64,000 nucleotides of DNA from NCBI GenBank assembly GCA_045863335.1, contig BTVY01000028.1, positions 1-64,000 of the forward strand, in the 5' to 3' direction. A program made the translations under genes and the position numbers. Below, one piece after another: positions 1 to 64,000 of this stretch. Origin of the DNA: Candidatus Hydrogenedentota bacterium (GTDB lineage Bacteria; Hydrogenedentota; Hydrogenedentia; Hydrogenedentales; SLHB01). The notes under the pieces were generated by a model. It did no database searches and had not been told where the DNA came from. It saw only the letters and a program-made list of their open reading frames with translations. Numbering within the stretch: position 1 is the stretch's first letter; each line of letters begins with the position of its first letter.

Positions 1-124
1 GCAACGCTTTGCGTTGCGCAGAAATTGCGGCAGACTTCCGGTTGATGACGGGCGCTTCACGTCCACCAAAACCTAGTCGTCGGCTGCTTCCCCCTTTGAA
101 GGGGGATCAAGGGGGATGTTCTTC
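1..124. repeat. REP-doublet element, copy A (left part outside window)
   Basis: Central hairpin GCAACGC-TTT-GCGTTGC at 1-17 and right arm TCCCCCTTTGAAGGGGGATCAAGGGGGATGTTCTTC at 89-124; same arm as at about 3434, 4186 and 31070. Confidence 0.8.
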
Positions 125-340
125 TTTCCCTCTTCACAACTCGCTCGGTACGCCAGCCCCACTACCCACGGCGGAGCAGCAGGTATTGTGAATTCTCACG
201 ATGCGGAGGCGTAGTGACTCAGTACGGAGTTCGATTCACTGGCTCCGCTGGGGCGATTGGGTGCTATACTGCTTCCGAGGCGGATGCGCCTGTTCGGCTA
301 TCGGGGGATGGCCGGGGGTCCGCCGATGGGGGACTGCTTC

Positions 341-1897
341 ATGGACGCGCGTGCCACTTCACATTTCAGATTGACCAATGGAGGCATGCTTGCGCTCGTC
401 GCATTGCGGGTGCTGGTGGGCTGGCATCTCCTGTACGAAGGGCTGGTCAAGGTCATGCAGCCGGATTGGACCTCCGCCAGTTATCTCTCCAGTTCGCGGT
501 GGCTGTTGGCCGATGCGTTTCATTGGATCGCGTCCACGCCGTCCGCACTGCGCGTCGTCGACGTGATGAACGAATGCGGTCTCATCCTCATCGGCGCAGG
601 ACTCATGCTCGGGTATTTCTCGCGCATCGCGGCCGCGTCCGGTGCGCTGATGCTCGCGTTGTATTACATTGCCCATCCGCCGTTTATCGCGTCGCAGGTT
701 GGCATGCCGGTCGAAGGCAGCTACCTCATCATCAACAAGACCCTCGTGGAGATGATCGCACTCGTCGCATTGACCGCCTTCCCCGCAGGGAAGTACCTGG
801 GCCTGGACCGGTTCATCCACTACCTCCGCAACCGGGGGCACGAGGCGAATGGCGAACTCCAGGGAGCAGATCGCCCGCAGCCTCTAACGGCCCGGCGCGA
901 ACTGCTGGCGAGCGTCGCCACGCTGCCTGTGGTCGGCGCGTTCGGATACGCCTTCTCGAACCGCAGCAAGGCGACCAGCATCGATGCCATGACCGGCGCG
1001 ACGATCACCTTCGAGAATCCGACGCTCGCGGATTTGAAGGGGACGCTGCCTAAGGGCCGCATCGGCGATCTGGAAATGAGCCGCATGATCCTCGGCAACA
1101 ACCTCATCGGCGGCTGGTCGCACTCGCGCGATCTCATTTACGTGTCGAAACTATTCCGCGCGTACAACACGGAGATGAAGATTTTCGAGACGCTCTGCAC
1201 AGCGGAACGGGCCGGCATCGACATGTTTAACATCGTCAACGACCAGTATCCCTTCTTTCACAAATACAAGGAAACCATGGGCGGCAAGATGCAGACCATG
1301 TGCCAGTGCTTCCCGCAAGTCGGCGACGTGCGGACGGACCTCGACCGGGCTATCGACAACGGCGCGACGACGCTCTACGTCCAAGGCGGACGTTGCGACA
1401 GTCTCATCCGCGATCAGTACATCGATGTGGTCGCGGAGGCGGTGGAGTACATCAAGAGCCAGGGGTACGTCGCGGGAATTGGCGCGCACTCTATCATCGT
1501 GCCGATGACCTGCGAAGAGGCGGGGCTGAATCCCGACTACTACGTGAAAACCTGCCATCACGACCGGTATTGGTCCGCCATCCCGCGCGAGCAGCGGAAG
1601 GAGTTTTCGATTGTCGCGCCTTACGAAGCCGATCATGACGGGTACCACGACAACATGTGGGATCTCTTTCCCGAGAAGACGAACGAATTCATGGCGACGG
1701 TCAACAAGCCGTGGGTGGGATTCAAAGTGCTCGCGGGCGGCGCGATTCATCCGAATGAGGGATTTAGATATGCCTTCGAAAACGGGGCGGACTTCATCTG
1801 CGTGGGCATGTTCGACTGGCAGATCGTGGAGGATGTGAACATCGCGCTGGACGCGTTAGCCGCAACACAGAACCGCCCGCGACCGTGGCTGGCGTAG
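341..1897 (+). CDS. DoxX-family membrane domain fused to an aldo/keto-reductase-like TIM-barrel domain
   Basis: N-terminal LRVLVGWHLLYEG...LIGAGLMLG DoxX pattern with 4 hydrophobic segments; C-terminal GRIGDLEMSRMILGNN...GFKVLAGG...GADFICVGM pattern; ATG 341 preceded by GGGGGA. Confidence 0.75.
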   Translation: MDARATSHFRLTNGGMLALVALRVLVGWHLLYEGLVKVMQPDWTSASYLSSSRWLLADAFHWIASTPSALRVVDVMNECGLILIGAGLMLGYFSRIAAASGALMLALYYIAHPPFIASQVGMPVEGSYLIINKTLVEMIALVALTAFPAGKYLGLDRFIHYLRNRGHEANGELQGADRPQPLTARRELLASVATLPVVGAFGYAFSNRSKATSIDAMTGATITFENPTLADLKGTLPKGRIGDLEMSRMILGNNLIGGWSHSRDLIYVSKLFRAYNTEMKIFETLCTAERAGIDMFNIVNDQYPFFHKYKETMGGKMQTMCQCFPQVGDVRTDLDRAIDNGATTLYVQGGRCDSLIRDQYIDVVAEAVEYIKSQGYVAGIGAHSIIVPMTCEEAGLNPDYYVKTCHHDRYWSAIPREQRKEFSIVAPYEADHDGYHDNMWDLFPEKTNEFMATVNKPWVGFKVLAGGAIHPNEGFRYAFENGADFICVGMFDWQIVEDVNIALDALAATQNRPRPWLA

Positions 1898-1917
1898 AGA
1901 AGAAAGATGGGGACAGA

Positions 1918-1940
1918 AAAACAGGGATAGTCCCTGTTTT
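1918..1940. terminator. Palindrome between convergent genes, probable bidirectional terminator or REP-like hairpin
   Basis: AAAACAGGGA-TAG-TCCCTGTTTT, followed by a second GTCCCTGTTTTT half-copy. Confidence 0.55.
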
Positions 1941-1954
1941 GCAGTCCCTGTTTT

Positions 1955-2116
1955 TCATTCGAGCAACTTGGCGCGCGACAATGCGTCGGGCAGTTCCATC
2001 ATGATGAAGATCATCAGCAGGAGTAGCAGTCCCAGAACGAGGACGGCGCTGATATCTATTGAGAAGAGCGACCAACCCTTGCGATCGGGACGCCTTTGCC
2101 AGATCCACCACGACAT
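1955..2116 (-). CDS. Small single-TM membrane protein, 53 aa (MSWWIW paralog 2)
   Basis: MSWWIWQRRPDRKGWSLFSIDISAVLVLGLLLLLMIFIMMELPDALSRAKLLE; RBS AAGGGGG upstream; paralog directly upstream. Confidence 0.7.
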   Translation of the reverse strand: MSWWIWQRRPDRKGWSLFSIDISAVLVLGLLLLLMIFIMMELPDALSRAKLLE

Positions 2117-2127
2117 GGGCACCCCCT

Positions 2128-2271
2128 TTAGCGCACCATCAATGGCACGACGACCATGGTCAGGAAAAGGGCCAGCAGGATTAATCCGATAGACAGAAAT
2201 CCGGAAACGTCGACAGAGGTGAGCCACCAGCCTCTATGGTTCCTTCGCTTGCTCCAGATCCACCATGACAT
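2128..2271 (-). CDS. Small single-TM membrane protein, 47 aa (MSWWIW paralog 1), absent from ORF track
   Basis: Translated by hand: MSWWIWSKRRNHRGWWLTSVDVSGFLSIGLILLALFLTMVVVPLMVR*; aligns with the 1955-2116 product. Confidence 0.7.
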   Translation of the reverse strand: MSWWIWSKRRNHRGWWLTSVDVSGFLSIGLILLALFLTMVVVPLMVR

Positions 2272-2291
2272 GATCCCGTGCATCCCGGAAG

Positions 2292-2327
2292 AATAGGACG
2301 TATAGGACTGATAGGACCTATGGGACG
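2292..2327. repeat. Short tandem 9-mer repeat (ATAGGACnn x4)
   Basis: aataggacg tataggact gataggacc tatgggacg. Confidence 0.6.
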
Positions 2328-2361
2328 CTGCGTCGTTTCCTAAGCGACAATGGATAAGGGT

Positions 2362-3198
2362 CTACCCAGCACCACGCGCTATCGCTTCCGCGATTCGACT
2401 ATACCACTCCCAGGGCAGCTTCACCTTACCCATTTCCGCTTGGCCTTTGATTTCGCCGTGGCAGTCCGAGCCGCCGGTGACGATGAGGTTGCGTTCTCTG
2501 GCGAGTTGGAGGAACGCGTCGGATTTGCCGGGGCTGTGCTTGGAGTGGTAGACCTCGATGCCGTCGAAGGGGAACGTGAGCAGACTGGGCAAGATGGTGT
2601 GGGTGGTGCCGATGCCGGGGTGCGCGAGGAAGGCGAGGCCGCCGGCGCCGTGGATGAGTTCGATGGCGTGTTCGCAGGAGAGGCGCGCCTTCGGCACGTA
2701 GGCGCGTTTGCCGGACCCGATGTAGCGGTTGAAGGCGTCCTGCACGGACTTCGCGTGCCCCGTCGCGTGAAGTTCGCGGGCGATGTGCATGCGGCCCACG
2801 GCCGCGTTGGGACCGGCGTGGGCGGTCACTGCGTCCAAGGTGATGGGAATGCCGAAGCCATTCAATCTTTCAACAATTTTCGCGGCGCGCTCGTTACGGC
2901 TGTCGCAGAGACGCGCCAACGCGGCGTTGAGTTCCGCGTCGTCCAACCGGACGCCGAAGCCAAGGATGTGGACTTCGTGTTTGCCGTGGGAGGCGCTGAT
3001 CTCGGTGCCGCGGAGGAACGCGATTCCCGCGGCGCGGGCAGCAGCTTCGCCTTCCTCCAATCCCGCAAGCGTGTCGTGATCCGTGATGGCGATGGCGGAG
3101 AGTCCTGCGGCAACCGCGCGTTCCACGACGCGCACCGGCGAGTCCGACCCGTCGGAGTAGTGGGTGTGGAGATGAAGATCGGCGTAGCGGCCGCTCAT
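2362..3198 (-). CDS. PHP-domain phosphoesterase (YciV/TrpH-like)
   Basis: DLHLHTHYSDG, AITDHDT, GTEIS, HILG, LAHP, GIEVYH, TGGSDCHG motifs; the ORF-track extension upstream runs into a repeat. Confidence 0.9.
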   Translation of the reverse strand: MSGRYADLHLHTHYSDGSDSPVRVVERAVAAGLSAIAITDHDTLAGLEEGEAAARAAGIAFLRGTEISASHGKHEVHILGFGVRLDDAELNAALARLCDSRNERAAKIVERLNGFGIPITLDAVTAHAGPNAAVGRMHIARELHATGHAKSVQDAFNRYIGSGKRAYVPKARLSCEHAIELIHGAGGLAFLAHPGIGTTHTILPSLLTFPFDGIEVYHSKHSPGKSDAFLQLARERNLIVTGGSDCHGEIKGQAEMGKVKLPWEWYSRIAEAIARGAG

Positions 3199-3227
3199 AG
3201 TTCGGGCACCTTTGGTAGCGCGAGAGA

Positions 3228-3469
3228 AACATCCCCCTGGCGCTTCGCGCCGTCCCCCTTCAAAGGGGGAATTGCGCCCACACGCGTGCAACGTTGAAAG
3301 GCGGGCGGTGCGTCTAATCGTGATAGTCTCGGTGGCTCACAACACAACGCAAAGCGTTGTGTTGCGGATCTACCGGAACTTTCGAAAAGTGAACGACGCC
3401 TCGTACGCGCCGTAACACATGGTTGAGCAGGATTCCCCCTTCGAAGGGGGATCAAGGGGGATGTTCTTC
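3228..3469. repeat. REP-doublet element, copy B
   Basis: Left arm AACATCCCCC...TCCCCCTTCAAAGGGGGA, central CAACGC-AAA-GCGTTG, right arm TCCCCCTTCGAAGGGGGATCAAGGGGGATGTTCTTC. Confidence 0.85.
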
Positions 3470-3492
3470 GCGCAACTTGCATGCGTCGGCGG

Positions 3493-3984
3493 TCAGCTTT
3501 TCATGTTCACGTACTGCAAGGGAACATCCAGATCCTTTTCCTTGAGCATCTGGATAACCTTTTGCAGGTCGTCGATCTTGTTGCCGGTGACCCGGACTTG
3601 TTGGTCCTGGATCTGCGCCTGGACCTTGAGTTTCTGGTCCTTGATCATCTTCACGATTCTGCGCGCGAGATCGGTTTCGATGCCTTCGACGATCTTCGCT
3701 TCGCGTTTCACGTGGCCCTTAGAGGTCGGCTCCACTTCGCCGTAATCGAGGACCTTGGGGCTGACCTTCCGCTTGACGAGGTTGCCCGCCAGGGTGTCTT
3801 CGATGGCCTGCAACTTCATCGTGTCCTCGGTAGTGATGGCGATGCGCATGCCTTTCTTGTCGAGAGTGATCTCCGTGTCGGAACCGCGGAAGTCGTAGCG
3901 GGTGTCGACCACTTTCTTGGTGATGTTGACGGCATTGTCGACTTCCTGGAGATCGACTTTGTTGACGATGTCGAAGGACGGCAT
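3493..3984 (-). CDS. yajQ: YajQ family nucleotide/cyclic-di-GMP-binding protein
   Basis: MPSFDIVNKVDLQEVDNAV...RYDFRGS...QAQIQDQQVRVTGNKIDDLQ, 163 aa; AGGAG RBS. Confidence 0.95.
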   Translation of the reverse strand: MPSFDIVNKVDLQEVDNAVNITKKVVDTRYDFRGSDTEITLDKKGMRIAITTEDTMKLQAIEDTLAGNLVKRKVSPKVLDYGEVEPTSKGHVKREAKIVEGIETDLARRIVKMIKDQKLKVQAQIQDQQVRVTGNKIDDLQKVIQMLKEKDLDVPLQYVNMKS

Positions 3985-4057
3985 TCGATGAGGTCTCCTG
4001 TGTAGTTTCTTTTCTCAACGGCCGCATGCCGCAAATCGGAACGACCCCCATTATGCT

Positions 4058-4222
4058 GAAGAACATCCCCCTTGATCCCCCTTCAAAGGGGCAATTTCCT
4101 GAACCGAGGCAGCGAGGTATCTCAGTACCCTTGGCCCCAAGAGTTCCACGGGTCGCACTTGCGCAACGCGGAGCGTTGCAGCCATTCCCCCTTTGAAGGG
4201 GGATATCAAGGGGGATGTTCCT
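4058..4222. repeat. REP-doublet element, copy C
   Basis: GAAGAACATCCCCCTTGATCCCCCTTCAAAGGGG ... GCAACGC-GGA-GCGTTGC ... TCCCCCTTTGAAGGGGGATATCAAGGGGGATGTTC. Confidence 0.85.
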
Positions 4223-4247
4223 CGGACAAATGTAGGCGCTCCCGCGG

Positions 4248-5147
4248 CTATTCTTCTTCATACTTCCTGAAATGCTCCGCGATGTTGGCGGCTTCGGCGT
4301 TGCCGGTGTGGACGACAACGCGGTAGCGAAGCGTCAACGTCTCGCCTCTGGGTAGTTCCAGACGGTCGTTTTCGAGCCAGTACATGGGCGTCGGCGAAAA
4401 GAAGCCGTAGTCGCGGGTAAACCATTTGGACGGATACCAGCGGTTACCCGGGTTCTGGAGGATCGCGATGCCTTCCGTGACGCCGTCGCGCGTGCCCGAG
4501 TAATCGCACCAGGGCGATTCGACGCCGTAGGTGCCCGCCTCGCTTGTGTCGCCCTGCGCGTTGACGAGCGTGCCGCCGCTTTCGACGCTCAGTTCGGGGA
4601 CCACCCGCGCGGAAAACAGGGAGTGGTTCGTCTTCGTGATGGTCACATCCACCAGTGACTCCAGTGTGATCTCGAAATCGATATAGCGAGTCGCGTCGTC
4701 CGGGGCCGCGATCGTGATGGTCCGCGCATCGCGGATCACCGGGTCTTCGCCGGGCTTCTTCCACAGACACGTGTCCGTGAACACCACGCGTTCTCCCCCG
4801 CTCTCCACGATGGCCGGTCCCTGCGACAGGACCTGGCCGCGCTCATTGGTGTCCTGCCAGTAGTTGCCGCCGTTCACATGGTCGCATCCGAAGAACAGGG
4901 AATGGTGGTGCGGATACGGTTCCGAAGTTTCCGTCGTGATCGACTCGCCTGACGCGGGGCCATTCACGGGCCAGAAGTAGGGATACTTCTGGCCGCCGCC
5001 GAACTTGTAGGCGGTGAACAACGCGTCATCCACACGGACCTCGACAGATTCGCCAACAATGGCGGCTGTGACATTGGCGACCGCGCAGAAAGCCGGCAAC
5101 GTACACAAGCAAGCAACCGCGAGCGTTTTACAAAATCTCTGAGACAT
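4248..5147 (-). CDS. Secreted protein of the DUF6807 ('PmoA-like') family, function unknown
   Basis: Signal peptide; KYPYFWPV, PHHHSLFF, NYW, WCDYSG, WFTRDYGFFSP, LRYRVVVH motifs; AGGAG RBS before ATG 5147. Confidence 0.7.
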   Translation of the reverse strand: MSQRFCKTLAVACLCTLPAFCAVANVTAAIVGESVEVRVDDALFTAYKFGGGQKYPYFWPVNGPASGESITTETSEPYPHHHSLFFGCDHVNGGNYWQDTNERGQVLSQGPAIVESGGERVVFTDTCLWKKPGEDPVIRDARTITIAAPDDATRYIDFEITLESLVDVTITKTNHSLFSARVVPELSVESGGTLVNAQGDTSEAGTYGVESPWCDYSGTRDGVTEGIAILQNPGNRWYPSKWFTRDYGFFSPTPMYWLENDRLELPRGETLTLRYRVVVHTGNAEAANIAEHFRKYEEE

Positions 5148-5350
5148 GACGGAATCTCCTGACACAAGCACCCTTCGAGCATACCGCATGGCCGCCCCTT
5201 GGTTCGATAGACCCGATGCCATTGCCGAAGCCTCTCGTCTACGAGGTTTGGGTTAAATGACGCCGATTTTGGTTTATTCTTAGTCATGCAATCGCTATAC
5301 TGCACCCATCAGTTGACCAATCGTAGTCAGGATTCGCCGCGAAATTCCTT

Positions 5351-5824
5351 ATGCCCATTCCCAAGAGTCTCTATATCGTTGGAATTATCCTAGGCATCGC
5401 GGCGGGAGCCGGCGCGGGGGTCGGAGCGTTTACCTTCATCTACGCGAAGGGCAGTTCCTACATGACCAACGATCCGGCGGCCTGCGCCAACTGCCACGTC
5501 ATGACCGACCATTTCGACGCGTGGGCAAAGTCCAGCCATCACCACGTGGCGGTCTGCAACGACTGCCATGCGCCCCACGATCTGGTCGGCAAATATCTCA
5601 CCAAGGCGCGCAACGGGTACAACCATTCGCTGGCATTCACCACGGGCAATTTTCCGGAACCGATCCGCATTACCCCGGCCAACCGGAGCGTTACGGAAGA
5701 GGCCTGCCGGTATTGCCATGCCGAAGTTGTCGAAGCAATCGACAGTCATTCGACCGCGACGAACGAGATGTCCTGCATCCGATGCCATAGCTCCGTCGGG
5801 CATCAGACCATTGGAATTCGATGA
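5351..5824 (+). CDS. nrfH: Cytochrome c nitrite reductase small subunit NrfH (tetraheme, NapC/NirT family)
   Basis: N-terminal TM; CANCHVM, CNDCH, CRYCH, CIRCH; directly upstream of nrfA. Confidence 0.93.
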   Translation: MPIPKSLYIVGIILGIAAGAGAGVGAFTFIYAKGSSYMTNDPAACANCHVMTDHFDAWAKSSHHHVAVCNDCHAPHDLVGKYLTKARNGYNHSLAFTTGNFPEPIRITPANRSVTEEACRYCHAEVVEAIDSHSTATNEMSCIRCHSSVGHQTIGIR

Positions 5825-5842
5825 GCACGTGAAGGAGGAGTC

Positions 5843-7270
5843 ATGAGTCACGAAGAATCGGGGGCGCGCCCCCGCAGTTTGAAACGCATCTTCACGATCG
5901 TTCTGATCACGGCCATCGTTACGGGCGGCGTGACCTTCGCCGTGACGGGCCTGCTCATCAATATCTTCGAGCGCCAACAGGAAGCGCGAAACCCGTTCTT
6001 CCGGGTGGTCGAACTGGATGACGAAACCGAGGACCCGGCGATTTGGGGTAAAAACTTCCCCATTCAGTACGATGGCTATCAGCGAACGGTGGACATGGTG
6101 CGGACCAAGTTCGGCGGAAGCGAAGCGCTGCCGCGGACGCCAACCGAGGCAGACCCGCGCTCCATCGTGGCCCAGTCCAAGATTGAAGAGGATCCGCGCC
6201 TCAAACGCATGTGGGCGGGATATGCCTTCGCCATCGATTTCCGCGAGGAGCGCGGCCATGCCTACATGCTCGAAGACCAGACCCTGACCGAGCGCCAGTC
6301 GGTGGGCCAGCCGGGGACGTGCATGCACTGCCACGCGTCGGTCTATGTGCCCTACAAAAAACTTGGCGACGGAGACCTCATCAAAGGGTTCGAGAAGATG
6401 AACCAGATGAAGTACGCCGAAGCGCGGGAACTGGTCGAGCACCCGGTCGCCTGCATCGACTGCCATGACCCGGAAACCATGGAGCTTCGCGTGACGCGGC
6501 CGGGATTCCTGGAAGGCATCCGCGCCAAGAAGGCGGCCGAAGGCATCGAGGATTACGATCCCAACACGATGGCCACGCGCCAGGAGATGCGGAGCTTCGT
6601 CTGCGGCCAGTGCCACGTGGAATACTACTTTCAGGGCGACGAAAAGCGGTTGGTCTATCCGTGGACCAATGGCTGGCAGGGCGACGACATCCTCGCGTAT
6701 TACGATGAAAGCGGGTTCAAGGACTGGACCCACGCGGAAACCGGCGCGGCCATGCTGAAAGCGCAGCATCCCGAGTTCGAGATGTGGAACCAGGGCATCC
6801 ATTCGCGTTCCGGTGTGGCGTGCGCGGATTGTCACATGCCGTACAAGCGCGTGGGGGCGCTGAAGATCAGCGACCACCACGTGCGGAGCCCCATCCTGAA
6901 CATCAACAACGCCTGCCAGACCTGCCACAAGGTGCCGGAAGACGAGCTGAAAGCGCGGGTCGAGACGATTCAGGAGAAGACCTACGAGATGCGCGACACG
7001 GCCATGGACGCCTTGATGGAACTCATCGACGGCATCGTCGCCGCGAAGAACGCCGGCGCAACGGATGAGCAACTGGCGGCGGCCAAGGATTTCCAGCGGA
7101 AAGCGACCTTCCTCCTCGACTTCGTCGAAGCCGAGAACTCGACCGGGTTCCACGCGCCCCAGGAAGCCGCGCGCATCCTGTTCCAGTCCCTCGAATACGC
7201 CCGGCAAGGTCAGGCGTCTTTGCCGTACACGGGCGAGCCGGTCTTGAAGCAGACCGCGGACGCGGGGTAA
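5843..7270 (+). CDS. nrfA: Ammonia-forming cytochrome c nitrite reductase NrfA (pentaheme c552)
   Basis: WAGYAF...RGHAY; five heme motifs CMHCH, CIDCH, CGQCHVEYYF, CADCHMP, CQTCH; diagnostic KAQHPEFE; AENSTGFHAP. Confidence 0.95.
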   Translation: MSHEESGARPRSLKRIFTIVLITAIVTGGVTFAVTGLLINIFERQQEARNPFFRVVELDDETEDPAIWGKNFPIQYDGYQRTVDMVRTKFGGSEALPRTPTEADPRSIVAQSKIEEDPRLKRMWAGYAFAIDFREERGHAYMLEDQTLTERQSVGQPGTCMHCHASVYVPYKKLGDGDLIKGFEKMNQMKYAEARELVEHPVACIDCHDPETMELRVTRPGFLEGIRAKKAAEGIEDYDPNTMATRQEMRSFVCGQCHVEYYFQGDEKRLVYPWTNGWQGDDILAYYDESGFKDWTHAETGAAMLKAQHPEFEMWNQGIHSRSGVACADCHMPYKRVGALKISDHHVRSPILNINNACQTCHKVPEDELKARVETIQEKTYEMRDTAMDALMELIDGIVAAKNAGATDEQLAAAKDFQRKATFLLDFVEAENSTGFHAPQEAARILFQSLEYARQGQASLPYTGEPVLKQTADAG

Positions 7271-7325
7271 TCGCCGGAGTCGTGCGCGCTTATTTGCTCA
7301 GGCACGGCAATTGGAATGGAAGTGA

Positions 7326-7354
7326 GGAGTACACGGGCGGGACGCCCATGCTCC
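7326..7354. repeat. REP-like palindrome (GGCGGGACGCC type)
   Basis: CACGGGCGGGACGCCCATGCTCC; related copy at 53400-53421. Confidence 0.55.
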
Positions 7355-7368
7355 TTTATGGCCTCATC

Positions 7369-7779
7369 TCAGCTTTCTGATGCGCCGTTTTGGATCCAGG
7401 ATCGCAAGGTGGCGATCTGTGCGTCGGTCAGGGGGTCGCCCTTGCGGGGCATGTAGGGTTCTTCCTGCTTCGTGACCATGCGGAAGAGAAGGCTGCCGTC
7501 GGGATCCCCGGCGACGATCACCGCGCCGGACTCGCCGCCCTCCATGGTTGATGCGAAAGTCGCCAGGGACAGATCCCCCTTCCGGTTGCTGTCCGAGTGG
7601 CAGTTCGCGCAGGAGGTTTTGAACATGGGGGCGATATCTTTGGCAAAGGTCGGGCCGGCTGGAGCGAGGTCCGAGGCTGGGGCAACGCCTGAGGGGTCAC
7701 CGGACTCGGAGGGCTGGCTGCATGACACAAGTCCACACGTAACGGCAATACATACGATTCCCCATCCCCAACGGTTCAT
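7369..7779 (-). CDS. Lipoprotein with planctomycete-type monoheme cytochrome c domain
   Basis: Lipobox GLVSC; FAKDIAPMF..CANCH...GG.SG..IVAGDPDGSLL...MP..GDPL...I..LRSWI..GA. Confidence 0.85.
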   Translation of the reverse strand: MNRWGWGIVCIAVTCGLVSCSQPSESGDPSGVAPASDLAPAGPTFAKDIAPMFKTSCANCHSDSNRKGDLSLATFASTMEGGESGAVIVAGDPDGSLLFRMVTKQEEPYMPRKGDPLTDAQIATLRSWIQNGASES

Positions 7780-8049
7780 GGTCAATCCCCTTCCCTGTCC
7801 GCACCTTCGCTGCGGCGTCCACCAGCCTATCCAGCCTCAACCTGTTACATTCCGGCACGTTCCGGAAGCCGCGAATGGATTCATCCGGCCCCGAAAACCA
7901 TGTCGAACGGTACTCGAAACGCCGCTGACATTTCCCTTTGCAACCTTCGCCGGGATATTGTAAACTGAATACTGGCAAAATGAGGGGCTGGCGGACGCGT
8001 ATGTCCAAAGCGCGCCGCCGGATACAACTTCGGATGGAGAGGCCTATTC

Positions 8050-8769
8050 ATGAAAGCGATGAGCACTACTCTCGCGGTGGTCTTGGCCGTCATGTGCTGC
8101 GGCAGCGCAATGGCCATCGAGCCGAGCCACTGGGGCAAATACGGCAATCCCGAGGAACCGGCGACGCGCCCGTACAAGGCATTCTGGCGCGGACTTAAGG
8201 CGGTGCCCTACCAGATCGGTATTTCGAAAGATTCCGGCGAAGCCAAGGCCGACGCCAAATGGGGCCGGGTCGAAGGATTCCGTGGTCTTCGCCGCGGGGT
8301 CGTGGAACTCGGCCACAGCACGTGGTGGGGCATGGCCGGCACCTATCCGCCGCCGGTCGAAGACTTCAGCAGCACCAACCAATGGATCGAGTCAGACCGC
8401 CGCCTGGCCGCATTGTGCGATCTGCCGACGACGGTCGGCGTGTTCGCTTTGGTGAGCGGCAGCAACGCGCTGGTCATGATGTTCGGGTCCGCCGCGGTCA
8501 CCGTCGCGCAGAGCGAAGTGGACCGGCGCGCGATGGGTCCTGAGCAACTGGAAGCAAATCTAGCAGCCGCTGAGCGCGCGCGCGCACAGAACTGGCCGGC
8601 TAACCCAACGTCGCGCAACGATATCCGCCCGCAAGGTTTGAAGTACGGGGGCAAGCTCAAGGAAGAGGCCCAGGAGATGAAAGCGGAACAGGAAAGCGTG
8701 TATCTCAACACGCCGTATTCCGGAGACATGATCGCCAAAGCTCGCCGGGGTCGCATCGCGGACGAGTGA
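8050..8769 (+). CDS. Hypothetical secreted protein
   Basis: Signal peptide ending AMA; GGAGAGG RBS; followed by a terminator. Confidence 0.65.
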   Translation: MKAMSTTLAVVLAVMCCGSAMAIEPSHWGKYGNPEEPATRPYKAFWRGLKAVPYQIGISKDSGEAKADAKWGRVEGFRGLRRGVVELGHSTWWGMAGTYPPPVEDFSSTNQWIESDRRLAALCDLPTTVGVFALVSGSNALVMMFGSAAVTVAQSEVDRRAMGPEQLEANLAAAERARAQNWPANPTSRNDIRPQGLKYGGKLKEEAQEMKAEQESVYLNTPYSGDMIAKARRGRIADE

Positions 8770-8795
8770 CCTTTGGAGAATGAACGATTTTTCTG

Positions 8796-8827
8796 CACGC
8801 CCGGACTTGTGCCGGGCGTGTTTGTTT
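8796..8827 (+). terminator. Rho-independent terminator
   Basis: CACGCCCGG-loop-CCGGGCGTG followed by TTTGTTT. Confidence 0.65.
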
Positions 8828-8895
8828 GAAAGGTCCTGTCCTGTATCGGCCGGCAGGACTGCCTCACACAGCCAATACGGGGGCCGATATCCCTT

Positions 8896-10701
8896 ATGGA
8901 ACCGGGTGCTCCTTTTGTGACGAACGAAACGAATTATCGATTCGCCGCGATACTCACAGGCGTCGCGTTGGTGGCCGCGTTTTACGCTCTCGGCCTCGGC
9001 GATGTGATCACCGACAACGAGGGGCAGCGCGCCACGCCCCCCGCGGAAATGGTGCGCAGCGGCAACTACCTGATCCCGACCATTAACGGCGTGGACTATC
9101 TTGTAAAACCGCCGTTGCTGTATTGGGCGATCGCCGGACTCTACAAAGTCACGGGGACCTTCGACCCTTTCGTGGCGCGTATCCCGACGGCACTCTGTGG
9201 CGCGCTGCTGGTACTGTGCGCGTACCTGGCGTTTCGTCGCACGGCGGGAGAGGCTCCCGCACGTTGGACAGCGCTCGCGTTGCTCGCTTCGCCGTACGTC
9301 CTCGAACGCATACGTTGGGCCGAACTGGATATTCCGCTGACCTTCGCTGTCTTGCTCAGCGTGGTCGCGTTTATGAATGCCGCGCGCGCGGACGAAAGTC
9401 GTCGACGCCTGCTCCTCCTCATTGGGTCGGGCGTGGCGTTCGGCGCGGCTGTCATGCTGAAAGGTCCGGTGCCGTTTCTCTTCTTCTGGGTCGCGGGTGT
9501 GGCCGCGTTGACGGTGTACGGCGACAATCCCAATCGCGTCGTACGCGTGGGACTTATTGCCAGTCTAATCGCGCTTGCGGCGGAGGTCGCTGCGAAAACG
9601 GCGGCGGGATTGCTGCCCGGCTACGAGAAGATCCTGGGAACCCCCGTCGAATTAACAGCGGTCCTCCTCGTGTGGACCTATCTCGCGTGGCGATACGGCG
9701 GCGCGAAGCGGGCGCGCACGGTCGGCCTGTGGCTGGGCGCCATGGCGATCGGCGTTGCGCTGGCGGCACCGTGGGCGGTCGCCGTGCTGGCGACCAAGGG
9801 GTGGCCGTACATCAGCGCCATGCTTCACAACCAGGTGGTCGAACGCACCTACGTCGCCAGCCGGATCAACAGCGGCACGCCGTTCTATTACCTTATCGCC
9901 ATCCCGGCGATGCTTGCGCCCTGGGGATTGCTCCTCCCCTTCCACTTCTCGCGCTCCCAATGGAACCGGCGGCCAGAGGCATACCGGTTTGGGGCCGTGA
10001 TGGGGTGGCTGAGCATTCTCGTCTTCTCGCTCATCGCAGGGAAAGAGTATGAATACATCCTTCCCTGCGTTCCGTTTCTCCTGTTGCCCGTAGGATTTCA
10101 TCTCGCGGACGAGCAGGAGGCCATCAAGGAGCGCTGGATCGCGCGATGGACAGGCGTGTGGCGCGGTGCGTTTGCCTACCTGTTACCCGCGATCGGTGTC
10201 GCAGGTGCGATCTATTTCTCCTTCACGGAACCGCGCGCCTCGCTAATGGTCCTCGTTTGGCCGCTGGCCTTGCTGGGCGCGACTGCGGGCGTGCTCGCGT
10301 TCGTGACGCCGCGCGGTAAGACCATCACCATCTTCTCCGCCGCGCTCTGCGCCATCCTCATCGCCCTCGTCGCACGCGACCACATCACCACCCGCGAAGA
10401 TTCCCCGCGGGAACTGGCCCAACTCTGCGGCGCCCTCGTCCGCGACGGTTACACCGTCGAAGCCGCCAAGATCTATCCCGCCTTCGCGTTCTACGCGGAA
10501 ACCAACATACCCACCAACATCGATGCCTCCGACGTGCGCGCAAATCTCGAATCCCCCACACCCTACTACTACCTCATCCGCGAGAAGGATTATCAGCTAA
10601 GCCTCCTCAGCGGAGGCGAGATCCCGGGTGCAACGATCGTTGCGGGGCCTTACGGCTACAAGAAGGACATGGTGCTGGTGGGAAACACAACCTTGCCGTA
10701 G
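8896..10701 (+). CDS. ArnT/PMT-like membrane glycosyltransferase (GT83/GT39 fold)
   Basis: DNEGQRA...EMVRSGNYLIPTING..YLVKPPLLYW, ARIP, MLKGPV, KEYEYILP; many TM helices. Confidence 0.85.
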   Translation: MEPGAPFVTNETNYRFAAILTGVALVAAFYALGLGDVITDNEGQRATPPAEMVRSGNYLIPTINGVDYLVKPPLLYWAIAGLYKVTGTFDPFVARIPTALCGALLVLCAYLAFRRTAGEAPARWTALALLASPYVLERIRWAELDIPLTFAVLLSVVAFMNAARADESRRRLLLLIGSGVAFGAAVMLKGPVPFLFFWVAGVAALTVYGDNPNRVVRVGLIASLIALAAEVAAKTAAGLLPGYEKILGTPVELTAVLLVWTYLAWRYGGAKRARTVGLWLGAMAIGVALAAPWAVAVLATKGWPYISAMLHNQVVERTYVASRINSGTPFYYLIAIPAMLAPWGLLLPFHFSRSQWNRRPEAYRFGAVMGWLSILVFSLIAGKEYEYILPCVPFLLLPVGFHLADEQEAIKERWIARWTGVWRGAFAYLLPAIGVAGAIYFSFTEPRASLMVLVWPLALLGATAGVLAFVTPRGKTITIFSAALCAILIALVARDHITTREDSPRELAQLCGALVRDGYTVEAAKIYPAFAFYAETNIPTNIDASDVRANLESPTPYYYLIREKDYQLSLLSGGEIPGATIVAGPYGYKKDMVLVGNTTLP

Positions 10702-10792
10702 CCATTGGTAAACTTCCAGTCTTCCTGGACCTCTGCACACGTCCAGACGGCCTCGCGCGGGATGCCCAAGCCACCTGGGGATGGCTGCGTCA

Positions 10793-12232
10793 CTATTGGT
10801 CGCGCGATGGGACGGGATGTAGTTCCAGGTGGAGGCCGGGGTTGGGATGGTGTTCGTAGTGGATGCGGGGGCTGGGTTGCGCTTGGACTATAAGGGACTC
10901 GATAGACACGATTGGCGTTGAGAATTGCCGGTCTTCGATTCCGCTGGGGCCGGCGCTGAATACGCGGACTCCGGTTTCTTCGCGGGTGTATCGGAGCGGT
11001 CCGTCGTTGAAAGGATCGCGAGGGATGGAATCGAGGTACTCTGGCACGAGGGTTTCGAGGGAATCAGGCGCGGAACCAGTTGCAGCAATGGATGCGTCGA
11101 GCGCCAGGAGCACGCGTGCTGCGCGGGCGCGGGCGATCAGGTCAGTCGCTTGGGGGATGAGGTGCGGCATGGCGCGAAAGTAAGCGGCCGATGCCGGATA
11201 ACGCGCGGGGATTTCGGCGGACTTGGCGACAGCATTTTGAAACGCGGTGAACCGTTCAGCGGGGGGAAGTCCGGCGAGATACACGAACTCGTTCATGGTT
11301 TCGAAAAACCGAAGCAGATCCTGCTCGATGATGCCGCCGTACCGGTAGTAGGCGTGGCGCAGCGCGGGATAGGCGCCGTTGGACCCGAGGATGATGAGTT
11401 GCCGTTCAAAGGGAAGGTTGTAGTACCAGGCGCCGAGACAACGCGTGCCCACGTAGGCGAGCTGAATGGGTTCGGGATTCTCGACTTCGACGAGAGCCTC
11501 CCGGATCGCGTCGGCAGTGGCCGCGTCGAGATCCACGAGTGGCAGTATCCATTCGAGCGCGGTGATGCTTTGCTGTATCGCGGCGCAGCGGACCTGTTGA
11601 GCGATGATGGAGGGCTCGTGCCGCAGGGTTTGCCCGATGGCGATGGACGCGAGCAATGCGTCGGCTGCCGCTTCGGGCCGGTCGCGATAAGCCTCAGCGA
11701 CGGCTTCCATGGCGAGTTGATTCGCGCCTCGGACCACGTGCAAGAGGTAAGCAGGCCTGCTGCGACCGGGGACATCCGCCTGGGACGTGTCGAAGCGGGC
11801 ATCGCCGAGAGACGTCGCTTCATTCAGCAGCGCGATAGCCTGCCGGTTTTCGTCGAGGTAGTGTTCCAGTGATTCTGTGAAACTGCTATCAAAGACGGAC
11901 TGCGGCCACGCGGGCCCGCGAAACAAGGGCCACCACCCCGCATTGCCTCCGTCGTGCGAAGCGTCCGCCACGCGCAACACGAGATCGGCTGCGTTTGGAC
12001 CCTCAAGCGGCGGCAGGGCCTCGTTGAACTCGTCCAAAGTAGCGGGAAATCCGGCGTCGCGGACGGCGTCCAACTCCGTATGCACCCGCGCGACCCAGTA
12101 AAGACGATAGCCTCCGTATGCGACGGCAACGACGGCGAGGGCCAACAGGACCTGCGGCAACCGGAAGGTCACCTCACCGGGGCGCGCGCCTCCGCGTGCG
12201 GCTTCACGATGCGTGACAGGGGTATTGGGCAT
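10793..12232 (-). CDS. Hypothetical membrane-anchored protein with a GspG-like C-terminal motif
   Basis: N-terminal TM; C-terminal PDSLETLVPEYLDSIPRDPF..PLRY...VFSAGP motif. Confidence 0.65.
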   Translation of the reverse strand: MPNTPVTHREAARGGARPGEVTFRLPQVLLALAVVAVAYGGYRLYWVARVHTELDAVRDAGFPATLDEFNEALPPLEGPNAADLVLRVADASHDGGNAGWWPLFRGPAWPQSVFDSSFTESLEHYLDENRQAIALLNEATSLGDARFDTSQADVPGRSRPAYLLHVVRGANQLAMEAVAEAYRDRPEAAADALLASIAIGQTLRHEPSIIAQQVRCAAIQQSITALEWILPLVDLDAATADAIREALVEVENPEPIQLAYVGTRCLGAWYYNLPFERQLIILGSNGAYPALRHAYYRYGGIIEQDLLRFFETMNEFVYLAGLPPAERFTAFQNAVAKSAEIPARYPASAAYFRAMPHLIPQATDLIARARAARVLLALDASIAATGSAPDSLETLVPEYLDSIPRDPFNDGPLRYTREETGVRVFSAGPSGIEDRQFSTPIVSIESLIVQAQPSPRIHYEHHPNPGLHLELHPVPSRDQ

Positions 12233-12321
12233 ACGGATCGGCTCCCTTGCAGTAATGCTTGAGGTAGCACGAAACTGTGGCACGAAGCAACCGGCGATTC
12301 CCCAGGGACATCACAGAGACT

Positions 12322-13041
12322 TCAAAGGGACAAGTCAATCACGCGGGCTTCCGCTCCGGAGCGTTGCAGGAGCTGATCGCCGATAGAAGTCCAGCGTGCG
12401 GCACGATCGAGGATCCAGCCGTCGGAGGTTACAACAACACCGGAGCTTTGGGCCAGCGACTTGTCGACTTGCGAGCCTAACTCGATATCCCAGGGCCAAT
12501 CGTGGGCCGCGGCGGCCGCCTGCATCTGGGTTCGCAACCGGCCACTGTTCGACACGGGCGCGTCGAACATCCATGCGACCGATTCCGTATCCAGGGATTG
12601 GAGGCATTCGCCAATCAGTACGATTGCGTCATGGGTTTCCTCTACGCGGCGGTAGGAGCCGTGCACGCTGGCGAGGTCGCGGATACACCCATCGCGCCCG
12701 CGCAGAAGCACGCCGTTGGAAAGGATGCTCTCCGCGAGGATTAGTTGGTTGTAGCCGTCCAGGATCAACGCTCGCCCGCGAAGTTGTTCGCTTTCGAGGC
12801 GACGCGAACTTCTGGATTCCAACGCCGAGTCGGAACAGGAAGCGCCCAGGACCGCGCGACGCTGGCGGCTGGTGAGCTGGTAATGATCGCCCACGAGCTT
12901 GATCGCGGCGCGTTCCGCGTAGTTGCGCGACAGCAAGTGCGAGAGATCGGTTACCGCGTCGCGCAATGCGGGAACCTGCGATGCGGCAAACTGTCGATCG
13001 TCTTCCGGGTGCTTTCCGCGATGGCGCATGCGTTGAGGCAT
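12322..13041 (-). CDS. DUF434-domain protein (PIN/NYN-like)
   Basis: RHRGKHPED..F, LL.RNY..A..LVGDHYQL..RQR, IDGYN-like LDGYN, DGCIRDLAS.HGSYR, DAPVSNSGRL, TSD..ILD. Confidence 0.8.
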   Translation of the reverse strand: MPQRMRHRGKHPEDDRQFAASQVPALRDAVTDLSHLLSRNYAERAAIKLVGDHYQLTSRQRRAVLGASCSDSALESRSSRRLESEQLRGRALILDGYNQLILAESILSNGVLLRGRDGCIRDLASVHGSYRRVEETHDAIVLIGECLQSLDTESVAWMFDAPVSNSGRLRTQMQAAAAAHDWPWDIELGSQVDKSLAQSSGVVVTSDGWILDRAARWTSIGDQLLQRSGAEARVIDLSL

Positions 13042-13133
13042 GCCCCCATGGTAGCGGAATCGAGCCCGCAACCGAAGGACCGCCACGGCGCCCGGAGCGT
13101 TTCGTACGCCGTGGCAGTCGGATCGCAACATCT

Positions 13134-13328
13134 CTATTCGATAATTGGATTGCCGCAGGTATCGCAGTGTTTGGTCTTCGACAGGGACATGGCAATCCAG
13201 ATTGGCAACCAGAGACCCACGGTGATGATCGACCGGATCAACTCTCGTTTGTGGTCGACCGGCACGAAGTGATAGGGAACGCGCTTGCGGCAGGTGCCGC
13301 AATAGACCTGTTTCGAATCGGTGGGCAT
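13134..13328 (-). CDS. Small zinc-ribbon membrane protein (LITAF-like architecture), 64 aa
   Basis: CGTC ... hydrophobic IITVGLWLPIWIAM ... HCDTCG; GAAGGA RBS. Confidence 0.7.
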   Translation of the reverse strand: MPTDSKQVYCGTCRKRVPYHFVPVDHKRELIRSIITVGLWLPIWIAMSLSKTKHCDTCGNPIIE

Positions 13329-13487
13329 TGAGATCTTCCTTCAACTTTCCGGATGGCGCAAGGATCAACTGGCGCCTCCTGGCTGGGTGAACCGCGCGAG
13401 GGACCAGCCTGGACGCGGAACTTCCGCGATAGGCGCCCTCGGGATCACACGTTACGTCTCTTGAACAGGAAGCCTGGAAGGAAGGAA

Positions 13488-13853
13488 TCAGAGTCGAAGT
13501 TCGACCTTGCCCGCCCCGCGGGCCGGCGACGAATCATGGATGCTGGAACGATCGCAGGTAATGGTCCGCTCCGATGGCGGCCACGCCCTGATGCGAGGAT
13601 GAGCCCACGCGAAAGCTGCCCCGGATCCCGGAACTCGGACGCCCCTTCCGCTCGCCCCCAATTGGTTGGCTTCGAGGCTAAACAGTTCCGAAGCGGCAAC
13701 CGTCAGCGGTGATTCGTTGGACCCGGTACTGGAATCGCTCTGGGCGAAGTCTACCGGGCCTTGCAGACACCAGACCAGAACCCCGGCAATCGCGAGAGCG
13801 AGCGCCAGGTTCAATAATTGGGGACGTCCGGAACGGATTGCATGCAGATCCAT
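13488..13853 (-). CDS. Hypothetical small exported/membrane protein
   Basis: GAGG RBS and an N-terminal hydrophobic stretch LLNLALALAIAGVLVWCL; no family recognised. Confidence 0.4.
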   Translation of the reverse strand: MDLHAIRSGRPQLLNLALALAIAGVLVWCLQGPVDFAQSDSSTGSNESPLTVAASELFSLEANQLGASGRGVRVPGSGAAFAWAHPRIRAWPPSERTITCDRSSIHDSSPARGAGKVELRL

Positions 13854-14177
13854 AGCTCGATTATACCTCGCTTCTCGTCAGATTGCGTAGTCCCAAATGC
13901 GAGCACCCCGTTCGAGGGATTCCGCGCCTACGCCGGGGGCTGCGCCTGAAAAGAAGGACTATGTTGGTCAAAAAAAGATCGCGCAGAACGCAACAGGAAC
14001 TCGGCCTTTCTTTATTGCGTACTCTGCGTTCTTTCGTGGCCAATTCCTGAATGCAGTGGGCCATTATCGATGGATAGCTGCTGTTGTTTACGCACGACAA
14101 ACGAACTCCCGTAGTGCCCCGCATTCAAATCGCAGGCCATCGCCGGGTAAAGCGTGCGTTGCCGGGCGCCCCCGCGT

Positions 14178-14183
14178 TATAAT
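14178..14183 (+). promoter_or_regulatory. -10 box of rnpB promoter
   Basis: Perfect TATAAT 6 nt upstream of the RNase P RNA 5' end. Confidence 0.6.
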
Positions 14184-14189
14184 TCATAC

Positions 14190-14558
14190 GTGAGCAGGCC
14201 GGGCGGTCGCGGCGTCCTCCGGGGCGTCGAGGAAAGTCCGAACTCCACAGGGCAGGGCGCTTGGTAACGCCAAGGCGGGGCGACCCGACGGAAAGTGGCA
14301 CAGAAACGACACCGCCCACGTCCGTCCTTCGGGACGGGCCGGCAAGGGTGAAAAGGTGCGGTAAGAGCGCACCAGCGGTCTGGCGACAGGCCGGCTGGCT
14401 AAACCCCGCCCGGAGCAATTCCAAATAGGGGAGCTATGGAGTGGCCCGCTCTGCTCCCGGGTAGGAAGCTTGAGGTGCGCGGCGACGCGTGTCCCAGACG
14501 AATGACCGCCTCGGGGCCTTCGGGCCCTAGACAGAATTCGGCTTACAGGCCCGCTCAC
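14190..14558 (+). ncRNA. rnpB: RNase P RNA, bacterial class A
   Basis: GAGGAAAGTCCGAACTCCA, GGAAAGTGGCACAGAAA, GGTGAAAAGGTGCGGTAAGAGCGCACC, AAACCCCGCCCGGAGCAA, ACAGAATTCGGCTTA; P1 pairing GTGAGCAG/CCGCTCAC. Confidence 0.97.
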
Positions 14559-14567
14559 AAAAGATTA

Positions 14568-14603
14568 CGCCGCGGTGAGGGTTGACCAACCTTCACCGCG
14601 GCG
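14568..14603. terminator. Hairpin terminator between rnpB and the convergent gene
   Basis: CGCCGCGGTGAGGGTT-GACC-AACCTTCACCGCGGCG. Confidence 0.7.
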
Positions 14604-14631
14604 CCATTGTTTTTGGAGTTGAATCCTCGCC

Positions 14632-16680
14632 CTATTTACCGAGACTCTCGCCGTCCTGGAAAACTCGGAACCCGACCGTCGGCAATGTGGACGACTCATC
14701 GATTCCTTCGCGGCGGGCGGTCCGGACATCGTTTGCCACGTCGGCGTAGGACCCGCTGCGAATCAGCCGCTGCTGCAGCGGAGCCCCCTTGGCCGGAAGC
14801 TGGTAAGCGTACGGTTCTTCGTAAATCCATTCCCACACGTTGCCGCTCATGTCGTAGGCGCCAACGGGACTCTGGCTGTCGTTGGTGCCATTGCTTCCGT
14901 CGTAGTAGCCAACGGGGGTCGTCAAGGGCTCGTTGGTTAAACCCAGCGGATTCGTGTTGTCGTAATTGACGCGGTTCGTGTTGATATCGGTGAGTAGCAG
15001 GCTCGACACGAAGCCCCAAATATGGTGGACACCAGTCTGCCCCGAACTATCCCATGCTGCTGCATGTTCCCATTCGCGTTCGAATCCAAGCCGGTATCCG
15101 TCGTCCGCACCGCTGAAGTCGAAGTCCCAACTGCTCAAGTCGTAGACCGGGTCGAGGGATTCGATTTCGCTCAGCCAGTTGCAGAAGGCCAATGCGCCGT
15201 ACCAACTCACTTCCACGACCGGATGCTCCGCCATGGACTGGTTGTTGCGGCGAGCGATGAAGAAGATATCGTGGACGGCGTCGTATTCGATGTCGCAAAA
15301 CTCCGATTCGAGGCCAATATCTTCGATTTGAATCAGCACTTCGCCGTTGAATTCCGGGTTGCCTCCGGGGAACGTTTTCACTTGGCCAACCTCGAAATAC
15401 CCCTCTTGATTCGCATAGTTCAACACGAACGCGTAGAGGCAATTGGTCACTTCATAGGTGTCGACGAAATAGCCCCCAACGAAGTCGCTGAAGGGGGGAA
15501 GCTCATTGCTTTCCGGGATCATCGCGTCGATCTCGGTCTGGCTTGGCCCCTGCTCGAAGTTCTCGAAGCCCGCGCCGATCATGTTCGTCTCGGGATCCAT
15601 GGCGGTAATGGTGACTGTATCAAATCCACCGAGATTCTCGCTGTCGCGGACGTCCAGCCAAATGACGTAGTCACCCGCCGTATCCGGCACGAACCGGGGC
15701 CGCTCCGCACTGGTACTCGACAACCACGTGGTATCCACGTTGCTGCCCATCGGGACGGAAAAGATTAGCCAATCATAGGTTACCGTGCCGTCCTCTGGAT
15801 CGAAAGATCCCGAACCGTCCAATCGAACTTCTTCGAAGGTGCACACACTCTGATCCGGACCCGCGTCCGCAGTCGGGTTTTCGTTAAACGCGACCGAGAT
15901 CGTTACGGTGTCCGGCTGGCTGGCTACCTTGAGTTCGTCCGGCTGGCCGTCATCCACGATCAGCTGCAAGACGTAGTCCCCCGTATCCTCTGCAAAGAAA
16001 GTGGGCATCTCCGCCGTCGAATCGGAGAGGTCCGGCGCGGGAAGCACTGCTTTCTGCTGCAAGTCCATCCCCGGCCACTCAAGGAAGGTCCACTCATAGG
16101 TGATGGGATCGTTATCGGGATCAAAGGACCCACTGCCATCGAGCTGTACCTGGACACCGAAACCCTGTTCGCCCTTCGCGCTCTTGTCCGGAAGGATTGT
16201 CAGGTTCTGGTCGGGACCTGCGTCCGCCACGGGCGGCCGGTTCCCGCCTTCCACACAGATAAAGGACTTGCGGGTGACGCTGCCCGTCATGCCGTTGGAA
16301 AGCACGACGGTCAAGGTTACGTCGTAGCATCCTTCTTCGGTGTACGTGTGGCTCGTGTTCTGGCCATTGCCGGTGGTGCCGTCACCAAAGTTCCAGAGCC
16401 AGCTTATGACGGTAACGGGCTCGGGCTCATCCTCGGGCGGCGCGGGAGGCGGATCGTCATCGTCCCCCGGTTCTCCGCGAAACTTTTGCAGGACCAGCGG
16501 TGGAGACACGGAAACATCGCCCTGAAACTGGGCAAACAACGGCGCTTGTCCTGCCTGGGGGCCACCGGTAAAGCTCGGGTGGACCAAGGGACTCCCCGGG
16601 CACTTCAACCCCATGAGCACGAAAGACGCCAAGATCAAATAACATGCCGATGTGATTGGCCGAAGTTTACGCGTGTTCAT
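14632..16680 (-). CDS. Lipoprotein with PKD/Ig-like domains and a C-terminal FGE-sulfatase (SUMF1-like) domain, paralog 1
   Basis: Lipobox-like MGLKC; WNFGDG, PVADAGPDQ, LDGSGSFDPD (PKD); YEVTN, HPVVEVSWYGA..FCNW, EWE.AA, YDMSGNVWEW, GFR. Confidence 0.85.
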   Translation of the reverse strand: MNTRKLRPITSACYLILASFVLMGLKCPGSPLVHPSFTGGPQAGQAPLFAQFQGDVSVSPPLVLQKFRGEPGDDDDPPPAPPEDEPEPVTVISWLWNFGDGTTGNGQNTSHTYTEEGCYDVTLTVVLSNGMTGSVTRKSFICVEGGNRPPVADAGPDQNLTILPDKSAKGEQGFGVQVQLDGSGSFDPDNDPITYEWTFLEWPGMDLQQKAVLPAPDLSDSTAEMPTFFAEDTGDYVLQLIVDDGQPDELKVASQPDTVTISVAFNENPTADAGPDQSVCTFEEVRLDGSGSFDPEDGTVTYDWLIFSVPMGSNVDTTWLSSTSAERPRFVPDTAGDYVIWLDVRDSENLGGFDTVTITAMDPETNMIGAGFENFEQGPSQTEIDAMIPESNELPPFSDFVGGYFVDTYEVTNCLYAFVLNYANQEGYFEVGQVKTFPGGNPEFNGEVLIQIEDIGLESEFCDIEYDAVHDIFFIARRNNQSMAEHPVVEVSWYGALAFCNWLSEIESLDPVYDLSSWDFDFSGADDGYRLGFEREWEHAAAWDSSGQTGVHHIWGFVSSLLLTDINTNRVNYDNTNPLGLTNEPLTTPVGYYDGSNGTNDSQSPVGAYDMSGNVWEWIYEEPYAYQLPAKGAPLQQRLIRSGSYADVANDVRTARREGIDESSTLPTVGFRVFQDGESLGK

Positions 16681-16941
16681 ATTCACTCCCGCGGTTGTGC
16701 CGGTGGGATTCCGCGCACAGGTCAGGCCACCCTTGCATTGTGGCCACTTCACGAAAGAACCAGGACGATCAATTGCATGCGCGTGCGTCAGACGCGTGGT
16801 ACCCCTGCCAAGATTCTGACGCCACAGGTTCTACGATGCCTTCTCAAGCACACTGCTGTCAAGCGGCAGTACCGGCCCCTCCGCATGGGGGCGCCCCTTT
16901 TCAGCTCCCGCCTCGCGCTTTCAAGTCCTGGAAAAGCAGCA

Positions 16942-16977
16942 CGCGCGCCGCGGTCCCGGTCGGGACCGCGGCGCGCG
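16942..16977 (-). terminator. Strong GC hairpin between the two PKD-FGE paralogs
   Basis: CGCGCGCCGCGGTCCCG-GT-CGGGACCGCGGCGCGCG, perfect 17-bp stem. Confidence 0.65.
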
Positions 16978-17012
16978 GGTCGCACTGACGCTACGTTATC
17001 GTCTCTCGCCTA

Positions 17013-19070
17013 TTATTCACCGCATAAAAAGTCTTCCCAAACGAAACGGAATCCGACGGTTGGCTCGGTGGCATGCGGGGGCAGACTATCCCTGCGTGCG
17101 GTACGCACGTCATACGCGGTGTCTTGCCAGGATCCGCCGCGAATAATCCGCTCATCAGGAACCTCACCCTTCGTTTCGTTATTCGGGTAGAGGTAGGGTT
17201 CCGTGTTGGTCCACTCCGCCACATTGCCGCTCATGTCGTACAAGTTCGACGGACTCTTACTGCTCGTCGTTCCGTTGGCGCCATTGTAGTATTGGATTGG
17301 CGTCGTCAGCGGCGGAGCTGTCAGCCCCAACGGGTTCGAGCTTTGGTAATTGGCCCGCGTGGTGCTGATATCCGTGAGTTGGAGACTCGAAACGAACCCC
17401 CAGATGTGGTGTTGCCCGGTTCCCACGCCGGTGGTTTCCCAGGCCGCCGCATACTCCCACTCGTTTTCGTCCGGCAACCGGCACCCGCCCGAGCCGGAAC
17501 TGGCGCTCCAGGTTGCCAGGTTGTACATCAAGTCGTACCCGTTGAGGTCGCTCATCCAGTTGCAGAACGCCAGCGCGCCAAACCAGCTCACTTCCACAAC
17601 GGGATGGTGCGCCATGGATTGGCCATCGCGGCGGGCGACAAAGAAGATGCCGTGGACGTCGTCCCACTCGATGTCACAGTACTCGGGCTCGTCCACGATA
17701 TCCTCGATTTGCAGGAGAATCTCACCATTTAGCGTCACGTTACCTCCGGCGAATGCCTTCACCGGCGGATCGAGATACCCCTCGCCATTCGCATAATTGA
17801 GCATGCTCGCAAACAGGCAGTTGGTGACCTCAAATTCACTCATTTGGATTGGGACATCCAACCCGTTGGTGAATGGCGGCAGCTCAGTGAATGACGCAAC
17901 TTCATCATCGATCTCCACTTGGCTGGGTCCCTGCGTGAACAAGTACAAGAAATCCACGCATCGCGAGAACCCTCTGGCATCCGCCGCGGTGACCGACACG
18001 GTATCTCCAGCCGATTCCACCCCATCACTCACGACCAGCAGCAGCCGGAACTCGCCAGGGACGTCAGGCACAAACCGCGGTTTGGTCGCGGCCGGGTTCG
18101 AAAGCCAGCCGTCATCCACATTGCTGCCGGCCGGAACCTGGAGGAAGCTCCACGAATACGTAAGGTCCCCCCCGTCCGGATCGAACGAATCAGAACCATC
18201 CAACTGAGTCTCGTCGTATCGGCAGACGTTCTGGTCGTCGCCCGCATCCGCCACCGGGCCGCTGTTGACGACCCCCGTAATGGTAACCGTATCCGGTTCA
18301 CTCAAGACCTTCGCATCTTCCGGCTGACCATCGTCGACGACCAGCTGCAACATGTAGTCCCCCGGCAATTCCGCGACGAATGTGGGCTTCTCCGCGTTCG
18401 GGTCGGACAACACGGGTTCCGCATAGGCCGGCTTTCCCAGTCCATTCAGCCCTTCCGGCCATTCAATGAACGTCCAGGAGTAGGTGAGCGGATCGCCATC
18501 GGGGTCGTAGGACTCACTCCCATCGAGCTGCACCAAAGTCCCCGCCTGCCCGTTTTTGCCGCTTTGCTCCTTGTTAAAGATGACGGCCACTGGAACTTCC
18601 TGGTCAGGCCCCGCGTCCGCCACGGGCCGCTGGTTGCCCACTTCAACGCAGATGAAATCCTCACGGGTGATCGTCCCCGACATTCCATTGGAGAGAATGA
18701 CCGTGAGCGTCACATCATGGCACCCTTCGTCCGTATATACATGGCTCACGTTCTGTCCGGTACCAGAAGCGCCATCGCCAAAACTCCATAACCAGCTCAC
18801 CACGGTCACGGGTTCCGGTTCCGGTTCCGGGGCTGGCGGCGGCTGCTCGTCATCCCCGGGTTCGCCCCGGAACTTGGCGAGCACAAGCGGAGGCAGAACA
18901 TCCACATCTCCCTGGAATTGAGCATAAAGCGGCGCGCGTCCTGACTGCGGCCCGCCGGTAAACGATGGCTTGACGAGCGGATTCCCGGGACATTTCCACC
19001 CAACCAGCGCCAAAGCCAATACTGATAGATAGAACACTGTTGTGGTACGCCGTACTGCGCGCAGATTCAT
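17013..19070 (-). CDS. Lipoprotein with PKD/Ig-like domains and a C-terminal FGE-sulfatase domain, paralog 2
   Basis: Lipobox-like VGWKC; same domain order and motifs as 14632-16680; RGGSW...GFR at the C-terminus. Confidence 0.85.
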   Translation of the reverse strand: MNLRAVRRTTTVFYLSVLALALVGWKCPGNPLVKPSFTGGPQSGRAPLYAQFQGDVDVLPPLVLAKFRGEPGDDEQPPPAPEPEPEPVTVVSWLWSFGDGASGTGQNVSHVYTDEGCHDVTLTVILSNGMSGTITREDFICVEVGNQRPVADAGPDQEVPVAVIFNKEQSGKNGQAGTLVQLDGSESYDPDGDPLTYSWTFIEWPEGLNGLGKPAYAEPVLSDPNAEKPTFVAELPGDYMLQLVVDDGQPEDAKVLSEPDTVTITGVVNSGPVADAGDDQNVCRYDETQLDGSDSFDPDGGDLTYSWSFLQVPAGSNVDDGWLSNPAATKPRFVPDVPGEFRLLLVVSDGVESAGDTVSVTAADARGFSRCVDFLYLFTQGPSQVEIDDEVASFTELPPFTNGLDVPIQMSEFEVTNCLFASMLNYANGEGYLDPPVKAFAGGNVTLNGEILLQIEDIVDEPEYCDIEWDDVHGIFFVARRDGQSMAHHPVVEVSWFGALAFCNWMSDLNGYDLMYNLATWSASSGSGGCRLPDENEWEYAAAWETTGVGTGQHHIWGFVSSLQLTDISTTRANYQSSNPLGLTAPPLTTPIQYYNGANGTTSSKSPSNLYDMSGNVAEWTNTEPYLYPNNETKGEVPDERIIRGGSWQDTAYDVRTARRDSLPPHATEPTVGFRFVWEDFLCGE

Positions 19071-19300
19071 TTCCCCCTCCGTTTCGCTCCCGGTGTCCCC
19101 CGGATTTGAGTTTCACGCCCCCGTGGCGCCAACTCTGAATGTACAGAAGTGAAGACGGTACGATGTGGCCGAGTGCGTAACATTCAAGCCCCGGGATCCC
19201 CCGTGGAACCCGAAGCCCTTTCCCCATATGCCCCGGTAATACGATGCACCCGCGGGGCGCGATAAGTCAATAGTTTGTCTATGCATAGGCCGCCTCCATC

Positions 19301-19329
19301 TTGACGTCCCCAACCCTTTGGAGTATCAT
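19301..19329 (+). promoter_or_regulatory. Sigma-70-like promoter of the porin gene
   Basis: TTGACG-N17-TATCAT. Confidence 0.5.
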
Positions 19330-19439
19330 GCCCCCGATAGTTCGGGCGGAGTACATGGGTACTCAGGGGACGTGGAACGCGGCATACCGTAGCGAACACC
19401 CCTCACGAACCTGTCACTAGCGGCGAAGGAGTCTTGACC

Positions 19440-21026
19440 ATGAAACTCTGGCGATTGATGTGTCTCATGATTGCGGCCGCAGCGGTCGTAATCCCCTGCA
19501 GTTTCGCGGAACTGCAGAATGTCCAAGTCGGGGGGGAACTTCAGATTCGCGCCATTTATTGGCGTAACGCGTTTAACCAGGAACAGGCAGCCGCGTTTGT
19601 CCAACCGGAAATCCGGTGGCCGGCCTTCTTCCTGCCCAAACGCGCCATCGGCGACTTCCTGGGCGGCCAGAACGTGACCAGCTACTGGGATTGGGATTCC
19701 CGGGATTCGGATTTCAGCGTCGTCGAGCAGCGCACCCGCCTCAACGTGGACGCCGATTTCACCAATGAAGTCAGCGCATTCATCGAACTGGAAAGCTACG
19801 ACGTCTGGGGTGAAGACTTCCGCTCCGACTACGTCACCGGCCTCGATAACCGCGCCGTCACCAATGACGACGTGGAAATCTACCAGGCCTACATCGAAGC
19901 GAACGAAATGTTCGGCTATCCGCTTCGGCTTCGGATCGGACGCCAGGAGATGGTGCTCGGAAGCGGCTGGCTCGTCGGCAACAACCAGAGCCACGTGGAG
20001 TTCCCGGGCCTCTCCTTTGACGGTGCGCGCCTGACCTACGCGACCGACTTGTTCAGCGTGGACGCCTTCTATTCCACCCTCTTCGAGAGCGGCGCTTTCG
20101 AGCAGGACGGGGACATCAGCTTCGCCGGCGTGTATGCAAGCTACCTCGGGCTCGAAGACATCACGATCGACGCCTACTGGCTCTGGTTGCGCGATGGGCG
20201 CTCACTCAACGACACGAACTTCATCGCTCCCATCGAGTGGCTAGAGGATATTTTCCAGCTTGACGACTACGACGCCACCAGCCTGCACACCGTCGGCTTG
20301 CGCGCCGCGGGTACCATCGCCGCGTTCGATTTCGAGGCGGAAGCGGCCTACCAGTTCGGCGACGCCGATCAGGTGGGCTTCTTGTTCAAGCCTTTCATCT
20401 ATGGCGATGACGGCGCGGACTACGACGCCTGGGCGGGAACGGCCGAAGTCGGTTACACGCTGGACATCATGTGGCAGCCGCGCCTCTACCTTGGCGGTGC
20501 CTATTTCGAGGGCGAAGACAACCGCGACCTCACCTTCATCGAGTGGTTGAACCCCTTCCATCGGCCCAAGTCCAGCGTGAGCTTCAACCGCCTCTTCTCG
20601 GACAAGACGTACAGCCACTTTATCGACGAGATCGGCGAATTGTCCAACTTCTGGACCGTCTACGGCGGGGTGACCGCGCAACCCACGGAAAGCATCGATT
20701 TCGGCGTGAATGTTGCCTATCTTGAGTCGCTTGAAGGCTTTGATCAGCCCTTCAATGTGAGCGTGGGCAACTTCAAGCTGCCGCTGGCCCCGGCCCTCAG
20801 CTTCTGGACCACCGGCACCGACGACGATCTCGGCATCGAAACCGGCCTCTGGATCCGCTACCACTACACGGAAGACCTGATCTTCGAGCTGGGTTGGTCC
20901 CACCTCTTCACCGGCGACGGCTTGGCCGACGGTAACTACAACGACTACAACGGTCTCCTCTTCAACGGCGGCACCGACGACGAAGACGCGGACTACGTCT
21001 ATTTCGACACGAAGCTCTGCTTCTAA
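19440..21026 (+). CDS. Alginate-export-family outer-membrane beta-barrel protein
   Basis: Signal peptide; EQRTRLNVDADF, IYQAYIE, LRIGRQE...G..WLVG, FDGARL; terminal Phe; AAGGAG RBS. Confidence 0.8.
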   Translation: MKLWRLMCLMIAAAAVVIPCSFAELQNVQVGGELQIRAIYWRNAFNQEQAAAFVQPEIRWPAFFLPKRAIGDFLGGQNVTSYWDWDSRDSDFSVVEQRTRLNVDADFTNEVSAFIELESYDVWGEDFRSDYVTGLDNRAVTNDDVEIYQAYIEANEMFGYPLRLRIGRQEMVLGSGWLVGNNQSHVEFPGLSFDGARLTYATDLFSVDAFYSTLFESGAFEQDGDISFAGVYASYLGLEDITIDAYWLWLRDGRSLNDTNFIAPIEWLEDIFQLDDYDATSLHTVGLRAAGTIAAFDFEAEAAYQFGDADQVGFLFKPFIYGDDGADYDAWAGTAEVGYTLDIMWQPRLYLGGAYFEGEDNRDLTFIEWLNPFHRPKSSVSFNRLFSDKTYSHFIDEIGELSNFWTVYGGVTAQPTESIDFGVNVAYLESLEGFDQPFNVSVGNFKLPLAPALSFWTTGTDDDLGIETGLWIRYHYTEDLIFELGWSHLFTGDGLADGNYNDYNGLLFNGGTDDEDADYVYFDTKLCF

Positions 21027-21045
21027 TCCGTAGCCGATAACCACG

Positions 21046-21084
21046 AACAGGGGCGCTTGTTACGGCAAGCGCCCCTGTTTTTTT
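21046..21084 (+). terminator. Rho-independent terminator
   Basis: AACAGGGGCGCTTG-loop-CAAGCGCCCCTGTT plus T-run. Confidence 0.85.
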
Positions 21085-21190
21085 GGGTGTCGCCGTTGGT
21101 AGATCTGCTCACTTATCCTGACTAACAACACACCAAAAATACAATTTACCCCACTTATACTGCACAATTTCAATAAAAACAATCTCCTGC

Positions 21191-21219
21191 TTGACGGCTC
21201 GAAAAATTCGTGGTATATG
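21191..21219 (+). promoter_or_regulatory. Sigma-70-like promoter of mcp-cheW
   Basis: TTGACG-N17-TATATG with extended TG and an AT-rich upstream tract. Confidence 0.5.
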
Positions 21220-21350
21220 CATGATTAGCACTCGCAATTGAGTGGCTGTAGAAGACTCCATCGCACACGACTGCGAATGTGTGAACCGGTGGGACCGGAT
21301 TCAGGGGGGTCCGTCAAGGGCGGTGGGAAAACCAGGGGGAGCGTCTACCC

Positions 21351-23366
21351 ATGCTCAACAAGTTAAGGCTCAGCGTACGTATCGGGGGCGGATTCGGCTT
21401 CATCATCCTCATCATGGCCGCACTGGGAGGTACGGCATTCTTCAGCATGCAGGGCGTACGAACCGGCGTGGAAATGCTGGCCAATGAGTACGCACCGGAA
21501 GTTAAGATAGCCAACCAACTCGAACGAAGCGCCTTACTGGCCATGTATGACATGCGGGGGTATGGTCTGAGTGAAGATACCAAGTACCTCGAGAGTGGCC
21601 GGGCGCAACTGGAAGCAGTTAGAACCGCGCTGAAAGACGCCGAGAATCTTGCGGCGAACAGCGAACATCTCGTCAAACTTGGTGAAAGCGTAAGTCTCAT
21701 TGAAGATTTGGAAACGGAATACGAGTCCTTGGTGGGTGAAACGGAAATCGCCATCGCCGCCATGGCCGGAAATCGTCAGACGCTCGATACATCCGCCGCC
21801 AACTATATCGAAATCAGCACCCGATTTCTGGACGGACAAAATCAGAAGATGGAATCTGAGATCGATGCTGCGCTGTCCGGAGCTTCGGAACAGGCCGCGG
21901 ACTCCTCCAAATTGAAAGAGCGCCTCACCAAAATCACCTTGGCTAGTGATGTTATCGACTTGGGCAACGCCGTCCGCGTGGGAACCTGGAAATCTCAGGC
22001 GGCACGCGACATGCAGTTCCTTGAAGAAACCATGAAGACGTTCGATGCGATCGACGCGAAATTTGCGGAGCTTAGACCCATCACCTACGACGAGGCCGAC
22101 CTAAAGGCTATCGACGAGGTCGATGCGGCGGCTAAGAATTATAAGCAGGCAATGACCGATCTGCTCGCCAACTGGCGCAAACTGGACGAACTCGGCGCGG
22201 CCCGCGGCAAGACTGGCGATGCATTCACGGCGGCTGCTCAAGAGGTCGCGAAGGCGGGTGTCGATGCAACGAGCCGGATATCGGAGGAATCCGACAGCGC
22301 CTTGGCAAACTCGGAACTCGTAGTCCTCGCCGGGATCGTGGTCGCGACCATTGTCGCGATTCTGATTGCCATCTACCTCACCACCAGCATTACGCGGCCA
22401 ATCAATCGCGTTATCGCCGGCCTGTCGAGCGGGTCCGAGCAAGTTTCCTCCGCCGCGACCCAGGTCGCCAGCGCCAGCCAGGAGATGGCCCAGGGCGCCA
22501 GCGAACAGGCCTCCAGCCTGGAAGAAACCTCCGCGTCGCTGGAAGAAATGGCGTCCATGACCAAACAGAACGCGGACAACGCGGGCCAGGCCCGCACCAT
22601 GGCCCAGGAAGCCCGGGAAGGCGCGGACCGCGGCCGTGAAGCGACGGAACGCATGTCCGATGCGATTCAGCGAATTAAGACGTCGTCGGACGAGACGGCG
22701 AAGATCATGAAGACCATCGACGAGATCGCGTTCCAAACCAACTTGCTCGCCCTGAACGCGGCGGTGGAAGCCGCCCGTGCCGGTGAGGCCGGCAAAGGGT
22801 TTGCCGTGGTGGCGGAAGAGGTGCGGAATCTCGCGCAGCGTTGCGCTGAAGCCGCCCGGAATACTGCATCCCTGATCGAAGGATCCCAGAAGAACGCGGA
22901 GAATGGCGTGTCCGTATCGTCGGAGGTAGCCGGGATCCTGGCCGAGATCGTTGACCGCGCCCAGAAAGTCGAACAATTAATCCAGGAGGTCTCCGCGGCG
23001 AGTACGGAGCAATCGCAAGGGATCGACCAGATTAATCTCGCCGTGGCTCAAATGGACAAAGTCACGCAAGGCAACGCGGCCAATTCCGAAGAAGCCGCCG
23101 CCGCGAGCGAAGAGCTTTCCGCCCAGGCCGAAAGCGTGCTCGAAAGCGTCGAAGAACTCAAGCGCGTCGTCGGCGGGCGTGGCTCCAACGGCCATACCAA
23201 ACTACCGGTTCGGCAGAACGGATCACCGCAGAAGAAGGCTCTTGCTTCGGAGCGGCGGTCGGTGCCCTCCCGGCAGTTGGTTGCCGTACGCGCGCCAAAA
23301 ACATCAAAGGTCAAATCCCCGGATGAAGTCATCCCATTGGACGACGAAGACATGGCGGACTTCTGA
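21351..23366 (+). CDS. Methyl-accepting chemotaxis protein
   Basis: Two TM helices flanking a periplasmic helical sensor; hairpin tip [40 protein letters not shown]. Confidence 0.95.
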
Positions 23367-23423
23367 TCGAACGCGGAATTGTCGATTCAATTGGGACGAT
23401 AAACGGTCCCCGGGAGATGTGAC

Positions 23424-23939
23424 ATGGCAACTTTGAATGCTGGACTCGCAACGTTAGATGAACGCGCTGGCCACGACCTGGGCGGGCTCTATCTGACGTT
23501 TCATTTGAAGTCGGAAATCTGCGGCATCCCGATTCTGACGATTCAAGAGATCATCGGGATGATGCCGGTGACGAAGATCCCGAAAACGCCGGATTTCGTG
23601 CGAGGTGTGGTGAACTTGCGGGGCAAGGTGATCCCGGTGGTCGACTTGCGCTGCAAGTTCGGGATGGAATCCCAGGAGGACACTGAACGCACCTGCATTG
23701 TCGTGGTGCGGGTCGACCTGGAAGGCATGCAAACGATCACCGGCCTCATCGTGGACTCCGTGTCGGAGGTCGTCAATATCCCGTCCGAACAGACCGAGCC
23801 ACCGCCCGAGTTGGGCGCGTCCACACACTGCGAGTACCTGGACGGCGTCGGCAAGATCGGAGACAAAGTCGTGCTCCTCCTCGACGTGACCCGCATCGTG
23901 TTCCGCGGAGAGGCGGCCCCGGAAGAAGAACAAATGTAG
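23424..23939 (+). CDS. cheW: Chemotaxis coupling protein CheW
   Basis: YLTFHL..E..GIPI..IQEII, T.IP.TPDFVRGVVNLRGKVIPVVDLR, GLIVDSVSEV. Confidence 0.93.
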   Translation: MATLNAGLATLDERAGHDLGGLYLTFHLKSEICGIPILTIQEIIGMMPVTKIPKTPDFVRGVVNLRGKVIPVVDLRCKFGMESQEDTERTCIVVVRVDLEGMQTITGLIVDSVSEVVNIPSEQTEPPPELGASTHCEYLDGVGKIGDKVVLLLDVTRIVFRGEAAPEEEQM

Positions 23940-23973
23940 TACGGGGACCCAAGCAAAAGCGATGCGTGGCATT

Positions 23974-24016
23974 GAGAACTGCAGCGGCCGATTGTGCCGC
24001 TGCAGTTCTCTCTTTG
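23974..24016 (+). terminator. Rho-independent terminator after cheW
   Basis: GAGAACTGCAGCGGC-loop-GCCGCTGCAGTTCTC-TCTTT. Confidence 0.75.
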
Positions 24017-24127
24017 TATCGCGCTCTATGCTTCCAAGTCGAACACCGGATCTTAGGACATCAGGTGGTCAGGGAGCATTGGACTAGCGTATAATCATTT
24101 ATTGCAGGCGACACCGGAGGTCTAAGG

Positions 24128-24361
24128 ATGGCACGAGCAATCGCCGAGATCGAGAAAGACATACGAGCGCTTTCGCTGGATGAGAAGCATAACTTATTGC
24201 GGACCCTGATCGAAGAACTCGACACGCCAGCCGATCGAGACGTCGAGCACGCCTGGATCGAGGAATCGCAGCGGCGGTATCGCGAAATCCTTGAAGGCAC
24301 CGTCAAGGGCGTGCCAGGGCCGCTCGTATTCGAGCGCCTGAGGGCCCGGCGTAAGGAATGA
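24128..24361 (+). CDS. Addiction-module antitoxin (TIGR02574-like)
   Basis: 77 aa, LSLDEK..L...LIEELD...VEHAWIEE..RRY.EI..G.V..VP; TATAAT at 24090-24095; ATGA overlap with the toxin. Confidence 0.85.
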   Translation: MARAIAEIEKDIRALSLDEKHNLLRTLIEELDTPADRDVEHAWIEESQRRYREILEGTVKGVPGPLVFERLRARRKE

Positions 24362-24653
24362 ACTACGAGTTTCACCCCGAGGCGGAATCGGAACTTATTG
24401 AATCGGCAGCGCACTACGAGTTATCAGTGCGGGGCTTGGGCAGCGGTTCGGCGACGAGAGCGAACGCGTCATAGAATTGTTGCTTGAGAATCCAAACCTG
24501 GGCGCCGTTGTTGACAACGAGATTCGTCACTTCCTGCTCCGGCGGTTCCCCTACGCAATAGTCTATGCTATCCTCCGCGAGGATCTATACATCATCGCAA
24601 TTGCTCACGGCAGTCGACGACCGGGATACTGGCGAAGACGTTTGGACCGCTGA
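24358..24653 (+). pseudogene. RelE/ParE-family toxin with a 1-bp frameshift
   Basis: MNYEFHPEAESELIESAAHYE...GLG, then after a frame change near 24438-24441 QRF...NPNLG...RHFLLRRFPYAIVY...IIAIAHGSRRPGYWRRR*. Confidence 0.85.
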
Positions 24654-24680
24654 CTTCACTGCACCGACAACCACGATTGC

Positions 24681-24746
24681 ATAGAATTGTTTGAGGCGCA
24701 CGGCATCGGCAAACGCAAGATGAAAATCAAGCGACTTCTGGATTGA
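24681..24746 (+). pseudogene. C-terminal remnant of a small conserved protein
   Basis: ELFEAHGIGKRKMKIKRLLD* with no start or N-terminal part; resembles the 'HWYEAHGIG..E.K.K' C-terminus of a small-protein family (from memory). Confidence 0.5.
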
Positions 24747-24751
24747 GGTAT

Positions 24752-24940
24752 ATGGCAAAACCGACCCAAGATTTCGTCATCTGCATCGAGAACAAGGACG
24801 GCGAACACCTTGAGAAACGAAAGGTCTATAGAACCTTGCCGGACACCAAGTCCGAGCAGCGTAGTTGAATTCGCGTGATCGATGAATCTGGGGAGGACTA
24901 CCTCTATCCGATTTTATAATTCATCCCTGTCCAAACTCCA
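24752..24940 (+). pseudogene. Small conserved hypothetical protein with two in-frame stops
   Basis: GAGG RBS; MAKPTQDFVICIENKDGEHLEKRKVYRTLPD...*IRVIDESGEDYLYPIL*FIPV; TGA 24866-24868, TAA 24917-24919; 3' end approximate. Confidence 0.6.
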
Positions 24941-24991
24941 CACGAGCGATTCGGCGATCTGGTTTGTTTGGTTGTGCCCGGGGAATTGCCC

Positions 24992-26488
24992 ATGCAAAAG
25001 GACCAACTCACGTTTCATTTGACACGCCGAGGTCTCGAATCCTGGAGTGAGGAGTCCGACGCTTTCTCGCAGGATTTCATTCACTCCTTAGGCCTGAAGG
25101 TTCAAAGCGGCTGCTGGTGCGATATCGATCTTGACGCACCAGTAATCCACGATTTCATCAAGAAGGCGTGGAAGCTCATCGCGGGAGGCAAGGCAGAGTT
25201 CTATGGATGCAATATGTTGCGGCAGAGACTCGTCGAGGATGGCACGAATCAATTCGATTGGTACTATCTCCGACCGAGCTTCGACTTCGCCCCTAGCTAC
25301 CAAAGCGACGGTGTCGCAACAATCAAGGCCTATACAATGCCGCCGAACTCCCATGTGGCGGGGTGGAACATCGCATACGCGTCGGAGCGTTTCAAGTCCA
25401 TTGTTGAGGAGCACGACCTGACCGGTCTTGATTTCGTTTGGGTAAAGGATACAGGAAAGTTCAGAGCCTTGCAGTGGTTCATTCCTGTCGCGCTACGTCC
25501 TCTGGGCAGAGGGGTGGACCACCCGTGGTTCAATCCAGCCACGCTCAAGGGAGACGATAGCTGGCAGCCGCGGTTGCCCCAGTTGCGTACCGGAGTCTGG
25601 TGTTTCGACCATACTCAATTGAAACCGGGGCTACATTTCGAGAACCCTATTCATGCCATGATTTTTGACCTGTACAATGCGTCTCCACCCACTTTCATGA
25701 GTCTCGAAATCCGTTCGTATCTCCGGTTCTTGCGCGCCCACATCCCTGAGACAGACTTTGCGTTTGTATGGCGAGGCGGAGATATCAAATTGAAAGGGGT
25801 AACGCTGAGACAAAAGGGCCTTTGCATGAATCGGAAGGCAAGGGACATTCTCCTCGAACATCGAGTCGTCTCCGAAGACGAACTGGAACCGATCTTGCTA
25901 CTCGACGATGTTCCCGACGGGTGCAAGTTGCTAGATGGCATAGGGCCGTTGCCAAACCCCGTATTAACACCGGCTGAGATCGAGGACCTTAAACAGAAGC
26001 TCGCCTCCGATTGGCAGAAGCACCTGCTCGTAGAAAAGCCCGTCCGCGCAGTGTCAATGAAGGAGGTGCTTAAGCATCTTCGAAGAGAAAAGAAGAAGCG
26101 GCCAGAAGATTTCGCAAAAGGAATGGGCCGGACGAAAGGTTCAAACTTAGATTCAGGTTTGGCGAGTAATTGGCTGGCCATCCTATCCGTAAGCGACGGC
26201 TGCCGTCTTAACAGGGAGTGTACGCTCGTCTCGACAGACGAGATGGCGGACTTATACGAAGAGAAAAGCGAACTGGTGTCATCGGCGTTCGATGAGTACC
26301 CCTATGACTGCGCCCACATTCCAGTCGGGACGGCTATCGACGGGGACTGGTTTTCACTGGAATCGAAGAGCTCCGTGGCAGTCGATAGCAGAGTCTTTCG
26401 CGTCAGTCACGAGGACTTGAGTATTGTCTTCGAGTGGCCCTCGATCCCACTTTTCCTCTTTGACATGCTAACCGGCTTCTATGATTGA
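24992..26488 (+). CDS. Hypothetical protein, putative immunity protein with a C-terminal SMI1/KNR4 (SUKH)-like domain
   Basis: Internal ASERFKSIVEEHDLTGLDF (Imm11/DUF1629-like); C-terminal L..SDG...IPVG...DGDWF.L...VFRVSHE...WPSI..FL; visibly lower GC than flanks. Confidence 0.55.
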   Translation: MQKDQLTFHLTRRGLESWSEESDAFSQDFIHSLGLKVQSGCWCDIDLDAPVIHDFIKKAWKLIAGGKAEFYGCNMLRQRLVEDGTNQFDWYYLRPSFDFAPSYQSDGVATIKAYTMPPNSHVAGWNIAYASERFKSIVEEHDLTGLDFVWVKDTGKFRALQWFIPVALRPLGRGVDHPWFNPATLKGDDSWQPRLPQLRTGVWCFDHTQLKPGLHFENPIHAMIFDLYNASPPTFMSLEIRSYLRFLRAHIPETDFAFVWRGGDIKLKGVTLRQKGLCMNRKARDILLEHRVVSEDELEPILLLDDVPDGCKLLDGIGPLPNPVLTPAEIEDLKQKLASDWQKHLLVEKPVRAVSMKEVLKHLRREKKKRPEDFAKGMGRTKGSNLDSGLASNWLAILSVSDGCRLNRECTLVSTDEMADLYEEKSELVSSAFDEYPYDCAHIPVGTAIDGDWFSLESKSSVAVDSRVFRVSHEDLSIVFEWPSIPLFLFDMLTGFYD

Positions 26489-26561
26489 ATTGAGCAGTGC
26501 GCTAGAACGCTCTATATCAAATCTAGAAGATGCGGAATCAAGGTTTCCGCAGTACGTCTGC

Positions 26562-26597
26562 AAAAAAGGCCCCGCGTGCTCTCCACACGCGGGGCTT
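26562..26597 (-). terminator. Rho-independent terminator of clpB
   Basis: GCCCCGCGTG-loop-CACGCGGGGC with an A6 run on + (U-run on -). Confidence 0.8.
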
Positions 26598-26621
26598 CAT
26601 AATGCCCGACTATATTCCGGT

Positions 26622-29219
26622 TCATGCCGCTTCTGACACCTTGGTTTTAAACGACATCGCGCCGTCCTCGGCATCGGCGACCACCTTACTGCCTTCGGTG
26701 ACCTTGCCTTGGAGGATTTCCATGGCGAGCGGGTCGAGAACCATCCGTTGAATCGCTCGCTTGAGCGGGCGCGCGCCGTAGGTCGGGTCGAAGCCGTGTT
26801 CGGCGAGCAGGTCGCGGGCGGCGTCGGTGAGTTCGACGGTGATCCGCTTCTCGGCGAGGCGCTTGGCCAACCGCTTCAACTGCACGTCGACGATGCTCCG
26901 AATGTGCTCCTTCTTGAGCGGGTGGAACACGACGATGTCGTCGATCCGGTTCACGAACTCGGGCCGGAAGGCTTTGCGCAGGGCGCTCAACACTTCCTCG
27001 ACCTTCTCTTCCTCCGTGCCGCTCGCGCGCTGGAACACCTCGCTGCCGAGGTTGGAGGTCATGATCACGACCGTGTTCTTGAAGTCCACGGTGCGGCCCT
27101 GGCTGTCCGTGATGCGGCCGTCGTCGAGCAGTTGCAGCAAGACATTGAACACGTCCGGATGCGCCTTCTCGATTTCGTCGAACAGCACGACGCTGTAGGG
27201 ACGCCGCCGGACCGCTTCGGTCAATTGGCCGCCTTCGTCGTATCCCACGTATCCCGGAGGCGCGCCGATAAGCCGCGACACGGAGAACTTCTCCATGTAT
27301 TCGCTCATGTCGATGCGAACCATGGCGTTCTCGTCGTCGAACAGCAGCTCGGCGAGCGTCCGGGCCAACTCCGTCTTACCAACACCGGTCGGACCCAGGA
27401 AGATGAATGAACCAATGGGACGCTCCGGTTCCTTGAGGCCGGCGCGCGCACGGCGCACCGCGTCTGACACCACGCGGATGCCTTCTTCCTGGCCGATCAC
27501 GCGTTCGCTGAGGCGCTCTTCCATCTTGAGCAGGCGTTCCATCTCCCCTTCCATCATCTTGGTCACGGGGATGCCGGTCCAGTTGGACACGATCTTCGCA
27601 ATGTGCTCCTCGGTCACTTCTTCCTTCAGGAAGCTGCCTTCCTTCTGGATCTCGTGAAGCTGCTGCTCCAAATCCGCCGATATCTTCTGCAACTCGGTGA
27701 TCGTGCCGTAACGGATCTGGGCGACTTTGTTCAGGTCGCCCGCGCGCTCCGCGATTTCTTCCTGACGCTTCGCTTCGTCGATCTCTTCCTTCACCTTGCG
27801 GATTGCGTTAATAGCTTCTTTCTCGTGCTGCCACTGCGCCTTCTTCGCGTTCAGTTCTTCCCGAAGGTTGGCCAGTTCACGTTCGATGCCTTCCCGCTGT
27901 TCGCGGCCGGCTTTGTCGGTTTCCTTCTTCAAGGCTAAGTGCTCGATCTCGAGCTGACGGATACGGCGGTCCAACACGTCGATCTCGTAGGGCATGCTGT
28001 CGATCTCGATACGCAACCGCGACGCGGCTTCGTCGACCAGGTCAATGGCCTTGTCCGGCAGGAACCGATCCGAAATATAGCGATTGCTCAATACGGCCGC
28101 AGCGACAAGCGCGCTGTCCTGAATGCGAACGCCGTGGTGCACTTCGTAGCGCTCCTTGAGTCCGCGCAGGATGGCGATACTGTTCTCCACATCCGGTTCG
28201 CTGGCAAACACCGGTTGGAACCGGCGCTCCAGGGCCGCGTCCTTCTCGACGTGTTTGCGGTACTCGTCCAGCGTGGTCGCGCCGATGCAATGCAGTTCAC
28301 CCCGCGCGAGCGCAGGCTTAAGCATGTTCGACGCATCCATCGCACCCTCGGCCGAACCCGCACCGACAAGGGTATGCAACTCGTCAATGAACAGGATGAT
28401 GTTGCCTTCCGCCTCTTCAACGGAACGGAGCACGGCCTTCAGCCGATCCTCGAATTCGCCGCGGAACTTTGAACCCGCGATCAACGCGCCGAGATCCAAC
28501 TGGGCTACGCGCTTGTTCTTCAACCCTTCCGGCACGTCGCCGGCCACGATGCGTTGGGCGAGCCCCTCGACGATGGCGGTCTTCCCCACCCCGGGTTCAC
28601 CGATGAGCACGGGATTGTTTTTCGTGCGGCGCGACAAGACCTGGATGACGCGGCGAATCTCTTCGTCGCGCCCAATCACCGGATCGAGTTTCCCCGCGCG
28701 GGCGAGTTGGGTGAGGTCGCGGCTGTACTTCTCCAGCGCTTCGTAGGTGTCTTCCGCGTTGGGATCGGTGACGCGTTGCGAACCGCGCACTTCTTTCAGT
28801 GCATGCAACACCGCGTCGTGCGTCACGCCGGCCTGCTTCAACAGATCCGCCGCGGGATCGTTGCGCAGGTCGATCAACCCCATCAGGATATGCTCCGTGC
28901 TGAGGTATTCGTCCTTCAGTTTTTGCGCGACTTTCCAGCCTGCGTTGAGGGCCTGCTGGGCCTGGTTACCCAACCCCGGCTGGCCGGAGCCGCCGGATAC
29001 GTGCGGCAATCCTTTGATGCGCTCCTGCGTTTGCGCGCGCAGCCCGTCCACGGGCACGCCCAGCCGCTGCAGGATCGACGACACGACGCCGCGCTCCTGA
29101 CCGAGCAATGCATCGAGCAGGTGCAGCGTCGTAATCTCCGGGTTGCCCCGGTCGGATGCGGAATCCATTGCCTCCGACAGGGCCTCCTGCGCTTTAATGG
29201 TCAATTTGTCCAGTCTCAT
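26622..29219 (-). CDS. clpB: ATP-dependent chaperone ClpB
   Basis: Clp-N repeats; two AAA+ modules GEPGVGKT and GPTGVGKT; long coiled-coil M domain; GYVG pore loop; 865 aa. Confidence 0.97.
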
Positions 29220-29263
29220 TGCTGAGTTCCTCCTCTCAAACAGAATACATCGGTTTGGTTAAG

Positions 29264-29279
29264 GCAAGCGATGTGCCAA
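29264..29279 (-). promoter_or_regulatory. Sigma-54 (-24/-12) promoter upstream of clpB
   Basis: Minus strand TTGGCAC-ATCGC-TTGC matches TGGCAC-N5-TTGC, 44 nt before the ATG. Confidence 0.7.
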
Positions 29280-29394
29280 GGAGAGGTTGTTGAAAAACAC
29301 GGACTTACACGGACGCACACGGACCGCGAAATGGGGAGATGTGTCAGTTTGAAGCGGTTGCGTTCGGGTTTGGAGCAAATGGACTTACGGGGTG

Positions 29395-30324
29395 TCAGTC
29401 GTATTTGAGGCCCGTATCGCAGAGGATCGTCGCGATGACGGGCACCGCGCCGGCGAGGCCGCTCTTCGCAAGCTTGACCGATGCGCAGACGTTCGCGGCG
29501 GCAGAGTACCCCACGTGTAGGCCTTCTACCCGCGCCAAGTCGGCACGCCACGCGGCGGCCTCTTCACTGGTGACGGCGAGATACTGGTCAACCAACTCCT
29601 CGCGCCAGTGCGGCACCTTCATGCCGTAACCGATGCCTTGCATGTTGTGCGCCGGATTCGTCACCGGCTTGCCGGCGAGGATCTCCGCGCCTTCCGGTTC
29701 GACGGCGGCGCAGGTAACGTTGGGGTTCTTCAGTTTCAGGAACAGGCTCGTGCCGACAAAGGTCCCGCCAGTGCCGACGGCCGCAACGAAGGCGGAAAGA
29801 CCGCGGCCGAGGTCGGACCAGATTTCCGGTCCGGTCCCGCGCAGATGTGCAAGGATTCCGGAGGGGTTGTTGAATTGGTCCACGTAGTAGGCGTTCGTCT
29901 CTTTGGCGAGTTCGATGGCACGTTCCGTCGCGGCGGCGATGTCCTTGCCCGTGACCTGTCCCGGCGTTCCGTCCACCTGGGGCGTGAGCACAACGCGCGC
30001 GCCGAGCGCCTCCAACATGCGGGCGCGGTTGGGACTGTTGCCTTCGGACATGACTGCGGTGAAGGGATTGCCGAAGGCGTTGCAGACCACGGCCAAACCC
30101 GCGCCCATGTTGCCGCTGGTCATCTCGACGACGGGCTGGCCCTTCGTGAGCGCGCCGGAATCGAATGCGTCCCTGACGATCTGTAGCGCGGCACGATCCT
30201 TGACGCTGCCGCCGGGTTGAAGGAACTCCGCCTTCGCGTAGATCTTGCCCGGCCCAGTATGAATGCGGCGAAGTTCGACGAGCGGCGAATTGCCAATGAG
30301 ATCCAAGGAACCCTTGCGGATCAT
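29395..30324 (-). CDS. Cysteine synthase family PLP-dependent enzyme
   Basis: IGNSPLV, PGGSVKDR (PLP Lys), TSGNMG, QFNN, GTGGT, CDTG.KY. Confidence 0.9.
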   Translation of the reverse strand: MIRKGSLDLIGNSPLVELRRIHTGPGKIYAKAEFLQPGGSVKDRAALQIVRDAFDSGALTKGQPVVEMTSGNMGAGLAVVCNAFGNPFTAVMSEGNSPNRARMLEALGARVVLTPQVDGTPGQVTGKDIAAATERAIELAKETNAYYVDQFNNPSGILAHLRGTGPEIWSDLGRGLSAFVAAVGTGGTFVGTSLFLKLKNPNVTCAAVEPEGAEILAGKPVTNPAHNMQGIGYGMKVPHWREELVDQYLAVTSEEAAAWRADLARVEGLHVGYSAAANVCASVKLAKSGLAGAVPVIATILCDTGLKYD

Positions 30325-30562
30325 GGATTGCCCTCCCCCAACCCAAGAAGCTCAGCGCGGACCATTACGATACCGCAATCGCCCATACAACGCGAACCGC
30401 GAAGAACATCCCCCTTGATCCCCCTTCAGTGCTGTCCTAAACATCTGCGCAGTGCAATCGAGGGAAAGGCCCAACACGCCATTTTTCAGAGAAAACGAGC
30501 TTTGCAGTTTGAGGTTGGTGCTCGACACGCTCCAGGCGCGTCTGTCTGGGAGTGAGTTTCGC

Positions 30563-30851
30563 ATCGCGTCATCCTGAGCGATTAGCGAAGGATCTCTTGG
30601 GAATCGACGCACAACTGACTAGAGATCCTTCGCTAATCGCTGCCAAGAACATGGTCCGCAAGTCATTTTGTATCAATAGCCGTGGTTTCTCGGTATCGGG
30701 ATCGCTATCGGGATCGGTATCGAGTGGGAAGCTTACAGCGATTTCGATACCGATCCCGATAACGATATCAACAATGGGTGCTGGCGCTCGCGAATGTTCG
30801 CCCGCGATTCGCCACGCCCCCAGCGTGGTCCGTCGCTCAGGATGACGCGAT
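30563..30851. repeat. GTCATCCTGAG-type REP hairpin, split by a 191-bp insert
   Basis: 35-bp left arm 30563-30597 is the exact reverse complement of 30621-30641 plus 30838-30851; TCGCT duplicated around the insert. Confidence 0.8.
30701..30766. repeat. Hexamer-based palindrome inside the innermost insert
   Basis: ATCGCTATCGGGATCGGTATCGA ... TCGATACCGATCCCGATAACGAT (22/23 complementary). Confidence 0.8.
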
Positions 30852-31141
30852 ATCCGAATGCCTTGAGAAAGTTGTTTAGGACAAGAATCATCCCCCTTCA
30901 AAGGGGGAATTTGCGGATCGCAGAATTCGAGCCAAGATGAAGCCGTCTTGATACACAGGTCATCGGCCGTTTCTTGAGCGCAACGCTGCGCGTTGCGCAC
31001 GCGTTCCAGCCAGAACTTGAGATTGGACGAACAACCAACACTCATGCCATAAGCACAGCTTGTTCAAACTCCCCCTTCGAAGGGGGATCAAGGGGGATGT
31101 TCTTTAGGTTGGTTTGAGCCAATCCGGAGACTTCACCCCCA

Positions 31142-31909
31142 CTACTCCTCGTAAATCATCTTGACTGTCATGCCGCCGTCGACGACAAGATTCTGGCCGG
31201 TGATGAATCCGGCCTTGTCGGAATCGGCGAGGAACAGGCAGGCTTGCGCGATGTCTTCGGGACGCCCCACACGGCCCGCGGGATGCTGTGCGTGGTCGCG
31301 CTCGGTTAACGTGGCCGGTTTGCGCGCGGATTCTTTCTTCCAATCCGACACGTCGATCCAGCCGGGGCTGATGCAGTTCACGCGGATGCCTTTCGGTCCC
31401 AACGTGATGGCGAGGGAATGGGTCAACGCCACGACACCGCCTTTGGACGCCGAATAGGGCTCCGTGTCCGATTCCGACATAAGCGCGCGGGTCGACGCGA
31501 TGTTGACGATGGCGCTGCCCCGCGGCATGTGCGGCGCCGCGTGCTGCGCGCACAGGTAGGGTCCGCGCAAGTTGACCGCAAGGACGCGGTCCCAGTCGTC
31601 CACGCTGCGCTCGGCAAGGCCGCCCTTCCAACTGATGCCCGCATTGTTAATGAGCACGTTAATGGCACCGCCAACCCGCGTAACTTCGTCGATCAGCGCC
31701 TTCACTTGCGCCGGGTCCCCAACATCGGTCGCGATAAACCGCGCGTTCAGTCCCCGGTCGCACAGGATCTCGACCCACTCCTCCCCCGCTTCCGCGTCGA
31801 TATCCGCGACGACGACAAACGCGCCGGATAGGGCAAAGGCCTGCGAGACGGCCTTGCCAATCCCCTGCGCGCCTCCGGTGACGATGACGGTCTTGTGTTG
31901 GAAGCTCAT
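31142..31909 (-). CDS. Short-chain dehydrogenase/reductase
   Basis: TGGAQGIG, NNAG, NIAS, YSASK, NCISPGWI, DGG; AGGAG RBS before ATG 31909. Confidence 0.93.
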   Translation of the reverse strand: MSFQHKTVIVTGGAQGIGKAVSQAFALSGAFVVVADIDAEAGEEWVEILCDRGLNARFIATDVGDPAQVKALIDEVTRVGGAINVLINNAGISWKGGLAERSVDDWDRVLAVNLRGPYLCAQHAAPHMPRGSAIVNIASTRALMSESDTEPYSASKGGVVALTHSLAITLGPKGIRVNCISPGWIDVSDWKKESARKPATLTERDHAQHPAGRVGRPEDIAQACLFLADSDKAGFITGQNLVVDGGMTVKMIYEE

Positions 31910-31937
31910 GGCGCGCGGTCTCCTGGCCAAATCTAAC

Positions 31938-32357
31938 TCACTCGTACCCGAACTTCCACTGAACGCGGACTTCTTCCGTTTCCGGAACATCCTCGGGGAC
32001 ATACTCAAGATTCAAGTCGCCACTGTACCAATCCAAGACGCGCAACTGGTTTGCGTCCTCGGGAAGGCGAAGGAGGACACCGGACGGCGTGCGAAACTCC
32101 GCTTTGGCATTGGAAATACTTTCTACACGAATAGCGACCACGGACGGGTTCGTTTGCGCAGGTTTCAGAATCAACTCGAAGGGCGCTTGGGGGTCTGGAA
32201 TGCTGACATCACCCTCCCACGCGCTGAACCAGACATTTGCTGGGCCGTAGTTGTTGGTGAGGTAGTCGGCACCAAAAAGAACGAACAGGATTGCGAGGCA
32301 AAGTACTGCGGCCGAGCAACCAGCAGCGATTGTCAGTGTATTCCTTTCGATTCGCAC
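31938..32357 (-). CDS. Hypothetical membrane-anchored protein
   Basis: GTG start; N-terminal hydrophobic helix; fills the gap between neighbours on the same strand. Confidence 0.5.
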   Translation of the reverse strand: MRIERNTLTIAAGCSAAVLCLAILFVLFGADYLTNNYGPANVWFSAWEGDVSIPDPQAPFELILKPAQTNPSVVAIRVESISNAKAEFRTPSGVLLRLPEDANQLRVLDWYSGDLNLEYVPEDVPETEEVRVQWKFGYE

Positions 32358-32362
32358 CTCGC

Positions 32363-32569
32363 CTACGATCTCTCTAATTGACGAATTTGGACAACGTCCT
32401 TCTGAAACTCGGATTCAGCAACGTCGACTCCCATAAAGGCCCACGCATCGACCGTCAGTTGCCACATCATGTTGAGGCATTCTTCGGGTGTGCCGGCGAC
32501 TTCGTCGGCGCCAGCCTCGTCGGCCAGCGTACGTTTGACAACGACGGAACGTGATTGCCGCTTTTCCAT
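32363..32569 (-). CDS. Small hypothetical protein (68 aa)
   Basis: TPEECLNMMWQLTVDAWAFMG...ES..Q..VV.I motif, similar to small genes usually preceding nucleotidyltransferases (from memory). Confidence 0.55.
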   Translation of the reverse strand: MEKRQSRSVVVKRTLADEAGADEVAGTPEECLNMMWQLTVDAWAFMGVDVAESEFQKDVVQIRQLERS

Positions 32570-32625
32570 TCGATGATTGTATCCGTTGGGGAAACGAAGT
32601 TCACGTTGATTTCACGAGTGAACCC

Positions 32626-32703
32626 GTCATTCTGAGCGGAGCGAAGGATCCCTATTCACCAGGCTGCTGGCCCGAGGAGATTCTTCGCTTCACTCAGAAT
32701 GAC
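32626..32703. repeat. GTCATTCTGAG-type REP hairpin (intact)
   Basis: GTCATTCTGAGCGGAGCGAAGGATCC ... AGATTCTTCGCTTCACTCAGAATGAC; same family as 30563-30851. Confidence 0.85.
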
Positions 32704-32727
32704 GAAATCCAAAGGTCTTGGTGGCCG

Positions 32728-34167
32728 CTACACCCGCAGTTCGATGCTATTCAGCTGGCAATACGTCCGCAGATCCTTCCCGTGGTTGCCGTAGAAGATG
32801 ATCTGGTGCATGCCCAGGACGTTGCGGACGTCGTCGACCTCGTTGATGGTCATGCGGAGGTTGGTGCGGCAACCGCCGGTGGGCGGAATCTCGGGGCAGT
32901 CGACGATGGTGCCGGTGTAGACAATCATCTCGGGGGCGTCGCCGGAGAAGTATTGGGCCAATGTGACCTCCTGGTCCGTGGGGAAAAGCACGCGCGGGAC
33001 GCAGCCCCAACCGGCTTCGGCGTGGCTGCGGAGAATGTACGGCTCGGCCTTCGTGCCGGGTCCGTTCATGCATGACGGGCTGGTGCAGTGCGCGCCGAAG
33101 TAGAGGTTGTTGGCCGTGTCCATGGACGCGTTCTGCTGGAAGCCGGGCCGGTTGTAGAGGTACTGCACGAGGAGCAGCGTCAACGTCGGGTTGAGGTCGG
33201 ACTGGCAGCCCGCGGGAATCCCCATGTCTCGGAGCGTCATGAAGCCCATGCAGGGCGGCACGTGCTTGTGCGGCATTTGCAACCCGGGCAGGCAGTTCAT
33301 CATGAGGGCGTCGGCCTTCTCGTCGATCACGAGTTGATGAAGCGCATGATAGGCGCGCGCGGCGTCGACGATGTCTTCCTCGTTGGGTTCGACAATGTCC
33401 TTGGCGCCGTTGCGGTAGGCTTTCGCCAGCTTGCGCACGGGCTCGGTGACTTCCGTGTTCGCATACACATCGTAAAAGCGCTGGTGCGGAACGTTCAGGA
33501 TTTCCGTGCCGATCTTGGGCACAAAGGTCTGCTTCTCCGCGTCTCCGTCGATGTTGATGATCCGGCTCTGCCGCATCCAGGCCGTCGTGCGCACCATGAC
33601 CAGCGCGCGCTCGACCGCGCCGAAATCGCCGGAGTTGATGAGGTACACGCCGGGCCGGTCTTGCACTTCACGGATGTGATCGACAAGCAACACGCCAAGT
33701 GGCGCGAATACGACCACCGGACATGGCGCGGCGTCGAAAATCTGTTGGACTCGATTCCAGTGGCCCTTCTTGAACAGCACGAGGAGGATGCCATCAGGTT
33801 TCGCTGCGGCGGCTTGCTCGACGAACTGGGCCGCGTCGGCTTCCGTGTCGATATGACCGGGACGGACATCGACCGTCATGTTGAGGTCCGCGGCGAGTTG
33901 CTGAAACTTCGCGGTGTAATCTTGCTGCTGGCCCTCCGCATTGAACCCTGAGCCTGGCCAACTGTAGTACCCCGCGGCGTCGAGTTGCGACGTGGGCGGA
34001 TAAACAAATCCCGCAAGAACCACGGCGGACTTGTTCCGCGCCATGGTGTCGCCCTGGACCGGTTTCTCCGCAGCGGCCGTGGTCAGCGCGACGCCTCCAG
34101 CGGTAAGAGCCGATGCCTGCATGAACGCGCGACGCGAAAGTTCAAAATGTTCCCCCTGAGATGACAT
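32728..34167 (-). CDS. Tat-exported L-fucose/arabinose-isomerase-fold protein
   Basis: SRRAFMQ Tat signal; PCMG..L.D.GIPAGCQSD, GAHCTSP, Y.LRSHAE.G.G, CRT C-terminal pattern. True start 34167; the 1061-aa ORF is an antisense extension. Confidence 0.7.
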   Translation of the reverse strand: MSSQGEHFELSRRAFMQASALTAGGVALTTAAAEKPVQGDTMARNKSAVVLAGFVYPPTSQLDAAGYYSWPGSGFNAEGQQQDYTAKFQQLAADLNMTVDVRPGHIDTEADAAQFVEQAAAAKPDGILLVLFKKGHWNRVQQIFDAAPCPVVVFAPLGVLLVDHIREVQDRPGVYLINSGDFGAVERALVMVRTTAWMRQSRIINIDGDAEKQTFVPKIGTEILNVPHQRFYDVYANTEVTEPVRKLAKAYRNGAKDIVEPNEEDIVDAARAYHALHQLVIDEKADALMMNCLPGLQMPHKHVPPCMGFMTLRDMGIPAGCQSDLNPTLTLLLVQYLYNRPGFQQNASMDTANNLYFGAHCTSPSCMNGPGTKAEPYILRSHAEAGWGCVPRVLFPTDQEVTLAQYFSGDAPEMIVYTGTIVDCPEIPPTGGCRTNLRMTINEVDDVRNVLGMHQIIFYGNHGKDLRTYCQLNSIELRV

Positions 34168-34320
34168 GGCAGAATTCCCCCATGTGTGGCGTGCCCCCAC
34201 CATCATGGTAGACCGAATCGGATCGTCTGGCAAGAGGCATTTGGGGTAGAATGACCGTGGCGCCGGTTTGGGGGAAAACCACGCGTTGGCGCGTGGACCG
34301 GTGCAACGGGGGGCAATACC

Positions 34321-35847
34321 ATGTGTTGCATGCACTTGAACCGGCGGCAATTTCTTGGGGTTTCCACGGGCGCTCTGGCAGGCGCGGCCCTGTTCGGTCC
34401 CATGGCGGGGCTGGCTTCGGCGGCCCCGGCGTGGGCGGATGACTATTGGGACCCGTCGCGGCCCTACCAACGCTGGACCCGGCCCACGCGGGTGCAACCG
34501 GTGCTCATGTACCGCACGCCGCAACGGCGCGAACAGACTTCGTGGAAATCCTGGGGCGGTGTGCAGACGCACGAAGCCGCCGACGAGGAAGCCAACCGGA
34601 TCGCGGGTGAACTCGCAGACCTTGCCAAACGCGCGGACTTTCCACTCGAAATCCTGCCAGTCATCAAAGTGACCTCCGAAGAAGAAACCGCGAAGGCGCA
34701 GAACACCGACGCGGAAGTCACCATCCTCTACCCTGCCACCGGATCCGGCAACATGCTGCGCGGCTGCGTACGCCCGAACCGCACCATCGTTTTCGTCCGC
34801 CACCGGTCTGGTCCCTCCTACTACTGGTACGAAGCGCTGAGCACGCGCTATCTGAAGCCGAACACGCTCGAAGAAGATCCGGAGAACCGGCCCCTTTCCG
34901 TGGACGATGTCGTCGTGGACGAACCGGACGAGTTGCTCTGGCGGTTGCGGGCGTTGCATGCGGTGGACAGCTTCCGCGGCGCGCGCATCGTGGCCCTTGG
35001 CGGGCCCATGGGCAAGTATGCGCCGGAAGCGCCGGACGTGGCGCGCGAGCGGTATGGACTCGATATCGTCGACTTCACCTATGAGGAACTGGAGCGGCGC
35101 ATTCAGGAAGTGATGGCGGACGCGACGCGAATGGCGCCGTCGGAGCGTTGGGCCGACGCCTTCCTCGCCATGCCGGAGACTACGCTGCAAACCGATCGCG
35201 GATTCGTCGTGCGGGCCTTCATGCTTTACGGGCTTTTCAAAGACATCATGCGCGAACACGACGCTTCCTTGTTCACCATCCAGCAATGCATGAGCACCAT
35301 CATGCCCATGTCGCAGACGACGGCGTGCCTGACGCTCGGCCTGCTGAACGACGAAGGCCTCGTCGCCTTTTGCGAATCCGACTTCGTGGTCATCCCCGCG
35401 GGCATCCTGCTCAATTGCATTGCCGGTAAGCCAATCTTCATGCACAACTCGACGTTCCCGCACAAGGGGATCGTGACCTGCGCCCACTGCGCTTCGCCGC
35501 GCCGGATGAACGGCGACCGTTACGAGCCGCTCATCGTGACCACCCACTACGAGTCCGAGTACGGCGCCGCGCCGAAGGTGGAATTCCCCGTTGGCCAGGA
35601 CGTGACCTTTATCGATCCCGAGTATGCAACGAACCGGTGGCTCTGCATGACGGGGACCGTCGAGGACAATCCCTTCCTGGAAATCTGCCGTTCGCAACAG
35701 GACGTCCGCATCCACGGCGACTGGAAGAAGCTGATCAACGAAGTGCGCGACTCCCATTGGATGATGTGCTACGGCGACTACCGGAAGGAAGTCGCGTATG
35801 CCGCGCCCCGGGTCGGCATCGCGCTGGATTTGATTGCCGAAGTGTGA
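34321..35847 (+). CDS. Tat-exported L-fucose/arabinose-isomerase-fold protein
   Basis: NRRQFLG Tat signal; ACL.L.LLNDEG..AFCESD, CAHC..P, THYES.YGAAPKV, CRSQ, HW...YGD. Confidence 0.75.
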   Translation: MCCMHLNRRQFLGVSTGALAGAALFGPMAGLASAAPAWADDYWDPSRPYQRWTRPTRVQPVLMYRTPQRREQTSWKSWGGVQTHEAADEEANRIAGELADLAKRADFPLEILPVIKVTSEEETAKAQNTDAEVTILYPATGSGNMLRGCVRPNRTIVFVRHRSGPSYYWYEALSTRYLKPNTLEEDPENRPLSVDDVVVDEPDELLWRLRALHAVDSFRGARIVALGGPMGKYAPEAPDVARERYGLDIVDFTYEELERRIQEVMADATRMAPSERWADAFLAMPETTLQTDRGFVVRAFMLYGLFKDIMREHDASLFTIQQCMSTIMPMSQTTACLTLGLLNDEGLVAFCESDFVVIPAGILLNCIAGKPIFMHNSTFPHKGIVTCAHCASPRRMNGDRYEPLIVTTHYESEYGAAPKVEFPVGQDVTFIDPEYATNRWLCMTGTVEDNPFLEICRSQQDVRIHGDWKKLINEVRDSHWMMCYGDYRKEVAYAAPRVGIALDLIAEV

Positions 35848-35912
35848 TTGATCGATTGGACCGATCAGACCGATCGGTCCGATCCGGCTGTTCCGTCCGA
35901 TTGGCTCAATCA
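35845..35912. repeat. 9-mer-based imperfect palindromic repeat
   Basis: TGATTGATCGATTGGACCGATCAGACCGATCGGTCCGATC...TCCGATTGGCTCAATCA. Confidence 0.5.
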
Positions 35913-35975
35913 CTCGATCCCTGCTACCCTGTGCGGAGCGGTTCCCAACCGATTCAGAAACTCTTGGAGTCTCCT

Positions 35976-37964
35976 ATGCGCCAGTCTGTCTCTCTTAGCC
36001 TCCTGATCCTCATTGCGGCCTCATCCATCGCTTCTGCCGAGGAATCCTACTACCGCGACATCTATCCCGACACCTGGGTCGCAACCGACGCGCTGGGCCG
36101 GACCATGCCGGATTTCGCAAGCGCGGGACCGGTCAAAGACGGACAACGGCGCGTGGTCGGTATCTTTTACATCACCTGGCACAGCGACGGACTGGCGAAC
36201 CTGAAGAGTCCCTTCGCGGCCGACGTAACGCACATCCTCAACACCGACCCCGCCGCGCGCCTCGATGCGAAGAATCCCCTCTGGACGGAGGGCATGTACT
36301 TCTGGAGCGAACCGGAAGTGGGGTATTTTCTCAGCAAAGACGAGTATGTCATTCGCAAAGACATGTCCATGCTGGCCGATGCAGGCGTCGACGTGCTGGT
36401 CATGGACGTGACGAACGCCGTCCGCTATTGGGACGAATGGGACATCGTGTTCCCCGTGATGCAGAAGATGAAGGCCGAAGGCAACAAGGTGCCGCAGTTT
36501 TGCTTCTGGGCGTTTAACGGACCCGTCATCACGGTCGTTCAGGACTTGTACGACCGCATCTACAAGGAAGAGAAGTACAAGGACCTCTGGTTCCACTGGG
36601 ACGGCAAGCCGCTGCTCCTCTACAACGGCAATCCGGCGTTCGATGCGAACGGCACGGGACCACAGAACCCGAACCCCCACTACGACCCCGCCGCGAAGGA
36701 CGATCCGAACCACCCGCACTACGGCGACCCGGATTATGCCGAAGAGTTTTACCAGGACTACACGAAGGAGGTAAAGGAATTCTTCACACTGCGCACCATG
36801 TGGTGGGGATACTACAAGTGGGCGGGCGAACGGTTTATCGGCACGGAAGACAACTGGAGTTTCGGCTATGATCTCGGCAACGAAGAAGTCCGCAACATGG
36901 ACCCCGCCGATCTGTTGTCCACCCACGAGGGCAAGAAAGAACAGGCGGCCGTAACGCCCGCGCAGCACCCCGTCAGTCTCGTCGGAAAGTCGTGGAGCCG
37001 CGAACGCGGCGAACCCGAGTTGAATGAATACGACCTGCCGGTGCCCACGTACGTGCCCTGGCTTGGCGAAACCGTCCAGCAACCGGAAGGCTATGGCATC
37101 TACTTCCAGGAACGCTGGGACGAAGCCATCGCCGCGGATCCGCAGTTCCTCTACATCAACGACTGGAACGAATGGACGGCGGGCAAGTATCACCCCGAAG
37201 AAGGCCAGACCTTCAATTTCATGCGCCGCGAGGACAGCACGTTTCGCTTCATCGATCAGTACAACTCCGAGTTCAATCGCGGCATTCATCCCATGAAGGG
37301 CGGATACACCGACAATTATTACATGCAAATGGCCCAGAACATTCGCCGGTACAAAGGCGTGCGGCCCATTCCGGAACTGAAGGGCGTCGCGCCCATCAAA
37401 GTCGACGGCGCGTTTGACGACTGGGCGAGCGTGGAGGTTGAGTATCGGGATACGGCCGGCGACACCTTTCACCGCGACTACAAGGGCTACGGCGGGTTGC
37501 ATTACACCAACGACACCGGCCGCAACGACATCGTCACGTGCAAGGTCGGTGTTGGCGAGGAAACCATTGCATTCTACGCCGAGACACGCGAGGCGTTGAC
37601 TCCACACACGGTTCCAAACTGGATGCTGCTCTTTATCGACTCCGATCAAAATCACGAGACCGGTTGGTTCGGTTACGACTTCCTCGTGAACAAGACCACC
37701 AACGAGCAATCGACTACCGTTCTGCGTTACGATGAATCGGCGCAGGATTGGAGCGAGGCGGGAGCCGCCGAGTATCGTTACGACGGCAACCGGCTCGAAC
37801 TCGCCATCGCGCGGGAACTGCTGGGACTGAATGGCGACGTTGTCACCTTCGACTTTCACTGGAGCGACAATCCGGCGGAGTTAACCGACCCAATTGCGTT
37901 CTGTGTCGCCGGGGACAGCGCGCCCAACCGCCGGTTTAACTATCGCTGCATCTGGAACCGGTAA
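35976..37964 (+). CDS. Secreted glycoside-hydrolase-like protein (GH99/GH71-like TIM barrel plus C-terminal beta-sandwich)
   Basis: Signal peptide; VGIFYITWH, WSEP..GY, L.DAGVD..V.D.TN, DGKPLL, INDWNEW; VDG.FDDW C-terminal domain. Confidence 0.6.
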   Translation: MRQSVSLSLLILIAASSIASAEESYYRDIYPDTWVATDALGRTMPDFASAGPVKDGQRRVVGIFYITWHSDGLANLKSPFAADVTHILNTDPAARLDAKNPLWTEGMYFWSEPEVGYFLSKDEYVIRKDMSMLADAGVDVLVMDVTNAVRYWDEWDIVFPVMQKMKAEGNKVPQFCFWAFNGPVITVVQDLYDRIYKEEKYKDLWFHWDGKPLLLYNGNPAFDANGTGPQNPNPHYDPAAKDDPNHPHYGDPDYAEEFYQDYTKEVKEFFTLRTMWWGYYKWAGERFIGTEDNWSFGYDLGNEEVRNMDPADLLSTHEGKKEQAAVTPAQHPVSLVGKSWSRERGEPELNEYDLPVPTYVPWLGETVQQPEGYGIYFQERWDEAIAADPQFLYINDWNEWTAGKYHPEEGQTFNFMRREDSTFRFIDQYNSEFNRGIHPMKGGYTDNYYMQMAQNIRRYKGVRPIPELKGVAPIKVDGAFDDWASVEVEYRDTAGDTFHRDYKGYGGLHYTNDTGRNDIVTCKVGVGEETIAFYAETREALTPHTVPNWMLLFIDSDQNHETGWFGYDFLVNKTTNEQSTTVLRYDESAQDWSEAGAAEYRYDGNRLELAIARELLGLNGDVVTFDFHWSDNPAELTDPIAFCVAGDSAPNRRFNYRCIWNR

Positions 37965-37985
37965 CGATGCAAGGAGCTTAGACTG

Positions 37986-39767
37986 ATGACCTGTTCGAAG
38001 AATCCTTTTAATGTCTGCATCGCCTTATCGCTGCTGATCGTTGGCGGAGCGACGGCCACTGCACAAGGCACCATCGACGAGGCCATGGACGGACTGGTCA
38101 CGCGCCTTTATGCGACACATTCGCTCGAGCAACTCTACAATCTCAGTCATGAAGAAGTACTCGGCGAATTGACGGAGGAAGAACGCGAAACCTTCGCAAC
38201 CGGGTATTGGGCCTTTGATGTGAACGTCCCAGTCGTGGTGTCCCTCATGCGGCACGTGGACCAGGAAACGGTGCCCTTCTGGATTGAGCAGGCCGGTTTC
38301 AGCAAGACCGGGATGATCGTGAAAAACGCGGAGGACTGGGAGTACGAGGTCTGGCAGAAGGCGTTTCCCGCGGGCCGCGTGGAACTGGGGATCAACGGGT
38401 TCGACAGCTATACGCGTCCCTACTTCGTCGCGGTCGGCGCACAGAATTCGGGCGACACGCTTGAACTCTCAAACTTCTATCCCGCTGATCAGATCGTGCT
38501 GGATATGCAGAAGGGCTCGATGATGTACAAGGACTGGACGGAACTTGTGCTCACGGAAGTGCCGGAATCCCTCGCCGGTCACAAGCTCCTTCCAACGTAC
38601 CGGGGCCGCGCCAAGGAAGCGGGACTCGTCGGCTCCTTCCGCGAGACCCCGTTTCCGTCGACCATCGCGCCGGACCCCGTTTACCTGACCTGGAGCGACG
38701 ACCCGCGCACGACGCAAACCATCCAGTGGCGGACCGATGATGAGACCGAGGCCGGCGTCGTGCGGTATCGCGAAAGAGGAACCGCCGCGTTTCAGGAAGC
38801 CGTTGCCACGTCGGAAATCATGGAAGACCGCATGCTGGCCAACGATCGGTATTGCCGTTTCCACACGGCGGTGCTGACCGACCTGAAACCGGCAACTACG
38901 TACGAATATCAGGCGGGCAGTGCCGCGACGGACGCGTGGAGCGCCTTGACTGAGTTCACAACCGCGCCCAACGGTGCAGCGCCGTTTACCTTCTTCCATT
39001 GCAGCGACACGCACAGCAACGAGGAATGGGGCGCGGTTCTCGCGGATACCGTTGCACGACACCCGGAGGCCGCGTTCACGGTTATCTCCGGCGACTTGGT
39101 CGGGACCGGCATGGAGCGCGAAGACTGGGACATGACGCTCACCTACGGCGAACCCGCGTTCCACGCGCGCCCTGTAATGCCGGTAATCGGCAATCACGAC
39201 GCGCAACTGGGCCTCGGCGCGGGAATGTATCTGGATATTTTCAACCTTCCAGAAAACGGTCCTGCTTCCATCACACCCGAAACGGCCTACACGTTCACGT
39301 ATGGCGATGCCGAGTTCTTCATGTTGAATGTGATGGACGACATCGAGCCGCAGCGTGATTGGCTGAAAGAGCGGTTGGCCGCGAGCGATGCGCGTTGGAA
39401 GATTGCGGTGTTCCATTTTCCGCTGTATGCGCGGGGTGAATCGTACCCGCACCTGCATGAAGCCTGGGGCACCTTGTTCGACCAGTACCACGTCGACCTC
39501 GTGCTCACGGGGCACGTGCACTACTACCTGCGAACGCACCCCATGCGCGCGGGGCAACGCGCGGATTCGACCAACGACGGGACCGTCTACGTTACTTCGG
39601 TGTCCGTGCCAGCCCGTGAGTTCAAAAGCGAGCTGCCCGAGTTCGCCGCGGCGCTCGCGGACGGCGGGCTTCTGTGCAATGTGATTCGGATCGACGGCAA
39701 CCGGCTGACGTTCCGCGCACAGACCAAAGGCGGCGAGGTCAAGGACGAGTTCACGATCGAAAAATAG
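37986..39767 (+). CDS. Purple-acid-phosphatase-type metallophosphoesterase with FN3-like domain
   Basis: Signal peptide; L.DLKPATTYEY, SDTH, GDLV, GNHD, FHFP.Y, GHVH.Y.R. Confidence 0.88.
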   Translation: MTCSKNPFNVCIALSLLIVGGATATAQGTIDEAMDGLVTRLYATHSLEQLYNLSHEEVLGELTEEERETFATGYWAFDVNVPVVVSLMRHVDQETVPFWIEQAGFSKTGMIVKNAEDWEYEVWQKAFPAGRVELGINGFDSYTRPYFVAVGAQNSGDTLELSNFYPADQIVLDMQKGSMMYKDWTELVLTEVPESLAGHKLLPTYRGRAKEAGLVGSFRETPFPSTIAPDPVYLTWSDDPRTTQTIQWRTDDETEAGVVRYRERGTAAFQEAVATSEIMEDRMLANDRYCRFHTAVLTDLKPATTYEYQAGSAATDAWSALTEFTTAPNGAAPFTFFHCSDTHSNEEWGAVLADTVARHPEAAFTVISGDLVGTGMEREDWDMTLTYGEPAFHARPVMPVIGNHDAQLGLGAGMYLDIFNLPENGPASITPETAYTFTYGDAEFFMLNVMDDIEPQRDWLKERLAASDARWKIAVFHFPLYARGESYPHLHEAWGTLFDQYHVDLVLTGHVHYYLRTHPMRAGQRADSTNDGTVYVTSVSVPAREFKSELPEFAAALADGGLLCNVIRIDGNRLTFRAQTKGGEVKDEFTIEK

Positions 39768-39803
39768 CGGCCTCGATTGCGTTGCCGATCGGCGGTCGCG
39801 CAG

Positions 39804-42137
39804 CTATTTCCCGCGAGTGAACGTGTACTCCTCCTCCAGAGCACCGCTCGCGTCCCAGCGTTTGGCGGCGCCCTCGGCGTGGAAGTCGCGCCAGGTGGAT
39901 TCCGACTTGACGGCGCCGTTGGGCCACCACTGCGTCCATGTCGAGGTGCCGTCGGAATCATGATTCCATTGCCATTCGCGGCTGCCGTCGCGCCGGTATA
40001 GCGTCTCCTCCCCCACTTTCACGCCGCAATCGAAGTTCGCTTCGTATTGCACTGCGCCGTCTTCGTAGTAGCGCGTTTCCTTTCCATGCAGCAGGTAACG
40101 CCCGTCATTGCCGATCCCCGCGGACCATTCGATCCGGTTTGGGCCATTCGGATATGTTTCGCTATAGGCGGATACATTGTCGACAGATGTTGCGGAGTTT
40201 TTCATCAGCAGTCCATCATCACTCGGCGTCTCATCGCCGGAAAGAATCCAGGCCTCGTTCATGGCGAGGTGAAGGCACGGCTCATTCATCGTGGTAATGA
40301 GATGGATGACCCCGTTCTGTGCCTGACGCGCAACCGAATACCCGATCGTGTCCGCACCATTGTGTTTCTCGGGCGCCTCATGAGGCTGCGCTCCCGCCAG
40401 CTTCTTCACGCGCCACGTCTCGCCGTCGTCGTCCGAAAGGGCGACGAATGACCCGCGCTGTTCGACGGTATCCGGCGCGGCGCCGTCGATACGCTGAAAA
40501 TCGCCGCAGAAAAACAGTCGTCCACTCTGCAGGCGCAACACCGTGGGTCGCTGGTTTGATCCGTACGCGGGAAACTGCGTCGCGCTGACGTCCCACGTCG
40601 CGCCGCCGTCTTTCGAGATCGATTTCGGCATGTACCCGCTGATGTCGCTGCTCTTCCCGCCCATGCCGAGCAGCCTCATCCCGTCCTTGAGCAACACGAT
40701 GGTCGTATGACGGCCTCCCGTGCGGCCACCGGGATCCTGCCAGGTCTGCAGATTGTCCGCGCTCCGCCACAACACAGACGACGCGCCATCGCCGTCGCTG
40801 GGCAGGTATACCGTCCCCGCCTTGTCGCGCACGACGGTATTGATCGGCTGCCGCGAGTGAGGACCAATCTCCGTGGTGAACTTCGGAAAATGCACCTCGC
40901 TCCACGTCGCGCCGCTGTCGGTCGACTCGATCCAGTTGAAGGGAAATCCGCCGAAAGCGCGCGTGCTGGAGAAGAAGAGCCGCACCGTGCCGCCTTCGGT
41001 CCACAAGAGCGGCGTATTGTCGCACGCGTCCGGCATGTCCACCAGCCGCGAGGGCATGTCCCACTGGTCCGCGCCGAACCGGAGCCGCGTCGCCATCAAG
41101 GACATGCCGGGCTCATATTCTCTCCACGAAGTGAAGGTGACCATAAGCAGATCGCCATTGGGCATGACTTCCACCGCCGGACTGTGGTTGTGCCCGCGGA
41201 ACGACGCATGCAATCCGAGCACGCGCATTTTTCGGATGTGCTTGGCAACGGCGGTGTCATCGAAACCCATCACCGATTCCGGTGGAGACGGTAGCAGGTA
41301 GCGTTTTCGAAAGTATGGTTGATCCGCGGGCGGACCCGCGGCGGCCGCGTCGCCGGTCGACTGTTTGACGCCCAAGCTCACTTCCGGGATCTCGCGGGGG
41401 TATGGATTCGTTTCGGGCAAGGCGCCACGAACGACACGAAAGCCTATCGGATGCTGTCCCGCGCCGGTGCGCGGTTCCGTAGGCCCGAAGGCCGGAGCCA
41501 TGCCGGCCCGATTCGCGGCCCGCTGATAGTGAAACTCTCCCACGCCCGGCTCGGCATACCGCGAATCGTCGTCGATCTTTCCACCGCGAATGACGCGCGC
41601 CATGCCGCCGTCAGGCCCAATGGGATCGGTTTGCGCGGTTTCGGAGTATGCCCCGTGCCAATCGTAGCACCACTCGGGCACATCGTCGCACATCCCTTCC
41701 AAACCCAACTTCCCCGATTCGCCGCCATCCCCGGGGCCGCCGCCGTTCAAACGGCACGCGTACTCCCACTCCGCCTCGGTCGGCAGCCGGTAGGTCTGCC
41801 CTTCCCGATCGCTTAACCACGCACAGAAGGCCGTCGCCTCATACCAGCTCACGCCCGTCGCGGCACCGGACGCGGCCCTGCCGGAATGTTCCGGCCGAAA
41901 CTGCCGGTAGAGTTCGAATGAAACCTCGTTGGTGGACATGTCAAAAGGTTGGGATAATGTGACTTCGTGAACTGGCGATTCGTCCCAATCACCGGCATCC
42001 GATCCCATGGAGAAGGTCCCTGCCGGGATCGTGATGAAGGCCGTATCGGCAATCGCCGGTTCCGCGCCGGATGCGTGATTGAAACCACCCGCTGCCAACC
42101 CGGTCGCCGTCAGCAACGCGAACCACCACTTCCTCAT
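39804..42137 (-). CDS. Secreted FGE-sulfatase domain + BNR/Asp-box sialidase-like propeller + MORN-variant repeats
   Basis: IPAG.F.MGS, YRLPTEAEWEYAC, GFR; Asp-boxes STDSGATW, SKDGGATW, SDDDGETW; C-terminal YYEDG, WWPNG repeats. Confidence 0.8.
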   Translation of the reverse strand: MRKWWFALLTATGLAAGGFNHASGAEPAIADTAFITIPAGTFSMGSDAGDWDESPVHEVTLSQPFDMSTNEVSFELYRQFRPEHSGRAASGAATGVSWYEATAFCAWLSDREGQTYRLPTEAEWEYACRLNGGGPGDGGESGKLGLEGMCDDVPEWCYDWHGAYSETAQTDPIGPDGGMARVIRGGKIDDDSRYAEPGVGEFHYQRAANRAGMAPAFGPTEPRTGAGQHPIGFRVVRGALPETNPYPREIPEVSLGVKQSTGDAAAAGPPADQPYFRKRYLLPSPPESVMGFDDTAVAKHIRKMRVLGLHASFRGHNHSPAVEVMPNGDLLMVTFTSWREYEPGMSLMATRLRFGADQWDMPSRLVDMPDACDNTPLLWTEGGTVRLFFSSTRAFGGFPFNWIESTDSGATWSEVHFPKFTTEIGPHSRQPINTVVRDKAGTVYLPSDGDGASSVLWRSADNLQTWQDPGGRTGGRHTTIVLLKDGMRLLGMGGKSSDISGYMPKSISKDGGATWDVSATQFPAYGSNQRPTVLRLQSGRLFFCGDFQRIDGAAPDTVEQRGSFVALSDDDGETWRVKKLAGAQPHEAPEKHNGADTIGYSVARQAQNGVIHLITTMNEPCLHLAMNEAWILSGDETPSDDGLLMKNSATSVDNVSAYSETYPNGPNRIEWSAGIGNDGRYLLHGKETRYYEDGAVQYEANFDCGVKVGEETLYRRDGSREWQWNHDSDGTSTWTQWWPNGAVKSESTWRDFHAEGAAKRWDASGALEEEYTFTRGK

Positions 42138-42153
42138 GATGCGCCCCTCGCCC

Positions 42154-42882
42154 TCAGTTTGTGTTCTTCCCATTCCAGGCCACGAGCCACCCTGCGATAA
42201 ACGCGCCCTGCTTCTCGCGCACCGGTTCCGGGAAATGCACGTGATCGGCAAACAGGTTCTCGCCAATATTATTGGTAAAGGTGAAGAGGTCGATCATGGG
42301 GACGCCGGCTTCCGTCATGACGCGGTCGGCCACGTCGTTATAAGCCGCGCAATCGGCGGCAAAGCGATGAAAGATGCTGTTAGGATTGTTATGGATACTT
42401 TCGTCCACGGGCGTCGTGCGCACCCACACGACTTTCATGTTCATCCGCTGTGCGGATGCCACGATCTTCTTCAGGTTTTCTTCATACTGGTCGATGGGCA
42501 CCTGTTTCGCGCCGGTCAACGGCTCGGTCTTGATGTCGTGGAGCCCGCAATTAAGGACCAAGATATCCGCGCCGAGCCCCCCCGCCTTTTCCGCCGCTTC
42601 GACGAAGCGCAAGACCATGGACGAGTCGCCGCCGTTCGCTCCACGAGGCTCCGCTAAGCCCACGTTCTTCTCGCTCTCGTCCGCTTTGCGGTCGTAGTCC
42701 ATGAACCCGCGCAAGTATTGCTGAAGATAGGGACCGTATTGGATGGAGATGCTGTCGCCGATAACGTAGACCTTGTTTAACTCCGCCTCCGCGCCGGTGT
42801 CACCTTCCTGTGCGATGGTGCACGGGGATAGGGCACTCCACAACATCGCAATCAGGGCTATCATCAATTTGTGATACCGCAA
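42154..42882 (-). CDS. SGNH/GDSL hydrolase
   Basis: GDSIS, NGGDS, NCGLHD, D.VHF; signal peptide; TTG start after AAGGAGG. Confidence 0.88.
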   Translation of the reverse strand: MRYHKLMIALIAMLWSALSPCTIAQEGDTGAEAELNKVYVIGDSISIQYGPYLQQYLRGFMDYDRKADESEKNVGLAEPRGANGGDSSMVLRFVEAAEKAGGLGADILVLNCGLHDIKTEPLTGAKQVPIDQYEENLKKIVASAQRMNMKVVWVRTTPVDESIHNNPNSIFHRFAADCAAYNDVADRVMTEAGVPMIDLFTFTNNIGENLFADHVHFPEPVREKQGAFIAGWLVAWNGKNTN

Positions 42883-42922
42883 AAGACTCCCTCCTTCTTA
42901 GGTCTAGCGCGCGAAGCGGATA

Positions 42923-42956
42923 CAAAGCGGCCACGCCTCGGCGTGGCCGCACTCCA
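42923..42956. repeat. REP-like palindrome
   Basis: CAAA-GCGGCCACGCC-TC-GGCGTGGCCGC-ACTCCA. Confidence 0.55.
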
Positions 42957-42969
42957 TACGGCGCAGATC

Positions 42970-45300
42970 TCATCTCTCCGGGATCAACCCCTCCGGCCGG
43001 GGCGGGCCATCGTAGGGTTTGGCGCCGTGTTGTTCGCCGGAACTCTTGGGGACGGCGAGCAAATCCTTGTCCTTCACCGTCGGCGCTTCGATGAATCCGT
43101 GGTAGCGCCCCATCCAGTAGTCTTCGAGCCAGCCGATGGGCGGGGTCACACCGCGGCCGCCGCTGCCGCCGTCGTAGCGGATTGCCGATCGGCTTCCCCA
43201 CATAGCCGTGGTTTCGCGGGGCGACATGGCGCGCGTACCTTTACCGTAAGGTACATAACCGGACTCGGGCGCGAGGTCGCGCCGATGCGAATTGTGGTAG
43301 CTGTAGTTCACGCAGTCCAGCGGCCATTCGCGCAGATGCTGCACGGCCTCCTCTTCCTCGCAGTTGTTGCCGGTCAATGCGCCGTAGATGAAGTTGAAAT
43401 ACGGCAGCTTCTGCATCCGCATGACTTCCCAGTGGCGCGTAAGGCTGCGCAGATAGATGGAGCGTAGATACGGATCGTCCGCGTACATCAACAAGGGATA
43501 GTAACAACGAAACGCCAACTCATCGTCCCACGGCACAACGTAATCCGGCGGAAAAGTCAGCTTCTGGCGCACGGTGTACGTGTGGTAACCCCAGTCCATG
43601 AGTTGTTTCAGGCCCTGCGTAAACTTCTCGTCGCCGGTCAACGCGTGGGCGGTGATGACGTAGGTCTGCGCCTCCATGCCATTCAGACCGGCCGCCGATA
43701 TTCCGTACGGTTCCAGGAGATATTCGGGATCCCAGCGGCCCCAACGGGTCGGTTGACCATCCATGTCGCGCAAGACCCACCCGTTGTCCATGATGTGGTT
43801 CGCAATGTTGGCGATGTGCTGTTTCGCGCGATCCTTCTCGGGTCCTTTCGCAACGAGATCGTGGAAGACCGATACGGAATAAATGTGCCCGTTCACCTCG
43901 TCGCTCGACGTATCGCCTTTCCACGTGAACAGACCGTCTTCCGTGGGCCACCATTTTGCCGGAAGGCCGCCGGAACCACGTTCCGAGCGCTTGCCTTTGT
44001 CCGCCGTCTCCGACCAGATCGCGCGCGCGATGAATCCGTCCTTCGGCGTGATGGCGTCCAGCCAGATCATCGCTTCGAAAGCGTCCAGGGCTTCCTCACG
44101 GGCTTCCTTGTCGCCGGTGGCCGCATACTTGAACGACATGGCCGCGAGGTAGTGGGCCGTGTGGCCGCCGTCGTTGTCACTGATCTCGCGGAGCCACTCG
44201 TTCTCCTTGCCGTCCCAGTACAACTTGTGCACGAATCCGAGCCGTTTGAAACCCCACTCGTCCATCATGCGCTCGTAGTAGTCCGCTTTCTTCGCGAGCG
44301 TATAGGGCTCATACCGGATTATGCCGATTCCGCCGTCAGTTGCGATGTAGACCTCGCGATCGCCGACCGCGATATCATGCACGTTGTTGCCGGGCAACCA
44401 GAGATCCGGCCCAAAGTAATGATACTCGTCGCCGACTTTTCGCACGGCGCCCGTGGTGGTACCGATCCATAGATCGCGGTCAAATCCTTGGGCGAGGCAG
44501 GTGGTCTCTTCGGAGGGCAGGCCATCGTCACCAGCGAGCGTGGTCAGCGCCATTCCGCGCAACACCGAGACCCCGCGGTTCGACGTGATGTACATGGCAT
44601 TTCCGAACGCCATCATGTCGCGCAGGTCATCGGTCATGAACATCCCCCAGTCAATGGGTTCAGGCCGGAACACCGCGCCGTCGAGCAAGGCGATGTTGCT
44701 GCCGCGCAGCAGATACAAGGTTCCGCTGTAAGAATCGATGGCATCGATGGGGCCGATCTTCACCGGGTCCGCAAGAACCTGCGAACCGTCCGCCATGATC
44801 ACGGTGCTGTCATTGGACAACCATCCCGTCTCGGGCATGATGTTGACGAACCCGCCATCCTCGTAACGAAACACGTCATCCCTCGTCGCGCCGTGGACCG
44901 CGCCGAGATGCATGCAGAGATCAACAAAGGCCAAATCGGAGACTTGAGTCCACGCCTGCCCATCGAAGCGATACACGCCGGATTCGGCGAGCGCCCACAC
45001 CGCGCCGCCAATCGATTCAAGTTGATTCACCGCGGCAGGCGCGCCGGGCGCCGCGTGGAGCGCGCCGCCATCCACCGCAAAAACCGCCCCCCCTGCAACG
45101 GCAAAAAGCGTACCGCCGGCCTGCGCTAACGCAGTTACCGAAGAATGGGTAGCAATCTTTTCGCCCACCTCCTGTAAGTACACCGAATCCGAAATTGCCT
45201 GCCGTAAAAGCTGCGCTTCGCTTCCATACACGAGATGCGATTGTGCGCAGACTACAACGCAAATCCCGAGGAAGAGCGAAATTCGTACGCGTGAAACCAT
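42970..45300 (-). CDS. Secreted hypothetical protein: beta-propeller repeats plus an (alpha/alpha)-barrel-like C-terminal domain
   Basis: Signal peptide; DGLPS...LWIGT..G repeats; DNDGGHT..YLAA.S, WKGDTSSDE, TRWGRW motifs. Confidence 0.65.
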   Translation of the reverse strand: MVSRVRISLFLGICVVVCAQSHLVYGSEAQLLRQAISDSVYLQEVGEKIATHSSVTALAQAGGTLFAVAGGAVFAVDGGALHAAPGAPAAVNQLESIGGAVWALAESGVYRFDGQAWTQVSDLAFVDLCMHLGAVHGATRDDVFRYEDGGFVNIMPETGWLSNDSTVIMADGSQVLADPVKIGPIDAIDSYSGTLYLLRGSNIALLDGAVFRPEPIDWGMFMTDDLRDMMAFGNAMYITSNRGVSVLRGMALTTLAGDDGLPSEETTCLAQGFDRDLWIGTTTGAVRKVGDEYHYFGPDLWLPGNNVHDIAVGDREVYIATDGGIGIIRYEPYTLAKKADYYERMMDEWGFKRLGFVHKLYWDGKENEWLREISDNDGGHTAHYLAAMSFKYAATGDKEAREEALDAFEAMIWLDAITPKDGFIARAIWSETADKGKRSERGSGGLPAKWWPTEDGLFTWKGDTSSDEVNGHIYSVSVFHDLVAKGPEKDRAKQHIANIANHIMDNGWVLRDMDGQPTRWGRWDPEYLLEPYGISAAGLNGMEAQTYVITAHALTGDEKFTQGLKQLMDWGYHTYTVRQKLTFPPDYVVPWDDELAFRCYYPLLMYADDPYLRSIYLRSLTRHWEVMRMQKLPYFNFIYGALTGNNCEEEEAVQHLREWPLDCVNYSYHNSHRRDLAPESGYVPYGKGTRAMSPRETTAMWGSRSAIRYDGGSGGRGVTPPIGWLEDYWMGRYHGFIEAPTVKDKDLLAVPKSSGEQHGAKPYDGPPRPEGLIPER

Positions 45301-45483
45301 TGGTTTACCCCCTTTCCATCGTCCGAGTTGAACGAAGATGAATGCACCACCCAAAGCCTACCACACACATTTCGCGCATTCCACGGACGGGTGGTCAGTT
45401 CCCCCGTCGAACAGCGGCTTGACAGGCTTCCCGCAATCGCGCAGAATTCCGGTTCATTCTTCTGCCGCAGTCAGGGGGCCGTA

Positions 45484-47235
45484 ATGGACAAGATGACCGG
45501 TGGTGAAGTAATCGCGCGCATGCTGCGCCTCGAAGGCGTGGAAAAGGTGTTCGGAATCATCGACGGCACCTATTTCGGGTTGTATTCGTCCCTGCGGAAG
45601 TACGGGATCGACCTCGTCACCCCGCGCCACGAAACCTGCGCCGCGCACATGGCCGGCGCCTACGCGCGCCTGACGGGCAAGCTCGGCGTCTGCATCGCCA
45701 GCAACGGCCCCGGAGTCGCGAACATCCTTCCGGGCGTGGCCGTCGAGAACGGCGAGGGCAATCGCGTGCTGCTCGTTACCAGCACGCGGCGTGTGGGCAT
45801 CGGCTATCCCGATCGCGGGGGCACCTACCAGTACTTCAACCAGGTTGGCGCGATTAAGCCCATGTCCAAATGGAGCGGCGCAGCGCCCTCGTTCGACCGT
45901 TTGCCGGAACTCATGCGCCGGGCGTTCCGCAAATCCTTCAGCGGGCGCCCCGGCGTCGTACACGTGGACGTTCCCGAAGACATCATGAACGGAAAGAACG
46001 GCGCGGAAGGCTTGCTGGAGCCGGATGCCTATCGGCGGACGGTGCCAATCGCGTCTGACCCCGATCAAGTCCGCGCAGCCGCCGACCTGTTGACCGCGGC
46101 CGAGTTGCCGCTGATTCACGCGGGCAGCGGCGTGATTCACGCGGACGCCTTCGACGAATTGCGGCTCGTGGCGGAGATGCTGCACAGCCCGGTCACGACG
46201 AGTTGGGCAGCACGCGGCGCCTTCCCCGAAAACAACGATCGCGCGATTCCCATGCTCTACGTATCGCTCAACAATCAAGTGCGCAATGATGCGGACGTGG
46301 TGCTCGGTTTGGGGTCGCGATTCGGCGAGACAGACTGGTGGGGCAAGGCACCGAACTGGCGGCCGCCCGCCCAGCAGAAGCTCATTCAGGTCGACGTGGA
46401 TGACGAGATCCTCGGACTGAACAAACCCACCACGCTTGCAATTCTCGGCGACGTGAAGCTCTTTCTGAAGGCTCTCGTTCCACTGTTGGCCGAACGAAAG
46501 CACAAGATGAAGTTCGACCATCGCCGCGGCCTCGTTCAGCGGTACCTGACGGAACGGCGAAACCAGCGCCAGAAACTCGATCGCTCGTTAAGCGAAGAGG
46601 GGCCGCTAATGAACACGGCCCACGTGGCGCGCACCTGCGAGAAGTTCTTCGAGGATGACGCGCTTTGCGTCATCGACGGGGGCAACACCGCCATCTGGGC
46701 CCACTTCTTCCGCGAGGTCAAACATCCGAACACCATTCTGCAAACTGCAAAGTTCGGCATGCTGGGCGCGGGCATCGCGCAAGCCTTGGGCGCGAAGGTC
46801 GCCTCCCCCAACCGGCAGGTCTACTGCATCATCGGCGACGGAGCCATGGGGTTTCATCCCCAAGAAATCGAAACAGCTGTGCGCAACGACCTGCGCGTCG
46901 TCTATCTTGTGTGCTGTGATAAACAGTGGGGCATGGTCAAGATGAACCAGCAGTTCGCGCTGCGGCCCATCAAAACCATGTTCGCCAAGTCGCTCGGGCC
47001 GGACGAGACCATCAACGCGGACCTCGGCGAGATTCAATGGGACAAGCTCGCGGAGAGCATGGGCGCTCATGGGGAACGCGTGTCGCAACCGGAAGAGCTT
47101 CGGGCCGCGTTGCAACGGGCGCAGGATTCGGGCCGATGCGCCGTGATCCATGTCGATGTCGATCCGGTCAAGCACATGTGGGCGCCAAACCTGCTCGACT
47201 TTAAAAAAATGCACCAGGAACCCAAGGGGAAGTAA
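45484..47235 (+). CDS. Thiamine pyrophosphate-dependent enzyme (acetolactate-synthase-like superfamily)
   Basis: MTGGE, RHE..AAHMA..YARLTG, GPG..N, GRPGVVH..VPED, GDGAMGF TPP motif. Confidence 0.9.
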   Translation: MDKMTGGEVIARMLRLEGVEKVFGIIDGTYFGLYSSLRKYGIDLVTPRHETCAAHMAGAYARLTGKLGVCIASNGPGVANILPGVAVENGEGNRVLLVTSTRRVGIGYPDRGGTYQYFNQVGAIKPMSKWSGAAPSFDRLPELMRRAFRKSFSGRPGVVHVDVPEDIMNGKNGAEGLLEPDAYRRTVPIASDPDQVRAAADLLTAAELPLIHAGSGVIHADAFDELRLVAEMLHSPVTTSWAARGAFPENNDRAIPMLYVSLNNQVRNDADVVLGLGSRFGETDWWGKAPNWRPPAQQKLIQVDVDDEILGLNKPTTLAILGDVKLFLKALVPLLAERKHKMKFDHRRGLVQRYLTERRNQRQKLDRSLSEEGPLMNTAHVARTCEKFFEDDALCVIDGGNTAIWAHFFREVKHPNTILQTAKFGMLGAGIAQALGAKVASPNRQVYCIIGDGAMGFHPQEIETAVRNDLRVVYLVCCDKQWGMVKMNQQFALRPIKTMFAKSLGPDETINADLGEIQWDKLAESMGAHGERVSQPEELRAALQRAQDSGRCAVIHVDVDPVKHMWAPNLLDFKKMHQEPKGK

Positions 47236-47254
47236 GCACGTCCGATGTTTGACC

Positions 47255-48172
47255 ATGCCTATTGACGACGTTCGCCTGAACTTCGATCCCGGAAACGTGT
47301 GGCTGGTCAATCTGGTCCTCGCCATCATCATGTTCGGCGTAGCGCTGGACTTGAAGGTCGACGACTTTCGCCGTGTGTTGCATGCACCGAAAGCGCCGCT
47401 GATGGGCCTGATCGCCCAGTTCCTTCTTTTTCCCGCGCTCACGTTTCTGCTGACACTGGCATTGCGCCCCGCGCCGAGCATCGCCTTGGGGATGATACTC
47501 ATCGCCGCGTGCCCCGGCGGCAACATGTCGAACTTCGTAACCCATATGGCGCGCGGTAATACGGCTCTGTCCGTCAGCATGACAGCGATTTCTTCGATCG
47601 TCGCGATCGTCATGACGCCCGTTAATCTCACCTTATGGGGCAGCCTGAATCCTGCCACGGCGGTCCTGCTCCATCGCATCCGGTTAAACCCCGTTGACGT
47701 ATTGATCACCGTGCTGTTCATACTCGGCTTACCGCTGGTCGCGGGGGTCACCGTGGCGCGCCAGTTCCCGCGATGGGCCGAAATCCTGCACCGGCCCTTC
47801 AAGTATCTCTCCGTCGCATTTCTTCTGGGAATCATCGCCGTGGCCTTCGCCGGGAACTATGGCGTATTTCTTTCCAACGCGGGAGTCGTGCTCGCCGCCG
47901 TCGTTCCCCACAATGCCGTCGCATTGCTGTGCGGATTCGTCATGGGTCGCGCGATGCGTCTCCCCAACCGTGACGTCCGCGCGTTGACCGTGGAAGTCGG
48001 CATCCAGAACTCGGCGCTTGGACTCACCCTCATCTTTGCATTCTTCCCTCATCTTGGCGGCATGGCACTGGTGGCCGGCGGTTGGGGAATCTGGCATATC
48101 GCCGCAGGCCTGACCCTGGCAACCGTGTGGTCCCGGTTCGCGCCTCCCGCAGACGCACCGGAGGTCGCATGA
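47255..48172 (+). CDS. Bile acid:sodium symporter (BASS) family transporter
   Basis: IMFGVAL.L, AQF.L.P, CPGGNMSN...ARGN.ALSV.MT, EVGIQNS. Confidence 0.92.
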   Translation: MPIDDVRLNFDPGNVWLVNLVLAIIMFGVALDLKVDDFRRVLHAPKAPLMGLIAQFLLFPALTFLLTLALRPAPSIALGMILIAACPGGNMSNFVTHMARGNTALSVSMTAISSIVAIVMTPVNLTLWGSLNPATAVLLHRIRLNPVDVLITVLFILGLPLVAGVTVARQFPRWAEILHRPFKYLSVAFLLGIIAVAFAGNYGVFLSNAGVVLAAVVPHNAVALLCGFVMGRAMRLPNRDVRALTVEVGIQNSALGLTLIFAFFPHLGGMALVAGGWGIWHIAAGLTLATVWSRFAPPADAPEVA

Positions 48173-49146
48173 GCGATGGGCCGCGCAAACCGTCTGTCCT
48201 CGTAACCGGCGCAACGGGCTACCTCGGCGAAATTGTGATGCGGACCCTGGCGCGGCAGGCGGATCGCTTCGACGCGATTGTCGGCGTGGATATCCGCCGG
48301 CCAACCTACGCCGATCTAAAGGAAGACGTCACGTACCGCATCTGCGATGTGCGATCGACGGAGCTTCGAACCGTCCTGCGCGACTTCGGCATCACCTCCG
48401 TCGTCCATCTCGCCTCAATCGTGAATCCGAGTGCTGGCATGACGCGCGAGGAGCAATACACAATCGACGTGGGCGGCATGGAAAACGTGCTTGCGGGTTG
48501 TCTGGAATCCGGCGTAACGCATCTGATCGTGGCCAGCAGCGGCGCGGCTTACGGATATCACGCGGATAACCCGGTTCCATTGCGAGAAGACGATGCCTTG
48601 CGCGGCAATCCGGAATTCGCATACTCGGATCACAAGCGAATCGTGGAAGAGCTGCTGGCGCGGTATCGCCGCGAGCACGCTGAATTGCGACAACTCGTGC
48701 TACGGCCCGGGACGATCCTGGGGGAAGGCACGTCCAACCAGATCACGCGATTGTTTGAGGGGCGCTTCCTGCTCGGTCTGCGCGGGACCATAACGCCCTT
48801 CGTCTTTATTTGGGACCTGGATGTAGCCGATTGCATCGTACGTGGTGTGCTTGAAGCGAAGACCGGGATTTACAACCTTGCCGGGGACGGTACGTTGACG
48901 CTGCGCGAAATCGCCGCCATCACCGGACAACGCCAGATTGTGTTACCCGTTTCCGCGGTGAGAGCAGGGTTGCGCGTGTTACGGGCGATGCGACTCACCG
49001 CGTACGGGCCTGAGCAGGCGTCCTTCCTTCAGTATCGGCCCGTACTGAGTAATGAGAAGCTGAAGGCGGACTTTCCATTTACCCCCACGAAGACCAGTGA
49101 AGAAGTATTCCGGTACTGGTTCGACCACCGCCAGTCAGTAGAATGA
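48169..49146 (+). CDS. NAD-dependent epimerase/dehydratase (extended SDR)
   Basis: VTGATGYLG, VVHLA, SSGAAYG, YSDHK, LRP..ILG; ATGA overlap with the BASS gene. Confidence 0.88.
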   Translation: MSDGPRKPSVLVTGATGYLGEIVMRTLARQADRFDAIVGVDIRRPTYADLKEDVTYRICDVRSTELRTVLRDFGITSVVHLASIVNPSAGMTREEQYTIDVGGMENVLAGCLESGVTHLIVASSGAAYGYHADNPVPLREDDALRGNPEFAYSDHKRIVEELLARYRREHAELRQLVLRPGTILGEGTSNQITRLFEGRFLLGLRGTITPFVFIWDLDVADCIVRGVLEAKTGIYNLAGDGTLTLREIAAITGQRQIVLPVSAVRAGLRVLRAMRLTAYGPEQASFLQYRPVLSNEKLKADFPFTPTKTSEEVFRYWFDHRQSVE

Positions 49147-49161
49147 TCGGACTGCGAGACC

Positions 49162-50160
49162 CTATTCGTGCAGACCGCGTTGCCGTAGCAACGGAAGCAG
49201 GACGTCCAGGTGATCGGTCTGGATGTAATCGGCTCCCGCTTCGATGGCGCGCACCATGCTTTCCGCGTCATCCTCGTCGCCCATGGTGTTCACGAAAGCC
49301 TTGCGTCCGCCGAGATGGATCGCGCGCACCAATTCCTCGGAGAAGTACTTCCAGTCGATGTTGACGATAGGCGGATTCAATTCTGTGATCACTTCCTTGA
49401 GACCGGGCAGTCCTTTCGGGGCGGTCGGCCGGATGATGAATCCCGCATCCAGCGCCAATACGGCCTTCAGCTTCTCCCAGTCGCCGCAGTACAAGGTCAC
49501 TTTGCCCAGCAACCCGGCGTCGCGCACCGCGTCAACCAGTTTCTCCGGATCGCCCGCCTTAAAATCAATGTCCGGCAAGGCGCGCCCTTCGATGGCCGCC
49601 AGAGCCTCCTGAAACGTTGGGACTTTCTCTCCCTTGTACTCATCGCCAAACCAGGACCCCGCGTCCAGCGCCTTGATTTGTTCGAGCGTGAGCCCTGCTA
49701 CGTCGCCTCGCGCGTCTGTCGTTCGCGCGACGGACTGATCGTGCACGATTACGAGATGGCCGTCGCTCGTCTGACGCACGTCCATTTCCAAAAGGTCTGC
49801 GCCAAGCTCGATGGCGCTTTCGAACGCCGCGATGGTGTTTTCCGGAGCGAACTTCACGGTGCCTCGATGCCCCACCGTCACGATCCCGGGGAACGAATAG
49901 ACGACTTCGCCGCCTTTTCTAAGTTCCACCACACGAGCCGCGCGGGCGTCGATGACCGCCTCGACTGCCAAACCGCGATCGACACCCGCGACCGCATAGA
50001 AGGGAATACCGTTTTGAATCGTCAGGCGGGTCTGCGCGTTCTCGAGTTTCACGTCATGGAACGCCACCAACTGGACGGCCTCGTTGGCCGTGATTGGGTC
50101 AAGTCCCCACGAGACGGCGACAAGGAAAGCCAAGGCAAAGGAAAAACGAAGGGTGTTCAT
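49162..50160 (-). CDS. Glycerophosphodiester phosphodiesterase
   Basis: Signal peptide; GHRG...APENT.AAF, E.DV..T.DG.LV.HD...RTT, TD. Confidence 0.9.
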   Translation of the reverse strand: MNTLRFSFALAFLVAVSWGLDPITANEAVQLVAFHDVKLENAQTRLTIQNGIPFYAVAGVDRGLAVEAVIDARAARVVELRKGGEVVYSFPGIVTVGHRGTVKFAPENTIAAFESAIELGADLLEMDVRQTSDGHLVIVHDQSVARTTDARGDVAGLTLEQIKALDAGSWFGDEYKGEKVPTFQEALAAIEGRALPDIDFKAGDPEKLVDAVRDAGLLGKVTLYCGDWEKLKAVLALDAGFIIRPTAPKGLPGLKEVITELNPPIVNIDWKYFSEELVRAIHLGGRKAFVNTMGDEDDAESMVRAIEAGADYIQTDHLDVLLPLLRQRGLHE

Positions 50161-50253
50161 TGCGCGATTGCTCCTGACGGACAAGTAGTCAAAGAGTAGT
50201 GAACGAGGCGCCCCCATGCAAACCCGCAAGCGGCAGAGAAAAAAGGGCAATGG

Positions 50254-50317
50254 TGTAGGGGCCCCCGTCCGGGGCGGAGTTTCGGTCGGATTGAGAGGAC
50301 GGTCAGGGGTCCCTACA
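50254..50317. repeat. GTAG-type REP palindrome
   Basis: TGTAGGGGCCCC...GGGGTCCCTACA. Confidence 0.6.
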
Positions 50318-50493
50318 ACAACGGCCTCATCGCTCCGGGCTACGGAGACCCTGCACCCGGCACGTTAGCAGGTTATTAGCATCTGTTGCTGGACTCGGTT
50401 AGACGTAATGAACCCGGCAGTCGTTTTTCGGTATACTCATTAATTGTATGCCGGGAGGCCGGCAATCATGGCGAACATGAATGGAGATATGAA

Positions 50494-51843
50494 ATGTTGC
50501 GGTTCTTTCTAAGTTTCTGCCTTGCAGTTGGTTTTGTTGGTGCTGGATTCGCTCAGGATGCTTCTGGCGATGGGCCCGTGGCAAAGAACGTAATCGTCAT
50601 GGTCGCGGACGGGTGGGGATTCAACCACGTGCTGGCCACCGACTACTACGTGCACGGTGAAGCGGGTTCACAGGTCTATGAGAAGGACTTCACGGGCTAC
50701 GGATTGGACACGCACTCGCTGAAGGTACGGCCATACGACCCGGAAAAGGCCTGGGCCGATTTCGGCTGGGTGGCGGAACAGGCCACGGATTCGGCAGCGG
50801 CAGCGACCGCCATGTCCACCGGCGTCAAGACGCTCAATGGCGCCATCGGTGTCGATGAGAACAGTGAACCCTTGGAACACGCGGTTGATCGCGCGGAGAA
50901 GCTGGGCAAATCCACCGGCGTCATCACGTCCGTCCTGCTCAGCCACGCGACACCGGCCGGGTTTTCCGCCCACGATCGCAGCCGCGGAAACTATGAAGTC
51001 ATTTCCAAGGAGATGATCGAGGAAAGCGGCCTGGAAGTGATCATGGGCTGCGGCCATCCGGACTACGACAAGAACGGCGAGGCGTTGCCGGCGGACGCCG
51101 AAAAGTCTTACAAGTATGTAGGCGGCGAGGACACGTGGAAACGCATCGTTGACGGCGAAGCCGGTGGTGACTGCGATGGCGACGGCGAAACCGATCCGTG
51201 GACACTCATCCAATCGCGCAACGCCTTCCAGGCGCTTACCGAAGGCGACACGCCAAAACGTGCGATTGGCGTCGTGCCCGTGCAAACATCTCTCCAGGTG
51301 GAGCGGCATATGGACAAGCTCACTGCCGACGACGCGCCCGGCAAAGTACCCTATCTGGAAACATCCCCCACGCTCGCCGAGATGGCGTTGGGCGCGATCA
51401 ATGTGCTGGACAACGATCCCGACGGGTTCTACCTGATGATCGAAGGTGGCGCGGTGGACTGGGCCAGTCATGAGAACTATGCGCCGCGGATGATTGAGGA
51501 GATGATTTCTTACAACGAGGCAATTGAGGCTGTCGTATCTTGGGTTGAGAAGAACAGTAGCTGGGATGAAACGCTCGTTATCGTTACCGGCGATCACGAA
51601 TGCGGGTACCTCTGCGGCCCGGGTTCCGATCCGGAGTGGAAGCCCCTCGTGAACAACGGCAAGGGCAACATGCCCGGTGTGGAGTGGCACAAGGGCAGTC
51701 ACACGAACAGCCTGCTTCCGCTTTATGTCAAAGGAGCTGGTGCGGAGTTGTTTGAGTCACACGTCGTTGGTACCGATCCCATACGCGGCAAATACGTGGA
51801 CAACACGGCCGTCGCAAAAGTGCCGTTCGCGGTAATGCGCTAA
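50494..51843 (+). CDS. Alkaline phosphatase (PhoA family)
   Basis: Signal peptide; NVIVMVADG, TDSAAAATAMSTGVKT, HATPA, IEGGAVDWASHEN, TGDHE. Confidence 0.92.
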   Translation: MLRFFLSFCLAVGFVGAGFAQDASGDGPVAKNVIVMVADGWGFNHVLATDYYVHGEAGSQVYEKDFTGYGLDTHSLKVRPYDPEKAWADFGWVAEQATDSAAAATAMSTGVKTLNGAIGVDENSEPLEHAVDRAEKLGKSTGVITSVLLSHATPAGFSAHDRSRGNYEVISKEMIEESGLEVIMGCGHPDYDKNGEALPADAEKSYKYVGGEDTWKRIVDGEAGGDCDGDGETDPWTLIQSRNAFQALTEGDTPKRAIGVVPVQTSLQVERHMDKLTADDAPGKVPYLETSPTLAEMALGAINVLDNDPDGFYLMIEGGAVDWASHENYAPRMIEEMISYNEAIEAVVSWVEKNSSWDETLVIVTGDHECGYLCGPGSDPEWKPLVNNGKGNMPGVEWHKGSHTNSLLPLYVKGAGAELFESHVVGTDPIRGKYVDNTAVAKVPFAVMR

Positions 51844-51847
51844 ACAC

Positions 51848-51890
51848 AACATCCCCCGCCACACCCTTCGCGTGGCGGGGGATGTTCTTT
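51848..51890. terminator. Bidirectional terminator between convergent genes
   Basis: AACATCCCCCGCCAC-loop-GTGGCGGGGGATGTT-CTTT. Confidence 0.75.
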
Positions 51891-51892
51891 CC

Positions 51893-53275
51893 TTACGCGA
51901 TCTGCCAGGGCGCGCGCATGGGGCGTTCGAGATAGCCGTTGGCAGCCTCGTCGTTCACGAAGCGCTCGATCTCCGGATCCCACTGTAGGCGGCGACCAGT
52001 CCAACGGGCGATGTTGCCGAGATGGCACATGGTCGCAGATCGATGGCCAATCTCCACGTCCGCAATAGGCAAATTCCGCGAACGAATGCAATCGAACCAG
52101 TTCTGCAAGTGATTCTCGCTGCGGTAGAGGTGCGTATACCCGTCCGAATCCGTGAATTCACCAGGGTACTCCGAGCGCACCGACTCCTTGAGCTTCACTT
52201 CATCGACTCTCGGTTTCGCGTCGTACTTGTCGCGGTCCACCAGAATCTTGCCGTCGTCGCCTTCAAAGACTCCGCCGCCGTCCGGGCCTTTGCCATCCAG
52301 ATGAACCACGGCGCCGCTTGCGTATCGAATGGACACCGGGCAGGTGAGCGTGCGCGCCTCCGGCCAGTCGCCAAAGGCATCGATCTCTTTCCCGAAGACG
52401 GAAACCGGGCCCGATTCGCCCTCTAGGTCAGCCCACACTTCGACCGGACCCGTCAAATCGGTGCCCATCGCCCACTGAATGATGTCGAGACCGTGCGCGC
52501 CCCATCCCGTCATCTCCCCGCCAGAATAGGGTGTATAGGAAATCCATCCATACGGCCGGCCATCGGGATACTTGTGTCCGTCGCCGCGCGGCTCGTACAA
52601 GTCCGGATGATATCCGCGCGGTTCGGTCTGACCGCACCACATGTCCCAGTCGATATACTCGGGCGGCTCCTCTTCGGGAAGGTCGCAGGCCCAGGGGCTC
52701 GGGTAATTGGCGCCATGAACCGTGTGGACGGCCCCAATTTGGCCGTTGCGGATCAGTTCGCACCCGAACCGGCACTTCGCCATGGAGCGCTGCTGCGACC
52801 CGCACTGGACAATACGCTCGTGCTTGCGCGCCGCATCGACCATCGCGCGGCCCTCGCGGACGGTCAGGGTCATCGGCTTCTCGACGTAGACATCCTTACC
52901 GGCTTCGCAAGCGTGAATGCTGTGAAGCGCATGCCAGTGATCGGGCGTCGCGATCACAACCGCGTCGATGTCCGGCTCCTGAAGCATTTCGCGATAGTCC
53001 TGAAAAATGCGGGCATCCTTGTTCTTCCCCTTCATCTCCTCCACGCGCTTCATGTTCACGTCAGCGTATGCGACGATCTGCCCCTCCTTCGGCAATCCCA
53101 TCAATTGATTCGCGCGGCGTCCCACGCCGATATACGCGACGTTGATGCGGTCGTTCGGCCCCGGCGCGCCGGACGCGAGGCCGCTCAGAATCAACGGCGC
53201 TGCAACGGCGCTCGATCCGATACGCGCGCTCGTGGAAAGAAACTGGCGGCGGGATATGGATTTGATGTCTTTCAT
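51893..53275 (-). CDS. Tat-exported Gfo/Idh/MocA oxidoreductase
   Basis: SRRQFL; IGVG, IATPDHWH, DVYVEKP, GSQQRS, WGAH.LD. Confidence 0.92.
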   Translation of the reverse strand: MKDIKSISRRQFLSTSARIGSSAVAAPLILSGLASGAPGPNDRINVAYIGVGRRANQLMGLPKEGQIVAYADVNMKRVEEMKGKNKDARIFQDYREMLQEPDIDAVVIATPDHWHALHSIHACEAGKDVYVEKPMTLTVREGRAMVDAARKHERIVQCGSQQRSMAKCRFGCELIRNGQIGAVHTVHGANYPSPWACDLPEEEPPEYIDWDMWCGQTEPRGYHPDLYEPRGDGHKYPDGRPYGWISYTPYSGGEMTGWGAHGLDIIQWAMGTDLTGPVEVWADLEGESGPVSVFGKEIDAFGDWPEARTLTCPVSIRYASGAVVHLDGKGPDGGGVFEGDDGKILVDRDKYDAKPRVDEVKLKESVRSEYPGEFTDSDGYTHLYRSENHLQNWFDCIRSRNLPIADVEIGHRSATMCHLGNIARWTGRRLQWDPEIERFVNDEAANGYLERPMRAPWQIA

Positions 53276-53346
53276 GGCGGATTCCTCTCGAAAGCTGATA
53301 CTCCGTACCGCGTCAGTATCGCATGCATCCGTTCAAGAGAACAAAA

Positions 53347-53421
53347 CAGGCGTCCCGCCCTCTCTCTAGCGTGACGGTATTCCGTCTTGCTTCAAGACTG
53401 CAGGCGGGACGCCTGCGCTAC
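53347..53421. repeat. REP pair (GGCGGGACGCC type)
   Basis: CAGGCGTCCCGCCC ... GCAGGCGGGACGCCTGCGCTAC. Confidence 0.65.
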
Positions 53422-53451
53422 TAACTGGTGTCTGGGCTCGCCAGGCTTCCG

Positions 53452-54552
53452 TCAATTAGCTTTACGGCCGGCGACGCCCTTCGTCGACTTCGTGATCTTT
53501 TTCGCCGCTTCCTTTGGTCGCAGTGCGCGCGTTGCTGCGCCGGCGCGCCACATCTCGCTGTTGCCGATCTCGCCAAGTTCCTTGGCCAACTGCTTCTGGT
53601 AATCCTTCTTACCGCAGGACTGCAGCACGCGCGCCGTTTCCTTGCCGGTCTTCACCCGCGTGTAGAGTTCCTCGAACAGAGGTAGAACTGCCTTCTTGAA
53701 CTTCGGCTTCCAGTCGAGCGCGCCGCGCTGCGCCGTAGCGGAGCAGTTCGCGTACATCCAGTCCATGCCGTTCTCATCGACAAGACGAATAAGACTTTGC
53801 GTCAGCTCTTCAACGGTCTCGTTGAAGGCCTCGCTTGGGCTGTGACCGTGTTTGCGCAAGGTGTCATATTGCGCTTCCATGATTCCCGCCAGCGCGCCCA
53901 TCAGCACGCCGCGCTCGCCGGTGAGATCACTCCAGACTTCATGTTCAAACGTCGTCGGGAACAGATAGCCCGAACCAATGCCGATCCCGATCGCGATGCA
54001 ACGTTCGCGCGCGTGACCCGTCGCGTCCTGATGAACGGCGAAGCTTGAGTTGATGCCCGCGCCGGACAGGAAATTCCGGCGAACGGAAGTGCCCGAACCT
54101 TTCGGCGCGACCAGCAGCACATCGACGAAGTCCGGCGGAATCACCTTGGTCTGATCGCGGTACACGATGGAGAAGCCGTGCGAAAAGTACAGCGCGTCAC
54201 CGGGATTCAGATTCTTCTTGACGAGCGGCCACAGCGCCTTCTGCGCGGCATCGGACACCAGGTACTGCACAATTGTTGCCCGCTGCACCGCTTCCTCGAT
54301 GTCGAACAAGGTCTTGCCGGGTTTCCACCCGTCTTTCACCGCGCGATCCCAATCCCGCTTGAACGCCCTGGACTGGCCGATGATGACATTGAAACCGTTG
54401 TCACGCATGTTGAGCGACTGCGCCGGCCCCTGCACGCCATACCCGATGATCGCAATGGTTTCGTTCTTGAGAACGCGGCGCGCCTTCGCCAAGGAAAACT
54501 CCTTGCGCGTGATGACGTCTTCTTTGACTCCCCCGAAATCGACTTTTGCCAT
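53452..54552 (-). CDS. ilvC: Ketol-acid reductoisomerase
   Basis: IGYGVQG..Q.LN.RD.G, SHGF, APKGSG, SDLTGERGVL.G, SEAFNETVEE, CS.TAQRG. Confidence 0.95.
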   Translation of the reverse strand: MAKVDFGGVKEDVITRKEFSLAKARRVLKNETIAIIGYGVQGPAQSLNMRDNGFNVIIGQSRAFKRDWDRAVKDGWKPGKTLFDIEEAVQRATIVQYLVSDAAQKALWPLVKKNLNPGDALYFSHGFSIVYRDQTKVIPPDFVDVLLVAPKGSGTSVRRNFLSGAGINSSFAVHQDATGHARERCIAIGIGIGSGYLFPTTFEHEVWSDLTGERGVLMGALAGIMEAQYDTLRKHGHSPSEAFNETVEELTQSLIRLVDENGMDWMYANCSATAQRGALDWKPKFKKAVLPLFEELYTRVKTGKETARVLQSCGKKDYQKQLAKELGEIGNSEMWRAGAATRALRPKEAAKKITKSTKGVAGRKAN

Positions 54553-55018
54553 GATGCTTCCCCCTGTATTCGATGGAGGTGGCCGCCGCGGCGTTCACTC
54601 AAACCTGACGTATCGTCGCACAACGCGCGCCACCGTTTCCCCCGGTTAGACTACCTCGATATGGTATCTAAGTTACCCGTTTGGCGCAACTTGCACACCT
54701 TGTCGCCCAGCGCTTGGCCCACCTGCGCCGTATTCCCGCGGACCGCAACCGCTGGGTCGTTAAAACATCTGGACAAATTAGGGGGTTTGGGATAGACTGC
54801 AACCCGCAAGGCTGGTAAGGCAGGAACGGTAGACAGGGGTTATATTACCGCGAGATTCGTCCTCCTCTAGACGTTTCAGGGCGGTTTCGTAATACTCCAA
54901 ACTCTAAGCGGTATTCGCGTTCGCGAGACCCCTCCCTCGGAAAACTCCACCGGCGCCGGCAAAGTACTCATTGATCCTGATGTAGCATTGTGTAGTACAA
55001 CTCGCAGGAGGGGCATTC

Positions 55019-56029
55019 ATGAAGTTGCGTTATCGTTCCGGGTTCACGTTGATCGAACTGTTGGTGGTCATTGCCATTATCGGCATCTTGGCCGCGATCC
55101 TACTCCCAGCCTTGGCTCGGGCGCGGGAAGCCGCCCGCAGGGCCAGTTGCCAGAACAACCTGAAGCAGATGGGTATCGTGTTCAAAATGTACGCGAACGA
55201 AGCGCGGGGAGGTGACTTCCCACCGCTCTACGCCGACTATCAGGCAGACGCATACGACTGCGACGCGTTTACGGATAGCGCATCGGTCGAGGGCGCCGTG
55301 CCGGTCGGCACGGTGGATGTCTACGAACCCATGCCCGATCCCAGGGCCATCTATCCCGAATATCTCACCGATCCTGCCATCATGGTGTGCCCGTCCGATG
55401 CCACATTGACAACAGAAGCGTGGACTTCAAGCGGCGGAGCCAGCTATTTCCACAAGGTCTGCGACGGGACCGACGATCAGGGCAGCCGTGCTGGCCAAGA
55501 CAGTTATTTGTACTTCGGACACATATTCGACAAGTGCGATGGCGATGACACGCCCATCGACGGCGCGTCGATCGGTTTCCCCGCTGGTACAGGCAACATC
55601 TGCCTGCAGTCTGTCCTTTGGGATGTCGCAGCGCGCACCCTCAATGGCTGGCCGAGCGAAGCCACGGCAGATGCAATTCTAGGAGACATCGACATCGAAG
55701 ACGCCGCTGGGGCGCTCAGTATTCCGGCCGGTAATTACGGAAATGGAGGCACGAATACGCTCTTCCGGTACCGTGAAGGCGTTGAGCGCTTCATGATTAC
55801 CGATATCAACAACCCGGCCGGCAGTTCGATGGCCCAGTCCGAGATCTGGATCTATTTCGACACCGTGACCACGACCGTCAGCATCAGCCGCGTTGATTTC
55901 AACCACATTCCCGGTGGATCCAATGTCCTCTATATGGATGGTCACGTCGAATTCATGCGGTATGACGAAGGTGGTGATGCCCCCTGCAACGGGAACTCCG
56001 CGCGCGGCATCGCCGTTTCTATCGGCTAA
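55019..56029 (+). CDS. Prepilin-type N-terminal cleavage/methylation protein (DUF1559-like, H-X9-DG motif)
   Basis: G|[42 protein letters not shown]; C-terminal [16 protein letters not shown]. Confidence 0.92.
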
Positions 56030-56053
56030 CCACACACAGTGTTCCAGGTAGTC

Positions 56054-56082
56054 AGGGGCCCCGCCAGCATGGCGGGGCCCCT
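56054..56082. terminator. Hairpin terminator
   Basis: AGGGGCCCCGCCA-GCA-TGGCGGGGCCCCT. Confidence 0.65.
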
Positions 56083-56299
56083 CATCTTCCGGCGCCGTCT
56101 ACTCTTGGCGTTGCCCTGAATCCCCCTTTGAGCTTTGAACGGGGATTTGGCGGAATGTCCCTCAGATACTCAAAAGGTCATTGGACGAGTTTCGAATTCG
56201 GTAGGCTACCCAATGGTTTGAAAGTTAGCCAGATGCTGTGCTCGTATTTCGTGCGGAGCGTCGGTTTGCAACTTAGTGCTACCTTGGCTCGCCCGGAGT

Positions 56300-57196
56300 T
56301 CACGGACTGACTAAGGTCCGAAGTGCTCCTTCGAGTTCAGGCAAGTCAAACACGTACCCAGAATCCACCAAGCGTTTCGGGTAGACGCGCGTGCTTGCCA
56401 GAAGCGCCTCGTCCGCGAACTCGCCTGACACCAGGCGCATGGCAAACGCCGGGGCCCGCATGATGGTCGGCCGCGACACAACATGTCCGAGCGCCTTCGT
56501 AAATTCACGATTGGTGACCGGGTTGGGTGACACAATATTGACCGGTCCCGCGAGGTTCTCGTCGTCCAGGATGTAGTTCACCCCTCCGACAACGTCCTGT
56601 ATCGCCACCCAACTCATGTATTGATCCCCCGAGCCGACCACGCCTCCCAAGCCGAGTTTGAATTGCTTCACCAGCATGGGCAGCATGCCGCCTTCTGAAC
56701 TCATCACCAGCCCAAACCGCAAATTGACGACGCGGATCCCGCGCTCCCGCGCCGGCCCGGTTTCCGCCTCCCAATCCTCGCAGAGCTGACTGAAAAAGCC
56801 GTCACCGGGTCTGCTGTCCTCATCACAAATCTCGTCGCCGCGACCGCCATAGATCCCGATGGCGGAAGCGCACAGCCACGTCTTCGGGGGGTTCTCCATT
56901 GAGCACAATCGCTCGCACAGGAACCGCGTTGTCTTGATGCGGCTATCCCGAATCGCCCGCTTCTTTTTCTCGGTCCACCGAATGCTGAAGATGTTCTCGC
57001 CGGAGAGGTGGATCAGTGTATCCACGCCGTCGAAGGCGCCGGACTGCAACTCCCCCTCGTACGGTTTCCACCTCGCCTCATCTTCATTCTTAGGCTCCGA
57101 ACGCACGAGCCGTATAACGCGATGGCATCTTCCACTGAGGTCGTCCACAAGTGCTGAACCGAGAAATCCGGAGGCCCCGCTGATAAGGATTCTCAT
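56300..57196 (-). CDS. TIGR01777-family epimerase (YfcH-like)
   Basis: ISGASGFLG, HLSGENI..RWT..KK..I.DSR, SAIG.YG, WE, GSG.Q..SW, GPVN.VSP.PVTN.EF. Confidence 0.9.
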   Translation of the reverse strand: MRILISGASGFLGSALVDDLSGRCHRVIRLVRSEPKNEDEARWKPYEGELQSGAFDGVDTLIHLSGENIFSIRWTEKKKRAIRDSRIKTTRFLCERLCSMENPPKTWLCASAIGIYGGRGDEICDEDSRPGDGFFSQLCEDWEAETGPARERGIRVVNLRFGLVMSSEGGMLPMLVKQFKLGLGGVVGSGDQYMSWVAIQDVVGGVNYILDDENLAGPVNIVSPNPVTNREFTKALGHVVSRPTIMRAPAFAMRLVSGEFADEALLASTRVYPKRLVDSGYVFDLPELEGALRTLVSP

Positions 57197-57429
57197 GGCA
57201 AGTACCGTCTCCACGGGTGTTGTGATGAAATTGTCGTCTCGTTGCAATGATAAACATCGGAAAGCATGGTTGAATTCACGGATGCAGCGATTACCAGTTC
57301 ACGCGGATTATTTATGAAGAAGTGTGTCAGTCGCTTGAAGACAACGCTAATCCGCGACGCCTCAATTCGGCCGCAAGACATTTCGTACCAGCGCGTTATC
57401 CAGACAATCAGGCAGAGATGGATTTTTTT

Positions 57430-57474
57430 GTTTGACATCAAACGATTTTGCATGATACAATTTGGACGTCAACA
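57430..57474 (+). promoter_or_regulatory. marR promoter with overlapping palindromic operators
   Basis: TTGACA (57432-57437) and TGnTACAAT; palindrome GTTTGA-CA-TCAAAC over the -35 and a related TTTGGACGTCAAC after the -10. Confidence 0.65.
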
Positions 57475-57489
57475 CAAGAAAGGAAGCCA

Positions 57490-57987
57490 ATGCCGCTCGA
57501 CCGCGAATTGAATCTCGAGGCCCCCTTCAAGGACGTCTGCCACGAATCGGTCCTGAGTATCATCCGGACTGCCAGCGTGTTATCCAACGCCGGCGACCAC
57601 CTCTTCCGGCAGTTCGACTTGACGGAAGCACAGTTTAACGTCTTGTTCTCGCTGAAGTACAACCCGCACAACGTGACGCAAACCGACTTGGGCAAGCGCC
57701 TGGTGGTGACCCGGGCCAGCATCACGTCGGTGCTCGACAAGTTGGAAAGTAAAGGGCTCGTCGAACGCCGCGATGTCCCCAACAACCGGCGGAGTTATCA
57801 CGTGGTCTTGACCGGGAAGGGGCTCGCGCTGGTGGACGAAGTGGAACCATTGTACCGGGAGAATATCTACAAGGCCATGGAGGGCCTTGGCGAGAAGGAC
57901 TGCCGTCAGTTGATACGGCTCCTGGAGAAGATTCGCACGCAGGTTGGCGCGATTCAGGAAACGTTGTCCGGCGCGCGCTCCTCGTAG
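57490..57987 (+). CDS. MarR family transcriptional regulator
   Basis: DLTEAQFNVL..L, TQTDL...L.VTRASIT..LDKLE.KGLVER......RRSY.V.LT.KG; AAAGGA RBS. Confidence 0.92.
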   Translation: MPLDRELNLEAPFKDVCHESVLSIIRTASVLSNAGDHLFRQFDLTEAQFNVLFSLKYNPHNVTQTDLGKRLVVTRASITSVLDKLESKGLVERRDVPNNRRSYHVVLTGKGLALVDEVEPLYRENIYKAMEGLGEKDCRQLIRLLEKIRTQVGAIQETLSGARSS

Positions 57988-58070
57988 CGGCTGAACACTG
58001 CAAGGTACTATACTGAAGGGATGAAGGCGAAGGTCCTACGGTGCGGTAGGCCTTAACAGAGGGTTTCCTC

Positions 58071-61000
58071 ATGAATGCATCGGTACCTGATTTCGATACG
58101 CCCCGCAAGCGCTACCACGCGCGCGGATTCTGGTCGCTGGTGGTGACCCAGTTCCAGGGCGCTTTCAACGACAACCTCTACAAACTGGTCATGGTGTTCG
58201 CGCTCGCGGCATACGCGGCCGAGGCGGGCACGAACTCCGAGCGCGGGTTTATCATGGCCGTCGCAGGCGTTGTACTCGCAGTTCCGTTCATCGTGTTTCC
58301 CGGGTTCTTCGGATCCTTGTCGGACCGGTTCAGCAAGAAACGCGTCGCAGTCTGGACGAAGTATCTCGAAGTCGGCGTCATGGCGCTTGGCGCGCTCGGT
58401 TTCTTTCTGCACGAGCCGATGCTTCTCTGGGTAGTCATGTTTCTGATGGCAAGCCAGTCTGCCATGTTCGGACCGGCTAAATACGGCATTCTGCCGGAGA
58501 TGCTCCCCGAGGAGCGGCTATCCTGGGCAAACGGTATCATCCAGATGTCCACGATGATCGCCATCATCGCCGGTACCGCTCTCGCCGGATACCTCTTCGA
58601 AGGGCTCGGAATCGACCGTGTCTTCATGGCCGGTGGCGTGCTCATGGGGCTGTCGGTTATCGGCTTGCTCTCTTCCTATGGCATCACCGAACCTCCCGCG
58701 GCGAATCCGGAACGCCGCCTAAGCGTGAATCCGTGGTCGGGGATGAGCCGCGATTTCCGGATCATCTGGCGCGATCGCTGGCTTCGCATGATCGTCGTCG
58801 GCTACACGTACTTCTGGTTCGCGGGCGCTCTCCTGTTTACCGCCATCATGGACTTCGTGGAAGTCCAGCTCGGTCTCGGAGAATCGGCGACGGGCGTGTT
58901 AAGCGCCGTGCTGTCGCTCGGCATCGGCGCGGGAGCCATGGCGGCCGGGTATGTCTCCCGCGGGAAGATCGAGGTCGGTCTCGTCCCCATGGGCGCTGTG
59001 CTGCTCGCGTTGGGCTGTCTCCTCATGCCCTGGCTGGGGGTTTCGTACCCCGCGGCAGCCGTCATGCTCTTGCTGATCGGTTTTGGCGGCGGCCTGTTCG
59101 ACGTTCCGCTGGCGGCGGGCTTGCAACAGCTGAGTCCCAAAGAGTCCCGCGGCGGCATCATTGCAACCACGAACATGATGACGTGGGTCGGCATTCTACT
59201 GGGCAACGTGACGTATATAGCCTTGGGTCAGATTGGTCTCGGCAGCCGCGTGGCGTTCTTGTTCACGGGAGCGGCGACCTTGGCCGTGCTGGCCGTATCT
59301 TGCGCGATTCTGCCTATCATCCTGGTCCGTTCGGTGCTGTGGGTATTGTCCAACACCATCTATCGCCTGAAGGTCGCCGGACGCGAGAACATCCCCGAAC
59401 AGGGCGGCGCGCTGCTGGTCGCGAATCACGTGTCTTTCATCGACGCGCTGGTGATCACGGCCGCTATCGATCGGCCCATCCGTTTCATCATGGCGGACGA
59501 AATCTACCAGGTGCGGTGGATTCGGCCTATCGCGAAAATGATGAACGCCATCCCCATCTCGGCCATGGGAGGACCGCGCGAACTCGTCCAGTCGTTGCGT
59601 ACGGCAACGGACGCCATTCAGAACCGCGAATTGGTCTGCATCTTCGCCGAAGGGCAGATCTCGCGCACGGGTCAGATGCTGCCATTCCGTAAAGGGTTCG
59701 AGCGGATTATGAAAGGTGTCGAAGCGCCGATCATTCCGGTATACCTGGACCAGCTTTGGGGCAGCATCTTCAGTTTTGCGAACGGCAAGTTCTTCTTCAA
59801 GAAACCGCGCCGCATCCCCTACCCCATCGGCGTATGCATCGGAAAGCGTCTGCCCCACGATAGCGACTCGGCACACGTGCGCACCTCGGTACAGGAGTTG
59901 GGCACCGAGGCCTACATGATGCGCGAACTGGAGTGTCCCCTACTGCATCGCGCCTTCGTGCGAACCGCGCGCAAGCACCCCTTCATGATGGCTATCGGCG
60001 ACGGCCGCACGCCAAAACTTTCGTTCTTCAAAACCTACGTAGGTTCCATCGCGCTGGCGCGCAAGCTCAAGAATATACTGGGACCGGAGGAAATGATCGG
60101 CCTGCTGCTGCCCCAATCCGTCGGCGGCGCGTTAGCAAACATCGCCGTCCAATTCATGGGCAAAGTCGCCGTGAACCTCAACTACACCGCGTCGGCCCAG
60201 TCCATCGCCTCCGCCGCGCGGCAGTGCGGCATTACGCAAGTCTTGACCGCGAAGGAATTCCTGGAAAGATTCCCTATCGACGTTCCGGGCACCCCCGTAT
60301 TCCTTGATGATGTGAAGAAATCGATCACCGCAGGCGACCGCATCATGGCAACACTTATCGCCTTGTTCTGTCCCGTTCGCGTCGTCGAGCGCTTGTGCGG
60401 TTGCGCGAAGCCCCGCACGGAAGAGGATCTCTGCACGATCATCTTCTCAAGCGGCAGCGAAGGCGAGCCCAAGGGCGTCATGCTGACGCACAAGAATGTG
60501 TTGTCCAACGTGGAAAGCATCGCTCAGGTGTTTCCCCACGAAACCGGCGACGGGATCATGGGCATCCTGCCCTTCTTCCACTCGTTCGGATTCATGGGCA
60601 CCCTGTGGCTGCCCATGTGGCGCGGGTTCTTCGCGGCGTACCATCCGAACCCCCTCGACGCGAAGATTATCGGACAGTTGGTCTACAAGTATCAGCCGCG
60701 GTTCCTGATCGCCACGCCCACTTTCCTGCAAGGCTTCATCCGCCGGTGCCTGCCGGAGGAATTCAGCAGTCTCGAATACGTCGTGACCGGCGCGGAGAAG
60801 CTCCCGACCCGCGTGCGCGAGGCTTTCCGCGCCAAGTTCGGCGTGGAACCGCTGGAAGGCTACGGCACGACGGAATGTTCGCCCGCGGTCTCCATCAATG
60901 TGCCGGACTATCGCGTGCCCGGCTTCTTCCAGAAAGGCACGAAGCACGGCACCATCGGCCAGGCCATGCCGGGCGTTTCCGTGAAAGTGACCGACCCCGA

Positions 61001-61511
61001 TACCGGCGAACGCCTGAACATCGGCGAAGCCGGGGTGCTTTGGGTAAAGGGCCCCAATATTATGAAGGGCTATCTCGGCCAGCCCGAAAAGACGGCTGAG
61101 GTGCTCCAGGACGGCTGGTACAACACCGGCGATATCGCGTCGATCGATGAAGATGGGTTCATCACCATCACCGACCGGCTCGCGCGCTTCAGCAAGATCG
61201 GCGGCGAGATGGTCCCGCACAACAAGGTCGAGGAGACGCTGCATCACCTGCTGGATATTCACGAGCAGACCTTCGCGGTCACCAGCGTGCCCGACGAGCA
61301 AAAAGGCGAACGCCTGGTCGTCTTGCACACGCTCATGGACGGCGAACTGGAAGTGCTTGTCGACAAGCTGAAAGACTGCGACCTCCCCAACTTGTGGCGG
61401 CCGAAGGCGACGTCCTTCTATCGCATTGCTGAGATTCCCGTCCTTGGCACCGGCAAGATGGATCTCAAGAAGATCAAGAGCCTCGCGAAGGAAATGGATG
61501 TAGGCGAGTAA
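58071..61511 (+). CDS. aas: Aas-type fusion: LplT-like MFS + acyltransferase + acyl-ACP synthetase
   Basis: TQFQGAFNDN..K, FGPAKYGILPE; NHVSFID, FAEG; FSSGSEGEPKG, EGYG.TE, GWY.TGD, RFSKIGGEMV, GTGK. Confidence 0.93.
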   Translation: MNASVPDFDTPRKRYHARGFWSLVVTQFQGAFNDNLYKLVMVFALAAYAAEAGTNSERGFIMAVAGVVLAVPFIVFPGFFGSLSDRFSKKRVAVWTKYLEVGVMALGALGFFLHEPMLLWVVMFLMASQSAMFGPAKYGILPEMLPEERLSWANGIIQMSTMIAIIAGTALAGYLFEGLGIDRVFMAGGVLMGLSVIGLLSSYGITEPPAANPERRLSVNPWSGMSRDFRIIWRDRWLRMIVVGYTYFWFAGALLFTAIMDFVEVQLGLGESATGVLSAVLSLGIGAGAMAAGYVSRGKIEVGLVPMGAVLLALGCLLMPWLGVSYPAAAVMLLLIGFGGGLFDVPLAAGLQQLSPKESRGGIIATTNMMTWVGILLGNVTYIALGQIGLGSRVAFLFTGAATLAVLAVSCAILPIILVRSVLWVLSNTIYRLKVAGRENIPEQGGALLVANHVSFIDALVITAAIDRPIRFIMADEIYQVRWIRPIAKMMNAIPISAMGGPRELVQSLRTATDAIQNRELVCIFAEGQISRTGQMLPFRKGFERIMKGVEAPIIPVYLDQLWGSIFSFANGKFFFKKPRRIPYPIGVCIGKRLPHDSDSAHVRTSVQELGTEAYMMRELECPLLHRAFVRTARKHPFMMAIGDGRTPKLSFFKTYVGSIALARKLKNILGPEEMIGLLLPQSVGGALANIAVQFMGKVAVNLNYTASAQSIASAARQCGITQVLTAKEFLERFPIDVPGTPVFLDDVKKSITAGDRIMATLIALFCPVRVVERLCGCAKPRTEEDLCTIIFSSGSEGEPKGVMLTHKNVLSNVESIAQVFPHETGDGIMGILPFFHSFGFMGTLWLPMWRGFFAAYHPNPLDAKIIGQLVYKYQPRFLIATPTFLQGFIRRCLPEEFSSLEYVVTGAEKLPTRVREAFRAKFGVEPLEGYGTTECSPAVSINVPDYRVPGFFQKGTKHGTIGQAMPGVSVKVTDPDTGERLNIGEAGVLWVKGPNIMKGYLGQPEKTAEVLQDGWYNTGDIASIDEDGFITITDRLARFSKIGGEMVPHNKVEETLHHLLDIHEQTFAVTSVPDEQKGERLVVLHTLMDGELEVLVDKLKDCDLPNLWRPKATSFYRIAEIPVLGTGKMDLKKIKSLAKEMDVGE

Positions 61512-61564
61512 AACTGCGTAGTCGCGACTACCTCTTCGCCAGCGACACGCTTGGGGATTTGGCA

Positions 61565-62548
61565 ATGAACGACGCAGTCGCCGAATCGAAACCGATCGAT
61601 ATCAGTGAATCCACACCCAGCACCTCCCGCGTGCTTCGTCGATTACGCGCCGGTGTCATGACGCTTATCGTCGCCCTGTGTTTCTGGGGTGGTTACCGGG
61701 GCGTGACCGGTTGGCTCGTCGACCGCGAGGACGAACGCGCGCCGCGCAATTCCGTTACCGGATTCATGTTGGGCGCGGAGCCACGCGACCTTGGCCCTGA
61801 AGATGCAACGAAGGCGGCACTCTTCGTCCATGGCTATGCCGGCTGTGGCAATAATTTCCGCGATGTGCCCGATCGCCTGGCCGAGGAAGGCTGGCGCGTA
61901 CGCGTACTCCTGCTGCCGGGCCACGGCACGAGCCCCAGGGATCTCGAGCACATCTCGGCCGATACCCTCATCGACACGGTCGTAGCGGAAGCAGAAACAT
62001 TACGCGAAGAGCACGGCAAGGTCATCCTGGTCGGACATTCCATGGGAAGCGCGTTAAGCACCATCGCCGCGTCGCAGACGAAAGTCGACGGGCTCGTCCT
62101 CGGCGGCGCATACTTCGGCGTTACCCACCGCTGGTACTACGGACTACGCCCGGAAACCTGGACCGTCATCGGCAGTCGCCTCGTCCGCTGGGTCTACAAA
62201 GGCGATCTGTTTTTGCAAGTCGATGACCGGAGTGTGAAAGACGACATCATCTGCTACACGTGGTTGCCGACACAATCGGGAGTCATGCTGAACGACCTTG
62301 GTCGGCGCGTGCGCGCGCCGGAGGTGTTGAACAACGTGAACTGCCCGGTGCTGATGCTGCACTCCCATGGGGATGTTGCAGCATCTCCCGAAGCCGCGGA
62401 GCGCGCGTTTGAAGGGATGGCGGCTACCGACAAGGAACTCGTGTGGCTGCCCAATTCCAACCACCACATCTACTGGGACTACGACCGCGATCAGGTCGAG
62501 CGCGAAATCGCGAAATTCGCGGTGAGTGTGAGCGGTCAGCCGAAGTAG
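61565..62548 (+). CDS. Membrane-anchored alpha/beta hydrolase (carboxylesterase/lysophospholipase-like)
   Basis: N-terminal TM; VHGY.G, LPGHG, GHSMG nucleophile elbow, HS..D, SNHH. Confidence 0.88.
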   Translation: MNDAVAESKPIDISESTPSTSRVLRRLRAGVMTLIVALCFWGGYRGVTGWLVDREDERAPRNSVTGFMLGAEPRDLGPEDATKAALFVHGYAGCGNNFRDVPDRLAEEGWRVRVLLLPGHGTSPRDLEHISADTLIDTVVAEAETLREEHGKVILVGHSMGSALSTIAASQTKVDGLVLGGAYFGVTHRWYYGLRPETWTVIGSRLVRWVYKGDLFLQVDDRSVKDDIICYTWLPTQSGVMLNDLGRRVRAPEVLNNVNCPVLMLHSHGDVAASPEAAERAFEGMAATDKELVWLPNSNHHIYWDYDRDQVEREIAKFAVSVSGQPK

Positions 62549-62591
62549 AACGCGCGGTAAACGCGGCTGAAACCGCGTCCGCGGCATATCC

Positions 62592-62690
62592 CTATCCCTT
62601 CTTGCCGAAAATCCGCGCGAAGCAATACACGTTGAGGGCGATGATGAGTGACCACGAAACGCCCATCAGTATCCACGCGCCCGCAGTCAT
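62592..62690 (-). CDS. Small membrane protein, probable MetS-like small subunit of the NSS transporter (32 aa)
   Basis: MTAGAWILMGVSWSLIIALNVYCFARIFGKKG; ATGA overlap with the transporter stop; GAGGAGG RBS. Confidence 0.75.
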   Translation of the reverse strand: MTAGAWILMGVSWSLIIALNVYCFARIFGKKG

Positions 62691-64000
62691 GACTCGTCCT
62701 CCTCTTCCACGTCCTCGAACAGATGAGGCCGTGTGCGCCACGCGTACCAGATACCGATGCAAAGCAGAAGTCCCACGCCGATGATCATTCCGCGCGCCAA
62801 CCAAAGGTAAGGATCTGCGCCGGCATGCAGGATCTTGGTCTTCCACACGTCCACCGACGAGACTGCGAGGAGAACAAGGATATACACGGGTGTGACGAAT
62901 GCCATAATGGGATAGAAAATGCGCGGCACATGGAAGTCCGCGCCCTCGTGCATCTCTTTCCAACCTCGCTTGACACCAAAAAACCAAGCGAACACAACCG
63001 CCTCGATAGCCGCGAATACAATCAGCAGATACGTCCCCGCCCAGTAGTCCAGTTCATCGATGATTCCCTTGTGCATGAACAGAATTACGGGCTGCATGAG
63101 CACAAAGATGATCACGCCCAGGATGGGGATCAGCTTCTTGCGGTCAATACCCAATTCATCCTGCAGGAATAGAAGCAGCGGGGTAAACATGGCGACGCTG
63201 GAGGTGAGCCCTGCAAGAAACAGCAGAACAAACCACATGGTTCCGAAAACCTGCCCGGCCGGAAGCTGTTGGAAGATCACGGGAAGACTGTAAAAACCAA
63301 TGTCGAACGCGCCACCGCCGGCGATCTCCTTTGCCACCGCCGGACCAAAAAAGATCACCGCGGCCGGCACCGCAATGGTCGCCCCCAACACCACTTCCAC
63401 GAACTCGTTGGTGCCCGTCGCCGCCAGGCCGTTAAGCGTCACGTCCTCGTCGCGCCTCAGGTAGCTGGCGTAGGTGTGGATCATGCCGAAGCCCAGGCTC
63501 AACGTAAAAAAGATCTGACCGGTAGCGTCGAGCCAAACGTTGGTATTCTTAAGGACCGACCAGTCGATCACCCACACTTCGGCAAGCCCGTCCGTTACCG
63601 TCCGCCCGTCAATCGGCGGCAAAGTCAGCACGCGCGCGGCGAGAATGACGCCCAACACCAATAGCGTAGGCATCGCATACTTCGCGACGATCTCGATCCC
63701 TTTCTCGATCCCCCTTGAGAAGACAATCATGTTGATCGCGAAGGTCAGTAGAAAGAAGAAGTAGGCTTTCCAACCGAAACTCACGGCGCCCGCATCGCTC
63801 AGACCGAGGTAGGAACCGAAGACGCCCTTCATGCTCTCCCGGCTCACATCGCCCCAGTACTCGCCGGTCATGGTCATCCACGCGTATCCAAGCGACCAGG
63901 ATTCGATGTACACGTAGTAGAGGCCAATCATCGCCGGGAGCAAGACGCCGAATACACCGAGGTACTTGGAAATAGGATTCTTCCAGAGCCGGTGGAACAT
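62687..64000 (-). CDS. Sodium-dependent transporter, NSS/SNF family (5' end outside window)
   Basis: YY.YIESW, GIE...K..MP.L, W.DA.GQIFFTLSLGFG...TYASY, LF.AGLTSS. Confidence 0.92.
   Translation of the reverse strand: MFHRLWKNPISKYLGVFGVLLPAMIGLYYVYIESWSLGYAWMTMTGEYWGDVSRESMKGVFGSYLGLSDAGAVSFGWKAYFFFLLTFAINMIVFSRGIEKGIEIVAKYAMPTLLVLGVILAARVLTLPPIDGRTVTDGLAEVWVIDWSVLKNTNVWLDATGQIFFTLSLGFGMIHTYASYLRRDEDVTLNGLAATGTNEFVEVVLGATIAVPAAVIFFGPAVAKEIAGGGAFDIGFYSLPVIFQQLPAGQVFGTMWFVLLFLAGLTSSVAMFTPLLLFLQDELGIDRKKLIPILGVIIFVLMQPVILFMHKGIIDELDYWAGTYLLIVFAAIEAVVFAWFFGVKRGWKEMHEGADFHVPRIFYPIMAFVTPVYILVLLAVSSVDVWKTKILHAGADPYLWLARGMIIGVGLLLCIGIWYAWRTRPHLFEDVEEEDES

Follow-up and report, generated by a model that had tools for sequence, protein, structure and literature searches.

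What are two short, tryptophan-rich reading frames doing side by side in a genome of the uncultured phylum Hydrogenedentota? Are they genes at all? If they are, do they belong to a known family, and what could proteins of about 50 residues with a single hydrophobic helix be doing in a membrane? The two frames, ORF1 and ORF2, lie in a 64,000-nucleotide stretch of DNA, referred to here as the window, and are listed in Table 1 together with the features around them. Both are on the minus strand, which was absent from the original prediction. That prediction had described two tandem paralogous microproteins with one transmembrane helix each, and its positions, its translations and its spacing of 11 nt (2117-2127) are all correct. 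An alternative in-frame ATG for ORF1 is present at 2283, four codons upstream, and would add MHGI to the protein. BLASTP aligns the two proteins without gaps, with 20 identities in 43 positions (47%, E 2e-10), a similarity far beyond chance; ORF1 and ORF2 are paralogues. ORF1 is made of a Trp-rich N-terminus, a basic loop and one hydrophobic helix, and ORF2 has this same architecture followed by a polar tail of 13 residues. Common to both are the MSWWIW start, an Arg/Lys-rich stretch, the motif G-W-x-L-x-S-[VI]-D-[VI]-S and then a strongly hydrophobic segment, the best 19-mers of which reach Kyte-Doolittle values of 2.9 in ORF1 and 3.0 in ORF2. A profile built from the pair and run against the whole 6.75-Mb genome retrieves two matches only, the two proteins themselves (next best E 0.43). 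Of the 17 listed frames of this genome that open with Met-Ser-Trp-Trp (any start codon being taken as Met), only ORF1 and ORF2 show the architecture of the family.

Table 1. Features of the locus, in positions of the window.
Feature	Positions	Strand	Description
ORF1	2271..2128	minus	47 aa + TAA; begins MSWWIWSKRR
ORF2	2116..1955	minus	53 aa + TGA; begins MSWWIWQRRPDRKGW
Shine-Dalgarno of ORF2 (AAGGGGGTG)	2120..2128	minus	read from sequence
A-tract, hairpin (CAGGGA/UCCCUG core), U-tract	1910..1948	.	fold of 1960..1895, minus strand
Array of four 9-nt units (GTCC[CT]ATNN), 36 nt	2291..2326	minus	sequence repeat
PHP-family phosphoesterase gene	2362..3198	minus	Pfam PHP E 8.7e-15; upstream of ORF1

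Are the frames translated? Comparison with their relatives gives several indications. Seven distinct members of the family keep the frame, the MSWW start and one hydrophobic 19-mer (Kyte-Doolittle 1.9-3.1), and the members that retain frame, start and architecture are only 25-52% identical. Codon 2, a serine, is TCA in ORF1 and TCG in ORF2, the synonymous difference from which the original prediction had argued for selection on the protein. Across the members this codon takes all four forms (TCA, TCG, TCT and TCC) and the residue never changes, which argues that the constraint is on the protein rather than on the RNA. GGAGG-like motifs stand before the start in the relatives from genomes G004, G005, G002 and G013 and before ORF2. 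The dN/dS values come from short sequences of 40-52 codons. For the closest orthologue pair, G001 and G002 (52 codons), pS is 0.26, pN 0.04 and omega about 0.13, with 1, 3 and 11 differences at codon positions 1, 2 and 3, so that 11 of the 15 fall on the third position (binomial p 0.0018). ORF2 compared with its G004 relative over 40 codons gives pS 0.43, pN 0.25 and omega about 0.48; the differences are 15, 5 and 15, and the second position is the least changed (5 of 35), as expected if hydrophobicity is retained. Between ORF1 and ORF2 (43 codons; differences 18, 13 and 25) pS is 0.77 and saturated, pN is 0.33 and omega is not computable. Selection at the protein level is thus borne out by the omega and the third-position excess of the G001-G002 pair and by the variety of serine codons.

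For ORF1 the form in G003 shares a near-identical tract with the window and is not an independent witness of selection. The genome of the window and G003 differ by 8 mismatches in about 1100 nt (1800-2900), with 5-21 mismatches per 100 nt in the flanks, and the block looks like a recent recombination tract. Was the locus swept between these genomes for the sake of its genes? A gene-specific sweep was rejected, as blocks of at least 99% identity are common elsewhere: among 422 windows of 300 nt sampled from 20 further contigs of G003, 25 reach that level (median 93%), and they come in runs, on about 4 of the 20 contigs. Because such tracts are common between the two genomes, the block says nothing special about this locus. 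As for sequencing runs, one RNA run shared 0.20 of the words of the region and one probable DNA run 0.05. The contigs assembled from both runs give no cover over 1869-2270, and the pieces that fall on the stretch are mostly 90-95% alike, from relatives, or belong to other copies of the 9-nt array at 2288-2327.

Could the frames be non-functional or very young, hydrophobic by-products of intergenic sequence, or else a Trp-codon leader peptide of an attenuator? A very narrow phyletic range and the weakened Shine-Dalgarno sequence of ORF1 would suit young or non-functional frames, and three Trp codons among the first six would suit a leader. Against non-functional frames stand the third-position bias and omega of the G001-G002 pair, and a start and frame kept across members that are only 25-50% identical. 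The leader peptide was rejected in its own right, as the pair is followed by a terminator-like hairpin and a convergent gene with nothing downstream to attenuate, and the locus has no Rfam match above threshold. We regard this group of explanations as quite improbable, and ORF1 and ORF2 as very probably real genes for single-pass membrane microproteins.

How far does the family extend? It is found in 7 of 135 genomes of the phylum, the window's own included. Six-frame searches recovered it from each of the 5 remaining members of the genus (G001-G005) and from a single genome of a second genus (G013). Extended to 54 genomes at the family level, 133 at the order level and 135 at the phylum level, a set of partly incomplete genomes, they gave no further match; in the larger of these searches 50-125 first-look candidates were scored per genome. 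A match in G012 (E 0.0086) lies within a 370-aa frame and was counted as chance, and the weak matches in G010, G012, G032, G035, G048, G055 and G059, which fall in long unrelated frames or come without the motif, were set aside. Protein collections of about 15 billion proteins hold 6 clusters of the family, each with a single member; those that are named in their source are labelled 'hypothetical protein' and assigned to Candidatus Hydrogenedentes or Hydrogenedentota. A word-indexed search of 5.8 billion clusters returned 2 proteins with a two-sequence profile and 5 with a seven-sequence profile, and the search for longer proteins returned one, P0007. When 1.84 billion representatives were searched in full with HMMER, 4 matched at E <= 0.001, of which 3 are members of the family. 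The fourth, P0004 (1137 aa, 10 stretches), is a low-complexity tandem-repeat translation and was rejected as a relative. A peptide-pattern scan of metagenomes, derived from the profile, gave 364 matching stretches and 0 confirmed members; a tandem DNA pattern made from both start motifs found 0 in the metagenome scan, and the scan of genome contigs recovered the G003 and G004 loci only, which were already known. In the ESM Atlas the best feature score, 0.76, was at chance level and no structure was obtained. The family is thus found essentially in one genus of the phylum.

Is the tandem arrangement a general property of these genes? The pair is present in the window genome and in G003, and by inference also in the genome behind P0007. 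The latter is a 103-aa call whose C-terminal 53 residues are an ORF2 orthologue (79% identity) and whose beginning, MVDLEQ, is the start of ORF1 read one frame off. G001, G002, G004 and G013 have one copy each, of 45-52 aa. G005 also has one copy, with a GTG start, an Asn in place of the helix Asp and an extension to 115 aa. ORF2 is 52% identical to the single-copy protein of G004. In G004 and G005 the single-copy gene has a leader that can be aligned with that of ORF1, and ORF1 is therefore its positional orthologue.

The surroundings of the two genes are compact. The Shine-Dalgarno sequence of ORF2 stands 3 nt before the ATG, or 5 nt from the end of its G-run, and overlaps the stop codon of ORF1; it resembles the extended consensus. 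GGAGG-type motifs in G004, G005, G002 and G013 lie at the same distance from the start as in ORF2. The motif of ORF1 is weakened to GGGAT, where the homologous leader of G004 and G005 has GGAGG. On the other side of the pair, the hairpin element comes directly after the stop of ORF2 and also after that of a convergent 546-aa gene with a weak DoxX match. Its fold has an energy of -25.8 kcal/mol (z -5.6) that was equalled by 0 of 200 shuffles, and the element looks like a bidirectional intrinsic terminator. It was not flagged by a simple terminator consensus scan and is absent in G004, where a distance of 13 nt separates the end of the single ORF from the convergent gene. Taken together, the short spacer, the strong Shine-Dalgarno sequence and the stable hairpin after the pair suggest an operon-like layout. 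Two Rfam candidates at the locus, RsmY over the terminator hairpin (21 bits, 57 needed) and the L31 leader (18.6 bits, 33.2 needed), were treated as chance.

Upstream of ORF1, a gap of 90 nt separates the pair from the PHP gene; its fold is unremarkable (z +0.7) and it contains the 9-nt array, which ends 19 nt upstream of the ORF1 ATG. This array is a solo copy of a genome-wide intergenic repeat, not specific to the locus, and is found at the same place in G003, G004 and G005. Is it a general promoter of the pair? This was rejected, as the orientation of such arrays to the flanking coding strands is not fixed: of 69 arrays genome-wide, 26 have a downstream flank coded on the same strand and 28 one coded on the opposite strand, with 15 unclear. 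The PHP gene likely starts at the Met of MSGRY. The nearest named enzymes in NCBIfam, 3',5'-nucleoside bisphosphate phosphatase and RNase RNM, match it below their cut-offs, and going by these it would be 3',5'-nucleoside bisphosphate phosphatase or RNase AM-like. In G001-G005 the microprotein gene likewise has this gene upstream of it; a search of the G013 locus did not find it. Its synteny, limited to one genus, may be plain vertical inheritance. The PHP phosphoesterase is the sole recurrent neighbour, and it is an enzyme of soluble type. Further upstream a DUF520/YajQ-type gene is placed by its G005 orthologue, and the families seen among the Pfam-scanned neighbours are PHP, DoxX-like, DUF520 and esterases.

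Do the proteins belong to a family that has already been described? Scans of Pfam, NCBIfam, PHROGs and PADLOC gave only isolated sub-threshold matches to multi-pass membrane proteins, which reflect hydrophobic bias. A profile search of the PDB gave one match, at E 1.6, and in full-text literature nothing was found on this Trp-rich microprotein family. The family, which the original prediction did not recognise either, therefore appears undescribed by library scans and full-text literature. A Tat signal was rejected, the hydrophobic stretch being too long and the S/T-R-R-x-F-L-K motif missing.

A more specific proposal had been made for the junction between the basic stretch and the helix, which was said to resemble loosely a class III (prepilin) signal. 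Are these mini-pilins, or peptides that a prepilin peptidase would cleave between the Gly and Trp15? ORF1 and ORF2 share with the class III signals of type IV pilins (PF07963) a basic N-terminus and a hydrophobic helix, with the Gly present in these two and in some other members, and the genome has two Peptidase_A24 genes over cut-off, which lie on other contigs (C48 and C17), away from the locus. The resemblance does not survive the alignment. The residue before Trp15 is Gly in 7 of 10 aligned rows, replaced by Ser in G004, Ala in G001 and Glu in G013. Glu+5 occurs in 0 of the 10, and the acidic residue is instead an Asp at +7 (Asn in G005). The N_methyl model (PF07963) matches 0 of 7 members at E <= 10, and of the 59 canonical sites that it marks in this genome none is at 1955-2271. 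Nothing like a pilin body follows the helix. Processing as prepilins is thus barely credible.

Bacteriocins are another home for tandem, Trp-rich paralogues. In such a reading the two proteins would be a leaderless two-peptide pair, and their length of about 50 aa and the net positive charge of their N-terminal halves fit it; presumably they resemble leaderless enterocin and aureocin-type peptides in this respect. Their unbroken hydrophobic segment of 19-26 residues (Kyte-Doolittle about 3) fits a membrane anchor and not a soluble amphipathic peptide. No bacteriocin family is matched, and no exporter or immunity family was found among the Pfam-scanned neighbouring ORFs. This makes a bacteriocin pair extremely improbable. 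A RiPP or bacteriocin precursor was rejected on the same missing partners and unbroken stretch and on the lack of a conserved Cys or Gly-Gly motif among the aligned members.

Where, then, does the constraint lie? In a 10-row alignment M1, S2, W3, W4 and L33 are invariant and L17 and D21 nearly so, with Asn replacing Asp21 in G005. Conservation is concentrated in the N-terminal 23 residues and the tail is variable. In every one of the 7 members the helix is preceded by 3-5 Lys or Arg residues (net charge +2 to +4) and followed by 0-2 (net -1 to +2), and the proteins end 1-13 residues after the hydrophobic segment. From the Lys and Arg before the helix we infer, by the positive-inside rule, that the N-terminus is cytoplasmic and the short variable tail outside. 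AlphaFold2, run on ORF2 with the 10-row alignment, predicts a helix at 22-52 (pLDDT 80-92) and, at low confidence, a hairpin formed by 3-8 and 15-20 (pLDDT 55-60), so a Trp-rich N-terminal hairpin is to be treated as a lead only. A complex prediction for ORF1 with ORF2, made without controls, had a score of 0.03 and a mark of 0.34.

An Asp predicted to lie near the cytoplasmic end of a single helix raises the question of proton channels. ExbD, TolR and MotB are N-in proteins whose N-terminal tail is basic and cytoplasmic and whose helix carries an Asp close to its cytoplasmic end; in MotB a Trp is found six residues before this Asp. Might ORF1 and ORF2 be transmembrane-only mimics of that Asp helix, inserting in a proton channel of the MotA/ExbB/TolQ type? 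The predicted topology would be the same as in these proteins, with an N-in single helix and an acidic residue near its cytoplasmic end, and the Trp six residues before the Asp is a further lead. The genome has 6 MotA_ExbB matches (5 over cut-off) against 3 ExbD and 1 MotB_plug, and when ORFs of 70 aa or more are considered, nothing ExbD-like neighbours the MotA_ExbB gene on contig C41. This orphan ExbB could equally be served by the orphan ExbD on C30. Homology is not detectable in either direction: ExbD (PF02472) and MotB_plug (PF13677) match 0 of 7 members at E <= 10, and a search of this genome with the family profile leaves its ExbD and MotB genes unmatched at E <= 10. Unlike ExbD, TolR and MotB, the family has no periplasmic domain and no adjacent MotA/ExbB/TolQ gene, and the locus contig (C28) carries no MotA_ExbB match. 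We consider such mimicry very improbable. The same low probability goes to the functions that would follow from it, namely Asp-bearing inserts that plug, gate or re-tune a channel of this type, or paralogues that form a proton or cation path of their own; in either case the Trp-rich tip would act as an interfacial clamp.

Are the two proteins toxins? In this reading they would perturb the membrane in the manner of type I toxins or YohP-type stress peptides, assembling into oligomers in the inner membrane and thereby dissipating the proton gradient. The tandem arrangement would then reflect the local amplification that is usual for loci of this sort. This is the main rival explanation. Type I toxins (Hok/Gef, TisB, Ldr, Ibs, ZorO and DinQ), as described in PMC12648545, are shorter than 60 aa, hydrophobic and have one helix, depolarise the membrane via oligomeric pores and come from genes that are often amplified locally. 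The proteins studied here share the small size (47 and 53 aa), the single hydrophobic helix, the tandem paralogy and the lineage restriction, and the polar Asp inside the helix could line a pore. They differ in their N-terminal extension, which has 14 residues compared with the few that PMC12648545 gives as usual for type I toxins. They also differ in having strong, unoccluded-looking Shine-Dalgarno motifs that are conserved. In well-known type I toxins the charges are mostly C-terminal of the helix, whereas the conserved charged part here is N-terminal. The two genes form one operon-like unit with an 11-nt spacer and not separate toxin and antisense modules; the sole sigma-70-like promoter site on the opposite strand (0.4 expected) points away from the ORFs, and no toxin family is matched in PADLOC or Pfam. 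A toxin-like role is rather unlikely.

What remains is a role beside a larger protein. We tentatively favour ORF1 and ORF2 as N-in, single-pass accessory or regulatory membrane microproteins, a reading to which we would give a little under an even chance. Docking is the mode of action that we think most likely, because conservation is concentrated towards the cytoplasm and the proteins lack an outer domain. Both of the looser options in the original prediction, a toxin-like peptide and an accessory subunit, keep some probability, and the mini-pilin fails on its sequence features. How would such proteins work? The locus would encode two paralogous inner-membrane microproteins, real and translated, from between the PHP phosphoesterase gene and the terminator-like hairpin. 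Their N-terminus would face the cytoplasm. The cytoplasmic membrane interface would hold two elements, the invariant (Met-)Ser-Trp-Trp tip and another stretch of aromatic or hydrophobic residues, joined by an Arg/Lys-rich loop of 7-9 residues. From there the helix would start with x-L-x-x-[VI]-[DN]-[VI]-[SN] and place the nearly invariant Asp about six residues into the membrane on its cytoplasmic side, leaving the remainder of the helix and the short outer tail free to vary. The Asp and the portion of the helix lying in the inner leaflet may be the docking surface, either towards a larger membrane protein or between the microproteins themselves.

Do such proteins have precedents? MgrB and AcrZ are small membrane proteins that regulate or complete larger complexes. 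Others, described in PMC12648545, regulate kinases, respiratory complexes and photosystems. Among those named in PMC12648545 are CydX/CydS, CcoQ and CcoS, which like the present family have about 50 aa or fewer, one transmembrane helix and no catalytic domain. Known small membrane proteins are also, like this family, lineage-restricted and often missed by annotation. In contrast with them, the family has no adjacent partner gene, and it is not related to them in sequence; its invariant MSWW tip and the Asp where the helix begins are features of this family alone. Judged by size, the single helix, the lack of a catalytic domain and the coding evidence, ORF1 and ORF2 would belong to the descriptive class of bacterial small single-pass membrane proteins.

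Genes of this kind are missed or mis-called by gene callers: the exact 47-aa sequence of ORF1 was not found in the protein collection, which has only the 98% identical G003 form, and P0007 was over-called at 103 aa. The kind itself is ordinary, as many orphan single-helix peptides exist, and no long-standing question is opened here. What appears to be new is the family, and what is known is its kind, the lineage-specific single-helix microproteins. If the two genes are translated, they represent a compact, lineage-specific family of membrane microproteins in an uncultured phylum, whose sequence signature is unusually sharp and easily tested by mutation: a Ser-Trp-Trp tip that never varies, a loop of basic residues and an Asp embedded in the membrane.

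What kind of element is the short repeat array carried by the window (see table)? Genome-wide, the window's own genome (6.75 Mb) has 69 arrays of GTCC[CT]ATNN with 3-5 units each, 38 of them paired on opposite strands with partners less than 400 bp apart. The layout is the same in 18 of 20 pairs, ATAGGAC-arrays followed by a spacer and then GTCCTAT-arrays. The spacers measure 7-366 bp (mostly 41-174 bp) and show no similarity between pairs of this genome, nor do its arrays keep a fixed orientation relative to neighbouring genes. In appearance the arrays resemble a REP/BIME-like intergenic element of an unusual sort. The window's copy is solo and is retained at the same position in three other genomes of the genus (G003, G004 and G005); other 9-nt repeats lie upstream of the microprotein gene in two more (G001 and G002) and in G013, from a second genus. 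A different set of repeated intergenic elements in the window, whose translations read PLKGDQGGCSS or FEGGSRGMFF, is made up of REP-like repeats of this genome.

Features of the window and of a related genome
Feature	Location	Strand	Remarks
9-nt-unit array, 36 nt	window 2291-2326	-	four GTCC[CT]ATNN units
Repeated intergenic elements	window ~100-190, 3290-3480, 4030-4200		translate in several frames
546-aa protein gene	window 257-1897	+	converges on the microprotein pair
Microprotein family member of G005	L011/L025 ~1498-1848		GTG start, 115 aa

Positions 1800-2900 of the window form a ~1.1-kb block with 8 mismatches to L030, a stretch of G003, while the flanks of this block differ by 5-21 mismatches per 100 nt. 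Is this similarity exceptional? Between the two genomes the median identity is 93%, and 25 of 422 sampled 300-nt windows reach at least 99%, which suggests either frequent recent recombination between both species or chimeric assemblies. In G004 (L024/L031), the gene for the PHP-family phosphoesterase has a match split into residues 1-180 and 164-273 in different frames; the cause is a frameshift or else a mistake in the assembly.

The N-terminus of the convergent 546-aa protein matches DoxX weakly, at a sub-cutoff E of 7e-4, and the protein also has a faint hit to the HvfX family (DoxX-type RiPP maturation; E 0.21); no family matched its large C-terminal part.

Within the microprotein family, the G005 member has Asn in place of the helix Asp of other members and contains two further hydrophobic stretches; its length may reflect a stop-loss extension or a fusion. 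The public 103-aa protein P0007 is a gene call in which the ORF1 region, read out of frame, is fused to the orthologue of ORF2, the second microprotein of the pair, and it exemplifies the mis-annotation that befalls tandem micro-genes of this sort.
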